NCBI RefSeq assembly: GCF_009914755.1 | Contig: NC_060947.1 | Direction: 5' to 3' (one strand) | From: the human T2T-CHM13v2.0 reference genome, Homo sapiens | DNA: 64,000 bases | In this document: in pieces, positions 1-64,000 of the stretch | Layout of the letters: the number at the start of each line of letters is the position of its first letter | Position numbering within the stretch: the stretch's first letter is position 1 | The notes under the pieces: generated by a model | What the model was told of the DNA's origin: nothing | The model's input: only the letters and a program-made list of their open reading frames with translations | Database searches by the model: none | Program-made: the position numbers and the translations under genes

Positions 1-1370
1 ACAGAATTTCTTTTACAAGATTAATTTTTCACAAACCTTCCACAACTTGCTCAAATCTTCAGCTTTTTCCTACCTAACTTAAAACAATCCTTTAACCTTC
101 TAAAAAAAATCCACATTCTCATGCCTTCTTTTAATCTTTTACCAAAAACACATTTCACTTTCCTTACACACCTTGCTTGTAAAACTGTTTTTATTTCCCC
201 AAAATTACTAAAGTAATGTGAACTAAAAGGCATTATGCTTTTTATTTTTCTGATAAAATATTTAAGCACTATTTTTAAGCCAATTAATCAAAGCTCTTTC
301 ATAAACATCACACACACAACACATATAAATACACAGACAGAAGAATAACCAGTAGTTGTTAAGATTTTTCATTTGCCAGTTTCTTAAGTTTCTTTTAAAA
401 GATGCAGTTTGTAGGGCCTATTAAGCAGGCACAGCTGAAAGGCAAAAACAGATTCCCCAAAATTAAGGTCCCATTTTTATACCAGATCCTGGATCCCAAA
501 AAGAGGGAATTAGCCCATCTCCCATGGGACCCTTATCTCTCAGTGGGGGAATATCTCCATACCTTCCAGGTGGCCAGGAGCATGCTTTTCTAATCCAAAC
601 ATGCAAAGAGCCACATATTGCCTCATGACTGCCATTAGCCATCCATAAAAGTATATTTCCTACCTTGTTATTACACAGCAAAGCTCTCTTATAATGTGAA
701 GTAATTTCTGATACCTCAAAAAGTAAAAAACGTCAGATAATGCAATGCAAAACAGAACAGAACCTTAGATTTGGAAAGGGATCTATCTGCTTTCAATTCC
801 TTGGGTTTTACAAAGAAAACAGAGGAGGTTTTTTCCCAAAACAGGGTCTGTGGCACCTCCTCTGTTTTTCCTCAAGAAGTCCAGGCTATTAGAGCTTGAA
901 TATCCGCTTTTAATTAAGCTGACTTTTAACCATAATGCTCTTTTTAAAAAGTTCTTTTAAATTTCTTATTACCCAACTTTAGCCAGGCCAAATGACCAAT
1001 ATTTCTGGCTCAGAGAAAGGAAAATTCAAGACAGTTCTTGGAGGAGAAGAGAATTAAAAAATGGTAAATCTTACCCAGATATCAATCAGAAAGGACTCAT
1101 TCCCTAAGCCAGGAATTGAATCCGGGCAGCCATTATAATACGGCAAAACCTTAGCTGCCGAGCTATAGCACTGGGCAGTTTCCACTCCTCTTCTCAGAAG
1201 GAGCCTAGGACAGCCAATTTTGAGCTTGCAAAAGTTTTTAACTGCTCGAGATAATGTTTAGGGCTAACTGATATGAACCCCAAAATTCCTGTTCCCTGGA
1301 TGGCAGAGACCGAGAGAAGGTACTGCCACGTGTTACAAAGTCAAGCTCTCAAGGACATTTTTCAACATGT
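1..1370 (-). mobile_element. Degenerate ERV1 (MER4-group-like) internal sequence
   Basis: AT-rich sequence resembling MER4-group internal regions from memory, including an embedded tRNA-Glu-like segment at ~1100-1170. No intact ORF. Confidence 0.45.
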
Positions 1371-1377
1371 AGTCTCG

Positions 1378-2330
1378 GCATAAGCTGAAAGCATTCCCCT
1401 TGAGAATTGCAATGAGACAAGAATGCCCTCTCCCACCACTGCTATTCAACATAGCACTGGAAGTCCTCGCCAGAGCAATCAGGCAAGAGAAGTAAATAAA
1501 AGCATCCAAATAGGAAGAGAGGAAGTCAAACTATCTCTCTTCGCAAATGATATAATTTTAAACCAAGGAAACTCCGTAGTCTCTGCCCAAAGGCTCCTAG
1601 ATCTGACAAACTACTTCAGCAAAGTTTCAGGATACAATAATCAGTAGTATTTCTAGACATCAATAACATCCAAGCTGAAAGCCCAGTGAAGAATGCAATC
1701 CCATTCACAATTGCCACAAAATGAAGAAAATGCCTATAGGGATACAGCTAACCAGGGAGGTGAAAGATCTCTACAAGGAAAATTACAAAACATTGCTCAA
1801 AGATATCAGAGATGACACAAACAAATGGAGAGACATTCCATCCTCATGAATGGGAAGAATCAATATCATTAAAATGACCATACTGCCCAAAGCAATTTGC
1901 AGATTCAATGCTATTACTATCAAACTACTAATGTCATTTTTCTCAGAATTAGAAAAAAAGCAAAACGAACAAAGCCAGAGGTATCACACTACCCGACTTC
2001 AAACTCTACTACATTTACAAAACCATATGGTACTGATACAAAACAGGCACTTAGACGAATGGAACAGGATAGGGATCCCAGAAATAAAGTGGCACACTTA
2101 CAACCATCTCATCTTCAACAAAGTTGAGAAAAACAGCAATGAGGAAAGGAACCCCTATTCAGTAAATCATGCAGGAATAATTGGCTAGCCATATGCAGAA
2201 GACTGAAACAGGATCCATTTCTTTCACCATATACAAAAACCAACTCAAGAGGAATTAAAACTTAAATGTAAGACTTAAGCTATAAAAATTGTAGAATAAA
2301 ATCTGGGAAATAACATTCTAGACACAGGCA
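1378..2330 (+). mobile_element. Older L1 (L1PA13-16-like) ORF2 fragment, 5' part
   Basis: Degenerate ORF2 RT peptides ([19 protein letters not shown]; GRINIIKMTILPKAICRFNAI) with stops, frameshifts and a small internal deletion. Confidence 0.85.
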
Positions 2331-5507
<3,177 letters not shown>

Positions 5508-5544
5508 ATGCAATTCTTATAATATTCAATTTAAAAAAAAAACA

Positions 5545-6105
5545 AACTATCCTTTGACCCAGCAACCTCATTACTGGGTATATATCCAAAGAAATATAAA
5601 TTGTTCTATGATAAAGACACCTGCACGTGTATGTTCTCTGCAGTGCTATTCAGTATAGCAAAGACACAGAATCAACCTAAATGCCCATCAATTGTAGACT
5701 GGATAAATAAAACATGGTACATATACACCATGGAATACTATACAGCCATAAAATGAATAAAATCTGTTCTTTGTAGCAACATGAATGGACTGGATGCTGT
5801 TATCCGAAGTGAATTGATGTGGGAAGGTAAAAGCAAATACCACATGTTCTCACTTATAAGTGGGAGGTAAACACTGAGTACACATGGACATAAAAAAGGG
5901 GACAATAGACACTGGGACCTACTTGAGAGTGGAGGGTAGAAGGAGGGTGACAAGTGAGAAACTACCTACTGAGTACTATGCTCATTACCTGCGTTACAAA
6001 ACAATCTGTACACCAAACTGCCATGACACCCAATTTACCCATGTAACAAACCTGCACATGTACCCCCTGAACTTAAAAGTTCGAAAGCAAAAACAAAACA
6101 AAACA
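5545..6105 (+). mobile_element. 3' end of the older L1 (L1PA13-16-like)
   Basis: End of ORF2 plus an older-type 3'UTR (aactacctactgagtactatgc...acctgcacatgtaccccctgaacttaaaag) and an A-rich tail. Confidence 0.85.
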
Positions 6106-6119
6106 CACAAAAACCACAA

Positions 6120-6755
6120 TAGCCCAGGACGCTAGAATCACAGGATGTTTTGTTCCCTTATAGAAACTAAAGATAACATCTTCACATATGTCTCTAAGTT
6201 GTTTTTCAGAAACTTGGACCCCCACCAAATGGATGCTGTGGCATGCAAACCTCAGAAAAGGTAGAGCTGTGGACTGAACTCTGACCACCCCTCTTTGTTC
6301 CAAATTTCTTCATGAGGGGCCTGGAGAAAGTTACAGCCCACCCACGAGCCAGAGCTAGCATTCTTTTCTGCTGACCCCAAAATTTTAAACAAAGTTTCTC
6401 AACCAACTGCAAATCAGAAAATCTCTGTATCTATTTACAGCCTTTAAGCCCTCACTTCAAGATATCCCCCTCACTTCAAGATATCCCATCCTTTTAGGCC
6501 AAAACCAACGTGTAACCTCCATGTATATTGATTTATGAATTGGCCTGTAACTTTTGCTTTCGTGAAATTTACTCCTGCCTTTAAAAGCCCTTACCTGCAA
6601 GCCGCTGGAGAGGCCTGGATTTGAGCATTAGCTGCCTGATCCTCCTTGCTTAGTGCCCTGCAAATAAGCACCTTCATTTCTACCACTGCAAACCTTGGTG
6701 TGGATATCTGGTTTTACTGTGCCAGGTGAGCGGACCCCAGTTCAGTTTGATAACA
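6120..6755 (+). mobile_element. ERV1-class LTR (family uncertain)
   Basis: TATA-like and AATAA-like motifs and a typical LTR terminus (...gcggaccccagttcagtttgataaca). Confidence 0.55.
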
Positions 6756-7512
6756 AAAGGATAAACTTTTCAATAAATTGTATGGAAACCTGTATATCCA
6801 CATGCAAAAAAGAGAAATTAGACCCTTCTCTTACACCATACACAATAGTGAATTCAAAATGGATTAAAGACTTAAATGTAAGCCCTGATACCACAAAATT
6901 CCTAAAATAAAACCCAAGGGGAAAGCTCCTTGACATTGATCTTGACAATTATAGTTTGAATATGACACCAAAAGCTCAGGCAACAAAAGCAAAAATAAAT
7001 AAGCGGGACTACATCAAACCAAAAAGCTTCTGCACAGCAAAGGAAACAACAAAATGAAAAGGCAGACTACAGAATTGAAGAAAATATTTGTAAGCCATGT
7101 ATCAGATAAGGAGTTACTATCTAAAATATATAAGGAGCTCATATAACTCAATAGCAAAAACCAAATAACCCAATTATAAAATGTACAAAGGACCCAATAG
7201 ACATTTTTTCATAGAAGACATACAAATGGCCAACAGGCACATGAAAGGGTGCTCAGCATCACTGATCATCAGGGAAATGCCAATCATAAACACTGTGAGG
7301 TATCACTTACATCTGTTAGGATAGCTATTATCAAAATGTCAAAAGACAACATGTGTTGGTAAGGATGTGGAGAAAAGGAAACTCCTGTACACTGTTGATG
7401 GGGATGTAGCTTGGTGCAGCCATTAGGAAATAAGTATGGAGGTTCCTCAGAAAATTAGAAATATAATGGCCATATGACCCAACAATCCAACTTCTGGGTA
7501 TATATCCAGAGG
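6756..7512 (+). mobile_element. L1M-type ORF2 3' fragment
   Basis: [21 protein letters not shown] peptide and downstream L1 3' ORF2 sequence. Confidence 0.85.
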
Positions 7513-7534
7513 GATTTATTTTTATGTATTAGTT

Positions 7535-8979
<1,445 letters not shown>

Positions 8980-9360
8980 TTAAAGCTGTGTCAAAGATGA
9001 AAGCCAATTAAAAAAATTAAACCGTGAGTTTTGTATTTTTGTGTTTATGCCTGAGTCCTGGCTGAAAATTTAGAAATAAAGCCATAAGATCTGTATTTGT
9101 ATCTGTGTGTATGTTTATGTATACATGTATGTATGTATATGTGTATGTTATGTATATGTGATATTTTCCTGACTATAGATGGTATTACCAAACAAACTTA
9201 TAAATCCTTTAAAGGAGCTCCATTCTAGGTATCCTGGAGATAAATAAGCACTTATATAAATTAAACTAAAACTCTCAAGAATTTAGAAACTAACCCAAAT
9301 GCTTTAAAAACTCAACATCACATCATTTAGTAAATCTTTGATAAAGAAGAGTTAGCTTAA

Positions 9361-9600
9361 GGCCAGACCCAGTGGGTCATGCATGTAATCCTAGCACTTT
9401 GAGAGGCCAAAACAGGAAGGTTACTTGAGGCCAGGAGTTCGAGACCAGCCTTAGCAACATAGCGATACCCTGTTTCTACCAAAAATTTAAAAAGTAGCTG
9501 GACATGGTGTTATGCACCTGTAGTCCTAGCTGCTCAGAAGGCTGAGGTGGGAGGATTGCTGGAACCCAGCCTGGATGACAGAGAGAAACTCCGTCTCTAA
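9361..9600 (+). mobile_element. Alu (AluJ-like), internally deleted
   Basis: Alu consensus similarity. Confidence 0.85.
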
Positions 9601-10059
9601 ATAGATGTAGATATAGTTGTAAATAGATATCTGCTTTAATAAAAACAGCTATGTCTCTGAGTTATCAGCATTAAGCATAATACAAACATACATATTTATA
9701 TTACCTGGGTATGTTCTTACTAAGCTTATATAGGCTTCCTAGTCAAAAAGTTAACACTGTATCTGTTAGATATTTAAGATTTCACAGAATATAAATTTGA
9801 GTTTAATCGAGTCATTATTCTGATGATAACTTTTATTTCAACAATATTTATAATATGGTTAAAAACAGTTTCCAATTTTTAGGGGATAACTTACAACCTT
9901 ATGCTATGCTAAATTAAGTAATAGATATTCATTAAATGGCTAGATTATTTCTAAGTAAAAATACTGAAATATTAATTACTATGCATAAATTTATATTTGT
10001 ATTTATATTATTTTTCCTTCTGGTCTTTATATGGTACAGAGAGGCTAAATATTTTTTGG

Positions 10060-10361
10060 AGCTGGGTGCGGTGGCTCATGCTTGTAATCCCAGAACTTTG
10101 GGAGGCTAAGACAGGAAGATTCCTTGAGGCCAGGAGTTTGATACCAGCCTAGGAAACATAGAGAGACACCATTTCTACCAAAAAAAAGGAAAAATATCTG
10201 GGCCTAGTGACTTGGGCCTGTGTTCCTAGCCACTCAGGAGGCTGAGGCAGGAGGATAGGTTGAGCCCAAAAGGTCAAGGCTGCAGTGAGCTGTAACTGTA
10301 TCCCTGTACTCCAGCCTGGGCAACAGAGTGAAACCCTGTCTCGAAAAAAAAAAAAAAAAAA
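10060..10361 (+). mobile_element. Alu (AluJ-like)
   Basis: Full dimer with poly(A). Confidence 0.9.
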
Positions 10362-10384
10362 GACTATGATACTGACATCAATGA

Positions 10385-10780
10385 AATAGAATTTAGAGTC
10401 TATAAATAAAACCGTATATATATTGTCAAGTGAACTTTTGACAAGGACACCAAAACCATTCTATGGGAAAAAAAAATCTTGTCAACAAATGGTGCTAAGA
10501 CAACTGTATTTCCACTTGTAAAACAGTTAATTCAGACCCCCACCTCACATCCTATATAAACTCAAAATGAACTAAACACCTAAATCGAAGGGCTCAAACT
10601 ACAGCCCTCTTAGAAGAAAACATAGATGTTGATCTTCATGAACTTGGATTAGGCAATGGTTTCTTAGATATGACACCACAAGCAACCAAAGGAAAGAATA
10701 GATAAATTGGACTTCATACAAAACAAAAACAAAAACAAAAACAAAAACGTTCGTGCATCTAAGGACACTATCAAGAAAGG
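10385..10780 (+). mobile_element. L1M ORF2 3' fragment
   Basis: Similarity to L1 (tttgacaagg...caacaaatggtgct...gacttcat...aaggacactatcaagaaag). Confidence 0.7.
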
Positions 10781-11956
10781 GGAGGAAAGGGTTGCAGGTC
10801 TTCTGCCCTCTGGGCAAGCTCAGTGCATATGCTGATGACAGCAGCCAGTGGGGAATGATGACTGATATCCTTTCTACTGCTTTGGGCTTGGAGGAATGGC
10901 TCTTCCTTGCTCAGCCTGGGATGAGCTACACTTTTACCACAGGTCTCAGTGGGTGCAACATGAGTATCAAAGGAGCCACAGTCCCCCCACTTCCCACAGA
11001 GGGAGAGAGCCATGGAGTATTTCCTCCTCGGGACTGGGTGTAGTGAAGTTCCAGTTCTTAGGAGCTTATATGTATTATTTTCCATGTGCAAACCGTGGAG
11101 CCATACCACTATACCAAGTTCTTACCACCTACTCACTTCTGTTATATCACTATCCACTGGGTCCCTTATTTCTGTCAGCTGCTTTTGTTACCTTTCCCCA
11201 GGTGCCACCATGTAAGCTGTGATAGCACTGCAGATAGAACAGAAAATGTTTCTGTGAGCATAAGTATGTCCAGTCTTGCTGGTCTATCACCATGTGGTAT
11301 CTCCAGGAGAGACTGATACATACTGTGGACAATTATGGTAATAAATATGGATACAAAATTCCTCTGTGTTTTAGGATAAATTTTGTTACTGAACACTCAA
11401 TTGCATATGCACCTTGTCCACTGAATCCAAATTAACTCCTCGAGCCTAGTTGTGCAATATCCCATTGTTCTAGCATTCTACATTACAATGCAATTTTTGT
11501 TATTAATAGCAGATTTGGGATGAGGTTATCACCTCACTTGGTGATAACCCAATATACATCTCAGAAAAATGTCCAGTGAACCAGGTCTACACAACTTTCC
11601 CATTGACAAACCTGGCACTTAATTGTGTCCACTTGTTATTTGTAAAGCCAGGGAGCAAAAGTAAGCCACCAATATGAACATCCCTAGCTCTACAGAAATG
11701 GAACTTAGGGAAATTATAAATCCACTAGGGTCACCTTCCCTCTCAAGTCAAAATTTCAAGTGCACCGAATACCCCTACCACCTAGTTTCTAGGATTAAAA
11801 GAGATCACTTAAAATGTCTCAAGAACAAGAACTCCAGACCCATTTCTTTGTGGGTTTGGAGTAGACTTGTTCTGGTTAGGATGTAGGTCATGACAGAGCA
11901 TTAATCTCATTGTAACAACTATAAAAAAATCAGTTGGTCAAAAATCTCATATATAT

Positions 11957-12237
11957 TGAGACAGTGTCTCACTCTGTCACCTCAGCTGTAGTGAAGTGGT
12001 ACAGTCTCAGCTCACTACAACCTCCGTCTCCCTGGCTCAGAGGATCTTCCCACCTCAGCCTCCTGAGAAGTGGGACTACAGGTGCACGCCACCATGCTTG
12101 GCTAATTTTTGGGTTTTTGTAGTGACGGGTTTTTGCCATGCTGCCCAGGCTGGTCTCAAACTCCTGGACTCAAGTGATCCGGCCGCCTTGGCCTCCCAAA
12201 GTGCTGGCATTACAGGCATGAGCCACCGTGCCCTGCC
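11957..12237 (-). mobile_element. Alu (AluJ-like)
   Basis: Antisense Alu consensus. Confidence 0.9.
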
Positions 12238-13009
12238 TGAAGTCTAAAGTAACTAAATTTCAGAGAGAGACAAACACATATCAATGGCCATTGTCCTCTC
12301 CGGTAAGAATGGTCTTACAAGGCAGAGGATTGTGCCGGCCATAGGTGCAATAATTGCTGGGATAAAGACAGTTAATGACTGTGTGGCCTGGGTAGACACA
12401 TTGGAATCTGTAGGAGCCCCAAATGCATAGCTAGTTCTCCCCATCAGTGGATTCTCCTAATGAGTCTTTTTTTTTTCTGAGTGCGTGGTGACAGAAGTAA
12501 TATGGCAGGCTGGGGTGAGACAGAGAGAGAGAGAGAGAGAGAGAGAATCAATCTTGTATTTAGGCCCCAAAGTTCTGCTTGACTCTAGCAACTGGAGGAA
12601 GCAGCCTTTAACACAAATCCTACCTTCAGGGTGTTTGAAATCTAATACTAATACTAACTAAAGATGTATGCAAGCCATGGTACAGCTCGAATTCTGATTG
12701 GATTGAAGTTATATACCTCAGGGAAACTATAGTACCTAACCAAGGAAAGAGTGTACTCTAATCCCTATGGTTCTTTGAAGCACAATGCCTGACATGCAAC
12801 TTTTAAAAACCCAGAACATGTGAAGTAACAGGGAAATGTGACCCATGATCAACAGTAATTGGCATCTCATCACTTCTCTCATGTTCCATTTTCCAAAGCA
12901 AGTCTCTAGGCCAGCCTAGATTCCAGAGGTAGGGAAACTGACTCTAACTTGTGATAGAAGGAGTTTTGAAATCATATTACAAATGGAGAACCAGGGACAT
13001 TAAAAAATC

Positions 13010-14323
<1,314 letters not shown>

Positions 14324-14869
14324 AATCTACTACAAGAGTTCACAGGCAAGTCCCTCACCTACACTTTGCATGGAATGTCACATGTGGTCTGCTTCTGCCC
14401 CTCGTACCCTTACTCTCTTACTCTTCCTGTTGTTCCTATTGGTGGCTGGGGAAGTGACGTGAGGGCAGTGGTGCCTGTGCAGCAGTGCTCAAGGATGCAT
14501 CAAGGGTTCACTCTCAGGAAACTCCCAAAGCTGCTGGCCAGATGGGTAGCCAGTCCTAGACATGGCAGAGACTGGCTGAGTTTCCCAAATGCCTCTCTTG
14601 ACCAAGGCCTGCAGAAACAGAAAGTCATATTTTCACATTGGCCAATCCTTGCATTCCTCAGGAAAATGGTTCCAATGTTCCCACTCACATCCTGCTTTTT
14701 CTCAGAGCTCAGACCTGGGACCACTGAGCTGGCTGCAACAACCAGCCTCCAATACCCACACCATTCTTGGCCACACCACCCTTTTTCATTCCTGTGCCCT
14801 TGTGGTTATTTACTGAAGGCTTACCGTGTGTCTAATAGAAGGTAAAGCTCCATGACTCCCCTGCAAGAA

Positions 14870-15000
14870 AAATGTTCTTATTGCTCATTTACAGATGAGA
14901 AACAGAGATGTTCAGTGGTTTGTGCAAAGCCACCCAGCTGCTAGGTGAAGCCAGCTTTGCCTGCTTCCAAAGGCCGTACACACTCTTTCCAATGCAATGG
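14870..15000. mobile_element. MIR fragment
   Basis: catttacagatgagaaacagag core motif. Confidence 0.55.
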
Positions 15001-16067
15001 CTTCCTAGGTGGTGAAGGCTGGCTTTGTAGCCTAAGAACTATGATGAGGCTCTTGAGTCAGGAACAGCTAGCCTCTTCCTGTTGTGGAGATTCCTGGAAT
15101 GAGGAGGTAGGCCTGTGAATGTAGTGATTTGGGGGACCTAGTCTGGAGTCCTAGTACCTGGCTGTCCACCAACTCCCAGCTTCCAGATGCTGCCCCTAAG
15201 CATAAGCTTCCTCTCTGCCAGTTTCCAATCCCCTTTCTCTCTCAACACTTCCACTAGGCCATTTTGATGGTTGGGCCTGTTGCCCCCGGAGGCACATCAA
15301 GCCCTTACCGCGCAGGTCCCAATCCCAGGGCAACATGGATGCCTCCCCCTGTTTAGCTATTTGCCTCCCACAGAGACTCTGAGATTTTTCTCCCTCATCT
15401 ATCTGAGGCTTCTGGGAGAAGTTGGAAGCCCACGTGCCCTTAGTACAGCTGGCCTGAGATATCCCTGCCCTGTGCAGTCCCAGATGGGCTGCTGGGGCGC
15501 GATCTTCCACCTTCCCATTCCAGGGCCTCAAGGCGGCCTCCAGAGTGGGCTCCACAGCCTGAAGGTGGCATTTCCCCGTGGGTGGTTGCAGTGTCTGCAG
15601 ACAGTGAGCAGGCACCAGCGGGACCCCAGAGTGGCTGAGGGCACACTGGGCAGGAGCCAGATCGCTGTCCCCCCAGGCAGTAGGTGCGACAGCGGGTTGT
15701 GGTCTGGAGCCTGAGGAGAGGGGAGGAGGGTCTCCTTGCTGCAGGAGTCTGGGTGGGGTGAGCTCCTGGCTGCAGGGCACCTCTGGCTACAGAAGGGGAC
15801 GATGGGAGAGAGAGGGGCTCTGGCTGTGGGGGAAGGGGACTCCTGGCTGCTGATGTGGGAGGCGTGGGAGGGGGTTGCCAGGTTGCAGGGAGGATGGCAT
15901 TAGGGAGAGGGCTCCTGGTCAAGTGCTGGGAAAAAGAGGAGGTGGGCACATCCAGCTGCAGGGTTGCACATGATGGTTGGAGGGGCTCCAGCTGTAAGTT
16001 TTGTGATCAGGGGCTGTTCACCAGGTGAAAGAGGCGCTTCCTGCTGTGGAGGTGGGGGGTGCAGTGA

Positions 16068-18060
<1,993 letters not shown>

Positions 18061-19342
18061 GCTCAGAGGGCCCCAGGGCCTCCTCTCCTCTCAGGCCGCA
18101 GCATCCTGGAGGCAGTGGGGAGGCCAGGCCAGGGCTGGTCCCTCATCCCACATCAGGATCGGGGCCCCCCACCTCCCTCCAAAGGGCCCTGGCCACCACC
18201 ATCAGCCCTTCCCGGTGACCCAGATGACCACGTTGATACCAAATGGGGTTGGGGGAGGCACCCCTGCTTTGCACCCAGTGCTGCACCCAGCCCCAGCCCC
18301 AAACCCTGCCGTCTCTGGGGGGCTGGCCAGGAGGGAGCCCTGAGTGGCCAGCTGCGACCTGGGTGGGGGCACCTGAAGATGTCTGTCCCCCACCCCTTGT
18401 CCTGGGTTGGGAGAGACAGGGGAAAGAGGTCCTCTCAAGGGTGCCAGCTGCCTGGGTCTCCCAAGAGGGTTGCCCCATTTGCCGTCCCCGGGGCAGGCTG
18501 CCCCCTGTTCTGGGAAGCCCACCCTCACCTGTTTAGGCCCCGTAGTGACCCACGCGCCCAGCAGACGCCCACCCACTGCTAGCTGTCGTTCCTGTGCAAA
18601 GTTGTGTGTTGTGCACCCACCCGGGCGGCCGCCACTAGGCCCGGGGCATGTGCTGTGAGCTTCCTGTGAGCCCAGGTTCTGCTCACTGCTGTCTGTCCTG
18701 CATCTTAAACACCACCTCTGCTTTCCTGGTGTAGATCTAGGCCAGTGGCTGCTTGTTCTCGTGGAGCTGTGTGTGTTCTTCTCTGAGCTGCTCCTCCCCG
18801 GAGGCCCCCAGCACAGACCCAGGAGATGGCCGGAAGGAGGAACCAGGGCGCGGCCAATGCTCACCCTGTGACCACGATGGTAACCATGACTGTGGGAGGA
18901 AGAGCCGGACCCGGGACGGAGTGGGGCTGCCCTGCCTGAGGCTCCCAGGAGAGCTTTATGCTTTGGCATTCCACCCCTGTTGTTACTTGTGACTGTTTCC
19001 TCGCCCTGGTGGGCTGTTCCCTGCTGTGTTTACTGGTGTCCTGTGACTGTCTGTGATGACTATAGGGCAGGGCCCTGCCCCAGCAGATGGGCTTGGGAGG
19101 GGGCTCCCTGAAGCCGGTGGACACTGCCAGAGTCCACCGTCCTGGCAAGAGGCGGGCCCTGGGGCCCTCGGGAAGGAGGGAGGTGGCAGTGGGGTCGGCA
19201 GCAGGACGGGGGTAGACGAGGCGCCTTGCCAGGAACCCCAGGAGGAGGGATCCTAGGACCTGTGTCCTGTAGTGGCTGTTTGCAGTTTCTCTCTGTGTTG
19301 TGGTTCCCTTCTTTTCAGTGATTTCGGTACACGTTTCTCTTC

Positions 19343-19348
19343 AATAAA
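19343..19348 (+). terminator. Poly(A) signal of the PNMA6-like pseudogene 3'UTR
   Basis: AATAAA in the same context as PNMA3 47965-47970. Confidence 0.65.
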
Positions 19349-19889
19349 TTTCATTCCATTTTCCAGCCGGTCTCGCCTCTGCTGTGGGAAACTAGTGGGA
19401 AAGGTCTCTTTGGGATAAAATGGAAGTTGGGGGACAACAGTGGCCTGGAATTCTGACCCTATTGTGCTCACTGGGATACGGTCAGGGCATAGTAGGCCAG
19501 CGATTGTAGAGAATGACCTAACTGTGATGGTGGTTCCAACCCAGAGTCAGTGGCTTATGAGGATGAGGAAAGAAACCAAGCTGAACATGCTGGATGGTGC
19601 CAGTTGACGGAACACTGCCGTGCGAGGGCAATGTGTGGCTTGCTCCCCAGGGCATGCATGGAGGCTCCCAGAACGAAGTGCATAAGACGTGGAAGGGCAG
19701 GCAGGGGACAGCAGGCTGGGGCGGAGGCCTGGGTTGAAGCTCTAGCATAGACATCTTTTTAACTGTTCCTCAGTTCCTCATGTTTATCCTGTGTGTGGAG
19801 CTTTCACCATCTCTTTGGAAAGACAGAAGAGATGGATAAGGAAAAGGAGTAGAACAGAGCGGCACCCCTTGCCTTCCCCAGAGTCTGGG

Positions 19890-20715
<826 letters not shown>

Positions 20716-22221
20716 GGGGGTGGCGTCATCCTGACATCCTGCAGGGCAGTGGAGCCTTACTTTCCCTAGCCCCAGAGATCATGAAGTCTCTCTTTGTTTA
20801 AAGGTAGAAACCAAGGACAAGAGATTGGTGGGAATTGCTCTGGTTACAAAATTGCAGAACCAGACTTCTTAATTCTGGGACCTGTGCTGCTTTCATTACA
20901 CTCTACCGCTTCCAGTTTGTGATGTGCTCCTTCTGTCAACAGTTAGCAAGCCTGCTGGCTCTGTTGCTCTGGCATGAGTCCAAAGGTGAAGGATGGGGGG
21001 CTGATGCATTTTGATACTCAAAATGTCTCCTAAACTGTCCAGTATGGTATACCATCTCCTGCCTCCTTGATGCTTGTGATGGCACCCCAAACAGTATATT
21101 TGGAAATCTAACATTCTTACTCCTGCCTGGACAGGCCCTCAGTATCATTCAACGAAAGCTCAATTATTACACAGGGAGTGACAGCACAGTCGTGACTTTC
21201 CCGTTGTCATTTTTTTTTTTTTTTGACACAGTCTTGCTCTGTTGCCCAGTCTGGTCTATGTCCACAGTATCTTCCTGGTCTGCTTATACGAAGTCAAGCA
21301 ATTTCTGTGCTGGCATGGGTTCCAAGCACCTGAGAAAGCCCAATGTCATCTCTTTTCACAGTGGTTTTGTCTTTTGGCCGTACTTTATATTCCTTCTAGC
21401 ATATAACCCCTTCCTGACTGAAGGCCAGGCAGAGCACGGGCCACTTTAAAGTTTAACTTTCAAGTAACTAAGATCCTCCCTTTCCCAGAGCAGCAGCAGT
21501 GCTTGGAGAAGCACCTGCCTCAGTCTTTATTCTCCCTAGAAACTGACCTTTCCTTTTCCCATTGTAACTTACCTCTGAGCAAGTTGGCAAAAAAGCCTGC
21601 ATGCTCCCTTCTTTGCTGCATGAAGGAAATTCAAACCATGCAATTTCCTGTCTCCATGTGGGAATTCTCATCTTGGCCCCCCACTTCTAACCTCAGTGAA
21701 AACCTAGGCCACTCTCCTTCCTTTGCTTCCAGAAGCCATTTTGGAATTGCTGGAGATGACTGCTCCCCTCTCCTGAAAACCCTCAATTACATAAGTAGTG
21801 AAACTTTTCTTGTCCTCTTGGTGTGTATGTGGTGTCATCAGTCTTAACATCCTAGCCGATTTTTGAGTGGGGATCTATCTGCCTCTGAAGGTGACCTTAA
21901 AAACAATTTTGCAGGAGGCATAATGGAGGTTAGAGCCACTTTAAAGACCTCTAGGATGTATTAACAGGTATGGTGGTCCCCATCATATCTCCATTTTATC
22001 CGCCAGTTCTGTCCCCTGTAGAAATTGGATGAATTCTGGAGAATGAGTGTACACTACCTCATGCTTTATCAAGTAGTAATCCCAGTTGCAGATGCTGTGT
22101 ACCAGACACAGTATCATTGCTCAAATAGATTTATAAGGCCTTAGGTGCATAGTATGTGGCCATTGGTTTGATGAAGGCATTCCTTTCCATTTCAGCTGGT
22201 CAAGGAAAGAGGATAAGAAGC

Positions 22222-23431
22222 TGCTGTGGTTTGAATGTTTGTCCCCTCCTAAACCTATTGTTGTGGGAAATTGAGGACTGGAGAGACCAATATGGAGAAC
22301 AGGAGGATTGTTTATTTTAGCTACACACCAGCTTAGTGGATTTGTATTCAAGAAGCTGAGCATTAAATAAAGACAGAGCAGGGTTTTTATAAGCGGATTT
22401 ACAAAAGTAAAATAAAAGTAGCTAATTATATGATAGGTTATATAATTTATAGCATAGCATAACTTGTGGCCTTGCATAGCCAGTGGCCTTGTAGTTGCGT
22501 TGAAAGAAAAATAAGAACTGGCTAAATACAGATATTTGTAAAACATAGGTATGCTTAAGAAGCCAGGGAAAGGAGTAACAGTAAAGGAATTTGTGTTTCT
22601 CTCTTTTTTTTCCTTTAACCTTGTTTTGGAGGGGAGGGGTGTCTGGAGCCCATTCCTTTGGCCTTGGCTCCTTAAACAGCGTTATCTTATAACTGTCTTT
22701 GAAGTTAGCTTGCTAGGCAGAGGAAAACCCCTTTTTTTCTTCTTAACCCTTGCCTTGCCTGTTACTTTTTTTTTTTGGAGTGAATGAATGCATATTTATT
22801 TTTAAATTTCTGCCTCACTATGTTGAAATTTAATCCCCAGTGTGACAGTATTGAGAGGTGTGGCTTTAAGCCTTACACTTTTCAAGTGTAAGGGAAGCAG
22901 ATGAAGTTCCCCAGTCATTGGTTTTTTTTTTTTTCACTTGTTTTAAAACTAACAAAAAGTATTCATTCTACTTTTGAATTGTCCCCAAAATGCCAAGTCT
23001 TCCCCTTCTCAGCCAGGCAGGATTTGGGAGAATGCCTTCTAAAAACACACTGCTCCTTTCTGGTATTGGGCCACTAAATCCCTTACCTTACTTACTCCCT
23101 TACTCATTGGCAAGGCCCTCATGAGTAGATTAGTGCAATCATTGATTAATGGGTTAATGGATTAATGGGTTATCATGGGAGTGATACTGGTGGCTTTATA
23201 GGAAGAAGAAGAGAGACAGAGAGACCGGAGCACACGCAGCCATCTCACCATGTGATGTGTTGTGGCACCTCAGGACTCTTCAGAGAGTCCCCACCATCAA
23301 GAAGGCCCTCACCAGATGCTGCCCCTTTACCTTGGACTTCTCAGCCTCCATAACTGTAAGACCTGTTTTTTTCTTTATAATTACCCAGTTTCAAGTGTTC
23401 GATTATAAGCAATGGAAAATGGACTGACACA
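22222..23431 (+). mobile_element. MST-type MaLR LTR with nested insertions
   Basis: TG...CA ends (tgctgtggtttgaatg...ggactgacaca) with 5-bp TSD GAAGC. Confidence 0.85.
22259..22817 (-). mobile_element. ERV1-type solo LTR nested in the MST
   Basis: TG...CA ends, 4-bp TSD CTAT; the MST sequence resumes exactly after it. Confidence 0.75.
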
Positions 23432-26032
23432 GAAGCATTTCACGATCACGTGGACAAACAAAAATCTTTATTTACAATTTGTCTCAGGACCATGTTAACG
23501 CTTCTGCCCTGTGTTATACCTATCCTGTGGCATAATATAGTTCAAAGAGATGTGGATCATCTAGACAGTGCATAGAATGGCACGTGGATCTGTTACACTG
23601 ACATCATCATTCTGATTGGACAGGACAAGTAAGAGGCAGCCTACACACTGGGAGGCCTTGGTGAGACACGTGCACTCCAGAGGGTGGGCAATAAGCCCTA
23701 TGCGGATTCAGAGATCTGCTACATCAGTGAAATTTTTAGGGGTCCAGTGTTCGGAGGCGTGCCAGGATGTCCCCTCCAAAGGAAAAGACAAATTACTGCC
23801 TCTTGAATCCTCCACCACAAAGAAAGTAGTGCACCTGGTGGACCTCTTTAGGTTTTGGGGAGAAAACATTCCACCCATAAGATAACTTCTATGGTTCACA
23901 CACTGGTTGACACAGAAGGCTGGGAGATTTGAGAGAGGCTGGGAGCAGGAAAGGGATCTGCAGCAGGTCCAGGCTGCAGTGCAACTCTTGAACCGTCACA
24001 TCTGACAGACCCTGCAGTGTCAGAGGTGTCAGTGGTAAGAATGGAGGCAGGGTAGGGTTTAAGGCCAGTCCCCATGGGAGGATCGCCACACAGGCCCCTA
24101 GGGTTCTGGAGCAGGGCCATGCCACCCGCATCAGAGAATCATACACCTTTTTAGAAAACAGCTTCTGGTGTGCTTCTGGGCCCTTGCAGAGACAACGCTT
24201 GACCATGGGACACCAAGTGACTGTGTGTCACTTATAAGCTGGAATTTCTCCTTATAAGCTGGGTCTGTCAGACCACAAAGTGAAAAGTCAGATGACCCTC
24301 CAGCAATCCATTGCACGATGGAAATAGTTCATCTAGTCAGGAACAGAAGTGTGAGTGAGCTATGGAAGTAGCAGCCAAGATACCTGTGTGACCCATCACA
24401 GTTACACCAGTGCCCCTCCCTTAGCTCACACCTATGGCTGTGCGATCTCATGTGGCTAGATGAAGGAGGAGGAAAAGGCCTGAATATTGCTTATGAATGG
24501 TTTGGCTCAGTCTCTGAAATGGACAGCAGCTATATTCCAGCCACACCCACCTAGGGACGTCCCTGAAAGACAGTGGGGAGGGAAGATCTTCCTGATGGGT
24601 GGAGCTTTAAGGTGTGCACCTTATCATCCACTTTGTGTGGAAGAAGTGGCCCAGGGTGGGAATATGCACAGATTTCTGAGCAGTGGCCAATGGACTAGCC
24701 AAAGGTCTAAAAAGGAAAGGACTGGAAAACTGGAGACAAGGAGGTCTGGGGTAGAGGCATATGGATAAACATGGGAGTGAGCATGAAGGAAAAGCTTACG
24801 TCACATACAAGTGCCCACCAGAAAGCATCAACAGTAGAAGAGGAGCTGAACTGTCAAGTGCACAAAATGACTCAGCAAGTTGGATATTAGCCACCCTTCA
24901 CCATCAGCCAGTCCAGAACTGACACAATGGGCACATAAACAGATGGGCCACAGTGTGAGAGATGGAGACTGCTCACGGGCCCAGAAGCATAGAATCCTAC
25001 TTAACAAGGCCTTTATTGCTGCTACTAGCTCTGAAGGTCCAGTCTTCCAGTGAAAGAGACCAATGCTGAGACCCCAATATGGCACCATTTCTCCATGTTG
25101 GGTCCATTATCTCTTAGAAGAGACATCCATTCTTTCTTACAAGGACAGAAACCTATTCTGAGTATGGGTTTTCCTTTCCTCCTGGCAGAACTTCAGCTAA
25201 CATCACTATCCAGGGGCTTTCAGAGTGCATGACCTGCAGACCTGGAATCCCACACAAGAAGGTATCCTACCAAGGGACACACTTCAGAGTGAAGGAGGTA
25301 TGTGCATGAGCCCATGAGCATGGGATAGTCTGGTGTCACACTGTGCCACCCAGAAGCTACTAGCTTGATAGAGTGTTGGAATGGCCTTCTGGAGGTGTAG
25401 CTGGAGCACAGGCTTAGAGGCAATACCCTACAAGGATGAGGCGCCATCCTCCAGGATGCAGTATATGCACTGTGTCAGAGATGTCCATGTGGCACTGTGT
25501 CCCCAGTAGGAAGAATACATGGGTCTGGAAGCCATAGGGTGGAGGCCAAAGTGGCCTCACTTTCCATCTTTCCCAGTGACCTACTCAGGGGCCAACATTG
25601 TGCTTCCCATCTCCTTAAATCTAGGCTCTGCAGGGTAGAGGTTCTGGTTCTTTGCACTCTTATCAGGACATACAGCCTGGGTTCCAGTTGTACTTATAGC
25701 CACCACTGCTGCCTGGCATTTTGGGGTTCCTTGATTCCAGACACCAGCAAGCAGGAAGAATCATCATGGTGGTGGGAGTAATAGAGAATTATCAAGGAAG
25801 AGGTAAGACTGCTGTTATATAATAGAGGCAGAGAGGAATATGCTCGGGACTCAGATGATCTTTTCTAGTGACTTTTGGTACTCTTTTGCCTCATTGGCTG
25901 TAAGTGATCAAGTACAGTGTGAGTGGCCTAAGAAGGGTATGGATACGAGGGACTCAGACCACTCAGGGATGAAGGAAGCTGCCAAAACTGCAGAGGTTAT
26001 AGTTGAGGGTGAGGGAAATCTAGAATGGATAG

Positions 26033-26442
<410 letters not shown>

Positions 26443-26549
26443 GCCAACTTCTAAGTTTACCTTCAGAAAGAGTGGCCCACAGGAGCCAAGGAGGAACTGC
26501 TTCCCGAGCAGCTATGGAGTAGTGGATCTGTGTGGCACAAAGGATGGCC

Positions 26550-27002
26550 TGTGGCAGCTATGGAAGTGCACTGCTTGGATGTCACTTTAAGAGAGGGCCT
26601 GTTATGAGGAGTGCAATTAGTTGACGGCATTCAGGTGGAATGTCTTCAGGGTCCAAGGCAGCATTTGAGGTGAGACCATGCTAGTTCCAGGCAGCTCCCT
26701 ATCAGAGGCTTAGCACAGCAGGGTACTAGGGTCATTTTTGCTCAGTGTGGGACTCCTCTATGGGCCATCTTTGCATCAGAGCTCCCCGTTGGGCTGGCCA
26801 AGACTTTTTGAAAGCTGCACCACTGTCTGAGACTCTTCCTTCCAATCCTTCCTTCTCCCTCTCTTTCCACTTGTGTTAGACCCGCCCTGTGGTCTGAAGG
26901 TTCTTCCTGCCTCTTTCTGTGTCCTCTCCCCTTTATCTTCTGTGATAATTTTTTTGCACTTCTAACTCCATCTTGACTTCCTGGAGGACCTGAACTGATG
27001 CA
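26550..27002 (+). mobile_element. LTR16-like 3' LTR of the ERVL element
   Basis: tgtggcagctatgg... start and ...cctggaggacctgaactgatgca end. Confidence 0.7.
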
Positions 27003-27528
27003 TTTGATTTGGTTTTAGAGACAGCGCCTCCTTATCCTCCCTCCTGGGGAGGGTAGGAGAAAAGCCAAAGCACTCTTTGCTCCTAAAAATTTCCTTTAAA
27101 AATAACCTCTGACATGTTTAATCTCTTCAATAGCCTCGATGGAATGGTGTTTGCTGAATGGGCTTTGCCATCATTTAGTAAACTCAGGGAGTTTGTTGAA
27201 GGAATTTGAGGGCTGATCAAGGAAAAAGATATGACTGCAAGGGGCAGTAACACAACAAGCTTTATTCGGTGGCACTTGGACAGGGTTGCATAAGAGGGAA
27301 AGTCCTCACAGCACAAGACTATCCAGAGGTTTATGGATGGGCTAAGAGGCCACCACCTGGAAGGGAAGGAAGGCAAAGGGACTCACAGGGCAGAGGAGGA
27401 ACAAAGAGGGAGCTTATGTGTCTGGGTGAGGTCAATCGGTACCACGTTGGAGAGTCTCTGCATATGCAAAGCAAGCAGGCTTTAAATGGCTAAAAAACTG
27501 CTTATTTGGGATGTTTTAAAAATAATCA

Positions 27529-27831
<303 letters not shown>

Positions 27832-29967
27832 GACGTGTAAATATATGAGTTGGGCACCAGTGAGCTTTTCAGCTAACAGGTCTCAGCCTTCAGTGAAGAA
27901 ATAAAAAACATAGGGGCCAATACACAGAGGCCATCTTTGGTTCATTTATATAACAAACAATGTGTGATGTTTCCATTGAGAATGTAGATCGTACAGGGAC
28001 TTAGCACCTCTTGTCCTCAGATTTGGGCTAAAGTTCTGTGAAAATAGGCAACATTTCATTTGCCATCCTGTTATACATTCAATACTCAGCAACTATGCCC
28101 TGCTGTGCCTTGTGGCAGATGCTAGGGACACAATGGTCCAGGGTTCCTGCTGTCACAGAGCTTTGATGTGTTGAAAGAATTGCACAAATGCATATGTGAT
28201 CACTGGGTTAAGTGCTAAGGAAGGCAAGTAGTACAAGAGTGCTATAAGAATGTCTTAAAGAGTGACCTCAGAAGAGGGTGCGGGTGCCAGAGGAAGTATC
28301 CTTGATGAAGGGACATGAATGCTGGGACATGGAGGATAAGTAGGATTTAGCCAGGCAAAGAGTAGAGGTGGGGGTGGAACCATGCTCAGGCAACAGAGAC
28401 AGAATATGCAGCAGGCCTTGAAGCTTCCTCTACCTAAGCTACCTGCCCCCAGTCAGTCACACCCCAGGCTTTGTCATCTCCTAAAATTGTCCCATCTTGA
28501 GAATCAATGACTCAAGTATGTCACTTTCTGACACAGACTCCCTACTGTGATCCTTTTTCAACCTCTTTGGGGCCTTCAGATGTTGACTCCTCTGTTTCTT
28601 CCAACCTATCAGCCCTCTTCTTTCCCTCCTAGTTTCTTTTTGTTTGAAGAGCTTTACTCAGACACAATTCACACACATATATTTAAAGTGTAACATTTGA
28701 TAAATGTTGGTATAGGCATACACCTGTGAACCCATCACCACAGTCAAGATTAGCGAGTGTATTCATCATTCCCAGAAAGTTCCTAATTCCCCTTTGTAAC
28801 CTCTGCTTCCCTGTATCCTACAACCTTGCTAAACTCTAAACTCCCTTATTAGTTCTAATAGATCTTTTGGGTAGATTCTATCAGATTTCCTACACAGAAA
28901 ATGTTACCTGCAAATAAAGACAGTTGTACTTCTTCCTTTCTGATATGAATGCTTTTATTTATTTTGCTTGTCCTATTTTCAAAAGGCTTTCTTCTTGGCT
29001 CCTTAGCTTCTTACTACATACAGCTTCATAATTCAATATTGGTCTTGTGTGGCAAGCCAACAGTGTGACAGACACAGTCTTCCATCTCTCACTTCTCATT
29101 GGAATCTTGGCTCCTTAGGCCACGAAGTTTGTCTCTCCAGCCCTGTGAGACTGTGGAAATCTCTGCTGGGTGTTTGACCCCCAGCCGTGGCCATCTAGGT
29201 AAAGCCTCAATTCTCAGCCTCCTTCCCTGCACCTGGAAGTGTCTGTAGCGCCACCTCACCCTCTCATGGTTCTCTTCTTTCCTGCATGTTGGCCCCTCAA
29301 GTATTCATCATTTTAATAGGTCTCCAGTGCCTTTAAACTGATCCTTTTGTCATGTTTCATCGGGCTTTTCTTGTTGTTCTCTATAGGAGAGTTTGTCTGC
29401 CAAAAGCTACTCTTTCATACCCCTAAGCAGAAGTCAAATCAATAAAATTGTTACTCCTTAAATGTTCTCAAACACTTCCACTTCTCTTTATCTCTTCCAC
29501 CACCATCCTAGTCCAAATCACTCCTCTGTGTTAGTGCAACGACCTCCTTCATTGCTCTCCTTGCATCCACTCTTGCCTCCCACTTAGGCATTCCCCATAT
29601 AGCAGTAAGAATTCTTTTTTAAAAAACAGATAAGATTATATCACTTCACTGCTCAAAACCCTTAAATTGTTTTCGATAGTTTTCTTAGCATAAAATGAAA
29701 AATAAATATTATTAATAACAGTAAATGGTACTTGCTGAACTGTGGTCATGCTCAATGTGCATCAGTAATGCAAATGGTCTTTCCTGTGACTCCTCTCGTT
29801 AATACAGAGAAGTAAGCAGACATTCATCAAGTTCAACTTAATCGGTCAAGAACACAGATAGGGTCACTAAAGGCAGCATTTCAAGCCAGGTCTCTTCAGC
29901 TCAAGAGCATGTCTTTGAAGCAGAGTCCTGAATGGAAAAATGACTCCTTTTCTATGTTCTCATCTTG

Positions 29968-30421
29968 GTATCAGTTAGGGCTGTCCAGAGAAACATAATC
30001 AATAGGAGAGATAGATGTATCTCCTGTTGAGGCAGAGAGAGACAGAGAGAGAGAGAGAGAGACATTAAGGAACTGGCTCACATGATTGTGAGTTGGGGGC
30101 TGGCAAGTCTGAAATCTGTAGAGTAGGGCAGCAGGCTGGAGACCCAGGGAAGAGTTAATGTTGCAGCTTGAGTCCAAAGGCTGTCTGAACACAGAATTCC
30201 TTTCTATTCAAGGGACCTCGGTCTTTTCTCTTAAGGCCTTCAACTGACTGGATGAGACCCATCCACATTGTGGAAGAGGGCAATCTGCTTTACCCAAAGT
30301 CTGTTGATTTAAATGTTAATAATATCTTTAAAAAATAGCATCACAGCTGCATCTAGATAGTTTGACCAAGCAACTGGGAACTATAGCCTAGCCATGTTGA
30401 CACGTAAAACCAGCCATCATA
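29968..30421 (-). mobile_element. MLT2-type ERVL LTR
   Basis: ttagggctgtccagagaaaca...aaggaactggctcacatgattgtg...gttgacacgtaaaaccagccatca. Confidence 0.75.
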
Positions 30422-30820
30422 CTTCCTGACTACATTTTCATTGTAAAGAATTCAAACAACAGGGAGATATATAGAAGAAATACTGAAAGTCACATTTCCA
30501 CTCCATCCCTTTCCTTCCCCAGAGATGAACACTGTGAGTTCCTCAGTCAGCATCCTTCCAGAACTCTGCCTATTCCTTTAACACTCATACATGTAAATAT
30601 ATGCATATATAATTTGGTTTTATTTTACTTAAGTGAGATTATCCTGTAAGTGCTGTCTGGTGTCTTGTTTTTTTGTCTTAAATGGTAACTCATAGAAATC
30701 ATTCTGTGTTAGTGCATACGTATTTATCTTGTGTTTTCAGTTGGACAAACAAAACATTCATTCAATGTTTACAAAATTAAATCAAGTAAAAATAAAAAGT
30801 TCTCTTTGATCACTTCCTAA

Positions 30821-31155
<335 letters not shown>

Positions 31156-31724
31156 GTGAATACTTTGATAAGTTTGGTGTACATCTATCTAATTAGACAC
31201 AATATTACATAAAGAGGTGAAGATGGCAGGGTGGTCTCTGTATTTCCTTCAGGTTCTCTTTTCCTCTCTGTTCTCACCCCTGTATAACTTGTATCAAGAA
31301 TTTCATGCTATAACAGTGAACTTATATCATGTGACATGAACTATATTAATAAGAGAGAAGATTGTTTGTCTTTCAAGTGTGCCACTATGAGGCATGTGAA
31401 AAATCTGAGCCTATTCCTATGGAGGGCTGTTAGCAACAGACAGCTGTAAAATCCAACCTTTTCATCCAGGCTGGAGCCAGGAACTATTAGTTCTTAGGTT
31501 GGAGAGACATATAAGGGTCAAAAAGAATTTTTCAACCAGAAAGCCAAGACTGTGTTTTATTGTGAGAGTTTCTTAGATAAGTATCTGCAGGAACTTTCCA
31601 AAGGAAGCGATCAGGGGAAGGGAGGCTGTGGAGAGGACTCTGTAAGCTGGTAGGATCCACTGCTACCCTACGGGTGGGGGTGGGCATCGTGGGTTGGACC
31701 AGAGCCAGGGCACAAATTGGGACC

Positions 31725-32206
31725 TGTGGTAGGTTGAATAATGGCCCCCAAGGATAGCAGGTCCAAATTCCTGGAATCTGTATATATTACCTTATTTGGG
31801 AAAAAGGTCTTTACAATGTGATTAAGCTAAAGATCTTGAGGTGGGGAGATTATCCTGGATTATCTTGGTGGGCTCTAAATCCGATCACACTTGTCCTTAT
31901 AAGGAGGTAAAGGCAGATTGTCTGCACACACACCCACATACAGGAGGAGGTGATATGATGAGGGAAGAGAGAGAGGTTTGAAAATGCTGTCCTTAAGACC
32001 AAGGAATCCAGGCAGCCACCAGATATTGAAAGAGCTAGGAATGGATCCTCCCCTGGAGCCTCCAGAGAAAGTGGGGCCCTGCTGACATCTTGTTTCAGCC
32101 CAGTGATACTGATCTTAGACTTCCAACCTCCAGAACTGTGAGAGAATAAAATTCTGTTGTTTTAAGCCAATAATTTAACAAATTATTACACACAGGAAAC
32201 TCATAC
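31725..32206 (+). mobile_element. MLT1-type MaLR LTR
   Basis: tgtggtaggttgaataatggcccc...cctccagaactgtgagagaataaa...ggaaactcataca. Confidence 0.8.
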
Positions 32207-32882
32207 AGGACCTAATCGAACTCTTCAGGTGTTAACCACATACACATAGTTCCCCCAGCTCCTTCCTCCCAGAGCCTGTGGATGGAAGCATGGAGATTTT
32301 GACGTTGGGGAGTCTTCCTGTTACTGAGGAATGGAAAGAGAACATGAGGAGGAAGCTGAGTGTCTGGATCAATGTTTACTCCCCCGTGAGTGGTTTGTGA
32401 GCTAGGCAAAAGGGGGGCAACAGAGAATACAGTTTACATGGCCCTCACGTTTTAGGGAGCACTCTAGGGGAATGCTCAGCCAGAGGTCCATGATCCCAGG
32501 AACAATATTAAGAAACTCTTAATTAATGGCGCTCTAACTGAATCTTAGAGTTGGAGTGCATCCGCCTTCACAGTAGTGCAAGAGAAATTCAGGGGAGGTG
32601 GGGTGGCTGGGTATGGCAAGATGCTGGATAAATGGAGGCAGAGACTGGCTAGGGACCAAGACATCCTAGATCACCCTGGAGGCTGCCTGGGGCTATATGT
32701 ATGGCTCAGGGGAAGGGGAGAAGGCAGGCAGAGAAGTATCAGTTGCTATTTGTACTTTGTTTAATTTTTGTTTATCATTAATCTCATAAATTTGAAAGCA
32801 GCCAATTAATAACAATAATAATAGAAGACAAATGGCCAAGATTCATCTGAATGCATATTCTATGCATTTAACAAAGTAATTT

Positions 32883-33440
32883 TGAGGTAGGAGATCAGCA
32901 GGACTTGTTTTCTGAGCACTGGTCATGACCCCACTGATAAAAACAAGATCTGGTCAAAATATGTTATAGTAAAGAAACCAGTCATAACAGCTAAAACCAA
33001 GATGGGGATGAAAGGGACCTCTGGTTGCCCCCACTGCTCATTACAGGCTAATTGTCATACATTTGCATGCTAAAAGACACTCCCACCAGTGCCATGGCAG
33101 TTTACAAATGCCATGACAGTGCCTGGAAGTTACCTTATATGGTTTAAAAGGGGAGGAACTCTTGATTCCACCCCTTTTCTAGAAAATCCATGAATCACTT
33201 ATGCCTTATTTAGAATATAATTAAGGAGTAGCTATAAATATAGCTAGCCAGCAATCCACGAGGGCTACTGTGCTTATGGGGCAGCCCTGCTCTATGGAGC
33301 AACCATTTTCCTGTACTCTGTTGCTCTGATAAACTTATTTTGCTTTCACTTTACTCTGTCGGCTTTCTTTTGAATTTGTTCATGCATGAAGACAAGAACC
33401 CTCCTAGGCTGAGCCCCAGTTTGGAGATTTGCCCACATCA
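32883..33440 (+). mobile_element. ERV1 solo LTR (MER50-like, tentative)
   Basis: TG...CA ends, TATA (gctataaata), poly(A)-like gataaa. Confidence 0.6.
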
Positions 33441-35056
33441 ACTTCCCACAGACCTTCAAATATTGGCCTTATCAGCCAAACATTTCCAAACATTTAATGA
33501 AAATTACCTGCCTATCATATGAGACACTCTTTAGTGTTTCAAACACCTTCAAAAGCAGACCAAGGTGGCATCTCAGGTGCGGTGGTGATCTCACAGGTGG
33601 CAGCAGAGGGGAGGTTTAACCTGTCAGAGCTCACAATGGCCTGGGCCTAGACCCCAAGGCATGTGCCCATGCTAGGATTTCCCACCAGCAGTGGATGGTC
33701 CTCAAGATAGCTGAGCACCTAGACTTGCAGTTGGTGGTGAAGGGGGGGTATGGGGAGGAGGGTTCAGAGGTGTTGGGCATGCTGCTGTTCCTTTTGCAGC
33801 CCCCAAGCCTGGATGGTTCAGGAACTGCTCTCCCCAGAGAATGCTAAGAAACAGATAGGGCTCCCCAGATTTATGCCAGGAGTATGTGTGCATGGTACAT
33901 ATACAGTCCGACTATGGTCAGATCACAGCCCATCCTGATGTCCTAATCAGAGTTTAAGGGGGTTCAGCCAAGTTACAACGTTCTGCAATAAGTTTTTACC
34001 TGCTGGAGAACACAGAAGGAAGACAAAGAAGTAGAAACGAGCATGTGTGGTCCACTAAAGCAGTGTGTGGCTGGGAATGTGTGGAGGAAGGGTGCTGTCC
34101 CCGGGACCCCCTCATGGGAAGGGGAAAAGGGTCTGTCCCCGGGGCCCCCTCATGGGAAGGGGAAAAAGTGGCTTCCTTTTTCCTCTGTAATCTCTTTTGG
34201 GAAATTCTGTTAGTGCTCTTTTCCTTATGTTCGTTTCCACTTCTTTGTCTTTTTGCATTTTCTGGGAGAGTTCCTTGATCTTTAACTTTCAGATCTGTGA
34301 TTTAGTCAACTGTCATCAGCTCTACTATTGAACTTTTTCTTATTTTGGGCAATGCAGTTTAAGAATTTCAAGAATTCCCATTACTTAATTTTGAAACCAG
34401 CTTCTAGTATTTTACAGGTTTACATAAGTAGATCTAACCCTAGTTTGTTGTTAGGTTTTAACAAAGATACTGCTCCCAAAAGGCTCTCTGATCTGAGCAT
34501 TGGCTTGCTGTCTACCTAGAAGAGACTCCGTGATTTGACATTGGATCCCATGCAGATATAAGGCACTGAAGCTGCCGCTGCAGAGGATTGGCAGCTAATG
34601 GTGCTGTTGCATTTAATATTTCAGCTCTTTAACTATTCCACCCAGGGACCAGAAGCTCTCTGCCTGGTTCCCTAGTGGCTTCACGGACACAAGTATATGT
34701 GGCCATAGAATCCTGGCACATAAATTGCAAAATTACTATAAAAAATGCTGAAAGTATAGTCTTTTGGAGGTCAACTAGATTCCTCACATTTCCAAACCCT
34801 GCATTTCAGGAAATATTGTAGTTTTGGCAAAGGCCACCCATACCCACACCCTGGTGAATTCCTGAACCACCATTCAGTCACCCAGGAAAATGCCCCTTAT
34901 GCTTCCAATCATCCCTTAGCTCCACCCTCATGTCACTGGGACTGAGGTTTTAGATATAATTATTGTAAATTATTAGGGGAAGGATGCTTTAGATTCCTGT
35001 TACGGACTATTGGTTACAAAAGATATTTTCATTTTCTTTAAGGGATATTGATTTAA

Positions 35057-35186
35057 CCCATTTATGCCTGAGGTTGCAATTTTTTGAATTTTTGCAATCA
35101 GACCTTGGTGATGACCTTGAGCAGTAGGATATAAATAACTCCCACATGCTTAGCATTCCAATAATGGAACACTAGGCATAAATTGG
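35057..35186. mobile_element. MER85, non-autonomous piggyBac (PGBD3-related) element
   Basis: TTAA followed by TIR CCCATTTATGCCT ... AGGCATAAATTGG, internal palindrome (a)TTCCAATAATGGAAC, ~130 bp. Confidence 0.9.
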
Positions 35187-35388
35187 TAATTTTAAGCTAG
35201 CACTGAAGTATGGAGTTTAGATTTTGTGAATCATTCCTTTATAGGAGCAAGGAAACCTTGTATACTGAAAATTGTGCTGGGGCAATCAAGAGGTTGTATG
35301 CTGGGATGACCAATCTCCCTGGGTGTGTTTCTTTCTCCAGCCCCCTTAGTTGCTAAGAACCACTGTTGATATTAGACGTGAAAGACAG

Positions 35389-35685
35389 GGTCAGGCATGG
35401 TGGCTCATGCCTGTAATCCCAGCACTTTGGGAGGCCAAGGCAGTTAGATTGCTTGAGCCCAGGAATTTGAGACGAGCCTGGGCAACATGGTGAAACCCCA
35501 TCTCTATAAAAAATACAAAAAAATTAGCCGGCCATGGTGGCACACACCTGTAGTCCTAGCTACTCAGGAGGCTGAGGTGGGAGGATTGCCTGAGCTCAGG
35601 AGGACAAGGCTACAGTGAGCCATGATCACACCACTGTACTCCAGCCTGGGCAACACAGCAAAACCATGTCTCAGAAAAAAAAAAA
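35389..35685 (+). mobile_element. Alu (AluJ/S-like)
   Basis: Full dimer with poly(A). Confidence 0.9.
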
Positions 35686-36729
35686 GTGAAAGACAGGAAG
35701 GTTTAGAATGGAGATGCTAAGCTCCCAAAGGACATTTGGTGAGAAAACTATACTGGTCCATGAATTTGCACTCTTTGACACCTGACATCTATAAAGTGTG
35801 AAATGGAAGGCCTTCCTTAGTGACTGATAGGAAACCTGGTATTTCTGAAATTTCCAAGAGTACTACACCAGAGAACCAAAAACAAAAAGTCAGGTACCAG
35901 CTACTAACACATCGCCACCACCCTGCCCACCCTGCCCACATGCACACATACATAAGATCATTGCATAAGGCTGGGACTCATGACAATACTGTGTAGGCAT
36001 GGACAGAACCTCATGTCTCCATGAGTTGACTGGGGTTTCCAATATAGCGATTACCTATATAAACTGATGGCCAATATGAAGATAACCCAGCTGGTCATAA
36101 TCCAGGCCTAACGTTATTGATTTCAAAGGGGAAGTATCTGACATTTTGCCTCCACAGACCAATCCTCTTTGCCATCCTAAAGGCAAGCTAGACAACACTC
36201 TGAAGCCTACACCATGTCTGTATCTCCTGTGTCTTCCCCGGAAGTGTCAAATTCAACCTCATTCATGGAGACCCTCCTGTTATCATGTAGTCTACAGTGG
36301 CATTATGGTGACCCCGACTGGCCAAGTCAAGTAAATGTGTCAGCCAGAAATGAGGAAAAGCTCACCTTCCCCCAGGACAAACACCAAGGGGGCTCCAATG
36401 TCAAAAAGCTTACCGTATAAAAAGGTAACCCTACAAATTGAAATGCAATGGAACGTGAATATTATACAACATTTCTAGTTTGTGATTTTCAAGAGGGCCC
36501 AAATATCTAATAAATAAAGCCATGTCCTCTTCTGCCATGTTTCTCTTCCATGAAACTATTGCCCACTTTCTTCCTACTTAGAAGCAAGCAAGTTCCATTG
36601 CTCACTCTTATCTTCCACTTATTTCTCCTTGTGACTGTTTATAATTTTCAATAGTACCTCCATTCAAAGCACCATTCTATTACAGGCTCCAGTTACCAGC
36701 ACTGGAATATTACAGGTTATGTGCTCCTC

Positions 36730-38082
36730 CTCAATGTCTCCAGGGCATGTCAGAGGTCTTCATGGCAGCCTCTCCCATCACAGGCCCAGAGGCCTAGGAG
36801 GAAAAAATGGTTTTGTGGGCCAGGCCCAGGGAACCATTGCTGTTTTGTGCAGTCTCGGGATTTGGTGCCCTGCATCACAGCCATGGCTAAAAGGGGACAA
36901 TGTAGAGCTCAGGCCATTGCTTCAGAGGGTGCAAGCCCCAAGGCTTGAAGGCTTACACATGCTATTGCACCTGCGGGTGCAGAGAGTCAAGAATTGAGGT
37001 TTGGGAAACTTCACCTAGATTTCAGAAGATGTATGGAAACTCCTGGATGTCCAGGAAGAAGTTTTCTGCAGGGGTGGGGCCGTCATGGAGAACCTCTGCT
37101 CAGGTAGTGCAGAAGGGAAATGTGGGGTTGGGTGGGAGCCCCAACACAGAGTTCCCACTGGGGCACTGCCTAGTGGAGCTGTGAGAAGAGGGCTACCATC
37201 CTCCAGACCCCAGAATGGTAGATCCAATGAAAGCTTTCACCATGGCACCAGGAAAAGCCACAGATACTCAACACCGGCCTGTGAAAGCAGCTGGGAAGGG
37301 GGCTGTACCCTGCAAAGCTGCAGGGGCAGAGCTGCCCAAGGCCATGTGAGCCCACCTCTTGCATCAGTGTGACCTAGATGTGAGACATGGAGGCAAAGGA
37401 GATCATTTTGGAACTTTAAGGTTTAATGACTGCTCTATTAGATTTCTGGACTTGTGTGGGGCCTGTAGACCCTTTGCTTTGGCCAATTTCTCCCATTTTG
37501 AGCAGGTGTGTTTTCCTAATGCCTATATCCCCATTGTATCTAGGAAGTAACTAAATTGCTTTTGATTTTATAGGCTCATAGGCGAAAGAGACTTGCCTTG
37601 TCTCAGATGAGACTTTGAACTTGGACTTTTGGGTTAATGCTGGAATGAATTAAGACTTTGGGGGACTGTTGGAAGGGCATGATTGTATTTTGAAATGTGA
37701 GGACATGACATTTGGGAGGTACTAGGGGTGGAATAATATGGTTTGGCTCTGTGTCTTCACTTAAATTTCACCTTAAATTGTAATAATCCCCACGTGTCAA
37801 GGGTGGGACTAGGTGGAGATGATTGAATCATGGGGGCAATTTCCCGCATACTGTTCTTGTGATAGTAAGTTCTCATGAGATCTGATGGTTTTGTAAGGGG
37901 CTTCCCCCTTCACTTGGCTCTCATTCTCTCTTCTGCCATTGTGTGAAGAAGGATGTGTTTGCTTCCCCTTCCACCAAGTCCTCCCTAGCCATACGAAACT
38001 GTGAGTCAATTAAGCCTCTTTTCTTTATAAATTACCCAGTCTCGGGTATTTCTTCATAGAAGTGTGAGAACAGACTAATACA
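36730..38082 (+). mobile_element. THE1 MaLR internal fragment plus 3' LTR (37734-38082)
   Basis: THE1-int ORF-like peptides (SSWQPLPSQAQRPRRKKWF); LTR taatatggtttggctctgtgtc...cagactaataca. Confidence 0.88.
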
Positions 38083-38861
38083 GAATCCTAATTAAACTAT
38101 GGACTGTGAGCAACAATGCTTTGTCCATGTATTTTCATCAGTTGTAACAAATGTACCACTCTGGTGCAGGATGTCAGTAGTGGCAGGGGTTGTGTGTTAG
38201 CAGTGTAGAGGAGGTACATGGGAACTCTCTACCTTCTATTCAGTGTTGCTGGTAACCTAAAACAGCTCTAAAGTTTTTAAATTTAAAATGCTGCAAAATG
38301 ATGACTCTGACTTTTTAATATTGGGCTAGATAATTTTCTAATTCTGGACTCACTTGATTGTTCCCAGAAATTTAACTTTGATTGACTAAAATTCATTTTA
38401 GCCCAAATGTTTTACAATTCTGTAAAGTAACAAAGGTGTGATTTTTTTTTTTCCTGAATGGGAAATAAGTGCCATGGCCTTATTGTCTCAAGGAGTAAAT
38501 CAGTTTTGAATTTAACTTAGCAATTTACCTCATCATTTCTTTCCCCCAAAACTATAAGTCCTTCAAATCTTTTCGAACCAGCTCTTCATTCTGCTCCTCC
38601 CTCACTGATTAGTTAAATAAAACTTTGACCCATAATCACTATCTGTTTGTGTGGGAATTTTATGATTAAAAAGAATTGGTAATTGTAACTTTACATCATC
38701 CTACAATCAAGGACGGCCTGCTCTTGTGGGGGCCCTGGCCTTCTGTTGGTCAGGAACAATGTAAAAGTTCTTATTTAGAGCACAATGAGGCAAATGAAAA
38801 GGGAACAGACAGTGACCAACTGTTACTTAAATCTAACCTGTAAAAGAAAGATTCTTTTTTT

Positions 38862-40046
<1,185 letters not shown>

Positions 40047-40199
40047 TTATTTTTTTATTTTTTTTATCTTATAAGTAATTCCTTTGCTCTCCTCTGGCTC
40101 TCATGTATCCTCATTATTAAATAGTTATGCCATCTAGTCCAGATTCCATTTCAGAAACCTTTCAGTATTTTTACCATTCGAAGATTTGCAGTTTAATCT

Positions 40200-40672
40200 T
40201 TTTATTAGTTTTCTAGAGTGACTGTACCAAAGTACCACACTAGGTGGCTAAAGCAATAGAAATGGAATGTCTCACATTTCTGGAGTCCAGAAGACCATCA
40301 AAGTATTGTCAGTGTTGGTTCCTTCTGAGAGTGGTGGGGGAGAATCTGCTCAGAGACCTTTCTCCTAGCTTCTGGGGCTTTACTGCCAATCTTTGGCATT
40401 CACTGGTTTGTGGAAGCATCACCCCAATCTCTGCCTTCATCTTCACATGGTGTTCTCCCTGAGCATCTTCATGTTTCTGTGTTCAAATTTCCTTGCTATA
40501 AGGACACTTGTCACATTGGATTAGGGGCCCACACCACTCCAGCTTGATTTCATGTTAACTAAGTACATCTACAATGACCCTATTTTCAAATAAGGTCACA
40601 TTCTGAGGTGCTAAGGATTAGGACTTCACCATATGAATTGAGGTATGGGGAGACATAATTCAACCCATAACA
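40200..40672 (-). mobile_element. MLT1-type MaLR LTR
   Basis: caaagtaccacactaggtggcta...aaggtcacattctgaggt...aattcaacccataaca. Confidence 0.75.
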
Positions 40673-41049
40673 GTCTTAAATTAAGAGGTGTAATTTCTGT
40701 CCATTTGTGTATTTTCCCAGAGAAATTTCTTAAAGTCCAAATAAAAAACTTAATTGGTCCAATAATGATGATTCAGAGGAGCTATTGTTATCTGAGCTTC
40801 TATAAAAATTAGCGTGCTTTGGGCTGCAAGTACCAAAAGTGTGACTCAATGCCAGCCATATGAATGAACCATCTTGGGTGCCCAGCCCTGTTGAGTCTTT
40901 AGACTTGATTCTCAACTCATATCTCAATGCAACCACATGAGAGATCCCATGAGTGAACTGCCCAGCTAAACCTTCTCTCAATTTCTCACTTACAAAATTG
41001 TGAGCAGAATAAAATGGTTGTTTTAAGCCAGTATGTTTTGGGTAGCTGG

Positions 41050-41900
41050 TTGTGCAGGAATAGTAACTTAATGGGAAGAAATATCCAAAGTAAATAAATA
41101 ACTCCTATGAAAGAATTAAAAAAGAGAAGCACCCCAGTTGAGAATTGAGACAAAAATAGGAATTTCAATCAAGAGGAATAAAAAATGCCCCCCCAACCAA
41201 GGTATTAAATCTAATTCATAATCATAGAAATTCTACATAAAAGCATAATAACAATTGACATTCCTCAGGATTAACAACATTTAAGTCACACAATATGAAA
41301 TGTTAGTGATGATATGGAGCTTGATGGAAACATAAATTTGTACAGCAACCCAGAAGACAATTTGGCAATGTCTCTGAATACTAAAGATAGTCTTTGATTC
41401 AGCAATGCCATGGCTAGGTACATAACTTAGAGGAACTCTCCAAGAATATTTAAAGCAGCATTGTTTCTGATAGTAAAAATGGGAAACAACTTAAATATCT
41501 GTCAATGGGAAAATTGATAAATTTTGGTACACACACACACACAATGGAATACTATACAGAAGTGAAAATTGAGGAATAAAATTTGCTTATATCAAAATGG
41601 TGATTCTCACAAACAATAATTAGTTAATACAGTGATGACTATGAATAGTATGATATCATTTCTGCCAAGTGTAAAAGAGACAAAGACAATTTTTTAGGGA
41701 TATAGTCATTTGCAGAAAAAGCACGAAGAAATGCACATGGAGGACAAGAGTGGGAGACAACAGGGAAGGAATCTGCAGGCGCTTACCCTCACTGGCAGTG
41801 TTTTATGTCTTCATCCAGTTACTACATTCAGGAGTACTGGATGTACTTTTTAAGTACGTTTTGTATGTTAAATATTGCAGAATGTATTTTATAAAGTATT
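41050..41900 (+). mobile_element. Ancient L1M(E) 3' fragment
   Basis: caatttggcaat...gcagcattgtttctgatag...caatggaatactat similarity. Confidence 0.55.
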
Positions 41901-43229
41901 TAATTACCAGAAACTCTTTAAAAAATTCCCAGGCCTGTTTCAGACTCAGCAGATCAGATTGCAGAGGTGGGGCCCATGAATCTGCCCCTTTTGTGACCCC
42001 GATAGTCACTACTGGTCTAAGCCAGGGCAAGGCCACCCCGGTGGAGGTTGCTTCCTTCATGCTGTATTATGTTTTTCACTTTACAAGTAATAATGTTTAT
42101 CCATCAGTTCCCCAACTTTGGTGCTGCTGTGTTATCTACCATGCAAGGAGATGGGGAAGCAAAAGTAATTAAGACATTTCCACTGGTTTCAAGGGCAAAG
42201 GTTAACTCCAATATAAAGGAGTTCTAAAACTTTTCAAATTGGACATATTCACATCTATTGTCTTGATACCAGTGTTTCCAAATCCTTTTTTCCCAATGCC
42301 CAGAACATCCACAGATCACTGCGTCTGTCTGGGAACTTCACAGGCTTCTTTCCGGAGACATTCCAGACACGCCCCTCTGCCTTGGCATGAATACTTGGCA
42401 TCTCCCCTTGACATCTCAAGCTTTGTCATTTACTCACTGTGTGACCTTGGGCCAGTAGTGTCCCTTCTCTGAACCTCTGTTTCCACCCCTGCAAGTTGGG
42501 CAGATGAAGGTTCAGTTTGAAGCTGGTTGAGCCCTTGGAGTGACAAAGCAAGGGACTGTGAATGGACAAAAATGAGAGAAATAAATTCTAATAGGCATGA
42601 AGCAACCAGGGGAGAAATAGTCCCAATTCTACCCAAAGACTGATGGGCACTAATTTAGAATCCAGTCTCAATTCTACCTTCAATACGGTGTGTGACCTTG
42701 AAAATGTCTCTTAATCTCTCTGAGCCTCATGAGTCAAATCAGGATAATGTTAATACCTGCTTCAGAGTTCTGGTGAGGAGCAAATGAAATAACTCCTGTA
42801 AAGATGTTTCAGGAATTCTGTCTGACCAGGAAAAAGCCCTTGGGGCCATTTCTTCTTGGTCCCTGACAAGTGCCAGGCTGACGAGCAGAACTCAGGGTGG
42901 GGCAGGAAGTCAGTGGACAGTTTTGTGCCCCACTCACTGCAAGGTGGCCTCCCAGACTTGGCTGGATGGGTGAACCTGGCCTGAAAATCAACCACAAGCC
43001 CCTTTTCGTTGTGTTTGGAGAGGAGCTGAAGCTGTGTGAATAGGAGTTGAGCATGCGGCTGACAGAGCAGGCAGGACCCACAGAACACCTGGGCCCACTG
43101 CCTGAGGGACAGTCACTCCCTTCTTCATTTGGCTGCTGCCCTGGGATCAAACGGATACAATAGAACCCACGGCGCACGGCTGCCAAGGAAGGGCAGGCCC
43201 AAGGGATTGGGCTCCAAGTCCTGGAAGTG

Positions 43230-44480
43230 GTTTCCCAAGTCACTAGATTTGCAGCGCACAAAACCGGAAAGGTCCCGGTAAACCTGTCCACTGGCACCTG
43301 GGCAGCGAAGCGCTTTGGCCGGAGGGCCTCAGGTCCCAGCAGCGGGATGGACAGCGGGGAGATGGCTGACCCTCCTTGGGGTGGTGTGCGTGACCTGCAT
43401 GAGTGCCTGGGGCATCTCCTGCACGGAATGGCACCCGCACCAGGTGCCCCTGGCCTCGCCAGCCAGAGGACCAGTCCTGGACGGGGAGGGGGAGGACAAG
43501 AGCAGGTGAACAGGCCCCAGAACCCGGCTCCCTGACCCTGGCCATAATGCAGAGCTGCCTGGCGCACCTCAGACCACTCCCTGGCCCTCTGGTGGGCACG
43601 CCGGGGTGCAGACCCCTCGCCCCGCTGGCACCTCCGTGGCACGTGCGGGAGGGGCAGGAGCCGGGACCAGGAACCGCTGTGGTGAGAGCCAAAGGCACGG
43701 GGACTGGCCGCCACAGACCTTTGGCCACCGCAGTGGGGATGGGGGTGGGCGGGCGCTTGTGTGCCCGGGGGCCCGGGGGCCCCCGTGGCGAGGGGGCTAG
43801 GGGAGAGGAGCAGGTGACGTCACCCGGGGACCTGGGGCCCCCAGGGGCGGCGGCGAGAGCCCGACCTCGTGACCCGTCCGCGCCAATGGCCCTGCGGTCT
43901 CCCGGACGACGCGGAGGGGTCCGCGCTGCACCGCCGCCGCGCCCCCGCCCCGTGTCCGCACTGCAGAGAGCCGCGGCGAGCAGGCGCCGGCGCACTGGCC
44001 CACGTGCTGCGCGAGCGAGGGAGAGCCACAGTCTGAGCGAACGTCCGCGCTGGGAGCCAGGGGTGCCCGACCCCCGTCCGCCGCCGCCGCCGCCGCCGCG
44101 CATAGCCCCCGGAGAGCCCTCTGGGGACCCCGACCAGAAGGGACCTTGCCCTGGGAGAAGGTAACAGACCCACCTGGGGAGGGAGACGCTGGGCCCCGGG
44201 AGACTCCGCCGCCCCTCGCCTGTCCGCCCTATCAGAACTGAAGCAGCCTGCAGGGCAGGGGTCCAGGGTCCTGGGGCAGCGCGGGGAGGGGGCTGAGGCC
44301 CGCAGAGACCCCACGGGGGGTGGGGGTGGGGGGCTGGGCAGGGGCGGGGCCTGGCTGCAGAGGCGCCGCCCGGGGAGGAGGGCGGCTGGGGGTGGGGGTG
44401 GGGGTGGGCGTGGATGTGGGCGTGCGGAGAGGTGGGCATTAACCTCGCTCTCGCCCTGCTCGCATTCACAGGCTGTGGAG
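43230..44480 (+). promoter_or_regulatory. PNMA3 CpG-island promoter, non-coding exon 1 and intron (44161-44471)
   Basis: CpG-rich; perfect CRE TGACGTCA at 43815-43822, CCAAT and GC boxes; donor AAG|GTAACA; branch-like CATTAAC and acceptor TCACAG|. Confidence 0.8.
44078..44098 (+). repeat. (CCG)7 in the PNMA3 5'UTR exon
   Basis: Read directly. Confidence 0.9.
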
Positions 44481-44577
44481 ACCTGGGCCTTCTGCGATCA
44501 CCCTAGGAGTTGATCCAGATATGTGCCTCACGCCCTGATCACTACCCCCAAATTAGTATCCGCAGAGATTCGAGGAC

Positions 44578-45969
44578 ATGCCGTTGACCTTGTTACAGGA
44601 CTGGTGTCGGGGGGAACACCTGAACACCCGGAGGTGCATGCTCATCCTGGGGATCCCCGAGGACTGTGGCGAGGATGAGTTTGAGGAGACACTCCAGGAG
44701 GCTTGCAGGCACCTGGGCAGATACAGGGTGATTGGCAGGATGTTTAGGAGGGAGGAGAACGCCCAGGCGATTCTACTGGAGCTGGCACAAGATATCGACT
44801 ATGCTTTGCTCCCAAGGGAAATACCAGGAAAGGGGGGGCCCTGGGAAGTGATTGTAAAACCCCGTAACTCAGATGGGGAATTTCTCAACAGACTGAACCG
44901 CTTCTTAGAGGAGGAGAGGCGGACCGTGTCAGATATGAACCGAGTCCTCGGGTCGGACACCAATTGTTCGGCTCCAAGAGTGACTATATCACCAGAGTTC
45001 TGGACCTGGGCCCAGACTCTGGGGGCAGCAGTGCAGCCTCTGCTAGAACAAATGTTGTACCGAGAACTAAGAGTGTTTTCTGGGAACACCATATCCATCC
45101 CAGGTGCACTGGCCTTTGATGCCTGGCTTGAGCACACCACTGAGATGCTACAGATGTGGCAGGTGCCCGAGGGGGAAAAGAGGCGGAGGCTGATGGAATG
45201 CTTACGGGGCCCTGCTCTCCAGGTGGTCAGTGGGCTCCGGGCCAGCAATGCTTCCATAACTGTGGAGGAGTGCCTGGCTGCCTTGCAGCAGGTGTTCGGA
45301 CCTGTGGAGAGCCATAAAATTGCCCAGGTGAAGTTGTGTAAAGCCTATCAGGAGGCAGGAGAGAAAGTATCTAGCTTTGTGTTACGTTTGGAACCCCTGC
45401 TCCAAAGAGCTGTAGAAAACAATGTGGTATCACGTAGAAACGTGAATCAGACTCGCCTGAAACGAGTCTTAAGTGGGGCCACCCTTCCTGACAAACTCCG
45501 AGATAAGCTTAAGCTGATGAAACAGCGAAGGAAGCCTCCTGGTTTCCTGGCCCTGGTGAAGCTCCTGCGTGAGGAGGAGGAATGGGAGGCCACTTTAGGT
45601 CCAGATAGGGAGAGTCTGGAGGGGCTGGAAGTAGCCCCAAGGCCACCTGCCAGGATCACTGGGGTTGGGGCAGTACCTCTCCCTGCCTCTGGCAACAGTT
45701 TTGATGCGAGGCCTTCCCAGGGCTACCGGCGCCGGAGGGGCAGAGGCCAACACCGAAGGGGTGGTGTGGCAAGGGCTGGCTCTCGAGGCTCAAGAAAACG
45801 GAAACGCCACACATTCTGCTATAGCTGTGGGGAAGACGGCCACATCAGGGTACAGTGCATCAACCCCTCCAACCTGCTCTTGGTAAAGCAGAAGAAACAG
45901 GCTGCAGTTGAGTCGGGAAACGGGAACTGGGCTTGGGACAAGAGCCATCCCAAGTCCAAGGCCAAGTAG
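44578..45969 (+). CDS. PNMA3: Paraneoplastic antigen Ma3 (Gag-like: N-terminal domain, capsid-like domain, CCHC zinc knuckle), 463 aa
   Basis: MPLTLLQDWCRGEHLNTRRCMLILGIP... recognised; CYSCGEDGHIRVQC knuckle at 45817-45858. Confidence 0.98.
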   Translation: MPLTLLQDWCRGEHLNTRRCMLILGIPEDCGEDEFEETLQEACRHLGRYRVIGRMFRREENAQAILLELAQDIDYALLPREIPGKGGPWEVIVKPRNSDGEFLNRLNRFLEEERRTVSDMNRVLGSDTNCSAPRVTISPEFWTWAQTLGAAVQPLLEQMLYRELRVFSGNTISIPGALAFDAWLEHTTEMLQMWQVPEGEKRRRLMECLRGPALQVVSGLRASNASITVEECLAALQQVFGPVESHKIAQVKLCKAYQEAGEKVSSFVLRLEPLLQRAVENNVVSRRNVNQTRLKRVLSGATLPDKLRDKLKLMKQRRKPPGFLALVKLLREEEEWEATLGPDRESLEGLEVAPRPPARITGVGAVPLPASGNSFDARPSQGYRRRRGRGQHRRGGVARAGSRGSRKRKRHTFCYSCGEDGHIRVQCINPSNLLLVKQKKQAAVESGNGNWAWDKSHPKSKAK

Positions 45970-45973
45970 GCTC
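45915..45973 (+). other. PNMA3: -1 programmed ribosomal frameshift signal (slippery heptamer plus H-type pseudoknot)
   Basis: In-frame G GGA AAC (45915-45921), 6-nt spacer, stem1 TGGGCTTGGGA/TCCCAAGTCCA (45928-38/45948-58), stem2 GAGCC/GGCTC (45942-46/45969-73). A PNMA3 frameshift signal is known from the literature. Confidence 0.92.
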
Positions 45974-46706
45974 GGGAGAACAGGGCAACATTTCCTACCA
46001 CAGGCCAAGGAGACAAAAGAGATATTGGAAGGAGGGGAAAGAGAAGCCCAGACAAACAGCAGATGAGTTGAGTGGGGCAGAGGGACAGGGCAGCCAGACC
46101 AAGGCCAAGCCTTCTCACCCTTGGCCAGCTGGAAGGGACTTCAGCAACCAAGACCACCTGGCAACAGGCTCAGTGGGGGTCAGGTCCAGGTCCCCGAAGA
46201 GGTGCTGGAGAGGAAAGCAGGGAGCCACTGCATCCAGCACATGGGGTGCCTGGGCCTCAGATGGGGACCCCAAAGAAGCAGAAGCTGAAGAAGGTACGGC
46301 TGGGGGTTCTGTCCTGCTCATCCAACCACCCCTAAATACCCACCCTGTGGACTTTGAGCTGAACATGCCCACTGGCCCCCAGGCCACATGGGACCTGGAG
46401 GAGCCTACCTGGGGCCTGCCCCTGCCAGCAGGTGCCAGGGCTGGTGAGGAAGAGCTGGGGGGCAGAGGTAAAGCCCTGCAGGGGAGGCCACAGGGTCCAT
46501 CCCGTCTTCAGGATCATCTACACTGCACTAGGGGAGCCCCAGGAAGGCAGCACCCTGGAGGCCCTGTGCCAGTGAGGACAGGAGACCCTAAGGCCCCGGG
46601 AGCCCAGTGCCAGCCAGAGGTTGTGCAGGCAAGGAGACCAAAGATTGATGAGAAGACCCCCAGCAGGGGTACTGGGTACCCGGCAGGCCAGTGCCCTCAC
46701 AGTTGA
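45921..46706 (+). CDS. PNMA3: -1 frame extension of PNMA3 (261 codons; fusion about 709 aa)
   Basis: The -1 frame is open from the slip site to TGA 46704-46706. Confidence 0.6.
   Translation, partial: RELGLGQEPSQVQGQVGSGEQGNISYHRPRRQKRYWKEGKEKPRQTADELSGAEGQGSQTKAKPSHPWPAGRDFSNQDHLATGSVGVRSRSPKRCWRGKQGATASSTWGAWASDGDPKEAEAEEGTAGGSVLLIQPPLNTHPVDFELNMPTGPQATWDLEEPTWGLPLPAGARAGEEELGGRGKALQGRPQGPSRLQDHLHCTRGAPGRQHPGGPVPVRTGDPKAPGAQCQPEVVQARRPKIDEKTPSRGTGYPAGQCPHS
46004..46066 (+). CDS. PNMA3: Alternative spliced PNMA3 C-terminus AKETKEILEGGEREAQTNSR* (455-aa isoform; intron 45883-46003)
   Basis: Donor TTG|GTAAAG and acceptor tttcctaccacag|GCC. Matches my recollection of a 455-aa PNMA3 isoform. 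Confidence 0.75.
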   Translation, partial: AKETKEILEGGEREAQTNSR

Positions 46707-47964
46707 CTTGGACCAGGGTGGCTGTGAAGGGAAGTCTTTGTTGCAAAGGAGGAGGAGGAAAAGGGAGGACTTGGTAGGGTTTTGTTTCTTCTGCTTGTTT
46801 CTGTACAGGGCCACCAGACTCCTGGAGAGATCAAGCAAGGAGAACCTGGGGCTGCCATGGCCAAAGCAACTCAACAGATGCCAATGCCAATTCCAAGGCC
46901 AGCCACAACCCTGCCACCTTGGGGAATCCAGCCTGGAGGCATCCCCTAAGCAGCCAGCCATGGCCTGGGTGGAGGCACCTGAAGACGTCTGTCCCAAACT
47001 CCCCCAGCCCTGAGCTGGGAGATGACAGGGGGAAAGAGGCCCTCTCAAGGGTGCCAGATGCCTGGGTCTCCCAAGAGGGGTCCCCCAACTCACCGTTCCC
47101 GGGACAGGCTGCCCCCTGTTCCAGGAAGCTCATCCTCACCTGTGTAGGCCCCTGTAGTGACCCACGCGTCCAGCAGACGCCCACCCACCGCTAGCCGTTG
47201 TTCCTGTGCAAAGTAGTGTGCTATGCACCCACCCAGGTGGCCGCCTCTGGGCCCAAGGCACATGCTGTGAGCTTCCTGTGAGCCCAGGCTCTGCTCACTG
47301 CTGTCCCGCGTCATGAGCACCACCTCTGCTTTCCCTGTGTAGATCTAGGCCAGTGGCTGCTTGTTCTTGTGGAGCTGTGTGTGTTCTTCTCTGAGCAGCT
47401 CCTCCCCGGAGTCCCCCAGCACAGTCCCAGGAGATGACAGGAAGGAAGCACCAGGGCAAGGCGGACGCTCACCCTGTGACCACGATGGTGACCGTGACTG
47501 TGGGAGGAAGAACTGGACCCAGGACAGAGCGGGGCTGCCCTGCCTGAGGCTCCCGAGGAGCTTTGTGCTTTGGTGTTCCACCCCTGTTGTTACTCATGAC
47601 TCAGTTTCCTTGACCTGGTAGGGTGTTCCCTGCTGTGTTTTCCAGTGTCCTGTGACTGTCCTGTGCGGGCCATAGGGCAGGGCCCTGCCCCAGCAGATGG
47701 GCTTGGGAGGGGGCTCCCTAAAGCCAGTGGACACTGCCAGAGTCTACCTTCCTGGCAAGAGGCAGACCCCGGGGCCCTCAGGAAGGAGGGAGTTGGCAGC
47801 GGGGGCTGCAGCAGGAGTAGGAGCAGATGAGGCGTCTTGCCAGGAACCTCAGGAGGAGGGGGCCCGGGACCTGTGTGGGACCTGTGTCCTGTGGTGGCCG
47901 TTTGCAGTTTCTCTCTGTGTTGTGATTCCCTTCTCTTCAACGGTTTCAGTACGTGTTTCTCTTC

Positions 47965-47970
47965 AATAAA
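47965..47970 (+). terminator. PNMA3 poly(A) signal
   Basis: AATAAA ending the shared PNMA 3'UTR module, followed by a GU-rich element. Confidence 0.8.
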
Positions 47971-48394
47971 CTTCATTCAGTGTTCCAGCCGGCCTCGCCT
48001 CTGCTGTGGGAAACTGGGGATGAGGTTGGCTGGGGATGGGGTTGGGGTGGAGTGAGGGCCACAGTGGCTTTGTTAACACTGGTGTATACTTGGGGCTCGG
48101 TCTGCAAGGCATTCTAGAATGCCCTATCTGCGCATGTTGGTCATGAGCTAGGGTTCACGGCCCACGGACCCAGGCAAAGAAACCCAGCTGAGCAGGCTGG
48201 ATAGTCCCAGTAGACAGGACACTGGTAGGCCCAGGCAGTGGCTGGTTGGGTCCTCAGGGCACTGGTTGAGCTTCTCAGAAATGAATAACATATTTAAGGA
48301 AGGGTGAGGGACAGCAGGCTGGACCAGTGGCCCCAGGATCCCTTGTATCACTATTGGGCTTCCACACCTGGAGCATCAAAACCAGGCCCATCTC

Positions 48395-48890
48395 TGTGAG
48401 TGTGTGTGAGATGGTGAATATGTGTGAGTATGCGTACTAGTGATTGTGTGAGAGTGAGTGTAGGAGAGTTTGTGTGTGTCATGTGTCAGCGAATGTGTGA
48501 ATATGTGAGTGTGTGAGATGGTGTGTGAATATGTTAATGTGTGTTTGTATTTGAGTGTGAGTATGCATCAGTTTTTGTGTGTGAGTGAATGTGTGTTAGT
48601 GGTCAAATGTATGTTTATGTGTTTAATGTATATGTGTGTTAGTAAAAGTATGTGAATATGTGAGAGTGAGACGGTGTGTGAATGTGTGTATGACAGTGAA
48701 TGTGTGGGTGACTTTGTGTTGTTGAGTGTGCACATGAGTGAATGTGTGTTTCAGAGTGTGTTAATGTTTATGAGTTTGTGTGTGCATATGCGTGAATGTG
48801 TGGAATGGGTGAGTGTGTGAGTATGTGTGTTAGTGTGTATGAGACAGTTTATGAGAGGGTGTGTGAATTTTCGTGTGAGTGCAAATGTTG
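48395..48890. repeat. GT-rich low-complexity tract
   Basis: Degenerate (TG)n/(TGAG)n. Confidence 0.85.
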
Positions 48891-49179
48891 GGTGATTGAT
48901 TTTTTTTTTATTTCTTTAAGGGATCAAGAGGGTTGGAAAGAAGGCAGAGAGAGGTAGAAGTTTCTTTGCCACCAAACAGCAGTGAGACTTTTGTTGCCTC
49001 TAGGCTGATGGCCCTAGAGCTGGGCCTACTAGCTAATCATCCATTTCTGACCCCTGGCACATTCCTATTTTTAAGGTTCACATGGCTTCTTGGCCTTTTG
49101 GCTACGATCAAGTGCAGTATCTATTTTAAGGTCCCTAATCTAAAAATAGATATGTGTTACAGTTATTGTGTGATTAAAG

Positions 49180-51140
<1,961 letters not shown>

Positions 51141-51928
51141 ACTTGCAGTCCTGGTGAGCTCTCCACAGCCAAGGCACTCACTCTTTGATGAATGGGGTTG
51201 AATGATCTGTAGATATTTGGAGGCTGTAGTGAAAGTTAGTGTGGCTGGGTCCCAGGGTGATGGACAGAGAGGCAAGGAGAAGACAATAGCTCCATAGGGA
51301 GGTCAGACAGGGCCACGAAGGGTCTGTAATGCTAAGTACTTTGCTAACAACTTTGGACTTCTGCCCTAGAAGTGCAGCAAGGCACCTGGGTCTTCAGGGA
51401 ATGACCACTGCCCTGATATTTGTGAAGGATAGGAATGACCTGCTCATGTCTGTGAACTAGAAAAGTCAGCGAGGAAGCAGTGTTAGGGATAGCTTGGAGG
51501 GGGCATTCGTATACACCAGAGGTGGCTACAGAGGTCGAGATGTTGGCTAAATCCAGGGACTACTGAGTGCTCTCATCTGCTGAGGTTGGAGAGACACCAG
51601 AGCCAGGAGACAAGGAGATTTCTGTTGGACAGGGTCTCTTTCCAGTCTTGAGCCACACTTCCCCTTGGGAAACTAGAGTTTTGACTGATCATCAAAAAGC
51701 CCCTAGAGGTAGCTCTTGTCAGCTAGCACTACTCACCTTCTTCCCATCCCCCCATCCAAAACTCCAGGCCATGGGGTCACATTGTGTCACAAGAGGGACG
51801 GCCTGGGATCTTCCGGAGGCCATGTGCTGCTGGCTGCCTTCTCTCCTCTGAGCTGACACCCTTAAAAGCCTTATTTCTACCAGAAAGTGTGGTATGTCCT
51901 CAAGGAGGCACAGTTCAGCCCAGCTCAG

Positions 51929-52565
51929 TGTGATGGTTAATACTGTCAACTTGATTGGATAGAAGAATATAAAGTATTGTTCCTGGGTGTGTCTGTGAGG
52001 GTGTTGCCAAAGGAGATTAACATTTGAGTCAGTGGGCTGGGAAAGGCGGACTCACCCTTAAACTGGGTGGGCACAATGTAATCAGCTGCCATCGAGGTTA
52101 GAATATAAGCAGGCAGAAAAATGTGAAAAGAGACACTGGCCTAGCCTGTCAGCCTGCATCTTTCTCCCATGCTGGATGCTTCCTGCCCTTAAACATCGGA
52201 CTCCAAGTTCTTCAGTTTTGAGACTCAGGCTCTCCTTGCTCCTCAAGCTTACAGACAGCCTATTGTGGGATCTTGTGATCGTGTAAGTTAATACTTAATA
52301 AACTCCCACATATATTATATATATATATATATACACACACTTAATAAACTCCCATATATATATATATGGTTATAAACTCCCATATATATATATGGGAGTA
52401 TAAACACTTAATAAACTCCCATATATATATATATATGTATATGTGTATATATATATAGTTTATATATATGTATATGTATATATAGTTTTTATATATATAT
52501 GTATATGTGTATATATATATGTATATAGATCCCATTAGTTCTATCCATTTAGAGAACCCTGATAT
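51929..52565 (+). mobile_element. MLT2A-type ERVL LTR with expanded internal (TA)n / AATAAACTCCCA repeats
   Basis: tgtgatggttaatactg...ttgccaaaggagattaacatttgagtcagtgg...cccattagttctatccatttagagaaccctga. Confidence 0.85.
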
Positions 52566-53775
52566 GCTCAGTTCCAACAGACTTTCACAGCATAGGCCCA
52601 TCCTTCAAGCAGGCAACTTGCTTGCTGTGAGCTATGACTATGAGCTATCCTATTGGTTTGCTCCTAAAGTCTTGCCTACAGGGAAAATTTATTGTGGCAT
52701 CCCCCAGGGAACTTGATCACTGCCCAGTGCTCACAAACTCATGATTTGAGAAAACCATGGGCATCTTTTTCTTGTGGCTAACTAGACCAACGAGGAAACT
52801 ATCTTCCACAGAACCAACCAAAAGGACACAGACGAATGGCCTGAACTTCACGGAGCAATTTGGAAGCAGGCAACAGAGAAACACAGCACAGAACACTTAT
52901 GGGGCCAACTCCAGCCAAACCTTGATATTTCCTTGGCAACCATGGTCCCAAAATTCACTCTGATATGTGATATGAGACACCGTTCAACACACATAGCACC
53001 TGGGAAGCCAGGACCCCGGAGTCCTCCAGGAGAGGACAGGGACACGAGTCCCTGGAACCAGGGTGCAGCCATCTGCAGGCTTCTCTCCCAGAAACCGTGG
53101 CCCTGCCCCTGAATGCTGGTTGACTGCTGAGTCACCATCCAAACTCCAAAGTCAAAGTGAGGAGGGCCGGCAGGCTCGAGGGCAGAAAGAGCAGGAGCAG
53201 GGGCCTCTGACAGGAATCCCTGGACTCCTGGCAGAAAGGGCCAGCCATGCCCAGATGACACTGCCTCCTTGGGAGGAGAGTGAGTGTGCCCCATGGGTTG
53301 GAAGAGCCAGTGGCACACACAGGAAGGAAGGGAGCTGGAAGGCAGCTGTGGGAGGAATGATGCTGATGGCATCTAGCTGCAGGCAAGCTCACTGGGAGCA
53401 AGCACCGGGCTGAGCTTGCTATGAAGGCCATTTCAATCCCAAACCAAGGCAGAGAGGACTGATCACCAATGCAGTTGTACCCTGAGCCCCATGGAACCAC
53501 CCAGCCCACTGCCACCGGCCTCCACAACCAATGCCCCACCAACGCTCCTCCAGAGGGACTTGACTTCAATGAGTTGAAGACTGTGCCACAGGCAACCAGC
53601 TGTGTCAAGGACCAACGCAGAACAAGCTCACACTTATTCAGCCCAGCAGGACCCTGAGTCTGGGAAGCATGGCGTGCCACATCGGGTTGTCCCTCAGAAA
53701 AACCCTGCTAGGTGGGAAGGAGCCACCTGCACCTGTGAGGCTGCGGAGGACAGGCTAGGGGCAGGGCAGGTTGTA

Positions 53776-53845
53776 CGTGCATGTGCATGCGTGCGTGTGC
53801 GTGCGTGCGTGCGTGTGTGTGTGTGTGTTTCAGTGTGTGTGTGGG
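53776..53845. repeat. (GCGT)n/(GT)n alternating purine-pyrimidine tract
   Basis: Read directly. Confidence 0.85.
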
Positions 53846-55334
53846 TGGGGCACAGCCAGACAGAAGCTGAGGAAGTACTGCTCCCCCCACCCCAGGTAGG
53901 GGCAGCCAGCCAGGGAATGGCAGGGTCATATGGCAGGAGGCAGGTGCTAGCCTGGCAGCCCAAGGGCCTGTCGTGGGCTCTGGGCAGGGCAGAGAGCCGT
54001 CGGGAGCAGAATCAAAGAGGGCATTGGAGGAAGAAGCTTCTGAGCAGTCAGAGCAGGCCGCGGCCGGTGGGGAGCTGGCCCGAAGCCACAGACTGGGGAG
54101 CTTTGGCCCTGCCTGAGGTAGGACGGTAGGGAGGAGCCCCAGGCTCTCCCTGGAGGACACAAGGGGGCCCCCGTTGGCTGTGCAGAGCCTGGGCCCTCGG
54201 ACATTGTGGTGCACAGCAAAGAAGCCCTTCTTGGTTCAAGAGCAGACAATGCTCCCACTCAACCTGTGGAGGCTGTAAGGGACACGTCCGAGGTCAGCCA
54301 GCTGGGAGGCAACCAGGTGGGGAGAAACACACACGGAGACCTCCTCTGCGTCCCGGCCTGCGTTGGAGGCACTCAGCAAGGCTGGCTGTCCTTGGGACTT
54401 GTTTCTCAAGAGCCAGTACTACAGCAGGTGCTCTACGGAGGCGTCTGGTCACCAAGCAACCCAGAGCCTTCTGTGAATCTTGATTGCAGCATCTCCAATC
54501 AAGTGCCACCTCACAGTACAGTGCTTCCGTGTTTATCCCTTCAGGTGTCCAACATCTGCTGGGCACGCTGGCTCTGTGCAGTGCCTTCTGCTGGCAATCA
54601 GGGGGACCAAGCCAAAAAGATGGAAGCCTCTGGGAGCCAAACCAAGCAGGGGCCACCTATACAATTCCTCTACCTTTACCAGGGAGTCTGCCTGCCCACA
54701 GGGCAGGGCTGGGTGCTGCGGGGCAGGGTGGGGAGGGACGGGAAGATGGAGAGTGGCAGGCTGGCGGGAGGGAGGAAGAGGGCAGAGCGAATGTCTACCT
54801 GGGTGTCACACGAGCCACTTGAATGTGACCACGGCCACAGGAACTCATCCCCATGCCCGTCACCCCTCTTTCCACAAAAGGCAAGAGGAAAGACAACTGC
54901 CAGCATGATCCCCATGTCAGACAAGGGTCCTGCCTTCCACCCGGTCCACACACAACAAGGAACCCGGGACCCTGCCTGAGCCCTCCCCGGGCCTTCTCCC
55001 TCTCTAGAGCCTGTATCTTCTGCTTTCCCTTAGACCCTCCTTGCCCAGCCCCGGGGTCGGGGGGGCCTGGACTTGGGCTGCAGCCCCCTCGCTGCTCCAG
55101 GCTTCCCATCCTGCTGATTAGTTCCCCCAGACGTCTGGCCGGCCGGTCTCAGCATCACCACCTCCTGGCTTCAAACCCATCGGGGCTCCCCACAGCCCTC
55201 AGGATAAGGTCCCGGTACCCTGGCAGGCTGGAGCAGGCTGACAGATTCAGGCACTTGCTGGAAAGAAGGCACCGAGAGCCTCCTCTGGGCCACACTCTGT
55301 TCTAGGTGCTGGGGATCTCAGGGTAGGAAACGCT

Positions 55335-55792
55335 GTACTACGGTTTGAACGTTGTGTCCCTGCCAAAATTCATGTTGAAAGTTAGTCCCTAACGCAGCAG
55401 TGTTAAGGGGTGAGACCTTTAGGAGGCAATGAGACCATGGGGGCAGAGCCCTCGGGGATGAGAGGAGTCCCTTGTAAAAGGCTGGAAAGCACTAGGTAAG
55501 CCCCCTTTTTGCTGTTCCCTCCCCACGACCATGTGAGGACGCAGGCACAAGACACCATCTTGGAAGGAGAGACTGAGCCCCCACCAGATGCTGAACCTAC
55601 TGGTGCCTTGATCTTGGGCTTCCCAGCCTCCGGAATTGGGAACAAGAAATTTCTGTTCTTTTGTAAGTTTCCCAGTCTCCAGTGCCTTGACTTTGAGCTT
55701 CCCAGCCCCCAGAATTGGGAGCAATACATTTCTGTTCTTTGCAAGTTACCCAGTCTCAGGTATTTTGCTATAGCAGTGCAAATGGGCTAGAC
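55335..55792 (+). mobile_element. MST/MLT1A-type MaLR LTR with a duplicated 3' segment
   Basis: ctacggtttgaacgttgtgtccc...aatgggctagaca; 55619-55680 resembles 55698-55757. Confidence 0.8.
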
Positions 55793-56002
55793 ACACAGGC
55801 AAGTCCACTCCACCTTCTGGGGCTCTAGCTTGCCACCTGGGGAGGGAGCCCCTGATACCCAAAAGCAAAGACTCAGACCAGCATTTCTCACGTGCCGACA
55901 CATGTACTGATGCCGCCAATAAGAATATAAACCGAGGGCACGTGATTTGTGTGTCCCAGCAGAGGGGGCCTATGGGAGGAGGGGACAGTTCAGCTGAGAC
56001 AT

Positions 56003-56100
56003 GAAGGAGGAGGAGGTGCAGGAGGAGGGGGAGGAGGAGGAGGGGGAGGAGGAGGAATAGGAGGAGGAGGAGGAGGAGGGAGAGGAAGAGCAGGAGGAAG
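56003..56100. repeat. (GGA)n purine tract
   Basis: Read directly. Confidence 0.9.
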
Positions 56101-56129
56101 CTGCTGCCACAGAAGGTTCTTGGGCCTGG

Positions 56130-57010
56130 ATGGCTCACACAGAGGAAGGAGGGATGGCAAAGGCCGAAGGTGGGAACAAGCCCTGTGCTTTGGGGCCAGC
56201 TGAACAGGCCAGATCGGCAGGAATGTGGTGAGAGGAGCTGGGGGCATGGCAACATGGGGTGGATTTCGGGGAAGGAAGGAGAGCATCAGAGGAAGCCAGA
56301 TCCCCAGGAGCAGCGTGGGGGGTGCTCTTGACCAGGATGGGGACTTTGAGATTACTCTAAGGAGATGGGGTGCCACAGGGAGGAGCAGGGTCTGGTGGTG
56401 TTGCAAAAAGATCACCCTGGCTGCTGAGGGGGTGTTGGTGGAGCAGGGAGGAAGCGGAGTGGAGGCAGGGAGAACAGGAGGCAGGGCGGGCCAAGGACCA
56501 CGGAGATGAGAAGGGTAGCAGTCTTGGAGCAGAGTCAACAAAATCCAATGATGGGTTAGATTTGGGAGTGAGGAACAAAGGAGAGGGGAGAGAATCTTGG
56601 CTGCTTTGTTTGAGTCACCAGGTAGGAGGCAGAGCCCTTTGCACAGAGGGGGAAGCCCGGGGACAGTGTAGGCATGGTGAAGGGGACGAAGCCCTCCGGT
56701 TTGAACATCTTAGCTCTGAAATGTCTGCGGGGCATCCACGTGGGCAGATGGATGGGTACGTGCGGAGCTTGGAAGAGAGGTCACGTCCAGAGACAGAGCA
56801 TTCATCGGAGGTGCCGTATGTCCCAGGGTTGAGGCTGGGAGCCCGCCCCCACCACGCTTAGATCCAGCAAAGTAGGAGGAGGAGGAGGAAGGTCCAAGGG
56901 CAGAGAGGCAGGTAGAGAGGGAGGAGGTCAGCCCAAAAGTGGGGTGGGGGAGAGGAAGAAGCTGAGAAAGGAAATGGTTTTGAGAAGGAAGGAGAGTCAA
57001 CTGTGTTGAG
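56130..57010. mobile_element. L2 fragments
   Basis: aaagatcaccctggctgctg, ggtttgaacatcttagctctgaaatgtctg...catcca and ggagagtcaactgtgt are L2-like. Confidence 0.55.
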
Positions 57011-57624
57011 AGGTGGAGACAATGGGGACAGAGGACTGACAAAAGAAAGACAGTTGACGTGTCACAGCCCAGCCTTGCCCGGGGTTGGCGGGGGGCAATG
57101 GGTGTCCTGCAGCGTCCTGGACTTGGAGTCAGCAGGTGCAGAAGGAAGGAGAGTGGGAAGAGACAAGGCCGAAAACAGGAAATTAGTTGCGAGCCGGCCG
57201 GTGGGCTGGCTGGGCCAGTTGGAGACACCAGACCCACAGATGTTCCCAGGGCGGGGGCGGCCGAGGCGGGGGGGGGGGAGGGGGGGGGGGGTCGGTGCCC
57301 TTTCTGAAGAAGGACTCCAGAAAAATCACGGCTGAAAACAAGAGAGAGGACAATATGTGGTATAAGCCGTGACAAGTCTAACACTAAAGGTTCGATAGAC
57401 AGACACTCTCACAGCAGAGGTAAAGAGCAGCAGTTTGCCTGAATGAGAACAAGCAGTCTTGGCCCTCAAGGGGGAGAAGCGGTGGGGGGCAGGGGGGCGG
57501 GGAGGACTGGACACACGAGCCCAACCGGGGAGGCTGCTTTGTGACAGAAGACATGCGTTTCTTCGCTGACCCCACGTTTACTACCTGGGAGGTAGAAAAG
57601 CCTGGGGAGCAAGACCATGCCAAC

Positions 57625-58075
57625 CTAAGTACCACACAGAGAGGGAGCCTCCCTATAAGAATGGTATTCAGAAATAGGCACTGCAGTGGGGACGCGTGCG
57701 CCCTAGTGAACTATGTGCATATTCAGGCAGGGGAAGGCAGACAAAGGTTTTTCAGGACAAGTGAAGAGGATTACATAATTGTTTTGACATAATGATCTTT
57801 GGCTACAAGGATGAATAACAAGGGTAGCATTGGTCAGGGGCTTGGACAGGAAGTTGCTGGGCAGGTGTCCTCACAGAAGTATTATTTGTGTCAGGTTGCA
57901 ACAGCCTTTGTGCAAATTTGTGGGTTTTGCAGTCTTCCGTGATAGCTTTTGTTATCAGGCATTCGTGCATGGGAACCCTGCCTAGGTGGCCCTCCACAGC
58001 TCTATTTGTCAGGTTTTTGGATTTTTGTTTGCTTGAACAACAAGTGACTCCATCTTGATTCTGAAACCTTTCACA
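57625..58075 (-). mobile_element. MER34-like ERV1 LTR fragment
   Basis: Minus strand begins TGTGAAAGGTTTCAGAATCAAGATGGAGTCAC. Confidence 0.65.
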
Positions 58076-59179
58076 ACCATACGGGCAAGCCAAAGTCTAA
58101 TTGTGAGGCCCACTCCAATGCGACCTGCTTCTGGGCAACGTGATAGACTGGCCATGGCTTATATCACAAAAGGAGAAAGGCTTCGATCTTGACGCTAGGA
58201 ACTTTCTCCTGGAAACGGGCCGATGACGCCTGTCATCTGCGAGATGAGGAGGAAAGGAGCAAAGGAGATTCACAGAAGAGGAACCAGGAACGGCCAGTGA
58301 GAGGATGCACGACCTCGCCACCGCTCGGGGAAACGCAAGGCACACAGCGATGAGGTGGTGTCTCTCCCCGTGGGATGGGCAAGCAGGCGAGGCTGGACAG
58401 GACCAAAGGCTGCTCGGGCTGTAGGAACCCAGGACCGCTCCCACGCTGCCAGTGCGAGGGAACATGGGTTCAGCCATGCACCGGAGGTCACAGATGAGCA
58501 ATGCTTGGTTGTGGCGTTGATAGGCACAGCCCAAGTCCCAGCAGAGCCACTGCCTGCTGTGCACCCCAGAGTCTTTCTGGCTGACGGTGGTGGCTCAGAC
58601 AGGCATGCGGGATGCCACTGGCAGCAGTGTCTGCAACAGCCAAACAGTGGGAAGGACCGGAATGTCCATCCCCAGGGTCATAGACAAATACTCTGGGGCT
58701 GTGATTCAGCAAGGAGCTTGGGCGAGCTGGACGCTTGGGGGAAACCTTGGCCAGCAAGTTGCCAAACAGGAGGTCAGGCAAGGAAAGAGAAGGGGATGAG
58801 GGAACGACACCCAGAGGTGTGACCCCGTGGGAACCTGTTTGCCACCTGCCTGGTGGAGATGCTGTTCACATGGCCCCAGCCTCCCATGATGGGTCAGGTG
58901 CAGGGTGGTCAGATCCACGGGCGCAGAATCTCTGTTTTGAGCGGAGGCTGCTCTGCCCTGGCGCAGTGTCTAGCCCCGGCAACAGAGGACTGGGGAAGGA
59001 CCTATGGAAGGCTGACTCAGGCCCTGACAGACGGAGGTCTCCAGGGAGGTACGACACCCATGCTGCCCTCAGGGCCAAGAGAGCAATGTCCCAGAGCCCA
59101 TCAGGCTGGTGAGGGCACAGGGGGCAGGGGACAAATTGAGTAGCCCACTCCGCGCGGACTACCTTTCCAGGCACACACT

Positions 59180-61810
<2,631 letters not shown>

Positions 61811-62576
61811 GTTGGGGCTGGGGAGGCAGCCCAGCGCGAGTCCTCCCCGGGCAAATAGGCTCCGAGGGCCCCGGGGCCTCCTCTCCTCCTCTCAGGCAGC
61901 AGGGCCCTGGAGACAGGCGGAGGCCGGGCCAGGGCCGGTCCCTCACCCCACATCGGGATCGGGGCCAGCTGTGGCCTGGGTGGGGGCACCTGAAGATGTC
62001 TGCCCCCCACTCCTTGTCCTGGGTTGGGAGAGGCAGGGGGAAAGAGGCCCTCTCAAGGGTGTCAGCTGCCTGGGTCTCCCAAGAGCGGTCCCCCACCCGC
62101 GGAGTCCTCCACATGGCTCCCGTGTGGGCCTCTGACTTCATGCCCAGGCCCTCCTGGGGCTCTTCCCTGACCTTGGCTTCCAGCCTGAGGTTACACATGT
62201 GGCCACTCTGACCCTTCTGAAAGCCCTGAGCGCCGCCCCCCCCACCCCACCCCGCAGTGCTGTCAGGGATCCTGGATACCAGGACCTAGCCTACTGTCCC
62301 TCTGCCTGTCTGCAACGTCCAAACCACCTACTCCTGGGAGGTGATCAGCGTGCCCTGGGAACCCAATCAGCCCCTGCTCAAGACTACCACGCCATCCCGT
62401 GCAGCCCAGGGGACCACACAGACCCTCAGGGACCAAGCACCCCACACACCCCGATGTTAGCCCAGCCACTGTGGCACCTCACCTCACCTTGTCCCCAGCC
62501 AACACTGCACCCCGCACCCCGCACCCCATGCAGTTTCCCACAGCAGAGGCGAGGCCGGCTGGAACACTGAATGAAA

Positions 62577-62582
62577 TTTATT
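62577..62582 (-). terminator. Poly(A) signal serving the minus-strand PNMA6 copy
   Basis: TTTATT in a reverse-complement copy of the PNMA 3'UTR end. Confidence 0.75.
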
Positions 62583-63316
62583 GAAGAGAGATATGTACTG
62601 AAACCGTTGAAGAGAAGGGAATCACAACACAGAAGCTGCAAATGGCCACCACAGGACACAGGTCGGGACCCCCCTCCTCCTGGGGGAACACCCACCCCAG
62701 GTCTAGGAAACTCAGTAACAAGTAACAACAGGGGTGGAACGCCAAAGCACAAAGTTCACTGGGGAAACTCAGACAGCCCCACTCCATCCCGGGTCCTGTT
62801 CTTTCTCCCACAGTCATGGTCACCATCGCTGTCACGGGATGAGTGTCCACTGTGCCCTGGTGCCTTCTTTCCGCCATCTCCCGGGACTGCGCTGGGGTCC
62901 TCTGGGGAGGAGCTGCTCAGAGAAGAACACACACGGCTCCACAAAAACAAGCAGCCCCTGGCCTAGATCTACGCAGGGAAAGCAGAGGTGGTGCTCACGA
63001 TACGGGAGAGCAGTGAGCACAACCTGGGCTCCCAGGAAGCTCACAGCACGTGCCCCTGGCACTGGAGGGGCGCCTCCCCCCACCCCATTTGGTATTAAAT
63101 GTGGTCATCTGGGTCACCGGGAAGGTGGTGGTGGGCAGGGCCCCTTGGGGGGAAGTGGGGGGCCCCGATCCCGATGTGGGGTGAGGGACCGGCCCTGGCC
63201 CGGCCTCCGCCTGTCTCCAGGGCCCTGCTGCCTGAGAGGAGGAGAGGAGGCCCCGGGGCCCTCGGAGCCTATTTGCCCGGGGAGGACTCGCGCTGGGCTG
63301 CCTCCCCAGCCCCAAC

Positions 63317-64000
<684 letters not shown>

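What the first reader, a model, noticed from the sequence alone, without database searches (positions are those of the whole stretch)
45883..46706. Three-way C-terminal switch in PNMA3: a 121-nt alternative intron removes the whole -1 frameshift cassette
Seen: just after the CCHC knuckle, a GT-AG intron (45883-46003) encloses the slippery G GGA AAC, both pseudoknot stems and the 0-frame stop (45967-45969). If retained, the products are a 463-aa protein (frame 0) and a ~709-aa -1 product. If spliced, the product is a 455-aa protein with an acidic tail (AKETKEILEGGEREAQTNSR) read in the +1 frame, replacing a Lys-rich tail. The three possible C-termini come from the three reading frames. Known: the PNMA3 frameshift, and as I recall a 455-aa isoform, are each reported. 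Inference: splicing works as an on/off switch for ribosomal recoding and sets capsid subunit composition or tail charge. I have not seen this coupling described.
Basis: partly seen in the sequence, partly recalled or inferred. Interest (0 to 1): 0.85.

Follow-up and report, generated by a model that had tools for sequence, protein, structure and literature searches.

The report
PNMA3 alternative intron removes frameshift signal
A short optional intron in the human gene PNMA3 cuts out the whole signal that makes ribosomes slip into another reading frame, so spliced and unspliced messages give different protein ends; the parts are already annotated, and whether cells use this as a switch is not shown.

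Summary
The 121-nt GT-AG segment 45883-46003 encloses the in-phase slippery GGGAAAC, the 11-bp stem, the second pseudoknot arm and the frame-0 stop. Conceptual products are 463 aa (frame 0), 709 aa (-1) and 455 aa (spliced, +1 tail). The intron is already a RefSeq alternative transcript (hub table) and the frameshift is published, so the parts are known. Seven full-text searches found no paper linking the two; Wills 2006 was not readable.

The splice signals are weak, so I expect a minor isoform. I could reach no RNA-seq data, so regulation is untested. Gene models from cheetah and meerkat use the same junction and a homologous +1 tail. A kangaroo-rat model also reads that frame. This suggests the sites persist outside primates, but such models can be copied from the human isoform.

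Side finding: in other mammals the -1 frame ends in a strongly conserved motif (…VFRIIYTALGEPQEGSTLE…). In human PNMA3 and PNMA5 that motif lies one frame off, so the human 709-aa product lacks the ancestral C-terminus. A second annotated intron (46294-46808) adds a fourth possible C-terminus.

The parts
44578..45969 (+). PNMA3 frame-0 CDS (463 aa): PNMA_N, PNMA capsid-like domain, CCHC knuckle, Lys-rich tail
   Evidence: Translation. Pfam PNMA_N 1-92 (E 3e-41) and PNMA 167-327 (E 1e-72). Hub RefSeq row.
45817..45858 (+). CCHC zinc knuckle (residues 414-427, CYSCGEDGHIRVQC)
   Evidence: Pattern found. Pfam zf-CCHC scores 16.5 bits, below its 20.8 cut-off.
45883..46003 (+). 121-nt alternative GT-AG intron inside the last exon (exitron-like). 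Donor TTG|GTAAAG, acceptor ...TTTCCTACCACAG|G
   Evidence: Hub RefSeq row lists exons 44472-45882 and 46004-47987.
45915..45921 (+). Slippery heptamer G_GGA_AAC in the correct phase
   Evidence: phase 2. Frameshifting at GGGAAAC in PNMA3 is cited.
45928..45958 (+). Pseudoknot stem 1: 11-bp hairpin (45928-38 / 45948-58) with 9-nt loop, 6-nt spacer after the heptamer
   Evidence: strand folding MFE and centroid. Arms printed.
45942..45973 (+). Pseudoknot stem 2: loop GAGCC 45942-46 pairs with GGCUC 45969-73. The 3' arm starts at the last base of the stop codon.
   Evidence: Complementarity checked. Both arms are identical in PNMA5. 'Classical H-type pseudoknot' per the review passage.
45967..45969 (+). 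Frame-0 stop codon TAG, inside the alternative intron
45921..46706 (+). RF2: -1 frame, 261 codons plus TGA; conceptual transframe product 709 aa
   Evidence: No Pfam domain. 54% identical over 176 aa to a bat model reading the same frame.
46004..46066 (+). +1-frame tail of the spliced isoform (20 codons plus TGA); overlaps RF2
   Evidence: Homologous tails in cheetah and meerkat models map here: 59% over 34 aa and 55% over 20 aa.
46294..46808 (+). Second annotated alternative intron (515 nt, AAG|GTACGG ... TGTACAG|G) inside RF2
   Evidence: Hub RefSeq row (exons 44472-46293, 46809-47987). Y-tract 0.77; the -1 product on this mRNA would be 700 aa; the frame-0 stop lies 324 nt upstream of the junction.
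46465..46575 (+). Conserved peptide-coding block EVKPCRGGHRVHPVFRIIYTALGEPQEGSTLEALCQ plus TGA. In human it lies in frame 0; in other mammals it is the in-frame C-terminus of RF2.
   Evidence: PNMA3/PNMA5 similarity ends just after this TGA.

Best explanation
45883-46003 is a genuine, already annotated alternative intron inside the last exon of PNMA3, a domesticated Ty3/gypsy-type gag gene.

When the intron is retained (the RefSeq-selected mRNA), ribosomes make the 463-aa Gag-like protein. A published minority shift -1 at G_GGA_AAC, stimulated by the hairpin/pseudoknot, and extend into RF2.

When the intron is removed, the slip site, both stems and the frame-0 stop all go. The mRNA can then only make a 455-aa protein whose last 20 residues come from the +1 frame. 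So the two processes exclude each other per mRNA molecule. This follows directly from the sequence.

Inferred: the donor and acceptor are weak, and the donor GT sits in an invariant Val codon. I therefore think the spliced form is a minor isoform that persists because coding constraint keeps the sites competent. Its biological use is unproven. It lowers the pool of frameshift-competent mRNA and swaps a +5 tail next to the zinc knuckle for a -1 tail. In human, the frameshift product it excludes has already lost the conserved ancestral RF2 C-terminus.
For: Anatomy. Annotation: the hub RefSeq row lists both exon pairs.

Frameshifting: passages read in PMC11299033 give 8.5-11% in vitro, ribosome footprints past the stop, and a conserved slip site. 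A passage in PMC5009743 gives about 20% and an H-type pseudoknot.

Weak splice signals: the donor matches 5 of 9 consensus positions. The pyrimidine fraction at -25..-4 is 0.50, against 0.73 and 0.77 for the gene's other two introns. There is no yUnAy branch motif.

Not an RT template-switch artefact: the ends are canonical GT-AG and share only 1-2 nt of microhomology.

Orthologue models: of the 30 sequences with the CCHC pattern (human plus 29 of the 31 fetched cluster representatives), 27 read frame 0, 2 use the identical junction (...PLL|AEETKE...) and 1 more reads the +1 frame. L-V is invariant at the junction in 28 of 28 unspliced-type sequences.

Loss of the RF2 C-terminus in human.
Against: I could examine no junction reads, PSI values, Ribo-seq phasing or peptides, so 'minor isoform' rests only on signal strength and on RefSeq's choice of the unspliced transcript.

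The same junction in cheetah (a cluster of 19 sequences) and meerkat, and a +1 tail in kangaroo rat, could mean the splice is maintained by selection. That would favour the regulated-switch reading.

Reduced synonymous variation around the slip site was attributed to frameshifting, but it would also fit splicing signals.

DNA-level conservation of the GT, the AG and the pyrimidine tract could not be tested, because no mammalian DNA is reachable with these tools.
Confidence: 0.62

Rival explanations
1. Regulated switch. Splicing of the 121-nt intron is controlled by cell type or state and tunes how much Gag-RF2 fusion and which Gag tail enters PNMA3 capsids. This would parallel how retroelements set their Gag:Pol ratio.
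For: Mutual exclusivity is certain. The identical junction and a homologous +1 tail appear in two carnivore models, and the +1 frame in one rodent model. RF2 carries a strongly conserved C-terminal motif in other mammals, so the frameshift product probably has a function worth regulating. Ty1/copia elements use alternative splicing to make a GAG-only RNA (abstract of PMC5580714).
Against: The splice signals are weak. The +1 tail varies in length across species (20 to about 88 aa) and overlaps RF2, so it has no independent sign of constraint. Non-human models may be projected from the human isoform. In human the conserved RF2 motif is out of frame, and published primate dN/dS for RF2 is above 1. 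No paper or data on regulation was found.
Confidence: 0.22
2. Pure splicing noise. The segment is an occasionally used cryptic intron with no biological consequence, recorded in RefSeq from a few cDNAs.
For: Weak donor, poor pyrimidine tract and no branch-point consensus. The donor GT is explained by an invariant Val codon. Kordis 2011 lists PNMA3 alternative events for human only (table read).
Against: The same junction is modelled in at least two non-primate clusters. The stop of the spliced form lies in the last exon, so the mRNA should be stable and translated.
Confidence: 0.13
3. Annotation or reverse-transcription artefact. The 'intron' would be a cDNA deletion caused by the stable hairpin, not spliceosomal removal.
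For: The segment holds an 11-bp GC-rich hairpin, a known cause of RT skipping (general knowledge).
Against: The boundaries are exact GT...AG, with no direct repeat longer than 1-2 nt at the two ends. Independent gene models in other species use the same boundaries.
Confidence: 0.03

Closest known systems
PNMA3 (Ma3) -1 programmed ribosomal frameshift (Wills et al. 2006, cited; the paper itself was not readable)
   Same: It is the same cassette: GGGAAAC, a 6-nt spacer, an H-type pseudoknot, and an RF2 with no known domain.
   Different: In the text I could read, published work treats a single mRNA. None of it notes that an annotated splice removes the whole cassette, or that RF2 has a conserved C-terminal motif that is out of frame in human.
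PEG10 -1 frameshift (Gag / Gag-protease)
   Same: A domesticated gypsy-type gag gene with the same heptamer and a minority transframe product.
   Different: PEG10's RF2 encodes a conserved protease. Its described splice variant lies at the exon 1 / 5' end (Lux 2010, passages read), not around the frameshift site.
Ty1/copia alternative splicing that yields a GAG-only subgenomic RNA (Oberlin 2017, abstract read; BARE, Chang 2013, search listing only; Drosophila copia, recalled)
   Same: Splicing decides whether an mRNA can make Gag alone or Gag plus downstream product, and so sets the ratio of structural to extended protein.
   Different: Those elements have one gag-pol ORF and no frameshift. 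Their intron removes protease/pol sequence and is coupled to premature termination. Here the intron removes a recoding signal in a host gene, and function is unproven.
Exitrons: alternatively spliced introns inside protein-coding exons (concept recalled from Marquez et al. 2015; no paper pairs 'exitron' with PNMA3)
   Same: A short GT-AG intron inside an otherwise exonic, coding stretch. Its length is not a multiple of 3, so the C-terminus changes.
   Different: This one spans the frame-0 stop and a recoding cassette, and it is coding throughout only in the -1 frame.

Membership tests
-1 programmed ribosomal frameshift cassette | X_XXY_YYZ slippery heptamer in the zero-frame phase | tested here: met
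   G_GGA_AAC at 45915-21; the first base is codon position 3.
-1 programmed ribosomal frameshift cassette | Stable downstream structure 5-8 nt after the heptamer | tested here: met
   6-nt spacer, then an 11-bp hairpin in both MFE and centroid. The 89-nt stretch as a whole is only modestly better than shuffles (z -1.56; 12 of 200 shuffles fold as well).
-1 programmed ribosomal frameshift cassette | Pseudoknot: loop bases pair with downstream sequence | tested here: inconclusive
   A 5-bp GAGCC/GGCUC complementarity is present and identical in PNMA5. No covariation is available, and ViennaRNA does not model pseudoknots. The review passage calls it an H-type pseudoknot.
-1 programmed ribosomal frameshift cassette | Open -1 frame giving an extended product | tested here: met
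   261 codons to TGA 46704-06.
-1 programmed ribosomal frameshift cassette | Measured frameshifting | not testable with these tools
   Literature only: 8.5-11% and about 20%.
U2-type spliceosomal GT-AG intron | GT at the 5' end, AG at the 3' end, length above about 70 nt | tested here: met
   45883-84 GT, 46002-03 AG, 121 nt.
U2-type spliceosomal GT-AG intron | Donor complementarity to U1 (CAG|GTAAGT) | tested here: inconclusive
   5 of 9 positions match (-1 to +4 contiguous), against 6 of 9 for the gene's other two introns. The consensus string is recalled.
U2-type spliceosomal GT-AG intron | Polypyrimidine tract and branch-point motif | tested here: not met
   Y fraction 0.50. No yUnAy motif; only a loose AGAAC with its A 23 nt from the 3' splice site. 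This is read as a weak site, not as no intron.
U2-type spliceosomal GT-AG intron | Transcript evidence for the junction | not testable with these tools
   Only the hub's RefSeq exon rows, plus models in other species with the same junction. No reads could be examined.
PNMA / Gag-like capsid family | PNMA_N and PNMA (capsid) domains | tested here: met
   Pfam E 3e-41 and 1e-72, both above cut-off.
PNMA / Gag-like capsid family | CCHC zinc knuckle | tested here: inconclusive
   The C-X2-C-X4-H-X4-C pattern is present and conserved in 30 of 32 sequences. Pfam zf-CCHC scores 16.5 bits, below its 20.8 cut-off.

The most novel reading that the evidence does not exclude
The 121-nt exitron is an old (at least boreoeutherian) and maintained device. 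It decides, mRNA by mRNA, whether PNMA3 can append RF2 to its capsid protein. In most mammals RF2 carries a conserved C-terminal motif (…RRVQPVFRIIYTALGEPQEGSTLEPLR). In the human lineage that motif was put out of frame in both PNMA3 and PNMA5, probably spread by gene conversion. Human frameshifting would then make a new C-terminus, and the splice/frameshift circuit would be in the process of being rewired or dismantled.
Probability: 0.15. Interest if true: 0.7.

Novelty: new variant of a known kind. Interest (0 to 1): 0.45.

Why it matters
PNMA3 is one of only three retroelement-derived human genes with accepted -1 frameshifting (PEG10, PNMA3, PNMA5). Its protein is reported to form capsids. 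If the ratio of spliced to unspliced mRNA varies, it would be a simple endogenous way to change capsid tail charge and the share of extended subunits. It would also confound frameshift estimates made from footprints or antibodies.

The side finding changes how RF2 should be read. The literature calls RF2 poorly conserved with no functional element. In other mammals, however, it ends in a sharply conserved motif that the human gene no longer reads in frame. That bears on published dN/dS above 1 in primates. It also bears on using human PNMA3 as the model for the frameshift product's function.

Tried and rejected
The supplement of PMC11299033 lists accessions only. The held supplement text of PMC11011659 has no PNMA3 or slip-site sequence.

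2. A search for more proteins with the +1 tail, using cheetah P0009 residues 428-469, returned only the query (1 of 3 candidates). The word-based method cannot see diverged short tails, so this says nothing about absence.

4. Wills et al. 2006 is not held, so I cannot exclude that it mentions the splice.

5. An equivalent intron in the paralogue PNMA5: the donor region is not homologous, because PNMA5 lacks the knuckle-LVK context at that place. The PNMA3 acceptor falls in a 9-nt gap of the alignment. Nothing could be concluded.

6. Codon-position bias of PNMA3/PNMA5 differences in 46250-46549 was 12, 9 and 14 by position. This is too flat to name the selected frame.

7. I looked for a simple splice that would bring the human frame-0 motif in frame with gag or RF2. 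The candidate AGs near 46464-65 and 46480-81 give the wrong phase or an immediate stop (hand reading). Rejected.

8. Pfam finds no domain in RF2 or in the frame-0 block.

9. Searches for the transcript accession, the UniProt isoform id and the motif string in papers returned 0 papers.
Full report
OBSERVATION

I read 45700-46900, translated the annotated CDS and recomputed every product.
- The CDS 44578-45969 gives 463 aa.
- The segment 45883-46003 starts with GT, ends with AG and is 121 nt long.
- GGGAAAC lies at 45915-21, with its first G in the third position of a zero-frame codon, the X_XXY_YYZ phase.
- The zero-frame stop TAG (45967-69) lies inside the segment.
- Re-reading from 45921 in the -1 frame gives 261 codons up to TGA 46704-06, so the conceptual transframe product is 709 aa.
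- Joining 45882 to 46004 gives 455 aa ending AKETKEILEGGEREAQTNSR, with the stop at 46064-66.
- The three tails use genomic frames 0, 2 and 1.

Strand folding places an 11-bp hairpin (45928-38 with 45948-58, 9-nt loop) six bases after the heptamer, in both the MFE and the centroid structure. The whole 89-nt stretch is only moderately better than shuffles (z -1.56). Loop bases GAGCC (45942-46) are complementary to GGCUC (45969-73), which begins at the last base of the stop codon. So the slip site, both stems and the stop are all inside the 121 nt.

The hub's RefSeq row lists exons 44472-45882 and 46004-47987 for another PNMA3 transcript. The intron is therefore annotated and is not merely one of many possible GT...AG pairs (6 GT and 24 AG flank the cassette).

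Two corrections:
- The spliced tail is only net -1 (4 K/R, 5 E), against +5 for the frame-0 tail.
- A third annotated transcript removes 46294-46808, which lies inside the -1 frame.

WHAT IS KNOWN

Passages read in PMC11299033 make four points about PNMA3:
- It frameshifts at GGGAAAC, at 8.5-11% in vitro (citing Khan 2022).
- Ribosome footprints continue past the gag stop.
- The slip site and a dip in synonymous variation are conserved across placentals.
- RF2 is fully disordered, resembles no Pol protein, and has dN/dS above 1 in primates.

The NAR 2016 review passage gives about 20% efficiency and a classical H-type pseudoknot. Henriques 2024 calls the sequence after the frameshift poorly conserved and of unclear relevance. 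Kordis 2011 lists three alternative splicing events for PNMA3 (intron isoform, intron retention), in human only, without reference to frameshifting.

None of the passages I read links the splice to the frameshift. Seven full-text searches found no such statement:
- PNMA3 + frameshift: 16 papers.
- PNMA3 + alternative splicing: 9 papers.
- PNMA3 + capsid + isoform: 6 papers.
- PNMA3 + exitron: 0 papers.
- Ma3 + frameshift + pseudoknot + splic: 22 papers.
- Transcript accession, isoform id and motif string: 0 papers.
- PNMA3 + intron retention: 1 paper.

The original Wills 2006 paper is not held, so I cannot say what it contains. From memory, not from any call, the RefSeq gene summary mentions both the frameshift and alternative splicing, without connecting them.

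HOW STRONG IS THE INTRON

- The donor TTG|GTAAAG matches 5 of 9 positions of the recalled consensus CAG|GTAAGT, with contiguous pairing from -1 to +4.
- The pyrimidine fraction at -25..-4 is 0.50. For the constitutive 5'-UTR intron it is 0.73, and for the 515-nt alternative intron 0.77.
- No yUnAy branch motif is present. The only candidate is a loose AGAAC with its A 23 nt from the 3' splice site.

These are the signals of a weakly used or regulated intron. RefSeq selects the unspliced transcript. The two ends share only 1-2 nt of microhomology and are canonical GT-AG, which argues against a reverse-transcriptase skipping artefact across the hairpin. The stop of the spliced form lies in the last exon, so that mRNA should not be a nonsense-mediated-decay target. 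This last point is an inference from the 50-55-nt rule.

CONSERVATION, AS FAR AS IT COULD BE TESTED

No mammalian DNA is reachable with these tools. Two supplement look-ups gave accessions only, or nothing. The protein database does hold mammalian models. A search with the 463-aa protein gave 120 hits at E <= 1e-20. I fetched the 31 PNMA3-like cluster representatives and sorted them, together with the human protein, by what follows the CCHC knuckle. Of these 32 sequences:
- 30 have the knuckle.
- 27 of the 30 continue in frame 0.
- 2 switch exactly after the residue before the human donor into a tail homologous to the human +1 tail. These are P0009 (cheetah isoform X2, a cluster of 19 sequences) and P0014 (meerkat); the junction reads ...PLL|AEETKE[IL]LE....
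- 1, P0024 (Ord's kangaroo rat X1), reads ...LVKQTKDILEK... and then the +1 frame for about 88 residues. Its junction is ambiguous between the human position and one three codons later.
- 2 models lack the knuckle and jump into RF2.

tblastn maps the cheetah tail to 46004-46105 in frame 1 (59% over 34 aa, E 5e-9) and the meerkat tail to 46004-46063 (55%). At the donor, Leu-Val is invariant in 28 of 28 sequences that read through it, so the GT is fixed by a Val codon.

I read this as evidence that GT and AG sit at the same places in at least some carnivores, with an open +1 frame. There are three caveats:
- Such models may be projected from the human isoform rather than supported by reads.
- Tail length varies (20, 21, 34 and about 88 residues).
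- The same 60 nt also encode RF2, which is about equally conserved. I therefore cannot credit any constraint to the +1 tail itself.

A targeted search for more such tails found only the query.

MECHANISM

Shown by sequence: an mRNA without 45883-46003 cannot frameshift at this site and cannot terminate at the frame-0 stop. An mRNA that retains the segment cannot make the +1 tail.

Inferred: since the published shift rate is about 10-20% of ribosomes, the share of RF2-bearing protein equals that rate times the unspliced fraction. Splicing can therefore only lower it. It also replaces a basic tail (+5) right after the zinc knuckle with a near-neutral one (-1). Whether cells vary the splice ratio is unknown. 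I put 0.62 on 'real intron, mutually exclusive outputs, probably a minor isoform of unproven use'. I put 0.22 on a regulated switch, 0.13 on pure noise and 0.03 on artefact.

THE -1 FRAME IS NOT WHAT IT SEEMS IN HUMAN (side finding)

A squirrel model (P0025) matched human RF2 weakly (37% over 104 aa, frame 2). It then matched 46465-46560 at 84% over 32 aa in frame 0.

Three-frame translation shows EVKPCRGGHRVHPVFRIIYTALGEPQEGSTLEALCQ* in the gag frame at 46465-46575. Human RF2 reads the same bases as ...RPQGPSRLQDHLHC... and runs on to 46704. Human PNMA5, fetched from the same genome, has the same layout: the motif is in frame 0, with an internal TGA, and RF2 stops shortly after. These are the only two copies in the human genome (a third hit at E 4.7 is chance).

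In bat PNMA5 (P0122, 590 aa) and mouse PNMA5 (P0123, 618 aa), the RF2-homologous sequence runs in frame into ...RRVQPV[FL]RIIYTALGEP[QH]EGSTLE..R. as the C-terminus.

An exhaustive phmmer search with the 37-residue human block gave 14 hits at E <= 0.001. One (P0136) is an unrelated repeat protein. The other 13 all carry the motif, at or near the C-terminus in 12, and in frame with RF2-like sequence upstream (alignment of ten of them with both human readings). There is an ascertainment bias here: an out-of-frame copy would not be predicted as a long ORF. Even so, the in-frame state is clearly widespread and occurs in both paralogues.

By comparison with these sequences, the human frame offset lies within the roughly 20 nt before 46480.

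Human PNMA3 and PNMA5 compare as follows:
- 82-92% identical in DNA, with no indel, over 46250-46549 (46070-46249 is 75-82%; no indel over the whole of 46070-46549).
- Similarity collapses just after the frame-0 TGA.
- Their gag proteins are only 50% identical (168 of 339).
- Their gag CDS are 59% identical.
- Human-to-squirrel RF2 identity is far lower than human paralogue-to-paralogue identity.

I infer gene conversion between the two human genes, which would explain why both carry the same offset.

Consequences:
- The human 709-aa product lacks the ancestral conserved C-terminus.
- This fits the reported primate dN/dS above 1.
- It qualifies statements that RF2 has no conserved element.

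I found the motif string in no paper. Pfam finds nothing in it. What the motif does is unknown.

A FOURTH OUTPUT

The annotated 515-nt intron (46294-46808; good donor and pyrimidine tract) lies inside RF2. On that mRNA the -1 product would be 700 aa with yet another tail, and the conserved block is removed. The frame-0 stop would sit 324 nt upstream of an exon junction. By the usual rule this predicts decay after frame-0 termination, unless frameshifted ribosomes clear the junction. This is inference only.

COMPARISON AND NOVELTY

The cassette is the published PNMA3 frameshift signal, and the intron is an annotated exitron-type event. Neither is new.

The nearest working analogue is the Ty1/copia strategy. 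There, alternative splicing produces a GAG-only RNA to set the ratio of structural to catalytic protein (abstract of PMC5580714). In PNMA3 the intron removes a recoding signal rather than pol sequence, in a host gene.

I rate the coupling as a new variant of a known kind, with modest interest (0.45). It is geometrically certain, and I did not find it described. But it is functionally untested and visible in any genome browser. The out-of-frame RF2 motif is the more surprising result and deserves its own check.

Noticed in passing
window 46465-46575 (and PNMA5, L002 minus strand): The block EVKPCRGGHRVHPVFRIIYTALGEPQEGSTLEALCQ* is in the gag frame in human PNMA3 and PNMA5. In squirrel PNMA3, bat and mouse PNMA5 and 13 of 13 mammalian library hits it is the in-frame C-terminus of the -1 ORF. 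Human RF2 therefore lacks the ancestral conserved end.
   Followed up: yes
window 46070-46575 vs L002: Human PNMA3 and PNMA5 are 82-92% identical in DNA over 46250-46549, with no indel over 46070-46549. Their gag CDS are 59% identical and their gag proteins 50%. Similarity ends just after the frame-0 TGA. This looks like gene conversion of the 3' region.
   Followed up: partly
window 46294-46808: A second annotated alternative intron lies inside RF2. It would give a 700-aa -1 product with a different tail, remove the conserved block, and place the frame-0 stop 324 nt upstream of an exon junction (a predicted NMD context).
   Followed up: partly
P0023, P0025, P0125 (orthologue models): Several gene models in other species join gag to RF2-like sequence through predicted introns that skip the knuckle or the stop. 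These are probably predictor work-arounds for the frameshift. Mouse PNMA5 (P0123, 618 aa) reads gag, RF2-like sequence and the motif as one ORF.
   Followed up: no
window 45910-45966: The conserved frame-0 tail (...ESGNGNWAWDKSHPK...) is encoded by the slip site and stem 1. Its protein conservation across 27 orthologue clusters may simply mirror RNA-level constraint.
   Followed up: no
L002 (PNMA5) cassette, aligned to window 45915-45975: PNMA5 keeps the heptamer and stem 2 but has two non-pairing positions in stem 1 relative to PNMA3. This fits its lower reported frameshift rate (4.2-4.9% against 8.5-11%).
   Followed up: partly
window 45817-45858: The CCHC knuckle matches Pfam zf-CCHC only below the curated cut-off (16.5 vs 20.8 bits), although the C-X2-C-X4-H-X4-C pattern is kept in 30 of 32 sequences.
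   Followed up: no

What the first reader, a model, noticed from the sequence alone, without database searches (positions are those of the whole stretch)
45915..45973. Intact retroviral-type -1 frameshift signal in a cellular gene
X XXY YYZ heptamer in the correct frame, a 6-nt spacer, an 11-bp stem1 and a 5-bp stem2 whose 3' strand overlaps the stop codon. The position after the zinc knuckle is the same as a gag-pol junction, as in PEG10 (also G GGA AAC). This is established for PNMA3, not new, but standard annotation misses it.
Basis: partly seen in the sequence, partly recalled or inferred. Interest (0 to 1): 0.7.

Follow-up and report, generated by a model that had tools for sequence, protein, structure and literature searches.

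The report
Known PNMA3 ribosomal frameshift signal
This is the already published signal in the human PNMA3 gene that makes some ribosomes slip back one base and extend the Gag-like protein with a long disordered tail; it is real but not new.

Summary
GGGAAAC lies at 45915-45921 in X XXY YYZ phase of the PNMA3 CDS. It is followed by a 6-nt spacer and an 11-bp stem 1 (45928-38 / 45948-58). A 5-bp stem 2 (45942-46 / 45969-73) has a 3' strand that takes in the last G of the TAG stop.

Rfam family RF01093, "Ma3 gene ribosomal frameshift signal", matches 45915-45974 full length at 81.5 bits against a cut-off of 35. The same search of the human genome found two matches, PNMA3 and PNMA5.

The -1 frame opens one codon before the heptamer and stays open for 263 codons; 2 of 2000 shuffles do so. 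The predicted trans-frame product is 709 aa against 463 aa. Papers report 8.5-20% frameshifting, ribosome footprints beyond the ORF1 stop, and conservation across placentals.

ORF2 has no Pfam domain, no Atlas relative and no predicted fold. Its dN/dS against PNMA5 is about 0.9, yet both copies stay open and differ only by in-frame indels.

Verdict: already known. The function of ORF2 remains open.

The parts
44578..45969 (+). PNMA3 ORF1 (0 frame). It encodes a 463-aa Gag-like protein with PNMA_N, PNMA capsid-like and CCHC knuckle regions.
   Evidence: ATG, TAG and frame were checked; translation. Pfam gives PF20846 at 3e-41, PF14893 at 1.1e-72, and PF00098 at 16.5 bits, below its 20.8 cut-off.
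45817..45858 (+). CCHC zinc knuckle (residues 414-427, pattern CX2CX4HX4C), 20 codons upstream of the slip site.
   Evidence: The Pfam zf-CCHC stretch covers 414-427. The pattern is visible in the translation.
45909..45911 (+). TGA in the -1 frame. The -1 ORF opens at 45912, one codon before the heptamer.
   Evidence: -1 frame opens at 45912; sequence read.
45915..45921 (+). Slip site G GGA AAC, in X XXY YYZ phase of ORF1 (codons 447-448, Gly-Asn).
   Evidence: Rfam model positions 1-7.
45922..45927 (+). 6-nt spacer.
45928..45938 (+). Stem 1, 5' arm (11 nt).
   Evidence: Rfam consensus structure.
45939..45941 (+). Pseudoknot loop 1 (3 nt).
   Evidence: Geometry.
45942..45946 (+). Stem 2, 5' arm (GAGCC), inside the stem-1 loop.
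   Evidence: It is invariant between PNMA3 and PNMA5 and upper case in the Rfam consensus.
45948..45958 (+). Stem 1, 3' arm (11 nt).
   Evidence: Rfam consensus structure.
45959..45968 (+). Pseudoknot loop 3 (10 nt). It includes the first two bases of the stop codon.
45967..45969 (+). ORF1 stop codon TAG.
45969..45973 (+). Stem 2, 3' arm (GGCTC).
   Evidence: invariant in PNMA5.
45921..46706 (+). ORF2 as read after the shift: 261 sense codons plus the stop, giving a 709-aa trans-frame product. No domain and no predicted fold.
   Evidence: Pfam found nothing. The Atlas gave no usable hit. AlphaFold2 mean pLDDT was 40.9. ORF2 is 60% identical to PNMA5 ORF2.
45883..46003 (+). Annotated alternative 121-nt GT-AG intron that removes the heptamer, pseudoknot and ORF1 stop. 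It yields a 455-aa isoform with no frameshift cassette.
   Evidence: Exon ends come from the gene table supplied; splice sites and lengths were computed.
46294..46808 (+). Annotated alternative 515-nt GT-AG intron inside ORF2. In that transcript the trans-frame product would be 700 aa, ending at TAG 47192.
   Evidence: Exon ends come from the gene table supplied; computed.

Best explanation
This is the programmed -1 ribosomal frameshift signal of the PNMA3 (Ma3) mRNA. PNMA3 is a domesticated Ty3/Metaviridae-type gag gene.

Proposed mechanism: a ribosome decoding GGA-AAC (codons 447-448) meets the downstream structure 6 nt further on. That structure is an 11-bp stem whose loop pairs with 5 nt at and just after the stop codon, forming an H-type pseudoknot. 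The stall lets both tRNAs re-pair one base back, on GGG-AAA. A minority of ribosomes then continue in the -1 frame from 45921, bypass the TAG at 45967 and make a 709-aa Gag-ORF2 fusion. The majority make the 463-aa Gag-like protein.

Shown here: the sequence anatomy, the phase, the open -1 frame, the Rfam membership and the paralogous copy in PNMA5.
Taken from papers: that frameshifting actually happens and how efficient it is.
Inferred: that stem 2 forms, and that the tail has a use. The tail appears to be an intrinsically disordered extension. Its reading frame is kept open, but its amino-acid sequence is barely constrained.
For: Sequence anatomy and phase:
- The geometry and phase were verified.
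- Stem 1 is predicted both in isolation and in 201 nt of context, including the centroid structure.

Family membership and paralogue:
- Rfam RF01093 matches 45915-45974 over model positions 1-60 of 60, at 81.5 bits against a cut-off of 35.
- The same model over the whole human assembly gave 2 matches, PNMA3 and PNMA5 (76.6 bits), among 66 scored candidates.
- PNMA3 against PNMA5 at stem 1: 7 of 11 pairs are invariant, 1 changes GC to GU, 1 changes on both sides (UA to GU), and 2 are broken in PNMA5.
- PNMA3 against PNMA5 at stem 2: all 5 of 5 pairs are intact.
- Sliding the partner columns by +/-1 drops paired cells from 93.8% to 53-56%.

The -1 frame:
- It opens at 45912 and runs 263 codons; 2 of 2000 dinucleotide shuffles stay open.
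- An ORF2 homologue exists only downstream of the PNMA5 signal, 2 matches genome-wide, at 60% identity over 190 aa.
- A nucleotide-level alignment of the two ORF2s has only 9-nt and 3-nt indels.
- Neutral substitution at 0.12 per site leaves the frame open in 306 and 427 of 5000 trials.
- The other two frames carry 7-8 stops in the same aligned stretch.

Papers (passages read):
- A review gives about 20% efficient -1 frameshifting, a classical heptamer and an H-type pseudoknot (PMC5009743).
- Reporter assays in HeLa and HEK293T are described (10.1101/513333); an efficiency of 8.5-11% is quoted from Khan et al. 2022 (PMC11299033).
- Ribosome footprints are reported beyond the ORF1 stop (PMC11299033).
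- The slip site is reported as conserved across placentals, with a significant dip in synonymous variation around it (PMC11299033).
Against: - I could not read the primary paper, Wills et al. 2006. That the pseudoknot rather than the hairpin alone is required rests on reviews and on my recollection.
- The pseudoknot's stem 2 shows no covariation in the one paralogue comparison I could make: 5 of 5 pairs never vary, which says nothing for or against it.
- RNAfold's nested optimum instead pairs 45960-63 with 45969-72 in a small 4-bp hairpin that competes with stem 2.
- MFE z-scores are unremarkable, at -1.59 and -0.94.
- ORF2 shows no protein-level constraint. dN/dS against PNMA5 is 0.92 in the ORF2 frame, against 0.74 and 0.96 in the other frames.
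- Published primate dN/dS for ORF2 is 1.04 (supplement table S1 of PMC11299033).
- One paper calls the functional relevance of the frameshift unclear (PMC11011659).
- No passage I read reports detection of the endogenous trans-frame protein by mass spectrometry or antibody.
Confidence: 0.95

Rival explanations
1. The signal frameshifts, but the stimulator is the 11-bp hairpin alone. The 5-bp 'stem 2' does not form or does not matter, and its conservation reflects coding or stop-codon context.
For: Stem 2 never varies between PNMA3 and PNMA5, so there is no covariation support. A competing 4-bp hairpin using the same 3' strand is in the nested MFE. The 3' arm overlaps the stop codon and both reading frames, which could by itself keep it constant.
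Against: A 5-bp Watson-Crick complement between this loop and the next 22 nt arises in 268 of 20,000 shuffles. Both arms are upper case (most conserved) in the Rfam consensus, while the GGCC of the competing hairpin is not conserved there or in PNMA5. A review states that a classical H-type pseudoknot stimulates the shift (PMC5009743). The loop lengths (3, 1 and 10 nt) are sterically compatible with an 11-bp stem 1; that judgement is my recollection of IBV-type pseudoknots and was not tested.
Confidence: 0.1
2. Frameshifting occurs but the ORF2 peptide has no function of its own. Either the signal is a slowly decaying relic of the ancestral gag-pol junction, or what matters is that ribosomes translate through the 3' region (for example by setting Gag dosage or affecting mRNA fate), not the tail itself.
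For: dN/dS is about 0.9-1.0. ORF2 has no domain, no Atlas relative and no predicted fold. It is described as 'poorly conserved' with 'functional relevance unclear' (PMC11011659). Similarity between PNMA3 and PNMA5 is as high in the untranslated distal 3' UTR (81-88%) as in ORF2 (70-90%), so ORF2 similarity is not protein-specific. In the transcript spliced at 46293/46809, the ORF1 stop lies 324 nt upstream of an exon junction.
Against: The frame stays open in both paralogues, with only in-frame indels, which is unlikely under neutrality. The slip site is conserved over about 99 million years, and sites in ORF2 are reported as positively selected (PMC11299033). A relic would be expected to have lost the heptamer or acquired stops.
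Confidence: 0.3
3. The motif is a chance co-occurrence and ribosomes do not shift here in vivo.
For: The nested folding energy is not exceptional for the composition. GGGAAAC occurs 11 times on the + strand of the window against about 4.5 expected from base composition. One claimed human -1 PRF, CCR5, has been contested (10.1101/513333).
Against: The Rfam match is full length at 81.5 bits. The heptamer is in phase, correctly spaced, and sits at the opening of a 263-codon -1 ORF. PNMA5 carries a paralogous copy with the same layout. The same group that refuted CCR5 found that PNMA3 still frameshifts in its improved reporter. Ribosome footprints are reported.
Confidence: 0.02

Closest known systems
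Rfam RF01093 (RF_site5, Ma3 gene ribosomal frameshift signal); Wills et al. 2006, J Biol Chem 281:7082
   Same: It is this element. The match is full length at 81.5 bits, with the same heptamer, spacer, stem 1 and conserved stem-2 arms.
   Different: Nothing of substance. Human has G-U where the family consensus has G-C at one stem-1 pair (45931/45955). The primary paper was not held. Its citation was seen in a reference list and its content only through reviews.
PNMA5 (Ma5) frameshift signal, about 69 kb away on the opposite strand
   Same: It has the same heptamer, a 6-nt spacer, identical stem-2 arms, a TAG stop at the same place and a homologous ORF2.
   Different: Two of the 11 stem-1 pairs are mismatched in PNMA5, in line with its lower reported efficiency of 4.2-4.9% against 8.5-11%. 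PNMA5 ORF1 lacks the CCHC knuckle. Its ORF2 ends earlier, at 194 codons. A second GGGAAAC lies 44 nt downstream.
PEG10 -1 frameshift signal
   Same: It is also a domesticated Metaviridae gag gene, with a GGGAAAC slip site at the end of the gag-like ORF and a pseudoknot stimulator (papers).
   Different: PEG10 ORF2 encodes a conserved aspartic protease under strong constraint (dN/dS 0.067). PNMA3 ORF2 has no domain and dN/dS 1.04. I did not compare the PEG10 sequence itself.
Retroviral and metaviral gag-pol (gag-pro) -1 frameshift sites
   Same: An X XXY YYZ heptamer, a 5-8 nt spacer and a downstream pseudoknot sit just after the nucleocapsid zinc knuckle and just before the gag stop.
   Different: No Pol, protease or reverse-transcriptase similarity remains downstream. 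The gene is a single-copy cellular gene with introns and does not move.

Membership tests
Rfam RF01093 Ma3 frameshift element | Covariance-model score at or above the curated gathering score (35 bits) over the whole model. | tested here: met
   81.5 bits over model positions 1-60 of 60, at 45915-45974 on the + strand.
Canonical eukaryotic -1 PRF signal | X XXY YYZ heptamer in phase with the 0 frame. | tested here: met
   G GGA AAC lies at 45915-45921, and 45916 is the first base of a codon counted from ATG 44578.
Canonical eukaryotic -1 PRF signal | Spacer of about 5-8 nt before a stable downstream structure. | tested here: met
   The spacer is 6 nt. It is followed by an 11-bp stem at -16.7 kcal/mol, in the top 0.37% of 18,278 sampled 31-nt windows. 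The stem persists in 201-nt context.
Canonical eukaryotic -1 PRF signal | H-type pseudoknot: loop of stem 1 pairs with sequence 3' of stem 1. | tested here: inconclusive
   5-bp complementarity is present and rare by chance (268 of 20,000 shuffles), and it is conserved in PNMA5. It shows no covariation and cannot be scored by the nested folding tools. Whether it forms needs probing or mutants.
Canonical eukaryotic -1 PRF signal | Open -1 frame overlapping the end of the 0-frame ORF. | tested here: met
   The -1 frame is open from 45912 to 46706, 263 codons from the heptamer; 2 of 2000 shuffles stay open.
Canonical eukaryotic -1 PRF signal | A trans-frame product is actually made. | not testable with these tools
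   Papers only: about 20%, 8.5-11%, reporter assays in two cell lines, and footprints beyond the stop.
Canonical eukaryotic -1 PRF signal | Conservation of the signal in orthologues. | not testable with these tools
   No other mammalian genome is held. I tested only the human paralogue PNMA5. Orthologue conservation is reported in PMC11299033.
Retroelement gag-pol junction | The upstream ORF is Gag-like with a nucleocapsid zinc knuckle. | tested here: met
   PF14893 PNMA scores 1.1e-72. The CX2CX4HX4C pattern spans residues 414-427. PF00098 scores 16.5 bits, below its 20.8 cut-off.
Retroelement gag-pol junction | The downstream ORF encodes protease, RT or another Pol domain. | tested here: not met
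   There is no Pfam family at E<=0.1; the only hit at E<=1 is a spurious one at 0.25. The Atlas gave no usable hit. AlphaFold2 gave pLDDT 40.9 with no secondary structure. Papers say the same.

The most novel reading that the evidence does not exclude
The frameshift cassette may mark the 5' edge of a 3' module shared by PNMA3 and PNMA5. The module comprises the signal, ORF2 and the distal 3' UTR. It is 70-90% identical between the paralogues, while their gag ORFs are only 40-73% identical, with dN 0.47 and dS about 1.2.

The module is therefore either homogenised by gene conversion between the two inverted genes or constrained at the RNA level. In the second case, the thing selected in ORF2 would be an open frame (translation through the region) plus RNA sequence, not the peptide. 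One possible purpose is to control mRNA fate, as in the transcript where the ORF1 stop lies 324 nt upstream of an exon junction.

I did not find this stated in the passages I read. 'Gene conversion' has 0 occurrences in PMC11299033. I made no dedicated literature search for it.
Probability: 0.15. Interest if true: 0.5.

Novelty: already known. Interest (0 to 1): 0.12.

Why it matters
PNMA3 is one of only three generally accepted cases of retrovirus-type -1 frameshifting in human cellular genes, with PNMA5 and PEG10. It serves as a positive control for claims of cellular frameshifting. It is also a reminder that the coding span in the gene table supplied stops at the ORF1 stop.

Nothing about the signal itself is new. 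What stays open is what the 261-residue disordered tail does. It is also open why its frame is preserved while its sequence evolves almost neutrally.

Tried and rejected
- The primary paper (Wills et al. 2006, PubMed id 16407312) is not held. I could not check the published stem boundaries or the mutant data.
- A count of uninterrupted 11-bp helices with G-U allowed gave 1097 start positions on the + strand and 30 on the - strand. That asymmetry points to simple repeats, so I dropped the statistic and used folding energies instead.
- A Pfam scan of ORF2 at E<=1 gave only BNLF2a at E = 0.25 and 11.8 bits against a cut-off of 27. I judged it chance.
- The ESM Atlas search by features gave no usable hit, and no structure search was possible.
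- AlphaFold2 on a 2-row alignment gave pLDDT 40.9. With so shallow an alignment this cannot prove disorder, and I ran no fold search on so poor a model.
- dN/dS between the paralogues in three frames showed no frame-specific constraint. The 60% amino-acid identity of the two ORF2s is therefore not evidence of protein-level selection.
- The supplement of PMC11299033 (part 1 of 4 read) holds tables, figure text and, per its file listing, species sheets. I saw no sequences there, so no orthologue covariation test was possible.
- The other Rfam hits in 43900-48100 at E<=10 (13 of 14) are all far below their gathering scores and were ignored.
- I did not use the large protein searches (search for homologous proteins, the search of protein representatives), complex prediction or fold search.
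Full report
**Observation.** I read 45780-46320 and checked the geometry by script.

- The PNMA3 coding sequence runs from ATG 44578 to TAG 45967-45969 and encodes 463 codons.
- GGGAAAC occupies 45915-45921. Position 45916 is the first base of a 0-frame codon, so the heptamer is read G GGA AAC, the X XXY YYZ phase needed for tandem tRNA slippage.
- A 6-nt spacer follows at 45922-45927.
- Stem 1 pairs 45928-45938 with 45948-45958. It has 11 uninterrupted pairs, one of them G-U, and closes a 9-nt loop.
- GAGCC at 45942-45946, inside that loop, is the exact complement of GGCTC at 45969-45973. The first base of that 3' arm is the last G of the stop codon.
- The pseudoknot loops would be 3, 1 and 10 nt.

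**Is it more than chance?**

- The 31-nt stem-1 hairpin folds at -16.7 kcal/mol. Of 18,278 sampled 31-nt windows on both strands of the window, 67 fold as well. Within PNMA3 exon 2, 5 of 3485 windows do, at three places.
- A 5-bp complement between the loop and the next 22 nt arises in 268 of 20,000 shuffles.
- Only four in-phase XXXYYYZ patterns exist in the CDS.
- The -1 frame has a TGA at 45909-45911, opens at 45912 and stays open for 263 codons from the heptamer. Two of 2000 dinucleotide shuffles of that stretch are stop-free.
- Against this, overall nested folding energy is not exceptional for the composition. The z-score is -1.59 for 59 nt, with 18 of 200 shuffles as good. It is -0.94 for 201 nt, with 38 of 200. 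Stem 1 does survive in the longer context, including the centroid structure.

**Identity.** Rfam holds a curated family for exactly this element. RF01093, 'Ma3 gene ribosomal frameshift signal', matches 45915-45974 over the whole 60-position model at 81.5 bits against a gathering score of 35. It is the only Rfam family above its cut-off in the 64-kb window. Both stem-2 arms are upper case in the family consensus. Human has a G-U where the consensus has G-C at one stem-1 pair.

The same model run over the whole assembly gave two matches among 66 scored candidates. One is this site. The other scores 76.6 bits on the opposite strand about 69 kb away, inside the span the gene table gives for PNMA5.

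**Comparison with PNMA5.** The two signals align without gaps from heptamer to stem 2. Counting pairs on that alignment gives:

| Helix | Pairs | Invariant | One side changed | Both sides changed | Broken in PNMA5 |
|---|---|---|---|---|---|
| Stem 1 | 11 | 7 | 1 (GC to GU) | 1 (UA to GU) | 2 |
| Stem 2 | 5 | 5 | 0 | 0 | 0 |

Sliding the 3' partners by one column drops the paired cells from 93.8% to 53-56%. With two sequences the shuffle control has no power (252 of 500). This therefore shows conservation of the layout, not covariation. The weaker PNMA5 stem fits its lower reported efficiency.

**The product.** Shifting at the heptamer would give 448 ORF1 residues plus 261 ORF2 residues, 709 aa in all, against 463 aa for the unshifted product.

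- ORF1 carries the PNMA N-terminal and PNMA capsid-like domains. It also has a CX2CX4HX4C knuckle at residues 414-427, 20 codons before the slip site.
- ORF2 matches no Pfam family. The only hit at E<=1 is a chance one at E = 0.25.
- ORF2 has no usable ESM Atlas neighbour.
- AlphaFold2 on a two-row alignment gave mean pLDDT 40.9 and no secondary structure. The shallow alignment limits what that shows.
- In the human genome, ORF2 has one relative, the -1 ORF behind the PNMA5 signal. The two are 60% identical over 190 residues.

That similarity is not protein-specific. dN/dS between the two ORF2s is 0.92 in the ORF2 frame, and 0.74 and 0.96 in the other two frames. Even so, the ORF2 frame has no stop in 194 aligned codons, while the other frames have 7-8. 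A nucleotide-level alignment shows only 9-nt and 3-nt indels. A simple neutral simulation at 0.12 substitutions per site keeps the frame open in 306 of 5000 trials for PNMA3 and 427 of 5000 for PNMA5. The frame, rather than the sequence, looks preserved.

**What papers say.** I read passages only unless stated.

- PMC5009743 (one passage). Ma3 expression involves about 20% efficient -1 frameshifting at a classical heptamer, stimulated by a classical H-type pseudoknot. Ma5 appears similar. The product of the second frame resembles no known protein.
- 10.1101/513333 (two passages). PNMA3, PNMA5 and PEG10 share GGGAAAC and still frameshift in an improved reporter in HeLa and HEK293T cells, whereas CCR5 does not.
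- PMC11299033 (passages; supplement part 1 of 4).
  - Efficiencies of 8.5-11% for PNMA3 and PEG10 and 4.2-4.9% for PNMA5 are quoted from Khan et al. 2022.
  - Aggregate ribosome footprints extend beyond the ORF1 stop of PNMA3.
  - The slip site is conserved across placentals, with a significant dip in synonymous variation around it.
  - ORF2 is fully disordered and resembles no Pol protein.
  - Primate dN/dS is 0.307 for ORF1 and 1.04 for ORF2.
- PMC11011659 (passages) calls the sequences after the PNMA3 and PNMA5 frameshifts poorly conserved and their relevance unclear.
- 10.1101/2021.04.23.441185 (passages) recovered Ma3, Ma5 and PEG10 in a blind screen of 43,191 human mRNAs.
- The primary paper, Wills et al. 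2006, is not held. I saw its citation in a reference list. My memory that it tested the pseudoknot by mutation is recollection only.

**Mechanism and rivals.** The best reading, at confidence 0.95, is the known programmed -1 frameshift. A pseudoknot-induced pause lets the tRNAs on GGA-AAC re-pair on GGG-AAA. A minority of ribosomes then continue into ORF2.

- Hairpin only. That the stimulator is only the hairpin is possible, at about 0.1. Stem 2 has no covariation support here, and a 4-bp hairpin (45960-63 / 45969-72) competes for its 3' strand in the nested optimum. However, that competitor is not conserved in PNMA5 or in the Rfam consensus.
- No function for the tail. That the tail has no function of its own, and that the signal is a relic or acts through translation of the 3' region, stays open at about 0.3. 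This reading does not conflict with frameshifting itself.
- Chance. This reading is effectively excluded.

**Family membership.** The element meets the Rfam cut-off and the sequence-level criteria of a canonical -1 PRF signal: phase, spacer, stable stem and open overlapping -1 frame. Formation of the pseudoknot is inconclusive with these tools. Production of the trans-frame protein and conservation in orthologues could not be tested here and rest on papers. As a 'gag-pol junction' it passes on the gag side and fails on the pol side, because no Pol-like domain remains. It works like a retroviral gag-pol frameshift but no longer delivers a polymerase or protease.

**Side observations.** The gene table lists two alternative introns, and I checked that both have GT-AG ends.

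- The first, 45883-46003 (121 nt), removes the slip site, the pseudoknot and the ORF1 stop together. It gives a 455-aa isoform that cannot frameshift.
- The second, 46294-46808 (515 nt), lies inside ORF2. In that transcript the trans-frame product would be 700 aa, ending at 47192. The ORF1 stop would sit 324 nt upstream of an exon junction.

A 100-nt identity profile of PNMA3 against PNMA5 shows that the 3' part of the two genes is much more alike than the gag ORF:

| Region (window coordinates) | Identity to PNMA5 |
|---|---|
| ORF1 | 40-73% (dN 0.47, dS about 1.2) |
| ORF2, from the slip site to 46586 | 70% rising to 85-90% |
| 46587-47286 | poorly alignable |
| Distal 3' UTR, 47287-47986 | 81-88% (one gap-rich 100-nt bin at 63%) |

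This calls for either gene conversion or constraint at the RNA level. I could not tell which without other mammalian genomes.

**Verdict.** The element is already known and curated, so interest is low. The only open questions concern ORF2 and the shared 3' module.

Noticed in passing
window 45883-46003: An annotated alternative 121-nt GT-AG intron excises the slip site, the whole pseudoknot and the ORF1 stop in one piece. It gives a 455-aa isoform with 20 new C-terminal residues and no capacity to frameshift. Splicing could therefore switch the frameshift option off.
   Followed up: partly
window 46294-46808: An annotated alternative 515-nt GT-AG intron lies inside ORF2. In that transcript the trans-frame product would be 700 aa, ending at TAG 47192. 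The ORF1 stop would lie 324 nt upstream of an exon junction, a position that usually invites nonsense-mediated decay unless ribosomes read through it.
   Followed up: partly
window 45897-46578 and 47282-48041, against L002/L004 (PNMA5): The region from the frameshift signal through ORF2 is 70-90% identical to PNMA5, and the distal 3' UTR is 81-88% identical. The gag ORFs are only 40-73% identical, with dN 0.47 and dS about 1.2. The 3' part is 2-5 times less diverged than the coding part, which calls for gene conversion or RNA-level constraint.
   Followed up: partly
L002, minus strand, 44 nt 3' of the PNMA5 slip site (inside pseudoknot loop 3): PNMA5 carries a second GGGAAAC. It is out of phase for the 0 frame but in X XXY YYZ phase for the -1 frame, so already-shifted ribosomes would meet a second slippery heptamer (phase worked out by hand). 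PNMA3 has no such second copy.
   Followed up: no
L002 (PNMA5 ORF1) against window 45700-45900: PNMA5 ORF1 lacks the arginine-rich stretch and the CCHC zinc knuckle that precede the slip site in PNMA3. The last 100 or so codons of the two ORF1s are barely alignable (40-45% nucleotide identity), yet similarity resumes about 18 nt before the heptamer.
   Followed up: partly
window, + strand as a whole: There are 1097 positions on the + strand but only 30 on the - strand that start an uninterrupted 11-bp helix when G-U pairs are allowed. Strand-asymmetric simple repeats such as TG-rich runs are the probable cause. I did not locate them.
   Followed up: no
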